64,000 bases of DNA, taken from the NCBI GenBank assembly GCA_964016885.1, contig OZ024742.1:75206001-75270000 (forward strand), written 5' to 3'. This document shows positions 1 to 64,000 of this stretch, one piece after another. Position 1 is the stretch's first letter, and every line of letters starts with the position of its first letter. This DNA comes from Eledone cirrhosa. Taxonomy: Eukaryota. The translations under genes were made by a program, and so were the position numbers. A model generated the notes under the pieces. It searched no databases and was not told the DNA's origin. It saw nothing but the letters and a program-made list of their open reading frames with translations.

Positions 1-1366
1 ATTTAGAATGGGATTTGCAGTATAAGACACATAGGAAAAGCATAAGATGCCAGACAAGCGAACATAATATATCTAGTGAATGAAGAGAAATAAAAGAAAG
101 GTAGATTATAATAAGTACTCTGATACTTTATTATACTAAATATACATGTCTTAGACATGTTTTAAAACACGCAGCATATCTCTACGGAATTATTTTCTCT
201 TAATATTTTATTCAGTGTAGCAGGATCAATTATACGACAGCAATTAATCAAAGAGGATAATCGAAAATTTATTCGGTGTAGAATTGTTTGTGGTTTGTGT
301 GCACTGTGACTCAATGCACAGATATGAACATAACGATTTAGCAAAACCAATTCAATGATCTGCTGGAAGCTTCTTAAACACAACTGACCATTAAAAATGA
401 AAAATTACTTTTGCTGTTTATCCAATTTCAGTCGTAAAGAAATAAAAGAAGAAAATTTTAACCTGCATCACGTTGCAGAAATTAGTGCTTGGTTTCAATA
501 TTATGCCATTTACATGAACAACATTTTGAAATATCTTTTCAAAAAATAAAATCCGTTGAAAACCAAACTTTACCGAGCTCTATAGACTTTCAGTATTGAA
601 ATCCAAATTTATTTTTTATAGTTGATAATTTCAGAAAAACTACGACACAAGCAAAATAAGAAACAGAATAAAAAGTAAAAGAAGAGCAAAGGGAAAAGTG
701 AAAAAATGCAGCTATATTTCAGCAATGTCTAAACAGAACAGAGATAAAAAATGTGGGAACGGTTGGTTGTTGTTAGATTTGAAATGTATTCGTTGAAGAA
801 AGTATTCTTGAGTGAAATATAATAAAACAAATAAAGAGAAAAAGGTTAGATTGCAGTACTGAACTGTATTAAAAATACATTAAAATGCCATTCTTTCCAA
901 CCATTTAAAAAAAAATTCATGTATCCCCCTCCGCACACACATACACACACACATGCAGTTCCACATTTTTTATTCACATTTGTTATAAAGATTGTTGCCG
1001 ATTCTTTCCAAATAATAAATTATAACAAAAATAGTTATAAGAAGAAATTTACAGTGATGTAAGGATATATTTAAACAAATGCGAAGTAGTCTAGTTAGGT
1101 TAAATAAAAGGATGACGGATTTTGTTCTTTAAGATGAGCCTATGTGCATTAAGTCGGGATATTTTCAGATAGACACAGATTTTATTGGAAATTTCTACAT
1201 ATATTATTTTACATACTGATGACGAAAAAACAACCAAATGTATCTATCCTCTACCTCTCAAATCAACCAGCGGCTAGTAAAAAGAACAAAAACAACAACA
1301 ACAGCAGCCAGAAAAATGAAACGTGTGCAGGTACACACACACACATATACATATATATATATAATA

Positions 1367-1610
1367 ATAATAATACAAGGACGATTTGTTAAACCTTCAT
1401 TACGTTTATTGACGCGCATTTCGCTATTGATCAGCTCAAGGTTCGATCTGTATCGATCTGGCCCGACTCTGGAATCAAAAGCTCGTCAGACCTCTGCTGT
1501 AGTAATGACAGAATCGATACAGATCGAAACTTTAGCTGACCAATAGCGATACGCACGTCACCAGTCAATAAAAGTAATGAAGGCTTAACAAATCGTCCTT
1601 GTATTATTAT
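1367..1610. repeat. Imperfect inverted repeat (about 95-100 bp arms, about 50 bp loop) beside a (TA)n tract
   Basis: 1367-1460 (ataataatacaaggacgatttgttaaaccttcattac...gttcgatctgtatcgat) is the reverse complement of 1509-1610 with scattered mismatches and indels. Confidence 0.9.
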
Positions 1611-1782
1611 ATTACACTCTGTCTAGCTCTACACCTCGCCATTGACGTGAACCTAAACATCGACTGCTCACCTGGAGGAACCTACAGTAACTTCACGTTA
1701 CACTCCCTGGATATATGGCCGGATGGCTGGAACAGGTAAAAGAGTAAAATATTATATATATATTCTTTTATTAAGGCTAAAC

Positions 1783-1820
1783 CTGATGACCCTGTGATAA
1801 ACAGGCGAAACTCCAGAGTA
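1783..1820 (+). ncRNA. Hammerhead ribozyme core (stem I not evident)
   Basis: CTGATGA-c-cctgt-gataa-acagg-c-GAAA-ctc-ca-gag-TA: core boxes, 5-bp stem II, stem III and a GUA site; flanks do not pair. Confidence 0.6.
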
Positions 1821-1895
1821 ACAAGACTCACTAACTAGTATTAATAAAATGACTATTAAAATCCTATTTCGCTATTGAGTACCCGTCAACCACAT

Positions 1896-1947
<52 letters not shown>

Positions 1948-2007
1948 AAGACTATGTCACTTACTTCTTTGTTTTTCCTTCTTTTTTTCGGCAAAGAAGG
2001 GAGAGAA

Positions 2008-2048
2008 GCTGACAGATTCTGTTTCACACTGTTGGTGTTCCTCAGAGC
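2008..2048 (-). ncRNA. Minimal type-I hammerhead ribozyme (intact copy)
   Basis: Minus strand reads gct-CTGAGGA-acac-caaca-gtgt-GAAA-cagaatctg-TC-agc; stems I, II and III all pair; GUC cleavage triplet. Confidence 0.88.
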
Positions 2049-2335
2049 AACGTTCTTCCTGCCTTGCCCAAAATTATAGAGGCTGAATTCTTATAGAATT
2101 CCAGTAATAATCTGGAACTGATTATACAGAGCGATTGCCGGTCCAGAAAAAATTGAAAATTAGGATTGGCACTCTGAAATAGCGATGTATACATGAATGT
2201 ATGTATAGTATATTTGGCAATATACCGTATGTTTAATTAAAAACAGTTTGAAGACCTTGCGCTATCATTTTAAAGTAATGACTATGTCACTTACTTCTTT
2301 TTTTTCCTTCTTTTTTCGGCAAAGAAGGGAGAGAA

Positions 2336-2376
2336 GTTGACAGACTCTGTTTCACACTGTTGGTGTTCCTCAGTGC
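2336..2376 (-). ncRNA. Hammerhead ribozyme, tandem copy with stem I substitutions
   Basis: Same core as 2008-2048, 328 bp away. Confidence 0.75.
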
Positions 2377-2407
2377 AACACATTTTCGGCAAGGCAAGAA
2401 GAACGTG

Positions 2408-2448
2408 GCTCTGAGGAACACCAACAGTGTGAAACATAATCTGTCAGC
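2408..2448 (+). ncRNA. Hammerhead ribozyme, inverted copy
   Basis: gct-CTGAGGA-acac-caaca-gtgt-GAAA-cataatctg-TC-agc; one stem III mismatch. Confidence 0.82.
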
Positions 2449-2564
2449 TTCTCTCCCTTCTTTGCCGAAAAAAAGAAGTAAGTGACATAGTGACTACTTT
2501 AAAAATGATAGCGTGAGGTCTTCAAAATGTTTTTTAATTAAACATACGGTATATTTCCAAATAT

Positions 2565-2888
<324 letters not shown>

Positions 2889-3491
2889 GTATCAACTTCA
2901 GAAAATTAAAAGGAGAAGACAAGACAATGAACGAAAAAGAAGGAGCAAAGACAAGACGAAGAAAGTAAGATGTCGTGTTAAAAATGTATTCCATTGATAT
3001 TATTGAGGAGTAAAGAGAGAACACGTTCGTCACAGATTAGTAATAATAAACTTACGAAAATTAACAAAGAGAAAGACAATAAACGAAAACAATTTTTTTG
3101 AAAGGGAACCCTTAACATTTAAAAAAAAATTAAAGACAGAACTCCAAGTTCTTCAGCCGTTGAGATGGACTTTGGCAATTTCAACGCCTACAAACGGTAC
3201 TGCTGGTCCACCTGGTGCCACAGTCTGACAAACAAGCTATAGGGTTGTCAGTGGAGTAAAAGATAGGGCAAAACAAAAACTTATAGCAATTAAACCATAA
3301 CAGGTACAGTTAGAATTTTGTGACGACTAGGAGAAGGTATTGTGCTTTTATAGCAATGGTTAGTCTCGTGGGGCTGAAAGAAAGGAAGTAAAGAAGGGAA
3401 ATAGAAAAAGGAAAGAAAAAGGCAAGAAGAAGAAAGTAACATATCGTGTTTACCATTGCAATTATTGGGGGAGAAGAGAGAACACGTTTGT

Positions 3492-3492
3492 T

Positions 3493-3526
<34 letters not shown>

Positions 3527-3625
3527 GTATACACACACACACACGCATACACACACACACACGCATACACACACACACGCACACACACACACGCACCCAG
3601 ACACACACACACACACACACACACA

Positions 3626-3661
<36 letters not shown>

Positions 3662-3716
3662 AACATATATATATATATATATATATATATACAAAGAGAG
3701 AGAGAGAGAGAGAGAT
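3492..3716. repeat. Compound (CA)n-(TA)n-(GA)n microsatellite
   Basis: Direct reading. Confidence 0.95.
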
Positions 3717-5654
3717 CTGTAGGTTAACCATAGCGTTTATTAATATAGCCGGACTGCAGTACGCTGTCAATTTTTTTCACATACTGTTATTTACTTTTAT
3801 AAACTTATAAAATTCTGTAAAGTGTACTTAAATCTCAAACACACACTCCAAAGAAAGAAAACATATTTCCCATACAGAAATGTCTGAATATACAGGAACA
3901 AAAACAGAAATGAAATTGAAAATTCAATTATTAAAAATGCATAGAAATAAATAATATGTCACTTATACAATTGCTTTACGCAGGAAAGTGAGAAAAAATA
4001 AGGTTTTTGAGCAAGTCTTCTTTCTCTTCAAATTCATGGAACAGCAAAGGAAACATTGCCTAGAAGATTCAGTGAAAAAAAAGTACCGAAATTTACCACA
4101 ACAAAAGAAAAACACTGACAAGACTGTTTTCTCAAACTAATAAACGTAGATACATAGAGAGATACATACGTACTTATATAAACACACTCACACACACAAT
4201 ATATATATAATTTAAATTTTAATTCACTAAGGACCATATTTTCGATCGCATATATTCTACACGAATACACGTTTTGAGCGTCTCCCAGTATTTAATTGAA
4301 AGTATGCCCAGCCTACATGTTAACATATATTTCAGCAACTACTTCATAGGTTAATAAACGGGGTTCGGCTTGATCTTATTCTGTCCTTCAGCAACCATGC
4401 TCCCACTGTTGTATTTCAATGGGAAACTATATATATATATATATTGGGAAAAAAAATATATATATATATATAAATAAATCTTCCTTAAATTGGAAAATCA
4501 AATTTCTGAAAATCGACTGTGTTGGCAGCTAGTTCAACTAATGAAATACAGTTGCGTTTAGCAACACGCTTTTAATAATAACAGTGTTATATTCAGTATG
4601 CTATACATTAGTAGTGCAACTTTTAGCAGTAATTGGACGCACACAAAATATAAACGAATGTTTATACATTCTCTCCATGGTCAGAAAAAGAGGGATCATT
4701 CCGATCGGTTTCACTTTTATATACACGCGCTTATCAGAAACCCTGTGCATGTGTAATATCCATCTGTGGAAATATTGTATAAATAATCAGCGAAACGTAA
4801 GAAATTAAGTAATTCAGAAAATCCAATTTGCTTGAATAACACTGTGAAGCGTCATATAGTGTATTCGATTACAAACCACAGCATTCGATGTGGAATGCAT
4901 TTGCAGACACAGTGCTGAGTGTATTTTATCCTACATAAATATTATCCAAAATATGTTAATGGAATTTTTGTTATTCATTTCAGAAACTTCATATACGAAT
5001 TGATTACTACGTAATGTATTTTGCATATCATGAACCATACTTAAATTATTCATCAACACTAAAACTAAAGTAACTTGTGGCTCTGTTCTATACACATGGA
5101 ACTGAATATCTGAAACCATTTTTTAACGTGAATACATTAGAAAGTTTCGTAATATTTGTGATATATTTATAAGGCGTTTTCTAACCCCATCAACTTATGA
5201 TGTATTGTTGATTAATCATATTTAGATATGGTTATGTATATTTTTGCTCAGATATTGTTACTACCTTACTTCAGTATTTTGAATGATCGGAACGAGGAAA
5301 ATTGAAGTTGCAATTGAAACGCTTCAGTTTCTAACAAAATATACGTATATATTATTTAGAACTTTAATTGAACTTTGCACGAAAATATTCTCAGCACATT
5401 TCAGAAATGATAAGATATTATCAACACAACAATTATCTAATTTTTAATTTTTAATATATATTGGCGAGCTCATTTACTTATTTACTATAAAGTTTCACAC
5501 TAAAAATGAAGGTATAAAACATTTTCAGGACATTTCGCTCATACGATATACATACTGTTTGCAGTGAATAATTTCCTATATAATGGGAGATTTTCTACCA
5601 CTTGTCTCTTTACGCTGCACATGTGTGCATATTTCTACACGCATTATTATCTAT

Positions 5655-5838
5655 TGGCAGTATCGGTAGCGAGTTGGACGCCATGCTTTGACGCATAGAG
5701 TTACTGCCCTTGCCATTCTGAGTTCAAATCCCGCCGAGGTTAACTTTGCCTTTCATCCTTACGGGGTCGATAAAATAAAGTACCAGTAATGTACTCAGTA
5801 ATTGCTGGCCTTGTGCTAAAAGTAGAAACAATTATTAT
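5655..5838 (+). mobile_element. Degenerate tRNA-derived SINE (resembles an abundant Octopus SINE)
   Basis: Pol III B-box-like gagttcaaatcc (about 5720), then the core gcctttcatccttacggggtcgataaaataaagtaccag and the tail ggccttgtgctaaaagtagaaacaattatt; family recognised from memory only. Confidence 0.7.
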
Positions 5839-6039
5839 CTATAATATTCATCCATTTGGCCTTGGTACCTTGCAGTGGATGAACGGTTGTATGTGTTTCT
5901 CTAATTCTCGAGTATCGCACATGCTGAACACATTCTTCATCACTCTTATTAAGTCCGCAATTAGTATGTTGGCTTTTACGTTAACTGAAATGGCTGCGTT
6001 TCAGTGAATGAGGTAGTTGGTGGACATAAGTTTGGTATA

Positions 6040-7250
6040 ATTTTGCATAATGCGAATGGAGGATCTGTGTTTTATTACTAATGGTTTCTAACCAGTTCTG
6101 TATCTAATACAACTAGTCTATGGTTGGGTTCTTTGGATAGGTAGTCTACGGTAACTGTAATACTTAAGTGGATGGAGTTTGTAATTTGCTGGATGCTTTC
6201 CATGGTGTTTTTCTAACTCTTGAATGTTCTCTTGAGGGCGTGCTTTAACTACTATATTGATGTCATCTGCGTAGCGGTAGTACATACAGTTCTCATGTGA
6301 GCGTTCTTTAAGTCTCCTGTCCCACCATATCATAAAGAGTTTAGCCACGTCACCAGCAATGCTGACACCCATGCCCCCCCCCCCCCTCAGGCATATGTTT
6401 TATGAACTTAAACATATGTTCCTTGAGGGTTAGTTTTATACTGGCCCACACCACATGTGCGATTATTTTCCATACTTGGTCATAGTTGTCGAGGATCCGT
6501 ATGGCTCTGGTCCTCTCCCTCCATCTTTCTGTGGGTATCTTCTTTGCAGTTGAGGTAATGGCAAGTAATGTGTCTCTCACTGGCCTTGTGGGACAGACGC
6601 TGCTAAGGCCGTGTGAATTTAAGTATTCCTTATAGATAGGTTGCATTCCTTGATTCTGCCGAGGAGGTCTTCCGTGCTGTGACATACTTCTGGGAAGATT
6701 TCAATTGTATGGCGTATAAGTAAGGAGAGGAAGTAGTTTCTGCCAATGTTGGCTCCACATATTGGCCGTGTTTGTTGTACTGTGTCTGGATCAATTTATT
6801 TTGTGGAAGTCCATAAGGCGTCGCATGTCATAGTTGCAGACCGGGAAGTTGTTAGTTGTACGCTTGGTTGGCTGCATTTTGCTAGACCACATCATGATGT
6901 GAGCGTTGAGGTTTTTTTCACTTTTCTCAGGCTCCTGTGGTATTGTTTCTCTTGTGTTGATTATGTAGGTTGCATTGCCTGGATGTTGTTTGGAAGGCTG
7001 TTGACTCACATTAAGTCAGACGTGTTTGTTGGAAAGGATGATATTTCTCTATTTCTCGAGCGCTGTATGAGCTTACGCAAGCCATGTGCAGATTTTTGCC
7101 CAAGTTGCTGAGCCGCCACTCTATTTTGTTTCCTACTCTTCTCTTAAAGAATCTGTCTACATTTCGCGCCAGCTATTGTAAATTGAGCCTCAGTTTGGTC
7201 ATCGGCTTGTGCTGGGATACAGATTCTTTTAGTAAATGATAATGTCGTCG
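6040..7250 (-). pseudogene. Decayed PLE reverse transcriptase fragment, Naiad-like
   Basis: Frameshifted pieces GGGMGVSIAGDVAKLFMIWWD...YYRYADDINIVV and TVDYLSKEPNHRLVVLD (RT motifs B and C onward); the upstream piece CPTRP...ITS...EHMFKF fits the same RT type. Confidence 0.65.
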
Positions 7251-7888
7251 AGTAAATAATTTTTCAATGTTTTATCTGTCTGTTATTCACCTCACAACTT
7301 TACTTTACTCTTTACCGACCACTGGCAACTGATTTCTGTCATTGAGGTATTTTTACCAGACATGCATGCTGTCATTGGCGGCATTTGGCTTTTTAAACAG
7401 GTATTTGTGCATTCGAATTTTCAAATTATTTCTATGAATTTAAAAAAAACACTTACGCTTCGTCTCGATTTTCGAGGCAACAATGTTTACATATATATAT
7501 TGGTCAGATGACACGAACATTTCTTTGGTCAGAACCAGCCACTATAAAACCCTTTTGTTTGCTCAGGAAAAATGTGTGCTCGTGAGTATATATGTATGTC
7601 TATAGATATTTAAGTGTGAATATGAACAAGCCTTTTACCTGTGTAATTGTATTAAATGTATATTTCTAAAAATAGTTTTTTCAAAGATTCCCAGTTCCTT
7701 AAGATCTCTCAGTCAATGACTTTTGCCCATCCTTAAAATGAACACCTTCCCCAACCACCAGAACATATACAAAAACCACCGCATTACAATACAAGTCGGT
7801 TTTCCTGATGATTTCATTTGAATGAAAAAGTTCTATCCTGTAGAATCCATTTCTAGATTCAATGTGTTATATATATATATAAATAGAT

Positions 7889-7956
<68 letters not shown>

Positions 7957-8071
7957 GTGAGGATTTTTTACAAAATGAAAAATAACCGAGTGAAAGTATA
8001 AGGAAAAAAGATGAAATCGAAAATGCAACTGGAGTCTTATTTAAAAAAATATATATATATTTATTTGGTTC

Positions 8072-8107
8072 CTTTACCCGTTTCGCAGTTCTTCTGCTTT
8101 TCAAAAG
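8072..8107 (-). ncRNA. Minimal hammerhead ribozyme, U3-A8 core variant, in pLTR
   Basis: ctt-TTGAAAA-gcag-aagaa-ctgc-GAAA-c-gg-g-TA-aag. Confidence 0.75.
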
Positions 8108-9200
8108 TAGAGTTGAGATGGAGGGTCTGTGGTTTTTCTCACATCTGGTTGGTCTTTGAATGTTACTTGTTTTATATGGAAAAAAGTGGCTCGAAACGCA
8201 AGGTTTTTATAGAAGTAATTTGATTGGTTGGTGAATAAGTATAATAAATTTCGCGCCAGTTCGCGTTACAAAGTTCTTCAAACAAGGGGGGGGGGGGGCT
8301 CAGGTTGTTTCTTCATATATGAGTGAAGTTTGGTTGGTTGATGCAGTCACGCGAATAAGCACATCAGCTTTCGCGCCAGTTTGTTTGAATTTCTTTTTAC
8401 TTAAAAAAAAATGGCTCCTGAAGGCTTTTGTTTTTTTTTTATAAATGTAATTTGATTGGTTATAAATGAAATTATGACTGTCACGTGAACAAGTTCAATA
8501 AATTTCGCGCCCGAATTTGGGAATTTATTTTGTGGCCTTTTAGAGAATTTTATGACAAACAAAAGATAATGGTCAAGAGAAATGGGATGGGGAGAATTGT
8601 TCTGGTTAAGTGAATATGGCTGGTTCGCTGGGGTGTCAGAATTCAGACTTTCTATTGAAATAAAGAAAGTAGAGATATGTATGTTTATTTTTGTGCTTGT
8701 GTGTGTGTGTATGTGTGTGTGTGTTTGTGTGTGTGTATAGGAAGATGATTCTATTAGTAAAAATGGGGAGGGAGTTGTGTGTGTGTATGGCTGGTATGTG
8801 TGTGTGTGTGGGGGGGGGGTATGTTAAGATGGAGAGAATATATATATATATATTGTGTGTGTGTATGTGTGTAGGAAAAGGATTCTATTAGTAGAAATGG
8901 GGGAGGGAGTTGTGTGTGGGGGTGTTATGTGTGTGTGGGAGTATGGTTAGCATGTTAAGATGAAGAGAATATATATTATTGTGTGTGTGTGTGTGTAGGA
9001 AAATGATTTCGTTAGTAGAAATATTTTTGAATGAACAGATTTTCCTTATGTATTCGTATTTGTTCTGTTGTAGTGTCAGCGCAAACGTAGGTTAAGTTTT
9101 ATTTAGTTCGGGTTTTTATTTTCTAAAGTAGAAAGTGTTATATGTGTGTGTATGTGTCTGTTTGGATGGTTAGCATGTTATGGTGTTGACATAATGTATA

Positions 9201-12200
9201 TTAAACTATATTTAATGCTGGTCTATATTTTTGAATAAACGTATTTTCCTTATTTATTCGTATTTGTTCTGTTGTATTGTCAGCGCAAAGGTAAAATGCG
9301 AAGACTTGGAATTTGGGTGTCTTGTTACTTGCGCATATGTCTAGATATGCACTTAGTGGTATCTGTCTCGTGTTTGGATCTCGTGATTGTTCGTGATGAA
9401 CTGTCATTCTGTTTCTGAGTGTGAGGTTAGTTTGTCCTATATAATCTTCATTGCATCCTTTACTTTTAATGGCATGAAGTAGATTTTTGATGAGCAAGTG
9501 AAGTGATTTTTTACAGCAAAATTTTGTCCTGATTGAAATGTATACGTGTTGCCTTCAATGAGGTGAGTACAGGTTCCACAATTAGAGCGACCACATTTTT
9601 TGACAGTTGGTTGTGGGTTTGTGGTAGGTAATTTGGCATTGGTGAGTAATGTCTTTAGTGATTTCGGTTGTCTTTTGCTTTTGATTATTTTGTGTGTTTC
9701 AAGGGCTTTTTTCATTCTTGGGTCTTGTTTCAATAGTGGGATGTTCTTGTGAATAGTGTTGTAAGCTTCCGCATTTTTTGGGTTGTGTGTTGAGATATAT
9801 GATAGAATATTGGACGTACCTTGAATTTGTTTCTGTTTTCGTAATTCATTAATGCCTATTGCGTTAGCCCTTTCTATTCCATTATTTATTAGTAATGGTT
9901 TGTACTGTCTTTCGATTAGAATTTCCTTTACTTATTGAAGTCTTTTATTTCGCGTTTCATAATTGGAGACAATTGTGCAAATTCTTCTTGCTAGGTTAAA
10001 GGAATGTTCGTCTTCGTGTTCTTTGGATGGTTGGAGGTGAATAGCAGGTATTGTTTGGAATCTGTTGGTTTGTAGTGTATGTCAGTTTCAATATTTGTGT
10101 CTTTTTTTAAGATTAAGATGTCCAGAAATGGGAATTGATCTTGGCTGTATTCCATTGTGAATTAGATGTGGTTATTGAAGCCGTTAATTACATTTTTGAA
10201 ATCATTCAGTTGGTCGAGTGTGTGGGACCAAAGAATGAGACAATCATCCAAGTAGCGTTTCCAATTCTCTGATAAATATTTGTGGAAGTTCAATCCGTAT
10301 TTTGATTTGGACTGTTCATATATCTGGACTTCTAGGTATGCCATGACTAAGTTGGCATAAGTTGGAGCGGCTTTTGTACTCATCGCAGTCCCCGATATGT
10401 GCTTGTAAGTACTGCCATCGAAATCAAAAAAGTTGATCTGCAAGATAAATTTTAATCCCTCGGTGATGAAGCTTTTTTCTATTCTGCCGGGTATCTCATT
10501 GGGATATTTCTCTAGCCAGAATCCTATTGCTTCTAGTCCGTATTGGTGTGGGATCGTTGTGTAGAGATTCACTACATTGAAAGACACAATAATAGTGTCG
10601 TTGTTGACATGTTTCGGGAGGTGATTTAAGAGGTACAGATCGTCTCTTACAAGGCTTGGTATGTGTTTGAGAATTGGTTTTAGTAGTATGTCTATAAAGT
10701 TGCTCAGTCTGTGTGTTTCACATTGTGGGCCCGCTACAATTGGTCTTAATTTTAAGGTCTGTGGGGGTATTGTGTGTTCACGCAGGCTGAGGTGGATTGT
10801 TTACAAGCATCGTTAATTATTTTACACTTGTGGATCTTCGGGAGTCCGTAAATGTTGCTGGTTTTGTATTCAAAATGTGATAAATAATGGCGTTCCTTTT
10901 TAGTTAAGTCTTCCTGGTATCGACAAATCAGTGTGTTTAATCTGGTCATCGTTTTTGATTGCTGGTAGTTATTTACTCTTTCATAGTAATTAGTATGTTG
11001 TAAGAGAGAGAACATAGAATTTTATATTTTTCAGCATCCATAATGACAACAGTACTTCCCTTGTCCGCTACATTAATTATAATGTCCGTATTGTTTTTTC
11101 ATGGATAATCTCTCATTCCCTTCGACTCGTGTTGGGTTTTGGTTTAGGTTGCGGTAGTTCATGGTATGGGAAAGTAGCTATGTGGTCACACAATTTGTCC
11201 AGAACTCTGTTTCTACCTTTTGTTGGGTTGTAGCTGCTTTTATTCCGTACAATTGATTGGTCGTTATTCTCATTGTCAAAAAATTCATATGTGAGACGTA
11301 ATTTTCTACAGAAGTGTGAGATATCGTCATTTATCTCATTGAGGTTAGAGTATTGTGGTGTTGGTGTGAATTTCAGTCCTTTGGAGATAATTTTAACTTG
11401 TTGGGTTGAGAGGTTTGTATTTGAAAGGTTGATTATTTTCGGTTTTTCAAAATCGGCTTATGCCACCGGGTGTCGTTGGTCCTGTAGCCTTGGTCTAAAA
11501 AATGATTTTTCTGGAATGTTTTCTCAATGGTATTATTATATCTAATGGCATTTCCCCTGTTGTTGTGTGGTCTTGTATAGAAGTTTCAGACGTATTGAGG
11601 TTCGGTTTGTTGATAGTCCGGGTTGTAGATGTTGTTGCTTTGTGTGTGTTGGGATCTACGATTTTGGAACAGGTTCTGTGTGGGCAGGGGTCTACGGTTT
11701 TGGAATAGGTTTTGTGTGTGTTGGGGGATCTTCGGTTTTTGTTAGTAGCGTTATAGTTTTGTCTATGGGTTCTGGGATCATCGTCATAGTTTTGCTGGGG
11801 GTATGTTGGACGTTTTGTTACTTTTTTATGTTATTTGTTATGCATGTGGTGTGTGAGTTTTAGTTTGTTTTAAAAATGGGTTACCTGTATGTTGTTACTT
11901 TGAAATCCATTTTGTAGTTTTTGAACCAGGTGGCGTTTTTTCCCATCGCTGGAGGGATGTTAGTTCTTCATCCTCACAATTTTCTTTCCAAAGTTTTAAG
12001 GTTTTTTCATAGAGTAGGCCTTCTGAGTGCCTTGAGATTACTGTTTCCATCTGTTGGTCGAGTGACTTGAATTTTTCTTCGTTGGAGTTGGCTCTTAACC
12101 GCAACAGTTCTATTTCTATTTAAAATTTTTCTAATGCCATCTTTTCCCTAAGTCTTTGTTGGTTTTCTGGTTCATTCGGGATGGGTTTTATTTGGAGTTT

Positions 12201-12604
12201 TTTTGGGGGAGGATGATTGGGGTAGAGTTTAGCCACTTTTCATATATGTCTGCCTTGTCATTAATTTTTAGGAGATTCTAAAAGGCGAATTTGCGGGCTC
12301 TGAGCTTTTGAGTCCATATATTGATTAGGGTGTTTTTCACTGAGTGTACATCTCGTAGATTGGGTTCTAATGGTTGTTCCAGCTTTTGGAGCATTGCCGT
12401 CTCAATGGTTTCGATTAGTTTAGTTAATGCTGGAGTAATATTCGTCTCTTAGGTATTTTCTGTTTCTTCGTGGAGTACTTTTTTATAGATATGTATTTGG
12501 TCCACTTTGTTGGTCAAAATTGAAAGTTTAGAGGAAATCTCTTTGAGTTCATTAAAGATGTCCTGGTTTAGTGAGTTGTTGTTTTGTTGAGATTTTGGTG
12601 GCAT
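9201..12604 (-). pseudogene. PLE polyprotein (RT plus C-terminal GIY-YIG endonuclease), disrupted by stops and frameshifts
   Basis: Probable start MPPKSQQ at 12604; ORF pieces 11895-12104, 10752-11015 (YGLPKIHK), 10162-10587, 9437-9733 and 9201-9497 are collinear. Confidence 0.88.
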
Positions 12605-12708
12605 TTTCGGACTTCGTGTGATGGGTATGTATTAGAAGTGAGGTTTTTTTACAAAATGAAAAATAACCGAGTTTTATTTAAAAAAAAACATATATATTTA
12701 TTTGGTTC

Positions 12709-12744
12709 CTTTACCCGTTTCGCAATTCTTCTGCTTTTCAAAAG
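12709..12744 (-). ncRNA. Hammerhead ribozyme, second pLTR copy
   Basis: As 8072-8107 with one G-U pair in stem II. Confidence 0.72.
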
Positions 12745-13399
12745 TAGAGTTGAGATGGAGGGTCTGTGGTTTTTCTCACATCTGGTTGGTCTTTGAATGT
12801 TACTTGTTTTATATGGAAAAAAGTGGCTCGAAACGCAAGGTTTTTATAGAAGTAATTTGATTGGTTGGTGAATAAGTATAATAAATTTCGCGCCAGTTCG
12901 CGTTACAAAGTTCTTCAAACAAGGGGGGGGGGCTCAGGTTGTTTCTTCATATATGAGTGAAGTTTGGTTGGTTGATGCAGTCACGCGAATAAGCACATCA
13001 GCTTTCGCGCCAGTTTGTTTGAATTTCTTTTTACTTAAACAAAAATGGCTCCTGAAGGCTTTTGTTTTTTTTATAAATGTAATTTGATTGGTTATAAATG
13101 AAATTATGACTGTCACGTGAACAAGTTCAATAAATTTCGCGCCCGTATTTGGGAATTTATTTTGTGGCCTTTTAGAGAATTTTATGACAAACAAAAGATA
13201 ATGGTCAAGAGAAATGGGATGGGGAGAATTGTTCTGGTTAAGTGAATATGGCAGGTTGTTTTTTCATATATGAGTGAAGTTTGGTTGGTTGATGCAGTCA
13301 CGTGAATAAGCAGATCAGCTTTCGCGTCAGTTTGTTTGAATTACTTTTTACTTAAAAAAAGGGCCTCACGAAGGCTTTATACATATATATATATATCAG

Positions 13400-14074
13400 A
13401 GCAAACAGCACGGACACTCTGTATATATATAGTTATGTAATAAACAACATAAGACAATTATTTCATTTACCATTGTTTTCTTGAAGGCAGATGTTGTGTC
13501 TTTCTTCAGTCGTCAGAATGAATAAATAACATGGTGTTTTTATGAAATATCGATTTGAAAACAAAATTTAGGAAATATGAAAGTGCGACTGAAAAAAACG
13601 GACAACAAGGAAATAAGGGAAAAATATTATAAAAAATATATATAAAAAACATTGAATATCCAGAACATAAACACACACACACACTCAACTACGCGCATAT
13701 ACGTAATAGTATGCAGACGTATACTTTCTCATATAAGCGTATTTGCGTCTACATAGAAATACGACCAGGAACATAAATACATCCACATACATATACACAT
13801 ATGCACTCAAATATGTACACATAAATACACACGCACACATATAAAAGGGGGTGTATACACACATATAAACATACATACATACAAACACAAAAACACAAAA
13901 ACAAAAAGCTCTATACGTACGCGCACGTGTATATACACATACACACATATATATATATATATACACACACACACGTACATATACATACCCATACACTTAT
14001 AATTACAAGCATACACACATACACAAATACATATATATATGTACACACATACATACACCCACACACACAAAATT

Positions 14075-14075
<1 letters not shown>
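13400..14075 (-). mobile_element. Solo PLE-type 3' end / pLTR with HHR (13465-13519)
   Basis: Reverse-complement homolog of about 23040-23652; att-CTGACGA-ctgaag...cttcaa-GAAA-acaatgg-TA-aat with a damaged stem III. Confidence 0.7.
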
Positions 14076-14109
<34 letters not shown>

Positions 14110-14110
<1 letters not shown>

Positions 14111-15933
14111 CGAAGGAAATGTGGTAAGGAACCAGGTGGACCATAACGCACCAAAGTACTCAATACTTGAGGTAGTAGAGTGGGTAATAGGAACCAGTAA
14201 GACCCCGACAGCTGAGCTCAAGCCGTTTTGACGGCTAATTCTGGACTAAATGAAAATTTATCCTGGTATTTAAATAGCCGATCTTCTCAAGGGGTAATTC
14301 CATATATGGTCAAAGTGATTGTCAAAAATCAGTAGTAATTCTGTGGTTGCAAATTAGTAGGGGAGATGGTGGCTAAACCTGCCAGTAGGAGAAAGAGGGG
14401 AAGGGGTGGAGTAGACCCAATCAAGCGTTGGTAGTGCCAGCTACAGCTGGGCATGAGGTCAAAGAAGATACAGGGGAGGGGGAGGGGGAGGAAGTCGGAA
14501 CGGTAGGTAGAACAATGGGGGGTAGAAATATATAGGAAAAAAAATACTGAGAGTGAAGAAAAGCAAATAAGTGTAAAGAAAAAAGTAAAGTAAATTAAAT
14601 TCTACGACCTAGGTCTCAGGCTATTGTTAGGCTAGAATAAAATAAAGAAAGAAAGAAAGAAGTAAAGAAAAAAATAAATAAAGAAATAACGAAATAAGTA
14701 AAAGAACTAGGTGGGACGGATTAGGCAAGGACCCTTTTAAGAGGTATAAGTACGTAAATGATACGGTGACGGGTCAACAAAAGGGGCCAAAATACTAAAG
14801 AGACTACCACGAAATAAACAATAAAGGTTTCCATCCCGGGCCAGCAACGACCCAGTGCAGCAAAGTGAACTTGTACGAGATAATAATTCTGAGTCCCGAG
14901 AAAAATATATACTAATGCTAACTTTAAAAGATCTAAAACAAGCTACATGAAAGTTCGTACGAAATAAAGGTAGAATACGGAGAAATAAATTCAGAATCCA
15001 CCCCGCCCAGAAGAAAAGCGAAGCAAGAAATACTGAAACGAAAAAATAAGGCATAAGTGCCACTAAGAAATATAGAGGGCACAGAGAATAGTGGGAGCGG
15101 TCGGAAAAAGGGGGCAAGTATCTGGGGTCTAAGCCAACTGCTATAAAGGGCGGAGTCCGCCAAATCTATCATAGACTAGGGGAGGGGTGGTGGGGGTACT
15201 AAGGCTACATGGGGCCAAAGGGCAGCCTCGGGTGGGCGATAAAAGACGCCGACAAAGGAGAAGAACTGGGGTAGAAGGACTAAGGAGAGAGGGGGGAAGG
15301 AAATAAAGGAAGCGATAAAAGAATACAAAGAAGATCTTACGTCTTCCTTGGCAAGCAGGGGTTACCCATTGCAAAATCGGCAAGTGGGGTGTTATAGCCC
15401 TAGTCTACCCCCCCGGGTCATTATGGGGATTGAGGGCGAGGTAAGTCCTACGCAATCTATGTTTACATGCAGTAACCAGTTCATCTTTCTTGTTTAGGAG
15501 TTGGTCCGTCGAAAACAGCATTTGTAAAGTTTCCTCCGAGCATAAATTGCACGGACGGCGTCCTCCCTTCACTCTCAGTATTTTTTTTCCTATATATTTC
15601 TACCCCCCATTGTTCTACCTACCGTTCCGACTTCCTCCCCCTCCCCCTCCCCTGTATCTTCTTTGACCTCATGCCCAGCTGTAGCTGGCACTACCAACGC
15701 TTGATTGGGTCTACTCCACCCCCTCCCCTCTTTCTCCTACTGGCAGGTTTAGCCACCATCTCCCCTACTAATTTGCAACCACAGAATTACTACTGATTTT
15801 TGACAATCACTTTGACCATATATGGAATTACCCCTTGAGAAGATCGGCTATTTAAATACCAGGATAAATTTTCATTTAGTCCAGAATTAGCCGTCGAAAC
15901 GGCTTGAGCTCAGCTGTCGGGGTCTTACTGGTT

Positions 15934-15938
<5 letters not shown>
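14110..15938 (-). mobile_element. 5'-truncated Nematis-like PLE 3' end with inverted terminal duplication
   Basis: Minus 15563-15410 translates GRRPCNLCSEETLQMLFSTDQLLNKKDELVTACKHR (GIY-YIG C-terminus; missed by the ORF track); inverted arms 14187-14558 and 15567-15938; HHR in each arm; (TA)n on both sides. Confidence 0.85.
15831..15922 (+). ncRNA. Hammerhead ribozyme, U3-A8 variant with extended stem II (mirror copy 14203-14294 has a core mutation)
   Basis: cccc-TTGAGAA-gatcggcta...tagccgtc-GAAA-cggcttgagctcagctg-TC-gggg. Confidence 0.8.
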
Positions 15939-15970
<32 letters not shown>

Positions 15971-15972
<2 letters not shown>

Positions 15973-16684
15973 AAAGATTTGAATGGATACAGTTTAGTTG
16001 AAAGGAATTTATTGACACGTGTTTCTATAACAGTTACATAACCTGAAAACAGCTACTATCTACAAAGTATTAGTTATGCAGACATTCAATATTTCAATGT
16101 TATTATTTACGGTCATTTCATCAGAATAATATTACTGAGGACCTGTTTGGTTTTTATAGAGAATATTTGGAGGGAGGGGTGAAGTAGTTAGAAGAATAGT
16201 TGAGGGAGTGGTTTTTTGATAGCAGTGAGAATTTTTGGTGGCAGTGAGTAATTAGATTCCCATCTGTTGTTTTGACATTTTTATAGAATATATTATTGGT
16301 TATTTTTCTAAATCTATAGAAGGATTAGAGATAGTAAAGCTATGCGTGGTTGGTTTTGTGTTTGCACTTAATTCACATCCAGACTTAAATTTTTCTTTCA
16401 AGTGTACGTATCCTTTCACCCACGCATTCACACACAAACATATTTGCACACCTCTACAAAATACATATACTCACATTCACATAGTAACATGTTCATACTT
16501 ACATACATATACACATGCATACATATATATATATACACACATGTATTCATGTACATACATACGCGTTCATGTGTATACATTTTTATACTCAACTTATCTT
16601 TATATACACACGTATAGACACACACATATATACATACATACTCTAGTCTATGTGTATATATATACATATACATATATATCTATT

Positions 16685-16716
<32 letters not shown>

Positions 16717-18931
16717 AGCACTTTAATACATGAATACACTTACATCTAACTATACACATCAAACATATATATATATTTACTTATTTATATACATTTTCAC
16801 ATATATATACATACTTATGGTCGCTTTTAGACACATTCATTATCGCATTTTTTCACCTATTCTCATCTGCATATCTTTCCATTATTAGTGTGGTAATTTG
16901 AGGTTATTAATATACATATATATGTTGAGAAGAGATTGTTTTTATATTTTTCTAACTAGATTGAGGTTTATATAGTTGGGGGGATGTCCCTCTTTTATGT
17001 AATATTCGGCTTGTAGTGGGGGAAAAGGGTTTTAGTTCGGTGACGGCAGAATAATGTTCGTTCAATTCTGTTATTCAGCAATTTCTTCTTGTGTGTGATT
17101 TTGTAATAAATCTCAAGATTACAAAATTTGCAGAAATTTTGGCTCCTGGCAAAGCTTTGGGTTTTAGCTAATTTCTCCCATTTTAGGGTAAACTTTTGAT
17201 CGCTATCCCTGAGCGTCCAAGCTTTTTCTGCTAAAGTTGTTACATTTCTTTGACTCTGGTGTTTTATTGAGTAAGGATGCCTATATAATCGAGATTTAAA
17301 CGATGTTGCCGTTGATCCCACGTAATACCACTCGTTGCCTCCGGATTTAATGGTACACTTATAAATAATATTTTTTTCCAGGCAGTTATTGCCGAGGGTC
17401 AGTTGTCAGGATAGGTGCAGTTACAGTTGTGTACATTGGGTTTTCTCTGGAGTAGTATTGCGGACGAACTTAGGTGTGGTTTATTTATGTTCTGTAGTGT
17501 ATTGTCTACTGTTTTTTTTGTGTTCTTTGTACTTAAGTTTTTAGTGTTTTCGTTTAACCTTCTAGTATTGATCTTTTTTATGTGTTGTTCAAGGTTTAAC
17601 GCTGTAGAGTATGACAGTCTTATAGTGGTAGGGTTTAGGATTTTGTGGTATTTGTGTGATGTAGGAAAATGTCTCTTAATTATTTTAAAGAAGAGTACTG
17701 GTAAATTTGTACTAATGGAACTATTGTATTCGGGGTTATACCATAAGTACTCTTTGCATGGCTTTCTATTAGTTTTGTTTGTTGGTTTACAGGTGTGCAT
17801 ACTATGGTAGTAAGTGTGGTTTGGTGTTGTGTTATTATATCTACCTATGTGGGATTTATTTTGTGTGTTTTGATTGTTCCCATCTATATACTCTATTTTG
17901 TTGAGGTAGCCTGCTTTACTAAGGGCGTTATCGTAGTACTCGGCGTGTTCCTTAAATACTTGTATGTTAGAAGATAGACCCGAGATTCTAAGGGAAATAT
18001 TTTTAGGGATAGATTTAATTATAGAGATGGGGTGGTTAGACCCAACATTTACGTATTTGAGATTTTCATTCAATTTATGAAACGGTTTAATCAGACCAGA
18101 GTTTAAATTGAGTGTGACATCCAGGAAGTTAACTACTTTAAGGTTGTATTCATATGTTATAGTTAGTCCTATTTCGAGTAGTAGTTTTCTTATATCTTTG
18201 CGTAGTTTTTTCTAGTTTTTGGTTATTTAGGTTTTTAACTAGGAGGAGAACATCGTCGCGGTATATTCCGCCGTGTAGATTGCTGAATTTTTCCTGGAGT
18301 TTAAATCCGGAGGCAACGAGTGGTATTACGTGGGATCAACGGCAACATCGTTTAAATCTCGATTATATAGGCATTCTTACTCAATAAAACATCAGAGCCA
18401 AAGAAATGTAACAACTTTAGCAGAAAAAGCTTGGACGCTCAGGGATAGCGATCAAAAGTTTACCCTAAAATGGGAGAAATTAGCTAAAACCCAAAGCTTT
18501 TCCAGGAGCCAAAATTTCTGAAAATCGTGTAATCTTGAGATTTATTACATAATCACACACAAGAAGAAATTGCTGAATAACAGAATTGAACGAACATTAT
18601 TCTGCCGTCACCGAACTAAAACCCTTTTTTCTCACTACAAGCCGAATATTACATAAAAGAGGGAAATCCCCCAACTATATAAACCTCAATCTAGTTAGAA
18701 AAATATAAAAACAATCTCTTCTCAACATATATATGTATATTAATAACCTCAAATTACCACACTAATAATGGAAAGGTATGCTGATGAGAATAGGTGAAAA
18801 AATGCGATAATGAATGTGTCTAAAAGCGACCATAAGTATGTATATATATGTGAAAATGTATATAAATAAGTAAATATATATATATGTTTGATGTATATAG
18901 TTAGATGTAAGTGTATTCATGTATTAAAGTG

Positions 18932-19008
<77 letters not shown>

Positions 19009-19848
19009 ATATATATGTATATATATATATAGATATATATGTATATGTATATATATACACATAGACTAGAGTATGTATGTATATATGTGTGTGTCTATAC
19101 GTGTGTATATAAAGATAAGTTGAGTATAAAAATGTATACACATGAACGCGTATGTATGTACATGAATACATGTGTGTATATATATATGTATGCATGTGTA
19201 TATGTATGTAAGTATGAACATGTTACTATGTGAATGTGAGTATATGTATTTTGTAGAGGTGTGCAAATATGTTTGTGTGTGAATGCGTGGGTGAAAGGAT
19301 ACGTACACTTGAAAGAAAAATTTAAGTCTGAATGTGAATTAAGTGCAAACACAAAACCAACCACGCATATCTTTACTATCTCTAATCCTTCTATAGATTT
19401 AGAAAAATAACCAATAATATATTCTATAAAAATGTCAAAACAACAGATGGGAATCTAATTACTCACTGCCACCAAAAATTCTCACTGCTATCAAAAAACC
19501 ATTCCCTCAACTATTCTTCTAACTACTTCACCCCTCCCTCCAAATATTCTCTATAAAAACCAAACAGGTCCTCAGTAATATTATTCTGATGAAATGACCG
19601 TAAATAATAACATTGAAATATTGAATGTCTGCATAACTAATACTTTGTAGATAGTAGCTGTTTTCAGGTTATGTAACTGTTATAGAAACATGTGTCAATA
19701 AATTCCTTTCAACTAAACTGTATCCATTCAAATCTTTCTATTTTTCTCCGGATTACTTTTGGAACTACAACTGGAACCGTCGAGCAAACTCTACGTGAGC
19801 TGTCAATCTACTGTGTGTAATATTTATATTACAACACAACGGAAAATA

Positions 19849-19851
<3 letters not shown>
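15971..19851. mobile_element. Nematis-like PLE, 5'-truncated within RT, with 1.4-kb head-to-head inverted duplication
   Basis: Arms 15972-17350 and 18301-19738 are reverse complements; the minus strand encodes GGIYRDDVLL (about 18260), the thumb/linker (17399-18073) and GIY-YIG (16995-17321), whose copy is 18330-18521(+); HHR cores at 16081-16124(-) and 19586-19629(+). Confidence 0.9.
19586..19629 (+). ncRNA. Hammerhead ribozyme core (mirror at 16081-16124)
   Basis: CTGATGA-aatg...catt-GAAA-tattgaatg-TC; stem I pairing is poor. Confidence 0.6.
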
Positions 19852-19895
<44 letters not shown>

Positions 19896-19899
<4 letters not shown>

Positions 19900-22800
19900 G
19901 AATAATAATAAATGAAGACATTCACATAAACAAAATATATGTTTTATTATATATATTTCGAAGGTACTGTGCTGTTTTTTCAGTACGTCCTCGTCAGATA
20001 AAATACATGAATACCTCAACTGTCTTGATAGTTCAATTCCAGTATTGGCAGTGATTTTACAACACATCTCAACATTTATATACCACAAATAATAACATGA
20101 TACACTTAAATTTAAAGAAGAAGATGATGTGCAGTGAAATATGGGTATATGGAGGTTGTGAATATGGGGAAATGCAAGAAGAAAATAAATAAACACATGC
20201 ATACATAAATATTTAAATGAGTAAATAGAAGTATTAGGGAATAAATATATAAACGGAAAAAGGAAGAGAGAATAAGAAAGAAGAAATAACGACAAAAAAG
20301 AAAGAAAGAAATTATGTGAATAAAGACCGTTGTTTTCAAATATTAAGTCAAATTGAGGCAACCAATTAGATAACATGAAATTTTTTTAATATCTTTTGTA
20401 TTTTGGTTATTTTTAAGCTAATTATACTTATATATTATATCAAAATTAAAAAAAGAAACAGTTTCTTCTATAACCATCGGATACATAGTTTAATTAAGTA
20501 ATATATTCATTAAATATTTTGTTATAATTTAAAAAAACATTTTTATCTTTAAAGCATATTTAAATAATTATTAAATATGTATAAAGATATCTATTAAAAC
20601 ATATTGATATATCACCATCAGTATATATATTTTATATTATATTAAGATGATTTATTATCTGTATTATTCTATTTTCTTTATAAAATCATTTCAATTCATT
20701 GATTGTCATTTAATTACAGGATTAATTTGTAGTTATATTTAATCTCAAAAGTTTTATTATTTCTAATTTACTTCCATAATTACTTATTATTATATATAAT
20801 TACCCTTTAAGGATTACCATATATTATTAGACTGATATAAATCATGTTAAATATACTTTAGGAAGCTATTCGGACAGAACAAAATTATTAACGAAGAATG
20901 TAAACAAAGGAAGATAACTCGTTCATCATATGTGAACATTTAAAACATTTAAGTATTTTGAAAAACAAAAAAGATATTTCAAAACGCAAATCAAGAAATT
21001 TCTAGTTAAACAATGACCTTTCTAAATCCAAACATAGGATACTGAGACACATCTTGAGATTAATTTACTAGATAAAAGCGGCAAATAATTTTTACCGGTA
21101 AGGCAAACCGTCATATATATAACTTTTTAAGAATTATTAATAGTCAATATTTTTTCGAAATTTGTATAATGTTTGAAAAGTTCTTCAGACTTATGTTGAC
21201 AGCTGCTAAATAATTCATTTTTCTTAATTAAATTACCATAATTTGTAATTATCAATAGAGTCTCTAAATTGCAAAGATTGCAATTTAGTAAAATGGATGC
21301 ATTTCGGTAGGTATCAGAACTTTATAACTTACTCCAAGAAATTGAGTAATTGATATTTTTTTCTTTCAAAGATCATATTAATTGTGAGAGTGATGTAGAA
21401 CATTTTTCATCTGGATTAGAAAAAGAATGTTTATGATTGTAAAAACGAAACTTAAACTTAGATGAAGTGGCACCAATGTAGTTATATGTAATATTATTAT
21501 TAGTTTTAATGGTTCATTTATACACTAGATTCTTGTCAAGGCAGTTATTTTGTAAAGGGCATTCGGATTTCCTTCTACAGTTACAATTCATTTCGATGTA
21601 ATTTCTATTCGTATTATTACTATTATTTAGAGGTGTTCTACTATTTTTCGTATTTAAACTATTATTATTGTTATTCAAATTAGCTAATGTATTATTATTA
21701 TTATTGCTATTATCGCTAATTATATGTTGGTTCAAATTAAGATTTTACTATTTATTTTTGCTATATTTTGAGCAATATTCATAGATGTTGAATAATAGAG
21801 TTTAACTGTGTGTCTATTGAAGATAGAATAATACTTATGTGATCTAGGGAAACATTTATCCAAGGCCTTAAAAAATAAATGTGCTAAAGGTATTTTAATA
21901 GCTAAAGATGCTGGCCGAGTATACCAAATTATAGATCTAGTCCTTATTTTTTTCAACAATCTATACCTCAAGTTGTTGTTTTTACAGTCTATTCTGTTAT
22001 TATTATTATTATTATGAATACTGCGATTATAATTAATATTATTTTTTTCTACATACTCAATATTATTTTTATATCCTGCTTTATGCAACCCTTCATTATA
22101 ATATACAGCTTTACTATTAAATATGGATCTATTAGCGGATAGTCTGGATATTCGTTGTTGGACACTGTTGACTATTTCATTTTTAACACTTTTAGGATGA
22201 TTAGAGTAAAAACTAACATAATTTAAGTTTTCATTGAGTTTATGGAAGATGGAAGGGGTAATAGAGGCCTGAGTTCAAATTAAGAGTTACATCTAAAAAA
22301 TTAACTATTTTATTATTATTTTCTACGTCTAATTTCAGGTCATAATTTTTAAAGAATTCTATAATTATTTTCTTTACTCTATTTATTCGCTATTATTATG
22401 TCTATCTACAGTAAATAATATGTCGTCTCTATATAAACCACCGGTAATCTCCGACTGTTTTCTATTTATCATATTAAGGATGAATTCCCACAAGATCGGT
22501 AACTTGCGCCGAACAGACGAGCCCATAGTAATGTCAAAGTTCTTCTGCCAATCAGATCTAGTCCAAAGATCATTGTTAAAATCAATCAAGGTTCGCCTTG
22601 CCGTTAAAATGATATTTATCTCGTCACTAGATAGATCAGTCTGTTTATATGCATATGAAAGCGCCTTATTTAGTAAGTTAGGAGTTATTGAGGAATAATA
22701 ACTCGCTATGTCCATTTGAATGAATTTATGATTTTTCTTATTTTCGATATTATTGAACCATTCCATGACTTCATTTGTGCCCTTCCATGGGTTAAGCCTT

Positions 22801-22933
22801 GACCTCAATTTTAAAAATTGGCATAATCCTATCTATTATGTTTTTACTAATTATTCCAAGATCTGATTTCGAAGGTGCAATAAGTCTAACAATAAATCTA
22901 ACAGGTAAGCCTTCAAAATTTCTTTTATGGTTA
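19896..22933 (-). mobile_element. 5'-truncated Nematis-like PLE (second family)
   Basis: RT (MDIASYYSSI, FDITMGS, GGLYRDDIL; 22383-22808), linker IIWYTRP (21732-22088), CNCRRKSECPLQNNCL plus YIGAT GIY-YIG (about 21170-21590), long 3' UTR ending in an HHR. Confidence 0.88.
19942..20003 (-). ncRNA. Hammerhead ribozyme
   Basis: ttttat-CTGACGA-ggacgtactg...cagtaccttc-GAAA-tatata-TA-ataaaa; 6-bp stem I and palindromic stem III. Confidence 0.75.
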
Positions 22934-22961
22934 TATATATATGTATATATATATATATATG

Positions 22962-23865
<904 letters not shown>

Positions 23866-25263
23866 GAGTTTGTGAGTACTCTGCGTCGTGGATAGTTTTA
23901 ACGTTCGGCTTTGTTTGACTCAACAAGATGTTTCCATAGTTATGCAGCGAGTTCGCGGTAATTCCTATGCAGGTTATACTTGGAGTAATAATAGTGAATG
24001 AATGAAGAGTAACATCGTTGGCTGTACAATAAGGGGCTTTATTTCAAGTACTGATAATTGTTTCATTGATCAGGTGAGTCTAGAGGTCGCTAATCGCTTG
24101 AAGTTGCGTCACTCGATCTCCAATACATTATTTACCTCTGATCAACACATCAGAGTACGTAGATATAAAAATAATTCACTCGAGGCAAGACATATATAGA
24201 AGAATAGCGTATAATTAAAACAATAACATCAATAATAAAACATATATGGTAAATAGGTAGAGAAGTTACAGATGAAAAAGGAAAAAGTAAAATATAAGAT
24301 AGGATACATTAGAAAAGTAAGAAAATAAGATAATGGAAATATAAAGACATAAATAAGGATAAGTGAGAGCATGTAAGTACAGAGTATGTTTGTGGAGGTG
24401 GTGAGTAAGTGTTCTTATAAGGATTCCTTGGTGGGTTTAGTGCTAGCATGAAAAAACAGATTCGAAATATACATAGATACGTGTAGAGACTCTGATGTAG
24501 TGACAGATAAAAGAAAAAAGAGAAAGCAATACATTAGAGATTAATTGGGGGATATAAGAATGAGATTTAAGGGCTAGGGGTGGATTATGAAGGGAGGCTT
24601 GACAAACGTGTGTTGCTGATTGTTCTATCTTAATGGGGTTGATGCTGTTTTAGGGGAAAAGGGTGAAAGAGATGTTCAGAGATTTATGATCCAGTGACTA
24701 GTTGGTCGTTTGACAGCTAATAGCAGTGTGATGGTGACTATTCTATATACTAAAATCTAGGTGGTTCAGTTCTAATTTTGGGATTGCTGGTTCAAATCAT
24801 GGTGGTTTGAAGGTTGTGAATCTGGTAGCTATTTTATGACTACAGAAAATTGATCTTTCTATTTTGCTGTTAAGCAGCATCCCATCGTCCTTAAAATATT
24901 GAGTAGTTCTAAATTACAAAGTCCGCAGTGGGACATTCCGTTGCTGTAGGCCCTTGCTACCGATAATTTTGACCAGCTAATCTTATATTCTAGGTTTTGG
25001 ATTTTAAGCTGCCAGATTTTATTAGCGAGCGTCGTAGAGTTCTCCAGTCTACGGTTCTTTATGGAGTGTCTGTGGACGTACCACCTTTTCTTGAACTCCC
25101 CTGATGTGTTGATCAGAGGTAAATAATGTATTGGAGATCGAGTGACACAACTTCAAGCAAATAGCGACCTCTAGGTTCATCTGATCAATGAATCAATTGT
25201 CAGTACTTGAAATAAAGCCCCTTATTGTACAGCCAACCATGTTACTCTTCATTCTTTCACTAT
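23866..25263 (-). mobile_element. 5'-truncated Nematis-like PLE 3' end with inverted terminal duplication (third family)
   Basis: Minus 25100-24800 translates EFKKRWYVHRHSIKNRRLENSTTLANKIWQLK...CGLCNLE...LLNSKIERSIFCSHK (GIY-YIG C-half; missed by the ORF track); inverted arms 23991-24153 and 25101-25263. Confidence 0.85.
24048..24158 (-). ncRNA. Atypical hammerhead (CUGAUGU core, about 80-nt stem II domain); mirror at 25101-25206
   Basis: gtact-CTGATGT-gttgatcag...ctgatcaat-GAAA-caatta-TC-agtac; the two copies together give the consensus GAAAcaattgTC. Confidence 0.6.
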
Positions 25264-25318
25264 ATATATATATATATATATATAGGCAGATAGATAGGTA
25301 TATATAGATAGATAGATA

Positions 25319-25370
<52 letters not shown>

Positions 25371-25403
25371 TACACACACACACAACACACACACACACAC
25401 ACG

Positions 25404-25475
<72 letters not shown>

Positions 25476-25495
25476 TAGATAGATAGATAGATAGG
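25260..25495. repeat. Compound (TA)n/(GATA)n/(CA)n microsatellite
   Basis: Direct reading. Confidence 0.95.
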
Positions 25496-27098
25496 TACAA
25501 TATATATGTATATATGCCAGGTCTGTTATATATGTTTAGTTATATTTCAAAATCTTATATTGTATTTATCCTTATCAGCGATTGTTTAAGCCACCAGGAA
25601 ATCAAATGCAATTATTAGTCTCTGACGAATAATAATAATACATGCTTTATAGTTTTAGGGACATTTCTGGCGTTCTTGACTTTCGTAACGAAATTATATA
25701 CACTGAATGGTTTTAGTGGGATTTCTGTTTGGAAACAGAATTTATGTGCATTAGAAAACTATATCTCATTATATGGGGTGAGTTGCATCAACCGTAAATA
25801 CAGATTTCTTACTTAGGGGCGTAACCTCATATATCTGTAACATTAAAGGATTGAACTTGTGTGATTTTGAAACCCTTATGCCACCTCAACCCAATAAGGT
25901 GGAAAATGCATGGAAAATAAATGATAACTTACTATTATTTTACGATGCCCCCTAATACAAGTTGAAACGATTTGCATGTCGATATAGTTCTACAAGTTAA
26001 CGATGAACGGGAGTTGTGACATAGCTTTAGTAAAAGAAATTGGATGTGCAGGAGAATGAAATCGCTACAAGCAGAATACTGAAATGGAATTGCAATTATT
26101 TCAATCTAATCTAATAACATAGTCGATGTGTGTATACATTGGCCGTTTATATAAGTCAATTTCTAAAACAAGGTAGTGTGTTGTCATGGTTATTGTCGAA
26201 AAGGCAATACTTTCTTCAGGCATCATTTAAAAGTGAGTCATTATAACATTCAAATATATTAAAGGAGAAATGAGAGAAAGAGAAGCATATTTCCTAAAGA
26301 TTATTCTTTCTAAATATGGCTGCCAATTAAGAAAATTCAAATATTTCTAGAAATTTAAGTTGTCGTAATATTAGACAACACTGTCAAATTTCCTTTGGAT
26401 GCAGCATAACTAAAGAGTTAACGAGATCGTTTCTCAATCATTAGTTCTTGCGTTAGATCCCATTGCGTGGCATATTGACATATTCAGCTGGTGTTACTTG
26501 TCATACACATGGTTCGGCACGTACCTCGTATGTGAATTTGAGAAGACAGAAACTGTTTGTAATCCCATCGAATGGACTGTACTTGTATTTCAAAGGGCCA
26601 GCCATGTCACACAATATGTCAAGCTGAATCTCCCTGACAATTACGTTAACAATACACATGTCTGTGTAACTCTGAGTCAATTCCACGTATATTTCACGAG
26701 CAGGACGTTACATTGAGCGAACAACTAGCTTCCTTAGCTTAGAAAAAGCTAACTAACTATTATTAAATGTTTATTTCATATTCACTGAATTTTTATATGT
26801 AACCATGCGCAAACAAATCTGTATCGATGAAGAATTTCTAATTATATATTCATAGAAAGACAAATTAAAAACCAAAAAACAAAAGCAAAAAAAAAACTGT
26901 TTATCAAACTACAGAAATAAATTACTATTTTTATGAGAAACACCGCAGTGGTCTAGAGAGGGCACTACATACTAATTCATCGTGTCTGTACTCCTGTAAG
27001 GCCTTAAAAGAGTTAGTCAAGATATTTAGTCAGTGTCTATACTTTTAGTTGCCGTGATGCTAACACGTGTCTCTACAAAATCTTTGGTTTCTATTGAG

Positions 27099-27215
27099 TA
27101 CAAGGGTCGGCTGAAAAATTCATAGGTTGAACAGTTCATTGGCTGAAAAGTTCATAGGCTGACCAATACACTCTTATAGAATGATAAAATGAGATTTATT
27201 TTTTAACATTGTCTC
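27099..27215 (+). mobile_element. Relic Tc1/mariner-type terminal sequence
   Basis: ta-caagggtcggctgaaaaattcatagg...ggctgaaaagttcataggctgacca resembles mariner TA|CGAGGG...AAAAGT ends; no partner end or transposase seen. Confidence 0.5.
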
Positions 27216-28480
27216 TAGAGAGAAATGATGCAGTTATTAATAAGAAGAGCTGAAATTAATCCATGCAAGATTTCATAGTTCTAGCATCCCTCCTTCAAAG
27301 TCAGCCTATGAACCTTTCATCTGACGCTCATATATATTCGACGAACTTCATATTAAGATATTATTTAGCATTTTTGAAGATTAAGATTTTGATGATTAAG
27401 TGTGTGTCATTAATAATAAATCACTATTCAACATTATACAATCTTCTGTTTTTATATTGCAGCATAAAGAGTGTCTGTGTATGTTTGTATGTGTTAGTAC
27501 ACGTTCGTTTAAAAAGCAGAATCAAAACTTGCAAAGCTCGTCTATACAGTTCATTATATTTCTTCCGATCCTGTGCTCCACATCTGCATGACTGTATCTC
27601 ATATTCGAAGCTTCCCATTCCCACACCAACACATTTACAACATGTAAAGTATCTGATCAGTCCATTCTGCAAAACCTGGAATTATGATAATTGTTTATTT
27701 AATTAATTAATTGGTTAAATATGTATATTTCTCTTCCTGTTCCGTTATGACATTTTATGTTGGGTAACTCTACCCCATTAACATTCAGAATTTCATTTAT
27801 ATATATATAGACAGGTACACTCACAAGGGCGCACTAGCACACCCAGGTATACTTCACGTTGGATATTATATATATAATTTATATTTATTTTATACAAATA
27901 TCTTATAATTCCTGCAAACTAGCAACCCTGCCCCGCCTCTCTAATTAATCTGCATCCTTTAAGCTTACCTAATAGTAAAGAAAATTTATATTCCACCCAC
28001 GCTACCAGACAAAATACTTTTGATTGTCTCATGGAAGCGTTTTCAATTGGAAATAACTAACTCCACTGATTACCCAGTCTTTGTTTTGAGGCATCCAAAT
28101 ATCGGAGGTATTTCCTCTTCCAGATATATGCAGAAACATGTGGAAGCTAACATGACCTGTGATTAACTGCACCTCAGATACACAAGTTCGGATATAAATA
28201 AAAAGAATATATAGATGTTTAACATTAACCGGGCAGTATGAAACTACTAGTCCCATTTTTCCCACGCCGTTCGACCAAATCCATGTATTAAATAAATAGA
28301 TTTATGTTAATGTTACACACACACACCACACACCACACACACGCACACACACACTGACACATACACATACACACACAGGCACTGACACATACTCACACAC
28401 ACACACAGGCACTGACAGACACAGGCACGCACACACACGCATGCATATCTCTATCTATCTATCTCTCTATATCTATCTAT

Positions 28481-29207
28481 CACGGCCGCCCGGGTAGGGA
28501 CCCCTCGAAAAAGATCTGTCCCAGATGCGTGTGCGACGAGGAAACCGTTGCACACGCATTGGTGCACTGCTAGGACATTGCCGATCTGTGGGGCTATGTC
28601 AAACAACTGCTGTCAAGGGTGGGACCGATCCGGTTGATCACCGAGTCTATTGTAACGATCAAGCCGCCTCCCCTCTTCAAAAACGAAGGAGAGGCGGTGT
28701 TTCTGTGCGTAATAGCCATGGCGAAAGAAGTTGTATGCTGGACGCGTCTGAAAGGACTGAGGTCAGACACCTTTCTCTCTGGCCAACAACTGGTCCGCTT
28801 CTTCCGATATCATTTCGGAAGAAGGATCAGGATGGAGAGAGAGGTGCTGCACCCCAGCCGTATTTATGAAAGATGTGTGAAAGTGGCGAGAATGGCCCGT
28901 GTGAATGGGCCTTTGCTCTACATCAGACTATAGGTGAGGAAGATGAAAGATCAAGGGAGCACCCCCTTCTGTGCTCCTGAGGAAAAGGGTTGCACACTTT
29001 TTTTCGGGGGTGTGTGCGACCTCCTAAGGCGCCTCCTCCCTATTGAGGATTTTGTTATTAAATTTATTTTTGTTATATTTTATTTTATTTTTATATTTTG
29101 TTATTGCCTCCTCCTTATTGAGGACGCCTTTTTATGTAAACTCCCCCCATTGTACTTGTCCCACTTTTTGATGCCCTGGTGGCAAAAAAAAAGAAAGTTA
29201 TCTATCT
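28481..29207 (+). mobile_element. Tx1/L1-clade LINE, 3' fragment (copy 1)
   Basis: Close match to 36775-37490 (CPRCVCDEETVAHALVHC zinc finger, ORF2 C-terminus, 3' UTR); begins after a (CTAT)n tract and ends in ttatctatct. Confidence 0.9.
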
Positions 29208-29399
29208 GGGATGGACACACGCGTGAAACTTGCTGGGTAAGTTCTGCCTAAATTTCTATAGAAATTCCTAACTGTAAACCTTCAATTTTATACCAATTTG
29301 TAGAGGGACTGCCAGGTCAAATTTTGATCTGGTCAGTCTCTCAAAATATTCTACGCCTTTAGAAAAGTTTTTTTGGAAAAGCTAACATTTAAAAAAAAA

Positions 29400-31251
29400 A
29401 TGGCTAAAGCTTCTTCACCAACATTCGAAGGAGGAAAGTGGAAAATATGCTTACAGCTTCCCCCTGCCACTGTCATAGTAGCAGATGTCAAAGACAAAGG
29501 TTAGCCAGAGGAAGGAGTTTCTCCACCTGCTGACCGACAACTTGACGTTGCCATGGCACCAAACCAAAAGTGTGAAACAATGAACAAAACAACACAACCA
29601 GCAGCACCAGCAACAACAACAATGCTATGAACGAAACCAACACCAACAACAATAACAATAATAACAACAAGACCAATAACTGCAACAAGGAAGTAAACGA
29701 CAAAATATCGTTTGCGCAAACTGTAAAGAAAACGGTAAGCTACACTCCGGTAGATATTTCAAATGCAAATGAGTTTTTGAATAACTCCAGACAGTACATA
29801 ACTTTTGGGGAGAATGGATCATTCTCCATAAACTCTCCTCCAGATTTGCGAAGAGAAGCTGCCTTGAAAACTGTGGTTTTCAGGACAGTCTCAAACAAAA
29901 CCCGAAAACCGACTCAACTTTCACAAGGCGAAATTGAGTTGGTTTTAGAAGATACCTTAAAAGACATTGCTTTCATTCAGAAGAGTAGACTCTACGGGAG
30001 TTTATCCATTCTGATGAAAGACCAACTGACGGCACAGAAATATTCTGTGTCGCCAATTGTGTCACCGTTGTTCACCTTTTCCCCCACTTACATGGGGAAA
30101 AGAACACAGAAAATAAAAATCCAAAGTATCACACCAAATATTGATATTTGGTGGGTACTATGTGGATCTTTAAACCTAGAAAAAGCCAATAATATCGGTA
30201 GGTAAGTCGCCCGGCGACCTGTTCAGCGGAACTAGCCTGGAAATTCTGGTCCAAATGACAGCAGAACGAATAGCTAGGATCCCGGAACGTGTGCTGCTGG
30301 ATGGGCATATATACATAAACATTTCGGTCGAGGGTAGGCGGCCCTCATGTTACCACTGCCCCAGCACGGGTCACCTGTGAGATTCCTGTCCTCGGCTAAC
30401 TAGCACAAAAAAGGCATTACTACCAACACCTGCAACACCAGCACAACAATCACCACCACCGTCACCACCACCACCACCACCACCACTACCACCACAACAA
30501 CAACAAAAACAACATAAAAAAATAGAGACAACAAAACAAACGACAAACACAGTTCCACCCAATCCCTCCCCACCTAAAACAACTCCAGAAACACCCACAC
30601 ACATAACAGCTCCCCAAAATGCACCCCTCCCCAACAACACGGATGAGGCCTCATCATCGTCACCCAATGACGATGAGGGAGAGCCTTTCCGACCAGTAAA
30701 AAGAAAAAAGAAAAGACATAACACAAACAAAAATGCAACAAACACACAAACACTAACACAAGCGACGTAAACAGCACAAACAAAAAAAACCCTCCTGAAA
30801 ACAAAACACCTACTACAAAACGTAAACACACACAAGAACCACAGACAAAAAGCAACACAACACAACAATAATGTTACACCTACATAAATACTAACAATAA
30901 AACTTTAACAGACACCATATATAAAAACCCTTCGTTCTCCACCGAAGGGAAAACATTTACACACTCTTCGGAGAATCGGAATCTTAAAATGATGAGGATC
31001 TGCATGGACACACATAAATAGTTAAAAGAAAAATTTCCTAACGACGTAGGTAACCCTAGCGTCAAACCCTATAACCGCGTCCTTTTGAAATGTTTCCCCA
31101 CCCCCACCCCAGACACCCCACCCCATCTGATACCCCCTCCCCACCAAACATCTCCGTCCCCACCCCGCCAGAGACAACCACCCCACCAAACAAGCTCCTC
31201 AACTCCCCCATGGAAATTGTGCAGCCTGGTCCCCAGGAGACGAAGAGGTGA
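29400..31251 (+). pseudogene. LINE ORF1 (gag-like, CCHC zinc knuckle), disrupted
   Basis: ATG at 29400; ORF piece 29627-30205; GRRPSCYHCPSTGHL*DSCP knuckle at about 30332-30392; Pro/Thr/Lys-rich tail. Confidence 0.75.
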
Positions 31252-31291
31252 GTGATTTCTTTTCCTCTTCTTTTAACTTTTCAGCACCAAC

Positions 31292-34200
31292 ATGGCCAAT
31301 ATAAGAGTTGGATGTGTGAATGTACACGGGCTGGGGATTCCCTGGAAACAGGGCAAATTCCTAAACGACCTCAGGTCGCCCAGTATGGGTGTAGTAGCCA
31401 TTTGCGAGTCCAGGATCCACAGCGAGCGACAACTGGCCCCCATCTTCGACGACTTTGAGATCTATGCATCTCTCTGTCAGCCGGGAGGTGGGGGTGGGGT
31501 TGCCGTTTTGCTGCGGAAACACCTGGACCTCGTAACACAGACAGTACATCTGGACCCGGAGGGTCGCCTGGTGGTCCTAGACGTTGACGGTAGTGAAGGT
31601 GGAGCCTTCAGGCTGGTGGCCGCATATGCCCCATTCGGAACACCGCGGCCAGACTTCTTGAAATGTCTAGAGACTTTTCTGGGAAAGTCCCGCTCCCTGC
31701 TGTTAGTGTGCGACTGGAATGGAATCCTAGATGCACGTTGGGACTATGTGGGAGCATGTCCCGATAGAGGGGAGTGTAACAGCCTAAAACAGTTAATCGG
31801 CCGATTTGACCTGGCCGATAGATATCGACTAGATTTTCCGACTGTGCCACTGAGGACATGGACTAATCTTAGCGGAACATCTAGATCGTACCTAGATAGG
31901 GTTCTAGTTAGAAAGAATGATAGGGACATGTTAAGCTGTCCACAAATGTTCATGGTTGCCTATTCAGATCACAAATTAATGACCTGCTTAGTCAACCTTG
32001 ACAAAAGCCATAGACAGGGACCCGGCTACTGGAAGCTGAACTTGTCGTTACCGAGATGCAAAGCCTACAGTAGACGGATTAGCACTTTAGTTAAGCAGCA
32101 CTTGACGGGGGCCATTGTCAACAACAGATGGTGGTACTCTCTCAAGAGGGCAGTTGGATTAGACTCGATAGGTTTTAGTAAAGAATTAGTGTTAGATAGA
32201 AATAAGACCGAAAAGGAACTGGTAGATAAGGTAGAAGAGGCACTTAGGAGTGGCAACGTAGCCAGCGTGCTAGCGACGAGAACGGCCTTGGACCAGTTCT
32301 TCGACGCAAAGCACGAAGGCTGCATTGTCAGAAGCAAAATACGTGCTCTGGGAAACGAGGGAGCCAAAGCTGTTAGCTGGGCCCGAGTTACGGAGGCCAA
32401 AAGTGGCAACAAGTCCACGATTCGGTCTTTGAAGGACCAAGACGGACGCGTGATACGTGAGCCGAAGCAGATACGCGCGGCCTTTCAGCGGCACTTTGCT
32501 CAACTGTTCGGGCAGGGTGGCGCTTCGGGAGGGGCCATGGATTTCGGTCCATACCTCTACGGCCTACCGCGACTCTCGGTCAGCGAGGCGAAGTTCTGCG
32601 AAAGGCCGATTTCGGTCGCTGAGATAGGGGATGCGCTGAGCCAATGCGGCACACGCAAATCTCCAGGTCTCGACTGTCTACCCTACGAATTTTACTTAGC
32701 AATGCCGGACTTGCTCTCCGGTCTCCTGGAAGCGGTCTACTGCAACTGGTAGCAGAACGGGAGAATTCCCAGTTCTGTGACCAAGGGCGTAATCACGTTA
32801 GTCAGGAAGGACGAGAATAAGGGGGATGACATAAGAAACTTCCGGTCCATAACTCTGCTCAACACAGAGTTACAGATTTTGGCCAAGTTGTTGGCAAAGA
32901 GGCTGGCGCTTGTCGAAAACCTGGTGGGAGAAGCGCAGATATGCGCAATCCCGACCAGTCCATACACGACTACCTCCATCTCATGCGATACATCATAGCG
33001 AGGGTAGGGTGTAAACCCGGCTTCGGTGGGGTCCTGATCAACTTGGATCAGTCTAAGGCTTTCGATAGGGTTGACCATCGTTATCTGGATGCGGTGCTCG
33101 AGGCAGTATGCTTCGGACCCGTGTTCAGGGGCTGGATTGCTGCAATGCACAGCAGCAACATCTGCTCAAGGGTCAAGGTGAACGGATACCTCTCGGAGCC
33201 GTTCCATATCACGCGATCCATCCGACAGGGATGCCCTCTCTCCTCCCTTCTGTACGTACTGACTCTCGAGCGACTACTGCGGAAGTTGGAGCTATTGCAG
33301 GCATCCCTTTGGAACCGGGACTGCGAAAAGCGGCGTCGGCCTACGCCGACGACGTGACAGTGATGGTGTCGAGTACCTCTTAAATCGGGGAGGTCGGCAC
33401 CTTACTGGAGGAATACGAAAGGTTCACAGGAGCGAAGCTGATCTGGAACAAATCCGTCGGTTTGCAACTCGGAACGTGTAGAGGCAAACCGATGCCTTCC
33501 GATGGCGTCGTCGGACGCTGGACGGAAGGACCAGTAAAGCTGCTCGGGATCTGGTTTGGTCTGGACCTCCAGGTGGAGAAGAACTGGAACGAGGTGACGG
33601 CCAAGGTGCTTGCGCTCACCCAGAAGTGGGCCGAGTGAAAACTATCCTTGAAAGGTCGAGTGGAGGTGGCGAACACTTTTATAGCGTCCGTCATCTACTA
33701 CCGCTTGACCGTCGTGTCTTGTCCAGCCAAAACGCTCACCAAACTGGAGCGCGCGCACTTCAAATTCCTTTGGAAGAAACGGGCTCCTTTGGGGAGAAGA
33801 TCTATCTGCTGCCAACGCCCTTCAAACGGAGGGCTGGGGATGCTGTGGCTGACGATGCGCAAACACGTGCTCAGGCTATGGCACCTCCGCGTATTCCTCA
33901 CCGGACAACCGGTGTGGGCCCCGTTCGTGAGGCGAGCCTTCCCACGACTCATTTCGCTGATTGAGCTGCAGTCCTGGGTCAAGCAACGACCGAGGAAAAT
34001 GAGCGACTGGCACAGCGAATGTGCTCACGCGCTCACAGTCCTCTGGCAAACGGACCCGGCGATCAGTGGAGACTCCACTTCGACATTCTATAGAGGGTTG
34101 GTCCGCAGCATGTGCGACGACGCGCTCGGAGAAACTCCAGGCGTAGAGGAGGACGAACTGGCCAGTCTGTTCGGTAGGACCTTCCGCCCGGGACCAATGG

Positions 34201-34723
34201 ACAACTTCCAAAAGTCCCTGGTCTGGCACTGCTACCGGGGATCTTTAGCAGTTCGAGACAAGCTCTACAGACACGGGCGCCCGGGTGGGGACCTTTCGAA
34301 AAAGATCTCTCCGAGATGTGTGCACGATGAGGAAACTGTTGCGCACTTATTTGTACACTGCCCGGGCGTTACCGAACTGTGGGGATATGTAGAACGACTA
34401 TTGTCGCGCGTGGGACCAATCCAGTTGACCACCGAGTCTATTGTCCTGATCAAACCGCCACCCTACTTCAAAAACGAGGGAGAGGCGGTTTTCCTGTGTT
34501 ATGGCTATGGTGAAAGAGGTTATATGGTGGACGAGGTTAAAAGGGCTGAGGTCAAACACCTTTCTCTCCGGCGAACTACTGATTCGTTTTTTCGAATATC
34601 ATTTTGGAAGAAGAATCAGGATGGAGAAGCGAGTTGCTGTACCCCAGCAACTTTTATAAAAGGTGGGTGAATGTGGCAAAGATGGCCCGAGTGGTTGGGC
34701 CTTCTCTCTATATAAGCCTGTAG
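31292..34723 (+). pseudogene. LINE ORF2 (AP endonuclease plus reverse transcriptase plus C-terminal zinc finger), disrupted
   Basis: CVNVHGL, DWNGILD, SYLDRVL, YSDHK (APE); KSPGLD, DQSKAFDRVDH, RQGCPLS, AYADD (RT); several stops and frameshifts. Confidence 0.93.
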
Positions 34724-35007
34724 GTTGAGGAAAAAGAGGAAGAGAGGAAGGGAGTACTCACTCTTGTTGATCCTGGAGATGAGGGTTGTACATTTTTTCG
34801 GGGTGTATACAACCCCTGTGTAACGCCTCTCCCCTATTGGGGATTTCAATTGTTATTTGTTATTTTATTAATAATTTTATTTTCATATACCTGTATGTAA
34901 ACTCTCCATTTGTATTTCTCCCCTTATCTTGTGCCCTTGTGGCTAATAAAGAAATTTATCTATCTATCTATGTATCTATGTATCTATCTATCTATCTATC
35001 TATATAT

Positions 35008-37495
35008 GGATTGTTCGGAAGGGGCGGGGAGCCGGTTGGGGATGTGGACTTCGGTCCATACCTCGACGGCCTGCCGCGTCTCTCGGACAGGGAGGCGAAG
35101 TCCTGCGAGGAGCCGATTTCAGCCACTGAGATAGAGGACGTGCTGAGCCAATGCGGCAAACGCAAATCCCCGGGTCTCGATGGTCTTCCATACGAACTAT
35201 ATCTAGCTATGCCGGACTTGTTCCCCGACCTCCTCGAGGCGGTCTACAGCAACTGGCAACAGAACGGGAGAATTCCCTGTGCTGTGACCAAGGGCGTAGT
35301 CACGCTAGTGAGGAAGGACGAGAACAAGGGGGGCGATATAAATAATTTCAGGCCCATAACTCTGCTAAATACAGAGTTACAGATTTTGGCCAAGGTGCTA
35401 GCAAAGAGGTTGGCGCTTGTCGTGGGTAACCTGGGATGCGCAGACATGTGCTATCCCGTCCAGGTCCATCCACGACAACCTCCACCTCATGCGATACATC
35501 ATAGAGAGGGTTGGGAACGAACCCGGCTTTGGTGGGGCCCTGATCAACTTGGATCAATCTAAGGTATTCGATAGGGTCGACCATGGTTACCTGGATGCGG
35601 AGCTAGCGGCGGCAGGTTTCGGACCCGTTTTCAGGGGCTGGATCAATGCCATGCACAGCAGCCGCATCTGCTCTAGGGTCAAGGTGAACGGCTACCTCTC
35701 GGAGCCGTTAAAAATCGCGCGGTTCATCCGACAGGGGTGCCCTCTCTCCTCCCTTCTGTATGTAATGACTCTAGAGCCACTGCTGCGGAAGTTGGAGTTG
35801 TTGCAGGGCATCCCGTTGGAACCGGGATTGCGGAAAGCGGTGTCAGCCTACGCCGATGACGTAAAAGTAATGGTGTCGACGGCCTCGGAAATCGGGGCGA
35901 TCGGCACCTTACTGGAGGAGTACGAAAGGTTTACAGGGGCTAAGCTGAACCGGGACAAGTCGATCGGTCTGCAACTCGGCACGTGGAGGGGCAGATCGAT
36001 GCCCTCCGATGGCGTCGTCGGGCGCTGGACGGAGGGCCCGGTGAAGTTGCTCGGGGTCTGGTTCGGACCAGACCTCCAGGCGGAGAAGAACTGGGGTGTA
36101 TACGAACAGAGTGTTCGCACTGACCCAGAAGTGGGCCGAGTGCAAACTGTCCCTAAAAGGTCGGGCGGAGGTGGCGAACACTTATATAGCGTCCGTCATC
36201 TACTACCGCCTGACCGTTGTGCCTTGCCCAAGGGAAACGCTCGCCAAAATGGAGCGCGCACTCTTCCAATTCCTTTGGAAGAAGCGGGCTCCTATGGTGA
36301 GGAGATCCATCTGCTGTCAACACCCTTCGAAAGGAGGGCTGGGGATGCCGTGGCTAATGATACGTAAACACGCATTAAGGCTACCGCACCTTCAGGTATT
36401 CCTCTCCGGTCAACCGGTGTGGGCCCCGTTTGTGAGGCGAGCCTTTCCCAGACTCGTCTCACTCACCGTGCTGCAATCATGGGTCAAGCAAAGACCAAGA
36501 AAACTGGGCGCCTGGCACATCGAGTGTGCCCAGGCGCTCATGGCTCTCTGGCAGACGGACCCGGCTGTCAGTGGAGAATCCACCTCGTCATTCTATAGAG
36601 GGCTGGTGCTTAGCAGGTGCGACGACGCCCTCGGAGAAGCCCTAGGCATGGAGGAAGACGAACTGGCCAACCTGTTCGGTAGGACATTCAGCCCGGGACC
36701 CATGGATAACTTCCAGAGGTCCCTGGCTTGGCAATGCTACAGAAGGGCTCTGCCCGCTCGAGAAAGGCTCTACAGACAAGGGCGCCCGGGTAGGGACCCC
36801 TCGAAAAAGATCTCTCCCAGATGCGTGTGCGACGAGGAAACCGTTGCACACGCATTGGTACACTGCTCGGGCATTGCCGATCTGTGGGGCTATGTCGAAC
36901 AACTGCTGTCAAGGGTTGGACCGATCCGGTTGACCACCGAGTCTATTGTAACGATCAAGCAGCCTCCCCTCTTCAAAAACGAAGAAGAGGCGGTGTTTCT
37001 GTGCGTAATAACCATGGTGAAAAAGGTTGTATGGTGGACGCGTCTGAAAGGACTGAGGTCAGACACCTTTCTCTCTGGCCAACAACTGGTCCGTTTCTTC
37101 AGATATCATTTCGGAAGAAGGATCAGGATGGAGAGAGAGGTGCTGCACCCCAGCCGTTTTTATGAAAGTTGGGTGAAAGTGGCGAGAATGGCCCGTGTGG
37201 ATGGGCCTTCACTCTACATCAGACTATAGGTGAAGAAGATGAAAGACCAAGGGAGCACCCCTTCTCTGTGCTCCCGAGGAAAAGGGTTGCACACTTTTTT
37301 TCGGAGGTGTGTGCGACCCCCCAAGGCGCCTCCTCTCTATTGAGGATTTTGTTATAAATTTTATTCTGTTATATTTTATTTTATTTTTATATTTTGTTAT
37401 TGCCTCCTCCTCATTGAGGACGCCTTGTTTTGTAAACTCCCCCCATTGTACTTGTCCAACTTTTGATGCCCTGGTGGCAAATAAAAGAAACATAT
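35008..37495 (+). mobile_element. Tx1/L1-clade LINE, 5'-truncated (copy 3)
   Basis: RT pieces 35008-35562, 35417-36367 (AYADD) and 36096-37229; starts right after the (TATC)n tail of copy 2. Confidence 0.92.
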
Positions 37496-37776
37496 CTATA
37501 TATATATATATATATATATATAATTATAAAATGGGGAGAAGGAGCACACGAGTTGGAATATATATATATATGAAAATAGGGAGAAACAGACGATTATTAG
37601 GAACAAAAAAAACAAAAAATGTTTTTCCTTTTCTTTTTTTTTTTTTTCTGGGTTAGAAAATGTTTAAAACAAAATATTTTACTTTGTGTGAAATGTTAAG
37701 GTATTAGTTAATTTATTTATTAATTAACAATGGCATTTATTTATTTATTTATTTATTTATTAATTTATCTAATAAT

Positions 37777-37867
<91 letters not shown>

Positions 37868-38752
37868 ATAATAATAAAATTGAAGACTAAAATCCAAAGA
37901 GGACTCGATAAGGATAAATATATATATCAAATATATAAGAACAGTAGAGCAAATATTTATTAAAATAACAGATTAAAGTTTAAGCAAAGAATCGCTGCTT
38001 TCACCCTTAACGGGATCTTCTGAAACTAACAAAGTCAATCTGTAAACGCAGAACTGGATATTTCAAAAAACGTTGCAACCGGAGGAAGACAGGAAGACGA
38101 TACTTTGGTTCGTGGAAACGTTCGCTATGCAAATAAGTAAAGGAATAAACAAAACATATACTTAGCTCCCACTATCGTACTATCCGTTAGGGTATAACGT
38201 GGGGCTGTAATACAGGAAAGTTTTGTGCAATTTATGTTTACAAGCCGAAATTGTTTAAGATGTGGTCTGTGGCGTAGAGTATTTCCAGGGCCTCAGCGGC
38301 GCAGAGGTAACTGCATATATATATATGCAGTTTCAAGGTGAAAAAAAAGAACGAGGAAGAAGATCGGTCTCCTTGCACCACCGATCTTCTTCCTCGTTCT
38401 TATTTTACCCCTTTCGCCTACTCCGAGGCAGCCAATCGGGCCTCTGTAGCCTCAGTACCCCCACTCCAGTAACTTAAAGATAGCATTGGCCGAATACACT
38501 ATACTAACTAATCATAGCAGCTGTGTTAGACCCCAGAGATTTTGTATTACTTTTTACTACCCAATTCTACAATTTCAATAATTCTTATTTAGTATCTTCT
38601 ATCTCAACTCATTCTATAGCATTGGCCAACTAAATATAGCAGCTGTTTTAGACTCTAGTTTTTGTTTTTTTATCACTTCTCACTATCCAATTTTATATTT
38701 TTATATATCTTTCTCTTATATTTTTAATTATTTTTTATTGTCTCCTAATCTC

Positions 38753-41700
38753 CAAGTTCCAATTCGCATCTTTTTTTTTGGTGCTCAGAATCCGGCTCAT
38801 AGGAACCCCAACGTCCTTTCGGCTTGCTTGAGGTCCTCAAGACTGGAGTGTTTCCCACGCTTTCATCTTTACGCCGATCATTTTCTTTATTTTGGGCTTT
38901 TCTTGCTGTTTCTTTAGCGGTTAGAATTTTACACCAGTGCCAGGTTGCTAACCCAACGCCTGTCGCCTGTATTTGCCGATTCTTTGCCCACTGAGATTAG
39001 TGGTTGGCACCCATTCTCCACGATGAGGCCTCCAGCGAGACCAAGCGACTCATCAGTGCGTACACTATACCAGGCAGGAAAGCTGGTTCAGCTACTTCGC
39101 GAGTTCGAGCACTACCAGCTGGACATTCTGGGCGTGAGTGAAATGCACTGGACCGGCAGCGGAAAGATGAGTGGCAGCAGAGACACAACTCTGCTCTACT
39201 CTGTACACCAAGGCAAGCACGTTCATGGCGTTGGACTTGTGCTTAGCGTCCGAGCAACTCGAGGATTGATCGGATGGGAGCCAGTCAGCGAGCGTATCAT
39301 AACCTCCCGTTCTCAAAGTGGGCATGCGAAAATCATTGTTGTTCAGGGCTACGCACCGATTGATGACGCAACCGACATTGACAAGGCCGCCTTCTACGAA
39401 CAGCTGCAGGACACATTTAATAACTTGCCCAGCTATGACATCAAACTACTGATCGGTGATTTCAACGCTCAGATTGGCTTCAACAGACAGGGACTGGAAC
39501 AGGTCACTGGGCCATTCGGTTCTGCTGCAGTCACCATGGACAACGGCGAGAGACTGCAGCTGTTTCGTGCCATCAACAGCTTGTGCATTAGCAACACCTA
39601 TTTCAAACACAAGGCGATTCAGAAGGCTAATTGTCAGTCTCCGGACCAGAAAAACCGAAACGAAATCGACTACATCTGCATCAAGCAGCGCTGGCGGTCC
39701 TCGGTACGTGACGTCAGAGTGTACCGAGTGGCGGACGTGGGCTCAGATCACCACCTACTGTGTGCGGAACTTCAGCTGCGCCTGAAGAAACGGACACGAC
39801 AGGAAAGACCAAAGCCATATGCAGTGTACAAGCTGAAGTATCCCGGCCATGCGCGACTGTACCAACTGGCGCTATACAACTGATTCCAGCAGTTGAGTGA
39901 GGCTGCAGATCTGGAAAATCGATGGACGATGTTCACGACAGCGGTGACGGAAGCAGCAAAAGAAACTATTGGCCGAAGACGAGGAACAAAGAAGGAAAAA
40001 TGGATCGAAGAACCAACGTGGGACCTGATTGACAGACGAAAAGAGACAAAAGTCGAGCGAGATTCTGCGAGATCGGAGGAAGACCAAAAGAAAAGAGATG
40101 CCGTATACCGCCAAATCGACCGACTGGTAAAGCGAAGCTGCCGGCGGGACAAACGTGACTAGCTGGAGAAAAAGGGTACTGAGGCAGAGGTAGCTGCTGG
40201 TCGAAACGACACAAAAGCACTGTTCCGCATCGTGAGGGAGTTGACAGTAATGTCGAGCGGTGCTAGCATGCCAGTAAAGGACAAAAATGGCAAGACGTTG
40301 ACCACTGGAGTGGAACAGGAGCAGAGATGGATGGAGCACTTCCGGGAGACGCTGAACCAACCAAATCCGGTCGCCCTGATAGACGTGACCGCAGAGACTC
40401 CAGCAACCACTGAGGTACTCAAAGTCTGCGAGGACTATATCACCAAGCAAGAGGCGAGAGATGCGATTAGCCACTTGAGGAACGGCAAAGCAGGCGAACT
40501 GGATGAGATCTCTGCTGACCTGCTCAAATTCGGTGAGGAGAGCACGATAACGGCGTTGACAGACTTGATGACCACTGCCGGAGGGTTGCTCAGGTTCCCC
40601 TTGAGTGGCAGCGCGGTGTCATTGTCAAACTGCCGAAGAAGGGAAACCTGGCGGACTGCAACAACTGGCGTGGTATCACATTGATGTCAGTCCCAGGAAA
40701 GGCGTTCTGCACTGTGCTGCTGCGTCGACTCCGACAGGCTGTCGACTCTGTGCTCCGGGAGGAACAAACCGGCTTCCGAAAAAATCGATCTTGCACAGAA
40801 CAGATCTTGCACAGAACAGATCTTTACACTACGCAACAATCTCGAACAATGCGTTGATCTACAACAGTCTTTGGCGGTCAATTTTATTGATTTCCAGAAG
40901 GCATTCGACAGTGTACACCGGGAGTCGCTGTGGAATGTTTGTACAACTGTACGGCATTCTTGCAAGATTCATCGCCATTTTCAAGGCCCTGTATGAAAAC
41001 ACCAGTTGCTGCTTGCGGACTGAGTCCGGTGTGACGGAGTTCTTTGACATTGTCTCCGGAGTCAGACAGGGCTGCATTCTCTCTCCACTGTTGTTACTGC
41101 TGGCAGCCGATTTCGTACTAAGGCGAATGGATGAAGGACCCTGTCGAGGAATACTATGGAGAGGGCAGTCAAGGCTGAGGGACCTGGCATTCGCCGACGA
41201 CATCGCTTTGATCGCTGAAAACAGTGCAGATCTGCAGGCCCTAACAACATCTCTACAAGAGAGTGCGGAAAAGATCGGCCTGAGAATCAACACCAAAAAG
41301 ACCAAGGTCATGAGAACGGCCAGCAACACAGGTCCAGCGATTAGAGTCAACCAACATGACCTCGAGGAAGTTGATCACTTCACCTATCTGGGCAGCATCC
41401 TGACAAGCAGCGGCGACGCGGAGCTCGACTTCAACTGTCGGTTCGGCAAAGGAGTCGCAGTTTTCCAGCGGCTGTGCCCAGTCTGGTCGTCTTCATGCAT
41501 TAGCACCAAGACCAAGCTCCGCCTGTATAAGAGCATCGTGCTGCTGACAGTGCTTTATGCGAGCGAGACCTGGAAGAGTACAGCAAAAATAGAGAGACGG
41601 CTGAACGCTTTCCACCAGCGGTGCCTGCGAAAGATCCTTCGTATGTCCTGGCGCGACCGAGTGCAAAACGAGGAGATCCTGCGAAGAGCCGAGTCGTGGA

Positions 41701-41980
41701 CGCTACAGAGAGTGGTCACGGAGCGTCGGTGCCGTCTGGCTGGCCATATTCTGCGTCTGCCAAATGAACGGCATTCGAAAACAGAAATGAACTGGACTCC
41801 GCCTGGCGGTAAACGGAGGCGGGGTTGCCCAAGGATCACCTGACGACGAACGTTCCGCAAGGACCTGATGGCAGCCAACATCACCTGGGACGGTCTCGAA
41901 AAAGTTGCTACTGATCGTGACCGTTGGCGAGTACTTACTGCTCGATGCGCCGAACGGCGCGGAAGAAGCTAAGACTAAGA
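38753..41980 (+). mobile_element. RTE-clade LINE with 11-bp TSD, 5' inversion and (TAAGAC)n tail
   Basis: TSD ctcctaatctc at 38742-38752 and 41981-41991; single APE-RT ORF (VRTLYQAGK, LGVSEMHWTGSG, GDFNAQIG, GSDHHLL, GVRQGCILSP, FADDIAL); 38753-39053 is inverted. Confidence 0.93.
39055..41972 (+). pseudogene. RTE endonuclease/reverse transcriptase ORF, disrupted
   Basis: Stops at about 39881 and 40160, frameshifts, and a 16-bp tandem duplication at 40787-40818. Confidence 0.9.
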
Positions 41981-42265
41981 CTCCTAATCTCAATTGATTT
42001 ACACATTCTATAACGTCCCTTCTCTATTTTCTCCAGAAACCTTTTTTCGCCCACCTCCTCTGGCCTACTTTCATACACAATCCTTAGAATTTGCCGTGTA
42101 GATTTCACTTTCAACGCTTGACCGGCTCCACCCACCCCCTCATTGTTCTACAGGGAATTTCAGCCAGCCCCACCTCCCACCCACTACCATGATAGACTTA
42201 TTTGTGTTTACAACAAATTTTGACCAATCCTCTTCACAACTACAAAGTTCCCATATAAGGAAGTA

Positions 42266-42359
42266 CCTCTTGAAAAGTTCGGCTATTTATTTACCAGACT
42301 AAACATTCTAATTTAGTCCAGAAATCGCCGTCGAAACGGCTTGAGCTCTGACGTCGGGG
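42266..42359 (+). ncRNA. Hammerhead ribozyme, U3-A8 variant with extended stem II
   Basis: cctc-TTGAAAA-gttcggc...gccgtc-GAAA-cggcttgagctctgacg-TC-gggg; homolog of 15831-15922. Confidence 0.7.
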
Positions 42360-42370
42360 TCATACTTTTT

Positions 42371-42432
<62 letters not shown>

Positions 42433-42643
42433 CGTATCGAGAGAGAGAAAAAAAAGGAAGGATAGGTGATACATGTAGTTATTTGGCAAATAGCGTATGC
42501 AAAAGGTGCTCAATACTAGTGCCGGCAGTATTAAATAATAGAAGTGTTAATATTTAGTGGGTGAGAGAGTTAGCAGAGCGTAAGCAGGTGGAAAAGTAAG
42601 AAATCGGAGAACAGACCGTTAAAACATGTTTATTTAAAACACC

Positions 42644-42680
42644 ACCTACGTACGTTTCGCCCAGTTGGGCTTGTCAAGGG
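42644..42680 (-). ncRNA. Minimal hammerhead ribozyme, U3-A8 variant
   Basis: cc-TTGACAA-gccc-aact-gggc-GAAA-cgtacg-TA-gg; palindromic stem III acgtacgt. Confidence 0.82.
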
Positions 42681-43049
42681 TATAAACAACCAAAAGTGTT
42701 CCTTACATTGCTCGGAAAGTGTTTTGGGGGTTAAGTTCACGTCGTAATTCATTCCTCGCAAAAAAAGCGTGTTTTGATTTTGCAGTAGGTCATGGGAGGT
42801 AACTCTGGCCGGTGTTAGGGCAGTCTTTCACGGACAAATTTTTTATCCGTTACAAGATGTGGTTACAACCTTACCATTGTCAATACGCACAGGGTCAGGT
42901 AATCAACGCTTATTTTGAGACGTTTGTTTTTCCGCACCTGCCGGCCTGGGTTGTTTGAGGCTGCATCTGGGATGCATGATTATTTTCCTGGGTGTTTTTT
43001 TTGCAGCCCCTCCCTGCCCGCCTGGGTGTTAAAGCTTGTTGCAGGGAGA

Positions 43050-45799
43050 CCCGGTACACGTTTTCACTCCTCATCCTTAACCCATCTGAAGAAGGATATT
43101 TTTAAGCGATGTGTTGATGAGCTCGTGGGGTGCAGTTATGATGTGGTAGAGCTCCATGAGGCAAAGATCGCACTTCCCCTTGAAGTTGTACGGTGCAACC
43201 CTGCCGACAATATCCCAGTGCGCGGAGAAGCTGATGTTTAAGTCTTTTAATGATGTGCTGTAGTCCGCGAGCGAAGTAGAGTGTCTTAATTTCTTATTTG
43301 TGAAAGAGAAGAGATGTGTTCGAAATCTAATTTTTAACGGGCCGGAGGTAGCCCCTATATAATGTTTAACGCTATTGTGGCTAGTTACAGTGCACCTATA
43401 TATAACCCTATCAGTCAAACAGTATCCTCTAAAGGGGCAGCGTCCCCTGTCGCGGCAGTTGCAATTTCTGTCGCGGTTCCTTCCACTTCCCACGGTTAGG
43501 CTACCATTGTTGCTATCTACGTTGTTATCTACGCTCCTGCACCTCTCGTTAGCACCATTACAACCCACAGTGCGCGGGGTGGTACGATTCTTATTCCGCA
43601 CGTCATGTCCTGCATGTTCCCCAGTCATGTCGCGGTTATGCTGGTTGCGTCTGTAGAAGCCGTTGCCAGGACTATTGGATGCTGCTAGGGAGTTGTTAAG
43701 GACGATATAATTATTGTCAGGTTTAGGTGCGTCTGTGCTAAGGTGCTGTGTCTTGGTGATCTTACTGTGGTTCGTTGTTCCTATGATGTCTGCTAGGCTA
43801 GGAGTAGTAGAGAAGGATATTTTTATATTGTTCCCATTAAGAATGTTTCTATACCTATGGTTGGGCGGGAAGTAATTCTCTAAGGCTTCGAAGAATATCC
43901 GGGGTATGTTGGAGGCCACACTCCAAGAGTAGAGGGGGTGGAACCATAGGACGTTACGGTGGCGATTACGTGTCCTTGTACGTTTGCTACGGGTGGTTCC
44001 ATCGAGGTGACCGTTCTTATGTATGTTAATGCGCTGTAGCCCATTACGTGCCCCTTTCACTTAATGCTCGGGTGCACTCTTCTTCCTTCTTCCATGTTTA
44101 TGTACAGGAAGATGTTGGTTGGAAAGCGTTGGTAGTAGCCCGTTGCCTTTGTTGATCTTATAGTAGGGGAATAATTCGAGTAGGCTATAGTGGTCACTGT
44201 CACCGAGGTCGTGATCTTTATTGTGTGGTAAGTTACCTATACCATCGCCAGTATAATTAACGTTGCGGCCGTGTTCCTTAGTGCGATTATCTATACTATT
44301 ATATCCGACTCCTACGAAGTCGCCGCGTGATCGGTTATAGGCATGGCTTACTATAACGTTCGTTTTATGAGGGGCGGTGGTTTCTAGAGCTAGCGTTAGG
44401 GATATAGGAAATTCCTCGATTAAAGCCGGCGCTTATCAAGGCCCTATTGTAGTAATCTGCCGCTTGGTTGAAGATATCCTAATTGGCGGAGAGCCCCGAG
44501 ATTCTATGTGAGATGCTATATACAATGGAGTTGAGAGTCTGCTTAGTGTGGTTGGAGGCATAATTAATATAAGAAAGGCACTCTCCAGGCTTATGGTATG
44601 GCTTGTGTATGCCCGTACTCATCCCCAGGGTCACCTCCAGGAAGTTGACAAACTGGTGGTTGAGGTCCATAGTTACGGATAGGCCGTATGACTTGAAGAA
44701 CCTGTGTATATGTTTGTTAAGGTTCTTTAGTCTACGAGGCTATGGTTCCTAACGCTAAACAGGGCGTCGTCCCTATATACACCTACTTGTAGGGCCGGTA
44801 TATTGTTCCTAAGCTTATGGGGGAGGTATATCCTGACCAGGTCAGTTGCTTGCGCTGAGTCACTGGACCCCATCGTGACATCGAAGTTATCAGGACGTTT
44901 GGTTCTGGTCCAGTGGGAGCCTTCGAACTGGATAATGGTTCTACGCGCCGCTAAAACTATGTCTATTTCTTTTTTAGTGAGGCTAGTGTTAGATTTAGCT
45001 AATATGAGTGCCTTATTTAAGAGTATGGGGGAGATAGAGGCGTAGTAACTATCTATGTCTAACTGGATGAACTTCAGGGTGATCTATCCGGCAACTCTGT
45101 GAACCAATTTATGACCTGGTCGGTGTTTCCCCAGAGGAAGACCTTAGCCTTTCTATTTAGCTCCAGTAGTACTCTACTGAGGATCACTTTACTAATCTTA
45201 CCTATATCAGAGGAGCTTTCATTAAAGTTACATTTGTGATCCTTAAGAGAGCATCTAGGCGTCAGAGGGACGTACGAGTTAGTGTACTTTTCCATTACTA
45301 AGCTGGTAACTATATCATTCCCTACTCTATTTATGTCATTTAGGGTATTAAAGGGTGTCTTTTTGTAGTCTTTGTGTAGTTCCTTATAAATGAATTTGTT
45401 ATACTTGCTCGCGTCCATCTTGTACAGCTTCTTGGTTTTGTCGGAGGTGACGAAGAGGTGCGGGTCATTCTTGATCTTAGTTATGAGTGTATCAAGGAAG
45501 GTTAAGAATGGATTACTGCATCGATGTTTCTTTCTGAACTTAACGTTTTTGATCATTTTCAGCAGGTCCTCCTCAAAGGAGTCTAGTAAGGTGTTGTGCG
45601 GTGGGTTTCGGTATGTTTTGAAGCCATACCTCTCTTTAGGTTCAGGAAGGTTACGGGTGTTCTTATCCAGGTGGTAGGCCTTCTATCTGACTCTCCGTAT
45701 AAACGAGTTAGAAGCGTCTATAAGCAGTTTGAGGTGGGGTTTTCTGCTGAGTAAGGGGATACATTTGAGAAAAATGGGTAACCTCTGGTTCTCCAACAT
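43050..45799 (-). pseudogene. PLE RT plus GIY-YIG polyprotein, disrupted
   Basis: Collinear ORF pieces 45074-45556, 44479-44670 and 43077-44060, with stops and frameshifts. Confidence 0.88.
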
Positions 45800-46062
45800 T
45801 ATGGCAAATAAAGTGAGATGCTCGACAAAAGGAGCACGGTAATAAAGTATTTACGTATCGAGAGAGAGAAAAAACGAAGGATAGGTGATACATGTAGTTA
45901 TTTGCCAAATAGCGTATGCAAAAGGTGCTCAATACTAATGCTGGCAGTATTAAATATTAGAAGTGTTAATATTTAGTGGGCCAGAGAGTTAGCAGAGCGT
46001 AAGCAGGTGGAAAAGTAAGAAATCGGAGAACAGACCGTTAAAACATGTTTATTTAAAACAGC

Positions 46063-46099
46063 ACCTACGTACGTTTCGCCCAGTTGGGCTTGTCAAGGG
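46063..46099 (-). ncRNA. Minimal hammerhead ribozyme, tandem copy
   Basis: Core identical to 42644-42680. Confidence 0.82.
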
Positions 46100-47850
46100 G
46101 ATAAATAACCAAAAGTGTTCCTTACATTGCTCGGAAAGTGTTTTGGGGGTTAAGTTCACGTCGTAATTCATTCCTCGCAAAAAAAGCGTGTTTTGATTTT
46201 GCAGTAGGTCATGGGAGGTAACTCTGGCCGGTGTTAGGGCAGTCTTTCACGGACAAATTTTTTATCCGTTACAAGATGTGGTTACAACCTTACCATTGTC
46301 AATACGCACAGGGTCAGGTAATCAACGCTTATTTTGAGACGTTTGTTTTTCCGCACCTGCCGGCCTGGGTCGTTTGAGGCGGGGTCAGCGATGCATGGTT
46401 AGATTCCCGGGTGTTTTTTTGCAGCGCCTGCCCGCCTGGGTGTTAAAGCTTATTGCAGGGAGACCCGGTACACGTTTTCACTCCTCATCCTTAACCCATC
46501 TGAAGAAGGATATTTTTAAGCGATGTGTACAACTTGTCGTCGTTTCAGCTCTGCTGTTGATGAGCTCGTGGGGGTGCAGTTATGATGTGGTAGAGCTCCA
46601 TGAGGCAAAGATCGCACTTCCCCTTGAAGTTGTACGGTGCAGCCCTGCCGACAATATCCCAGTGCCGGGAGAAGCTGATATTTAAGTCTTTTAATGATGT
46701 GATGTAGTCCGCGAGCGAAGTGGAGTGTCTTAATTTCTTATTTGTGAAAGAGTGGAGATGTGTTCGAATTCTAATTTTTAACGGGCCGGAGGTAGCCCCT
46801 ATATAATGTTTAACGCTATTGTGGCTAGTTACAGTGCACCTATATATAACCCTCTCAGTCAAACAGTATCCTCTATCGGAGCAGCGTCCCCTGTCGCGGC
46901 AGTTGCAATTTCTGTCGCGGTTCCTTCCTACGGTTAGGCTATTATTGTTGCTATCTACGTTTTTATCTACGCCCCCGCACCTGTCGTTAGAGCCATTACA
47001 ACCCACAGTGCGCGGGGTCGTACGATTCTTATTCCGCACGTCATGTCCTGCATGTTCCCCAGTCATGTCGCAGTTATGCTGGTTGCGTCAATAGAGGCTG
47101 TTGCCAGCACTGTTGGATGCTACTAGGGAGTTGTTAAGGCCGATATAATTATTGTCAGGTGTAGGTGCGTCTGTGCTAAGGTGCTGTGTCTTGGTGATCT
47201 TACTGTGGTTCGTTGTTCCTATGATGTCTGCTAGGATAGGAGTAGTATAGAAGGATATTTTTATATTGTTCCCATTAAGAATGTTTCTATACCTATGGTT
47301 GGGCGGGAAGTTCTTCTCTAAGGCTTCGAAGAATATCCGGGGTATGTTGGAGGCCACACTCCGAGAGAAGAGGGGTTGAACCATAGGATGTTACGGTGGC
47401 GATTACGTGTCCTTGTACGTTTGCTACGGGTGGTTCCATTAAGGTGATCGTTCTTATGTATGTTAATGCGCTGTACCCGGTTACGTGCCCTTTTCACTTT
47501 ATGCTCGGGCGCACTCTTCTTCCTTCTTCCATGTTTATGTACAGGAAGATGTTGGTTGCAAGGCGTTGGTAGTAGGCCGTCGCCTTTGTTGATTTTATAG
47601 TAGGGGAATAATTCAAGTAGGCTTCAGTGGTCACTGTCACCGAGGTCGTGATCTTTATTGTGTGGTAAGTTACCTATACCATCGCCAGTGTAATTAACGT
47701 TGCGGCCGTGTTCCTTAGTGCGATTATCTATACTATTATATCCGACTCCTACGAAGTGGCCGTGTGATCGGTTATAGGCATGGCTTACTGTAACATTCGT
47801 TTTATGAGGGGGGTGGTATATATATATATACATATTTATATATACATATA

Positions 47851-50297
<2,447 letters not shown>

Positions 50298-53200
50298 AAA
50301 AGCGTAGAAATAACGAACCATACGACACATTACATTGAAGAAATATATTAGTTTAACGCTTGATACACACACACACACAGACACACACACACATATACTA
50401 CATATACACACAGCTTATTCATTCACACACACATATGTATATACGGTTTGTTTGTGTCTTTTTGGGACCCGCAGGAAAATTATGGTCTAGACGTATTGAT
50501 CGATTTAATTTCTGAGAAATTTATTATGAAGTAATACATTGCTTGGATATCTTATATGTCTGTATGTCCATTTGAATTTTCCATTTCTATCATAAACGTG
50601 TCTCTTCTTTACTATTGGGATTACACAGATGAAGAAAGATATAAATTAATATGTTGAGTGTATATCATTTGATTTAGATGGAGACATTCCAATTATATAT
50701 ATGTTCATAGTAAGACACATTTCAAAAGCTGATTTATTACAGGCAAGGATTAAAAAAAAGGAAAACAGTAAGGAAAGAAAAATTGGTTTTCTGTTGGAAA
50801 ATAAATGACTTCCTTTATAAAAAGATATTCAATTCATAATTTCGATTGAGTGGAGAAAATATGAATAAAATACTCATAACAATAAAAAAAAAAAACGAAA
50901 TTTGAAAGCTATGAATTTATTATACATGGAATATGTATAATGGGGAAAATAATATAAAAACCAATGTAAGTTGATGCTTCCTTTCTTTGAGTTGTAAGAG
51001 CATATTGGTACTGCTTCGGCTCGAATAATAGAATTGCAACATTGCGTCAAATCATGCAAACGGATGTATATTGATTGTGCAAAGAGAGTGACGTCAAGAC
51101 GTCCACTGGACATTCTATTACCTTGTAACTGGTGTTAATTTGTTTTCTCCAATAGCTAAATTTCAGTTGAGCACTAAAACTTAAGGAATTAATAATAATT
51201 TATAAATTCAAATCACTGGTTCAAATTGTGAGTAGTGAATTGTGTTTCCTGTGAGCACCTATATTGGTCTACTGGGCTATTTTTTAAATTATATGAATGG
51301 ACCCTGATCATGTAAACCTATCATTACAAACCTTTCAGTGGTACCATCCTTCCTTTCGAAAACATTGGGGTATATTTGACAGGTATTAGTAGTAGGACAT
51401 AGCAGTAAGTAGAAACCTCCTCATGATTTCTTCGCAAACAGACTGAAAATCTGTGAAAACTTGTCGGGAGGTTTATGATACGTATGTATGTTTAACATTA
51501 TCATTATTAGGTAATTGTCAAACCTGCTATACATAGTAAATTAATCTCCCTACTGTCTCAAGTTATGTTCCAGACAAAGAATAATGCCCTTCATCATAAT
51601 GATGATTCTTCTATACTGACTTTGGTCCATACAACTACAACAACAATGCTTTTAAGCTGTGTCATGAGTGGGGAATTAGAGTGTTACAGAATCATGTCAT
51701 ACACCTGGGGCTTTAATATGAATTTAATGCAAAAGAATATCGAAACGAAATTGTGTAGTCAGCTTACCTCGAAAATACTGTAATCGCATTTAGTTAATAG
51801 AAATTACAAATACACACCATTCTTTTTTTCTGTTTGTTTGTTTTTTTTTGTGCATAAATCTAAAGGGGGATTTACAAGAATAAACCTAACCAGTAAGAAA
51901 ATTGTTCTGCCTCGAAAAAACATGAGAGTTATTTGTTTCCCAAAGAGTTTCTATATTTAAAGGGTGAGTGGACTGGTGAAATAATATTTCTTTATTCTAA
52001 TAGCAATAAATATTCAGATGACTTCGAGTAAATGGGACAAACCCTGCATGGTTTCTTGTGTTGTTAGAACTAACAGTTCCAACTTCCACAAATCCCAATC
52101 TGACATAGTAAAAGGACAGGGTGGACAAAATGCATAATATTGTTGTAAATATATTGTGCCAAACATAAATAGATGGCATGGTCATGGATGGAAGTCGTTT
52201 TGGCATAAATCTGCTGGAACACAAAATATTCACATAACAATAGTTGAGTGATAGTATACTATTAAGTTTCATACATTTTCTGGTATTTCATATTAAGTAA
52301 AACCATTCCTAACATCTACATAATAGCGGTGACAATTGGTTGTAATTTTAGCACATTCACTTAAATCATTCACAATTTCCACTTACTATTTGAAACGAAA
52401 ATTTTACTGCACGTCCACATAGTAGTTTTTACATGCCGCTCCTCATATATGTTGAAATATAAGCTCTTTTTCATGTAGTCCAACCACAGCCTCATCGATA
52501 ATATTCACCACTTTAAACATTACAACGTTATCAATATCTCGAACATATTCTGAAAATATTAATAAAATAAATAGGCGAGTTCTTTAAAGAGACATCTTTG
52601 AAAAGAGTTATATCACATTAACATTTAGATATCATCAAAAAGTTGTCATAGTAATATAAAAGAATCGCCTAATAGCATTTGAAAAGCTGAAATTTGAAAT
52701 ATCTTAAGATTTCTAAAACATTAGAGAATGTTCATATCATAATCAACGCTTGCTCGGAAATCACAGGTTCTTAACTTCTAAAGAAACGTGTACGTAAGTA
52801 CTTACATCTTTTTTCTGTCAGACTTTTAATGACATCATTGTCCCGACAGATGTTTCAGAGGGAGTTTCAAGAGACCACGAGTGATAAATATCAAACGAAT
52901 ATACATAAAGCAACAACAGCACCACTACTGCTACTGCTGCTCGTGTGCTTCACAGTAACAGACACATGAAGGGAATTAAGAAATTTCTTAAGCAATGAAG
53001 CAAAATAAATCTACGAAGTAAGCAGTGATTTACTTGAATATTTGATAGATGTCTGTTCACTTTTGCAATTAATTCTCATATGTATTTTTAGTTGCATATA
53101 TATTTATGTTCTTTTTCTTGTTGCTGTTGCTAATGTTACATTTGCTATTGCCGAGGATATTTCTGTAGAGTTAATTTATAGATGAATTGATTCTCCGAAA

Positions 53201-54139
53201 TGGTTTCTACTCCTAGTTGTAGCAATTTCCGCCCCTAATTCTGTTACTGGGAAATACACAATAGTCACAAATATTAGTGTCAGAGGAATACGGGACATAT
53301 CAATGTTAACAATTATGCAATGCTTATAATACGCAAAATCTCACGATGTCATGAAAAATTATATAAAAATAAGTGAGCAGTATCTAATAAAAATAAACTA
53401 CACTACTAAAGGGAACAGAAAAGAAAATGAAAAGGAGAAAAATAAAGAAGGATCAAACGGCAAAGGAAAGGGGGAGGGGGAAGGACAGTCACTACACCCC
53501 AGTCTGAGTGGTACCTCAGCTGACCCTGCGGTCAAAACGACAAAAGCGTTGCCCCAGAGAATCACCACAGACCCCGCTGCAACAGCAACCCCACATTACA
53601 GAGCTCCCTCCTCCATCGGACTGCCGTCTTTCCGACTTTACGGAGGAAATGTATAACCTTAATTGAGAGAATCTATCACTCTGTGACCAAAGGCTCTCCA
53701 TCCATAACAATCACATCATTGGATCAAATATATTCTTTAACCGATGATTGAAAGAGTTATTGCTATTTCTAGCAAATGAACCAACGTGATGACGTTGGGG
53801 CACCGTCACTTTTAATCGTTTAGCCAGAGGAAGAAGGAAGCCCCCATGACCCGCTTCAGGGCCTCCGAACCAAGTTGAAGAAAGTTATTTTTAAACCAGA
53901 AGTCTACCAGGAATGCATGTAGAATGGATGTCTCTAAAGTCACCCACTAAAAGTAACGGTATTAATCCGGTTGAGGGACTTACGTCATTGATAATTTTCA
54001 ATTTTAATACCCTTGATTGCTATATTCTAGGAGCTGAATTTATGAGAATAAAGTAGGAACAGGTAAAAGGGTGACGGGTGTTCACTTTACATTACAGTCG
54101 CGACTGAATACGAAAGCATTTTGAGTTCAATTCAAAACC

Positions 54140-54315
54140 AACCACAAGAACACACACATGTATACGCACACAAGTCACACACACACACATACACACACAC
54201 ACAAAGCATACAAACAAACACACACACATACACTCACACACAACGCATACAAACAAACACACATACATACACACAACACACACACATCGCATACACACAA
54301 ACACACACACATTCA
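54140..54315. repeat. Degenerate (CA)n tract
   Basis: Direct reading. Confidence 0.9.
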
Positions 54316-54709
54316 ATCAAGAATACAAAACAAATGTGGTACTCCCAAGAACTAAAACAAAAATGACAAAAAATATGTAGAAATGCAGGAGATATTTGTT
54401 ATGAGAACAGAACCAAAACAAAGAAAAAAGATTTGAATTCATGGCAGACAAATGGATATATTTGTGAAAGTGAAAAGACAGAACATTGTTACCAAAGAGT
54501 AACAAAATATCAGGAAAAGAAAAAGTCAATATGACATTGTTTTAAAAATAGAAAAAAATTTCTAAGAAAGAACAACGTTCCATTGATGCCGGGAAGCAAG
54601 CGGAAAGAGAGGTCAGAAAATCGTGACTGACTTATAAATGCATAGAGTGTCACAATGCGTGGACATACACATCCAGATATTCAAACACACATACGTGCCT
54701 TAGATCAAA

Positions 54710-54711
<2 letters not shown>

Positions 54712-54788
<77 letters not shown>

Positions 54789-54811
54789 ATATGTATATGT
54801 ATATATATATG

Positions 54812-54907
<96 letters not shown>

Positions 54908-54918
54908 TATATGTATAT

Positions 54919-54976
<58 letters not shown>

Positions 54977-54990
54977 GTATATATACATAC

Positions 54991-55077
<87 letters not shown>

Positions 55078-55194
55078 TGTATATATATTTATATACATTT
55101 CTCTTTTGTTGTTTCAAAATAATACAGACATACATATAGACACAAATATATACGAACACACAGGTACGCATACATATATGTATGTATGTACGTA

Positions 55195-55266
<72 letters not shown>
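54712..55266. repeat. Long interrupted (TA)n microsatellite
   Basis: Direct reading. Confidence 0.95.
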
Positions 55267-55269
<3 letters not shown>

Positions 55270-55643
55270 ATGAACGAGTACCTGTGTATCTGTGCTAACG
55301 TGTCTTTGCCTGGATATATACGTGACAATAGTTTGAAATGGATATATATGTATATTATGTATTCAAATTGATAAAATTTATACTTGCATATATTTTATTT
55401 TTCCAATACATCCACACCCACACATACACACATACATGTGTAAATATGTTGAACTCAGCAAGAAATCCTGCTGAGTAAGAAATCAGATGTGATAGTGTAC
55501 AAAAATACGTATGTATATATATCCGATATTGTGGTTGCACACATGAGTCTTATAAATGCAAGCATATGACAACGTTCATGAATAACTCCGGGTCATACAA
55601 GTGTGACATGTGGTGTTATCAGTCGCTAACTCTTGGTTTTGCA

Positions 55644-55685
55644 GACACACACATACACGCACACACACGCACACACACGCGCACG

Positions 55686-55776
<91 letters not shown>

Positions 55777-55790
55777 ACACACACACATAC
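55644..55790. repeat. (CA)n microsatellite
   Basis: Direct reading. Confidence 0.95.
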
Positions 55791-58313
55791 ATATGTATAT
55801 ATTTTACATATATATCACATTGACGTTGATATCTTTTTGTGTACATCTTCTTTTATACCGACTGTATTTCCTTTATTGACCCTGCGTGTTCAAGCTCAGC
55901 CATATCCAGTTTTTTCAGATACGATGAAATACAGAGTATAAAATTTGTCAAAACTCTTCCAACGGAGCTGTAACATTGCTGAATGATATTATAGATGGTG
56001 TATGCTTTCGATTGCGCTCCATAGTTAAGATGTTGATTATTTATTCTTTGCCGTATATTTATAACAGCTAGTATCTTTCGAGTTAGAAGAATAGGGCGTT
56101 CGTTTTCGACAATGAAATTATATGTACAGTGCATTCAACGGGCTTTCACGTTTCCGTCTTTTCAATGTCACTCGCAAATTTATGTAAAGCTGGATATGAT
56201 GAAGGATACTTTCTCAAGGAAACAAGCAGTAGGATTGAACTTATCATTACAAAGCGATTCTCTTAACCAAGTTACCATGCTGCGTCTAACATGGTAGAAG
56301 ATATGTTAAGTGTATAACAAAGACTGTACTTTTAGGATTACCTACATTAGTATTGGAATATATTAAATGTAATACGATTCAAGCAAATACAAATTAAAAA
56401 GAAATTATGCATTTCATTGTTCCTTATAATATTCCAGCAATTTTATTGTTATGAAAGCAACTGTGTAATGCGAGTTTACATAATGCTCCAAAGTTATCGG
56501 TGAGACATGAATACATTGAATACCAATGCAGCGTGTGTTATGAATTAGAGAGCAATGCATATGAATCCACAAAGCATTTTACAATTGAAAGATATTAATA
56601 AAAGTAGAAAGAAAATATTATTTCAATTTAATATTTTGTTTTAAATTACTGCCATGGTCGTTTATCCAAGTTGCATAAATCACTTCAGTAAACAATTATT
56701 GTTTGCTAGATAATTTGAATTGATTTAATAAATTCATTTGTTATTCTCTCTCTAGCTCACTATCTCTCAATCGCTAACTCACTATCTCTTTCTCTTTCTA
56801 ACATCATATTTTCTGTATCTGTCGTTCTCTGCAACATCGTTTGCATTTTCATTTCTCTCTATCTTTCAGTCGAAAACAGTGCCTGTCTCTTCTGTTTCTT
56901 CTCCATCTCCCTCAAGGTCAGTAGAAGGTTATTGCTCGCCGTTCCATGTTTACTCCTCAACTACGTTCCTTACTCCATCTAACCATTTGCTGCTCTCTTT
57001 CTTTCTTTCTCACTTATTCTCTGTTTTCAGTCTCTGAATATACACATAAATCTAAGATAGAGATAACAGATTTTAATATACGAAAATGATTGTGTTTTAG
57101 CATAGCTTCCCGCAAATACACACCTGAGTAAAACTAAACAACACCTGTATCTTTGATGAGTCTCACATATCAAATCTTTTCATCCAATGAATTCAATCTA
57201 TCATCAAGTTATTAAAAAGGAGTAGTGTTATAAGCCATTCATCTTCACAAAGTTCCCCATACAGCAAATCTGGCCTTCTTTTATGCTTCACCAGATATAG
57301 CCGCTTACACCTAGCTAGGGAACCTTTGTTGGAGACTTAATAAGAAGGCACCGGTAGTATTTTGTCGCGACACAAATTGAAACTGGATGTTATCTAATCT
57401 GATTTTTGTTTTAACTAGTTTCTGCTAGTTAAAATGCCTCTGTAACTGCTCCTTAGTAGACACTCTAGGGCCCAATGTTTACGAAGCGCGCCTTGGGGGT
57501 GAAACTGGGAAGACAGAAGCTGATTAGTAGCCACTCTGATGGATTTAAAACGTCCTGTCTCCATGTAACTAAGCGTAAAATTGAATCCGTAACGAAACAC
57601 GTGTCGATTTAAATCTCCTCCTCGTCAATATCTGTATCAGTATTCTTATCATCATCGTCGTTTTCAGACGGCTCAATGCCAGGGGTCGGTATTCCTTACG
57701 CTGTCTTTATTTATTATATTATAAGCTTATCCAATACTTGGTATTATCCAACAACATAAGTTATAGTTTTTCTCTTATTGTTTTTTACATCTCGCATTGT
57801 GTTAATAGTATATATTACAAAATTTCGAAGTGAATTTCCTAACATTTTTTGTTCTCCCTTTGAAAATTGTGGCGTGGCAGTAGAGGCGAATAAACCAAAA
57901 CAAAGATTAATTCCTTTGAAGGTATAAGAGAGAGAGCAAAAATTAGGACACACCCATGGCACTCTCCAGAATTAAATGGACAAGCCACCAGCTACCGTGG
58001 AAATTATTTATCGACCCAACCATTTTCTACAACTTAGCTAAACATGCATAGGCATAAAAAGATTTCTAAACATCATTCCGCTAATTTTAATAAACTTATA
58101 CAGAGTACACAGATAAAAATTTACTCCCGGATATTTATTGTTGCTGATATTTTCTATTCTAGCACTGAACCACTGAACACACTAATAGATGCCCTCCTTA
58201 AGTATCACAACATTATTCAATATTATAAGTATTCAAAGCTGTTACTATTATGCAACTGTCTAGGTATATAAGAACTTAATTTTCTTTCATTGTTAGATAA
58301 GAAACCAATATGT

Positions 58314-58459
<146 letters not shown>

Positions 58460-58935
58460 ATATTTCGTTTCTGAATTTGTTTAGCAAGATTCTTTATCTG
58501 AAATCGTGTGTTGGAACCGATATTGTTATACTTTGGGAGGGTCATGTTGCCAATAAGAAACACACGCACCAGTTGCTTTCACTTCAAATAGATAAATGAA
58601 CACAAACACACACAGACACCCGGATGTGGCGCATGCGCAAACTGAGCACACAACACACACACAGAAACAAAATGGCGTAGGATAGAAGAAAGGAAAGGCA
58701 CAGAAACAAAGAAAGGAATCCCCAGTCACTGATGAGGTCACAGAGTGTGTGACGAAAGGACTATGACTATATATAAACAACTATCTGGTTGTGGAACCAA
58801 CCAACCAACCAGAAATTTATAAGTTTGTAAATTTGTAAATTTATAAATTTATAAATATATAATAAATTGAAGTGAAAGCAACTGGTGCGTGTGTTTCTTA
58901 TTGGCAACATGACCCTCCCAAAGTATAACAATATA
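58460..58935 (+). mobile_element. Small non-coding HHR element with 67-bp inverted duplication, between (TA)n tracts
   Basis: 58521-58587 and 58867-58933 are inverted; HHR at 58724-58768; related to 60600-61070. Confidence 0.78.
58724..58768 (+). ncRNA. Type-I hammerhead ribozyme
   Basis: agtca-CTGATGA-g-gtcaca-gagtg-tgtgac-GAAA-g-ga-c-TA-tgact; 5-bp stem I and 6-bp stem II. Confidence 0.85.
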
Positions 58936-58950
58936 TATAATACATATATG

Positions 58951-59004
<54 letters not shown>

Positions 59005-59009
59005 TATAT

Positions 59010-59947
59010 ATGAAAGACGTAAAATAAGAAAATTATAAAAATTAACTTACTTACTAAAATTTCACTCCAACTAATTAGTTTCTGAAAGGAAATAAACATA
59101 GTTTCCGAAGAAACGTACGGAGAAGCCTTTCGTCATCAGGGAAGTCTATTCTCAGCTAAGTTTCCAGGCAATGCGTGGACACAGGGAACTTATACAAAAT
59201 AATTCAGTGGATGGAAAAAAGCAAAGCGAGGACTAAGTCCCAAGCCATTGAAAAAATCACTGCCTACTGCGTCGGTGGCAAATTCAAAAGAATCAATCAC
59301 GTGACATCGAGGTTAATCAGTGAGGAGTGATTTGTTAAGAAGACAGCAGCTGAACTGTTACTATGAACTATAGTAGCAGTTTTGGCCAATTTTGGCTCGA
59401 CAAAATAATTTGGAGGTAATTATAAAGAATTAGTATATCTACTAACATATATATACATATGCATACCTATGCCAGCAAATATATAGGTTTTGTCTTAGTA
59501 ACTTTGTGGTTCAATGCATGATTAACCTCGATGGCACGTGATTGATTCTTTTGAATTTGCCACCGACGCAGTAGGCAGTGATTTTTTTAATGGCTTGGAA
59601 CTTAGTGATCGCTTTGCTTTTTTCCATCCACTGAATTATTTTTGTATAAGTTCCCTGTGTCCACGCATTGCCTGGAAACTTAGCTGAGAATAGACTTCCC
59701 TGATGACGAAAGGCTTCTCCGTACGTTTCTTCGGAAACTATGTTTATTCCCTTTCAGAAACTAATTAGTTGGAGTGAAATTTTAGTAAGTAAGTTAATTT
59801 TTATAATTTTCTTATTTTACGTCTTTCATATTATTGTTCTGCATCCTCATGCATTGAACCACAAAGTTACTAAGACAAAACCTATATATTTGCTGGCATA
59901 GGTATGCATCTGTATATATATGTTAGTAGATATACTAATTCTTTATA
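59010..59947. mobile_element. Retrozyme-like element: two opposed, circularly permuted passes through a 530-bp non-coding unit
   Basis: 59010-59319 and 59519-59830 are inverted; 59421-59521 and 59847-59947 are inverted; HHRs at 59065-59143(-) and 59696-59774(+); (TA)n on both sides. Confidence 0.82.
59696..59774 (+). ncRNA. Hammerhead ribozyme with extended stem II (mirror at 59065-59143)
   Basis: ttcc-CTGATGA-cgaaagg...cctttca-GAAA-ctaattag-TT-ggag; palindromic stem III actaattagt. Confidence 0.83.
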
Positions 59948-60020
59948 TATACATATATATGTATATATATATGTATATATATATATATGTATATATATGT
60001 GTATACATATATATATATGT

Positions 60021-60155
<135 letters not shown>

Positions 60156-60488
60156 TATATATATATGTATATATGTATGTATATATCTATATTTATATAA
60201 TATACATATATTATATATGTATATATATATTCATATCATATACATATATCATATATGTATTTAACTCTCTCTGTATATGTATGTGTGTGTGTAATAGAAA
60301 GATAAAGAACAAAATGTGAAATTCAAATATATTTAATGGAACTAAACATTGCTACCTTTAGTTAGAAACTCAAATCTTTCTGATAAATATGTTGCGGGAA
60401 TATAATGCATTTTACTTTTATTGTTATCTTTTTGACAGATTATATTTATTTTATATTTTTAGATGATGTGATTATAGGACATGAAACA

Positions 60489-60596
60489 TTCTTCTTCTTC
60501 TTCTTCTTCTTCTTCTTCTTCTTCTTCTTCTTCTTCTTCTTCTTCTTCTTCTTCTTCTTCTTCTTCTTCTTCTTCTTCTTCTTCTTCTTCTTCTTC
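60489..60596. repeat. (TTC)n microsatellite
   Basis: Perfect trinucleotide run. Confidence 0.97.
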
Positions 60597-60796
60597 GAAA
60601 TCACCCAGCAGATAGGCAAATCATAGAGGCAAGTGAAATAGAACTTAGAAGGCCAAAGCTAAACAGAAAATATTGAATGGAATAACAACAACACCCAAAC
60701 AAACAATACTGACCTAAGAGAAAAATAAATAAATAAATAAACAGATTAAATAAAGATGGCGTAGATATACAAAACAACAGGAGGAACATAATAGCA

Positions 60797-60836
60797 CCAC
60801 TGATGATGTTGCAGATATGCAACGAAAGAACTTTGT
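60797..60836 (+). ncRNA. Hammerhead ribozyme, diverged relative of 58724-58768, within a repeat at about 60600-61070
   Basis: ca-CTGATGA-t-gttgca-gata-tgcaac-GAAA-g-aa-c-TT-tg; the downstream tgaccctcccaagtataacaata...cacacgatttca is shared with 58480-58545(-) and 58910-58933. Confidence 0.75.
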
Positions 60837-61134
60837 TAGACTATATATATGTGTTTATGTCTATATTTTTCACCGTTAGTCAGTCAATGGTAATCATTGA
60901 GGACCGAATGAATTAACTGATATAAAAGATACAGAAGCGAAAACCAACCAAACAGTGTGTGTGTTCTGTTATTAATTCTGGCAATATTATTACAACAATA
61001 TGACCCTCCCAAGTATAACAATATTTGTTTCGACACACGATTTCATATCAAAAACCTCGCAAAACAAATATATATATATATATATTTATATATATACTTA
61101 TATATATATACATATATATATATATACACATATA

Positions 61135-61209
<75 letters not shown>

Positions 61210-61518
61210 CCTTACACACTTATTGTATATATTGAGAGGGATGTGAGAGAGAATAATATCTATGTATTTATGTATGTATGTATCATTTTGAGAATTTTCC
61301 TTTCTAGATTACTTGTATATTATTTCGATGTAAATCAAACTGACATTAGAATAAAAATTCTATTATAGTTCTGATCAGCAAGCTAAAAGCGTACTGAAAA
61401 CTGGCTTAAATTTGTCTGTAAAGTTTCTACATCAGAATTATATGATGCAATTAAGTTTTGAATGAATGTGAAATAAAGTAAAATAAAGAAAACATTAAAA
61501 GTAATATTTAAAATTAAT

Positions 61519-61650
61519 ATTCTTCTTCTTCTTCTTCTTCTTCTTCTTCTTCTTCTTCTTCTTCTTCTTCTTCTTCTTCTTCTTCTTCTTCTTCTTCTTC
61601 TTCTTCTTCTTCTTCTTCTTCTTCTTCTTCTTCTTCTTCTTCTTCTTCTT

Positions 61651-61681
<31 letters not shown>

Positions 61682-61735
61682 TTATTATTATTATTATTAT
61701 TGCTGTTGTTGTAGTTGTTGTTGTTGATGTTGTTT
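61519..61735. repeat. (TTC)n-(ATT)n-(GTT)n compound microsatellite
   Basis: Direct reading. Confidence 0.97.
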
Positions 61736-61851
61736 TCATAAGGAAGAGAATACATACATATATATGTATATATGCATATATATTTGTATATGCCTATATA
61801 AATGAATATGTATATATATGTATGTATTTGTGTATGTGTTTATAATATACT

Positions 61852-61863
61852 ATAATAATAATG

Positions 61864-61939
<76 letters not shown>

Positions 61940-64000
61940 TTTCTTTATTGGCCACAAGGGCTGACATCAAGAAAAACATTACAGACGGCACAGGACGGTA
62001 CAATGTGGGTTTTGTGCGTGTAAATATTTTTATTATTTATATAAGAAAAGAAAAAAAAGGACATAAAACATATATATATATATAAACAATAAAAATGAAA
62101 ATTGAAACAATGAAAAATTCCCCAGTAGGGGGGAAGCCTCCGAGGGTTACACGTGGCGAAAACGACACAAAAGACCACGGCCACCCTGACCACAAGGGCA
62201 AGCGCCCTCTCTCAATTTTTCCATCCCTCAAACTACAGACGCATATTCAGAGTGGTCCCGTTCACTCGGACCATTCTCGCTACATTCACCCACCTTTCAA
62301 CAAACTTGCTAGAAAGCAGCACTTGCCTCTCCACCCTGATTTTCCTCTTCAAGTGAAACTTGAAAAAGTTAATTAGGGATTCGCCGAAGAGGAAAATATT
62401 TGTCTTTAACCCTTTTAACCATGTCCACCACACAATCTCTTTCGCCATGGCCACCAGGCAGAAGAAAACCGCCTGCCCTTGCTCCTCGAAGGAAGACGGC
62501 GAGACCATCTGCACAATGAACTCAGTCGACAACCGGATCAGTCCTACACGTGACAGCAACTGTCCGACATAGCTCCACAAGTCAGCAATGCTTGGGCTCT
62601 GAACGAGTGCGTGCACAACGGTTTCGTCGCTCTGCGCGCATCTCTGACAGGCTCGGCTGACGGCACCTCCGTGCCTGTAGAGCTTATCTCGAACCGGCAG
62701 CGCTCCCCGATAGCACTGCCAGGCCAGGGATTTTTGGAAGTTATCCATAGGCCCCGGGCTGAAAGTTCTCCAGAAGAGAGCAAGCAGCTGATCTTCTTTG
62801 ACGCCCAGGATCTCTCCGAGAATGTCGTCGCTCTGCCCCTCCACTAGTCCTCTCTAGAAAGCCGAGGTGGATGTTCCGCCGATACTGGTGCCCAACGGGG
62901 AGAGGGCAGTGAGCGCCTGGAGACATTCCAGTTTCCAAGCGCTATCCCTCGGTCTTTTTCTGACCCAGGACTGCAGCTCCGCCAAGGAGACGAGCTGTGG
63001 GAAAACGTGCCTGGCGAACGGCGACCACACCCGTTCACCATCAAGGAAGCACCAGAGATGTCGCAGCCTCAGCGCATGTTTGCGCATCATCAGCCATGGC
63101 ATGCCCAGTCCTCCACGCAACGGGTGTTGACAGCAGATGGATCGTCTGACAATGGGAGCGCGTCCCTTCCACAAAAATCGGAAGAGGAGGCGCTCCATTT
63201 TGGTGAGAGTTGGGCTGGAGCAAGGTACGACGCTGAGGCGGTAGCAGATGACGGATGCGATGTACGCATTCGCCACTTCCGCCTGGCCTTTCAGGGACAG
63301 CTTCCTCTCAGCCCATTTCTGGGTGAGGGAAGCCACCCTGCTCGTCACCTCGTTCCAGTTTTTCTCCATCTGACGGTCCGGTCCGAACCAGACCCCGAGC
63401 AATTTAACCGGTCCGTCCAACGCCCCACGACGCTGTCGGACTGCATGGACTTGCCTCTCCAGGTGCCGAGCTGCAAGCCCACAGCCTTTTCCTGGCTTAT
63501 CTTTGCTTCTGTCACCGCTTCGTATTCCTTGAGAGCGGTGCCGAGCATCTGGACGTGTCTGGTGCTCGACACCACCACGGTGACGTCGTCAGCGTAAGCC
63601 GCCTCGGATTTCCCGCATCCTAGTTCGCGTGGGACGCCCCTCATCGACCCCAGTTTGTGCAGTAACGGCTCGAGAGCCAACACGTACAAGAGGGACGAGA
63701 GGGGACAACCCTGGCGGACTGAGCGCATGATGCTGAACGGCTGCGACAGGTGACCATTCACCCTCACAATTGAGCAGATGTCGCTGTACATTGCTGCGAA
63801 CCAACCCCTGAAAACGGGCCCGAAACCGGCTGCATCGAGGACCGCCGCCAAGTACCGATGGTCGACCCTATCGAATGCTTTGGATTGATTCAAGTTGATC
63901 AGGGCCCCACCCTTGCCAGGTCCCTTAACCACCCTCTCTATGATGTATCGCACGAGGTGGAGGTTGTCGTGTATGGATCTATCCGGAATGGCGCATGTCT
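61852..64000 (-). mobile_element. Tx1/L1-clade LINE, sister family, with (ATT)n tail; runs off the window end
   Basis: RT (NQSKAFDRVDH, RQGCPLS, AYADD; 63345-63953), C-terminal pieces 62854-63420 and 62233-62844 (CQRC...HALVQ); 3' end cccttgtggccaataaagaaat followed by the tail at 61852-61939. Confidence 0.93.

What the first reader, a model, noticed from the sequence alone, without database searches (positions are those of the whole stretch)
59010..59947. Interlocked inverted repeats reveal a circularly permuted 530-nt ribozyme unit
Seen: the minus strand reads B(59521-59421)-X(59420-59320)-A(59319-59010), and the plus strand reads A(59519-59830)-y(16 nt)-B(59847-59947), with a 3-nt tga overlap at the junction. 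A precedes B on one strand and follows it on the other. The simplest source is a circular or tandem template A-y-B-X of about 530 nt with one HHR and no ORF. Inference: two cDNAs primed at different points of a circular or multimeric retrozyme RNA and joined head-to-head in (TA)n. High arm identity suggests a young insertion.
Basis: partly seen in the sequence, partly recalled or inferred. Interest (0 to 1): 0.78.

Follow-up and report, generated by a model that had tools for sequence, protein, structure and literature searches.

The report
Two-armed ribozyme retroelement insertion
This is one copy of a non-coding 530-base repeat family with a predicted hammerhead ribozyme, present thousands of times in this animal genome, whose back-to-back insertions almost always pair one short end with one long end, likely because a borrowed Penelope-type enzyme copies one RNA from two start sites at once.

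Summary
The locus is a head-to-head insertion of an ORF-less 530-nt tandem unit in (TA)n. Natural A-y-B-X tandems exist elsewhere (L003, L007), and no copy examined runs into an ORF. The family has 2907 and 1262 exact matches to its two 3' ends. The type I hammerhead shows compensatory changes but is atypical and untested. 3' ends are fixed at unit 313 (short) or about 429 (116-nt tail); 5' ends vary. Of 108 two-armed insertions with both ends at these sites, 107 pair short with tail. The two arms come from the same template lineage (2.4% apart against 10% to other loci). In 41 of 107 neither arm contains the other, which excludes fold-back. An autonomous Neptune-type element in this genome follows the same rule. 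Verdict: a non-LTR retrozyme, i.e. a non-autonomous Penelope-like element, with the known PLE insertion anatomy. A circular RNA is likely but not shown. No autonomous partner was found by sequence.

The parts
58931..59009 (.). (TA)n microsatellite, left flank (target)
59008..59520 (-). Left arm, 514 nt: unit 330 to 530, then 1 to 313 (B-X-A); 3' end at the short site, joined to (TA)n
   Evidence: (L001), 97% to the natural L003 unit
59064..59145 (-). Type I hammerhead motif of the left arm; predicted cut after the GUU at 59071-59069
   Evidence: coordinates derived from the arm alignment
59320..59420 (-). X, unit 430-530; links B to A in tandem copies; not an ORF lead-in
59519..59521 (.). Head-to-head (5'-5') junction with 2-3 nt microhomology
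   Evidence: family-wide, 50 of 107 junctions overlap by 1-9 nt
59519..59947 (+). Right arm, 429 nt: unit 1 to 429 (A-y-B); 3' end at the tail site, joined to (TA)n
   Evidence: (L001), 98% to the L003 unit
59694..59775 (+). Type I hammerhead: stem I 59694-59699 with 59771-59775; core CUGAUGA 59700-59706; extra C 59707; stem II 59708-59713 with 59750-59755; extra A 59756; GAAA 59757-59760; palindromic stem III 59759-59770; predicted cut after 59770 (GUU)
59832..59947 (+). 116-nt tail between the two fixed 3' ends (unit 314-429)
59944..60260 (.). (TA)n microsatellite, right flank (target)

Best explanation
This is one insertion of an ORF-less 530-nt tandem unit with a predicted hammerhead (a non-LTR retrozyme, i.e. 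a non-autonomous Penelope-like element), likely written into (TA)n by a borrowed Penelope-type RT/GIY-YIG protein that would prime both target strands on a more-than-unit-length RNA, one at each of two fixed start sites. SHOWN: tandem unit, no ORF, two fixed 3' ends, short+tail pairing, same-lineage arms, (TA)n flanks, variable 5' ends joined head-to-head. INFERRED: (1) a tandem source copy is transcribed; (2) the hammerhead, probably as a dimer through its palindromic stem III, cuts unit to unit and the monomer closes into a circle (about 0.55; otherwise the template is an uncut or partly cut multimer); (3) a PLE protein dimer nicks both strands of (TA)n, and each 3' end primes at one site (unit 313 or 429, both ending in pyrimidines plus UA that can pair with TA); (4) both cDNAs come from the same RNA molecule (about 0.6), run through the ribozyme site, stop early, and are joined at their far ends by microhomology or short fills. 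The helper is most likely a Neptune-type PLE (about 0.6). The window copy has under one unit per arm, so it cannot give a cut-to-cut monomer and is likely a dead end.
For: Seamless 530-nt tandems. Longest stop-free stretch 93 aa. 3' ends: 164 short, 152 tail, 30 other among 346 arms not cut by a locus edge; 281 of 316 short or tail ends are followed directly by TA or CT repeats. Pairing: 107 short+tail, 1 tail+tail, 0 short+short of 108 (p 3e-31 against 0.5). Arms median 2.4% apart against 10.1% median to other loci, with 111 shared rare alleles, 68 pairs; successive laps 2.9% against 9.1%, 69 comparisons. Neither arm contains the other in 41 of 107. 150 of 190 end-anchored arms cross the predicted cut and 40 cross it twice or more; 5' ends are enriched at unit 171-285 (89 of 188 against 28% expected). 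Hammerhead: 97% of cells paired, 13 compensatory cells, 0 of 500 shuffles as high; the unguided consensus fold recovers the three-way junction. An autonomous Neptune-type element (775-aa frame with RT and GIY-YIG hits) has the same two-end anatomy in (TA)n, with 10 of 10 classifiable ORF-selected pairs short+tail. Published PLE anatomy matches (PMC8557442, PMC3846280), and two internal RT start sites bounding the tail were shown in vitro (PMC11167929).
Against: No autonomous element with a related terminal repeat was found. The hammerhead has an extra A between C11.1 and G12 and U at position 17, and the free-energy minimum is not the active fold (-15.8 against -11.9 kcal/mol), so it may not cut. 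Three of 69 lap comparisons are discordant at many common alleles (L028, L090, L123), which a single circle does not explain. 23 of 134 pairs have at least one non-canonical 3' end and 3 were cut by a locus edge; one is tail+tail. [quoted passage not shown] 8 of 9 Xenopus retrozyme dimers did not cleave in vitro (bioRxiv 10.64898/2026.07.22.740005). Gene conversion between inverted arms could also make them alike.
Confidence: 0.82

Rival explanations
1. Same class, but no circle: templates are linear read-through multimers of genomic tandems, uncut or partly cut, and the ribozyme is incidental to insertion.
For: Chimeric laps in 3 of 69 comparisons. 5' ends pile up just 3' of the predicted cut (unit 253-285, 5.8 per kb against 1.2-2.2 in most other bins), as for run-off from a cut linear end. 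The ribozyme is dispensable for the anole PLE in vitro (PMC11167929). The core is atypical.
Against: Linear copying with 5' truncation can only shorten a tandem, yet homogeneous laps persist in subfamilies 10-20% apart, which needs a monomer-to-multimer step (inference). The ribozyme stems keep compensatory changes. The cut-to-cut monomer folds stably as a circle (z -3.8, 40 shuffles; weak evidence).
Confidence: 0.35
2. The unit is only the terminal repeat (pLTR plus tail) of an autonomous PLE whose ORF-bearing copies were not sampled; the locus is an ordinary 5'-truncated PLE insertion.
For: The anatomy is identical to truncated autonomous PLEs (PMC8557442). Only 218 loci of several thousand were mapped.
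Against: After the tail site the sequence continues into X and back into A, not into an ORF, wherever it continues. No long frame is joined to any arm. A GIY-YIG C-terminal motif upstream of the ribozyme gave 3 hits, none examined as ORF-linked except by pattern text and masking.
Confidence: 0.1
3. The inverted arm arises by self-priming or fold-back of one cDNA (model of PMC3846280), not by a second priming on RNA.
For: 23 of 107 pairs have 5' ends within 25 nt of each other (13.6 expected, p 0.005); in 66 of 107 one arm could lie within the other.
Against: In 41 of 107 pairs, the window's included, neither arm contains the other. Fold-back does not explain why the second arm ends at the other fixed site. 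Close 5' ends also follow if both RTs run off one RNA end.
Confidence: 0.07
4. Satellite DNA or a DNA transposon (MITE/foldback) with terminal inverted repeats, or an assembly artefact.
For: The locus has long inverted repeats and lies in microsatellites.
Against: Arms are of unequal and variable length with fixed 3' and free 5' ends; 87 to 98 end classes cannot be TIRs because the two ends differ; single-armed copies are common (46 of 190 end-anchored arms unpaired); arrays stay under 3 units in the sample; arms differ by 2%, unlike an assembly fold-back.
Confidence: 0.02

Closest known systems
Metazoan non-LTR retrozymes (Cervera and de la Pena 2020, PMC7229834; Li et al. 2026, bioRxiv 10.64898/2026.07.22.740005)
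   Same: Non-coding tandem unit with one type I hammerhead per unit, AT-rich, dispersed mono-, di- and trimers, proposed to be mobilised by PLEs through a circle.
   Different: 530 nt against 170-400 nt in the invertebrates studied (51-972 in the vertebrate survey). PLE-type rather than canonical hammerhead. Here the insertions carry the full PLE signature (inverted arm, tail, microsatellite target), which the parts of those papers that I read do not report. No RNA evidence here.
EN+ Penelope-like elements, Neptune type (Craig et al. 2021, PMC8557442; Arkhipova et al. 2013, PMC3846280)
   Same: 5' truncation, partial tandems, an inverted 5'-truncated copy head-to-head, a tail at one end only, microsatellite targets, hammerhead in the terminal repeat.
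   Different: No RT/GIY-YIG ORF. Tail 116 nt instead of 30-40. No sequence likeness to the terminal repeats of the two Neptune-type families examined.
Poseidon PAc in vitro (Frangieh et al. 2024, PMC11167929)
   Same: Two RT start sites internal to the RNA and downstream of the hammerhead define the tail; both target strands are cut and extended; the protein is predicted to be a dimer; AT-rich target.
   Different: In vitro the start site did not depend on the strand; in this genome the two arms of one insertion use different sites in 107 of 108 cases.
PLE-type minimal hammerheads (Cervera and de la Pena 2014, PMC4209133)
   Same: Extra base between A9 and G10.1, G10.1-C11.1, 6-bp helix II, 5-bp helix I, palindromic helix III, opposite-strand pairs 100-700 bp apart.
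   Different: A further conserved A between C11.1 and G12, a 36-nt loop II with its own covarying hairpin, a 12-nt palindrome, and GUU at the cut site (GUU also occurs in a second Neptune-type family here).
Non-autonomous Chlamys elements such as MRC1 (PMC8557442)
   Same: ORF-less PLE derivatives with multicopy head-to-tail insertions.
   Different: Those resemble their autonomous partner at the 3' end and mostly lack hammerheads; here no partner was found by sequence.

Membership tests
non-LTR retrozyme | Small head-to-tail tandem unit | tested here: met
   530-nt period in L003, L007, L023, L028, L035; the window copy itself has under one unit per arm
non-LTR retrozyme | One type I hammerhead motif per unit | tested here: met
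   Core invariant or nearly so and stems covary; atypical extra A and U17; no Rfam hit
non-LTR retrozyme | No protein coding | tested here: met
   Longest stop-free stretch 93 aa in six frames of the repeated unit
non-LTR retrozyme | Self-cleavage of the RNA | not testable with these tools
   Indirect only: 5' ends enriched just 3' of the predicted cut
non-LTR retrozyme | Circular monomeric RNA in vivo | not testable with these tools
non-LTR retrozyme | No LTR, PBS or PPT | not tested
   No LTR-type layout was seen in any mapped copy; PBS and PPT were not searched for
autonomous Penelope-like element | ORF with RT and GIY-YIG endonuclease | tested here: not met
   None in the unit or joined to arms
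PLE-mobilised (non-autonomous) element | Fixed 3' ends, variable 5' truncation, partial tandems | tested here: met
PLE-mobilised (non-autonomous) element | Inverted 5'-truncated copy joined head-to-head | tested here: met
   134 pairs in 218 loci; 144 of 190 end-anchored arms have a partner
PLE-mobilised (non-autonomous) element | Tail at one end only | tested here: met
   107 of 108; 116 nt rather than 30-40
PLE-mobilised (non-autonomous) element | Microsatellite target bias | tested here: met
   262 TA and 19 CT of 316 canonical ends; about half of the loci were selected by TA-ending patterns, but the loci selected by A or X show the same
PLE-mobilised (non-autonomous) element | Sequence homology to the pLTR of an autonomous PLE | tested here: inconclusive
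   Not found in two Neptune-type families or by motif patterns; other PLE families of the genome were not examined
PLE-mobilised (non-autonomous) element | Target-site duplication | not tested
   Cannot be read inside (TA)n

The most novel reading that the evidence does not exclude
Penelope-type integration is a coordinated twin-priming reaction: a protein dimer on one circular RNA primes the two target strands at two different fixed sites, one per subunit. One step would then explain tandem pLTRs, the inverted arm and the one-sided tail, and this 530-nt circle, with an undescribed hammerhead variant, would be a minimal natural substrate and direct proof that retrozymes move by PLE machinery.
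Probability: 0.35. Interest if true: 0.68.

Novelty: new member of a known kind. Interest (0 to 1): 0.42.

Why it matters
How Penelope-like elements make their tandem and inverted repeats and their one-sided tail is stated as open in PMC8557442, and the link between animal retrozymes and PLEs has rested on co-occurrence and pLTR trees. This family gives a short, ORF-free, high-copy case in which the insertion products can be counted. The near-strict short+tail pairing, the shared template lineage of the two arms and the non-nested arms constrain the mechanism and can be tested in the existing in vitro system. The element class and its anatomy are already known, so the locus itself is ordinary.

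Tried and rejected
Rfam at gathering score and at E up to 10: no hammerhead family hit, only TA-repeat noise. Single-sequence fold of the ribozyme region: z -0.4, uninformative. My first candidate cut site, using the upstream GAAAC at 59733, was dropped because no stem I forms. Partner search: same stem III with shorter stem II gave 33 hits, the 30 fetched all deletion variants of the family; a recalled GIY-YIG end motif upstream of the ribozyme gave 3 hits; same core with another loop III gave 5 hits, all family variants, control 6; a family profile against masked flanks and the window gave 1 residual family fragment; two Neptune-type families showed no likeness apart from neighbouring family insertions. 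A 6.4-kb apparent pair (L121) was two insertions around a LINE-like frame. A Pfam accession I recalled is not in the library. One search translated the wrong stretch. Sequencing runs: no RNA holder listed; the three contig sets of unknown kind only show that the family and its variants are present. The scan's earlier notes held nothing.

Full report
Observation. Self-comparison of 59010-59947 gives two inverted pairs: A (304/311) and B (100/101); X is single. The order is B-X-A on minus and A-y-B on plus, with a 2-3 nt overlap, between two (TA)n tracts. The window is G000:C3:75206001-75270000 of a 3.0-Gb genome, rich in microsatellites and retrotransposon fragments.

The unit. A search with A scored 40 of 2420 candidates, a search with X 40 of 1524. 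L003 holds an unbroken A-y-B-X-A-y-B-X-A with a period of 530 nt. I used its natural monomer (L003:1501-2030) as the coordinate system: A 1-312, B 329-429, X 430-530. Its longest stop-free stretch is 93 aa. Exact patterns for the two 3' ends followed by TA match 2907 and 1262 times, with 0 for the reversed controls; these are lower bounds. Copies range from about 77% to 98% identity to L003 (5th-95th percentile). Wherever an arm continues past unit 429 it enters X and then A. Long frames in the loci belong to neighbouring LINEs, PLEs and DNA transposons, none in register with an arm.

The ribozyme. The plus copy has stem I (59694-59699 with 59771-59775), CUGAUGA, an extra C, a 6-bp stem II, a 36-nt loop II, an extra A, GAAA, a perfect 12-nt palindrome as stem III, and GUU at 59768-59770. 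Among 152 ribozyme regions, six stem II variants keep all six pairs. In 18 diverse copies chosen from these 152, 97% of cells pair, 13 cells show changes on both sides (0 of 500 shuffles as high; slid controls 29-56%), and pair 20-70 takes four types; related sequences can beat shuffles, so the pair-type counts (439 and 147 of 500, not significant) should be read with it. The unguided consensus fold recovers the three-way junction and a covarying hairpin in loop II. This fits PLE-type hammerheads (PMC4209133: extra base after A9, long helix II, short helix I, palindromic helix III, dimer activity). The extra A before G12 is not in that description, U17 can pair with A14, and the single-molecule minimum is not the active fold. 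Activity is therefore predicted only.

Insertion anatomy. 218 loci gave 349 distinct arms and 134 head-to-head pairs. Of 346 arms not cut by a locus edge, 164 end at unit 303-316 (153 at 313), 152 at 418-436 (121 at 429; 18 at 422, the form that enters (CT)n), and 30 elsewhere. Pairs: 107 short+tail, 1 tail+tail (L123), 0 short+short, 22 with one other end, 1 with two, 3 at an edge. Loci came from best hits, the first pattern hits on C1 and ribozyme patterns. Anchoring on one end does not fix the other end, so the pairing is not a selection effect. A few events may be counted twice through segmental duplicates (L053/L054). Junctions: 50 overlap by 1-9 nt, 9 are blunt, 45 have inserts, 3 overlap by more.

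Template. In 68 pairs with at least 80 comparable sites the arms are a median 2.4% apart, against 10.1% to the median other locus and 2.2% to the nearest; they share 111 rare alleles. Successive laps within an arm behave alike (69 comparisons, 2.9% against 9.1%), except L028, L090 and L123. Both arms thus come from one RNA or one source lineage; gene conversion and waves of subfamilies are not excluded. In 41 of 107 pairs neither arm lies within the other, so simple fold-back fails there; 23 of 107 have 5' ends within 25 nt (13.6 expected, p 0.005). Of 190 end-anchored arms, 150 cross the predicted cut and 40 cross it at least twice, so a cut linear monomer cannot be the template. 5' ends are enriched at unit 171-285 (89 of 188, 28% expected), with peaks at 201-230 and 253-285. 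The first peak may partly reflect alignment drop-off in the variable loop II, and the second lies in AT-rich sequence; unit 341-430 is also somewhat raised. The longest arms are about 1.5 kb, some limited by locus size.

The helper. A protein search with a window fragment found a young family with many identical 775-aa frames carrying GIY-YIG (E 4e-6, above cut-off) and RT (E 5e-6, just under cut-off) hits and a CxxC linker, which I read as Neptune type from the clade description in PMC8557442 (no tree was built). It has its own hammerhead-like motif, a short end and a 64-68-nt tail in (TA)n. Of its ORF-selected loci, 10 of 10 classifiable pairs are short+tail (2 more had an unclassified end); of the first 14 short ends on C1, 13 have a tail partner; one possible tail+tail pair 3.3 kb apart (L294) stays ambiguous. 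It shares no detectable sequence with the unit, nor does a second Neptune-type family. The partner is unidentified; Poseidon-type and other families were not examined.

Mechanism. Shown: unit, ends, pairing, lineage, target. Inferred: transcription of a tandem source; ribozyme cutting and circle formation (about 0.55); nicking of both strands of (TA)n by a PLE dimer; priming of one strand at 313 and the other at 429 on one RNA (about 0.6); early stops; end joining. A circle is favoured because linear copying with truncation can only shorten tandems, while homogeneous tandems persist in all subfamilies (inference).

Comparison and novelty. The class (non-LTR retrozyme, non-autonomous PLE), the circle model, the inverted copy and the one-sided tail are all in print. 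I did not find a count of the pairing or a same-template test in searches, which cover an open-access library only. Papers seen: bioRxiv 10.64898/2026.07.22.740005 parts 1-3 of 5; PMC8557442 passages and section 6; PMC11167929 parts 1-2 of 4; PMC7229834 parts 2-3 of 6 and passages; PMC4209133 parts 1-2 of 4; PMC3846280 passages. No supplements were read; they, a 2017 paper on PLE hammerhead variants (recalled, not seen) and repeat libraries such as Repbase or Dfam (not available) may already hold this family or this ribozyme variant. Hammerhead numbering and the weaker cutting at U17 are from my own knowledge. Verdict: new member of a known kind, interest 0.42.

Noticed in passing
window 58459-58933 and 60790-61068: Another small hammerhead family (cores at 58729 and 60800, plus strand). 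The first copy has 65-nt inverted arms with an extension of about 60 nt on the left arm only, in (TA)n; related motifs occur in L176, L207, L209.
   Followed up: partly
window 47900-48124: Palindromic head-to-head pair of hammerhead-core copies (48032 minus, 48061 plus); the left arm is longer and ends in (TA)n, the right ends in (CT)n. Poseidon-like frames lie at 43077-47087.
   Followed up: partly
L254 (G000:C1:399392500-399400000) and relatives: Very young Neptune-type PLE family: identical 775-aa RT-GIY-YIG frames, an upstream second frame, and a hammerhead-like motif with the U3-A8 core variant read by eye; 1054 short and 6894 tail ends. A good source of intact protein for tests.
   Followed up: partly
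L270-L293: Second Neptune-type family with a compact hammerhead ending in GUU, showing that U17 is not peculiar to the 530-nt unit.
   Followed up: partly
window 14190-15935, 15972-19738, 23994-25260, 48327-50251, 1975-2481: Further long inverted repeats (94-99% identical), some around PLE-like frames; probably other PLE insertions.
   Followed up: no
unit 14-24 and 267-277 (window 59532-59542, 59785-59795): A conserved CACGTG box, also present in the Neptune-type terminal repeat, and two conserved GTAAGT donor-like motifs just 3' of the predicted cut; possible internal promoter and intron signals, untested.
   Followed up: no
L064, L065, L071, L074, L080, L084 and others: A subfamily whose tail ends at unit 422 and enters (CT)n instead of (TA)n, while its short end still enters (TA)n; suggests priming by short pairing with the target.
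   Followed up: partly
L028, L090, L123: Arms whose successive laps belong to different subfamilies: template switching or mixed source tandems.
   Followed up: partly
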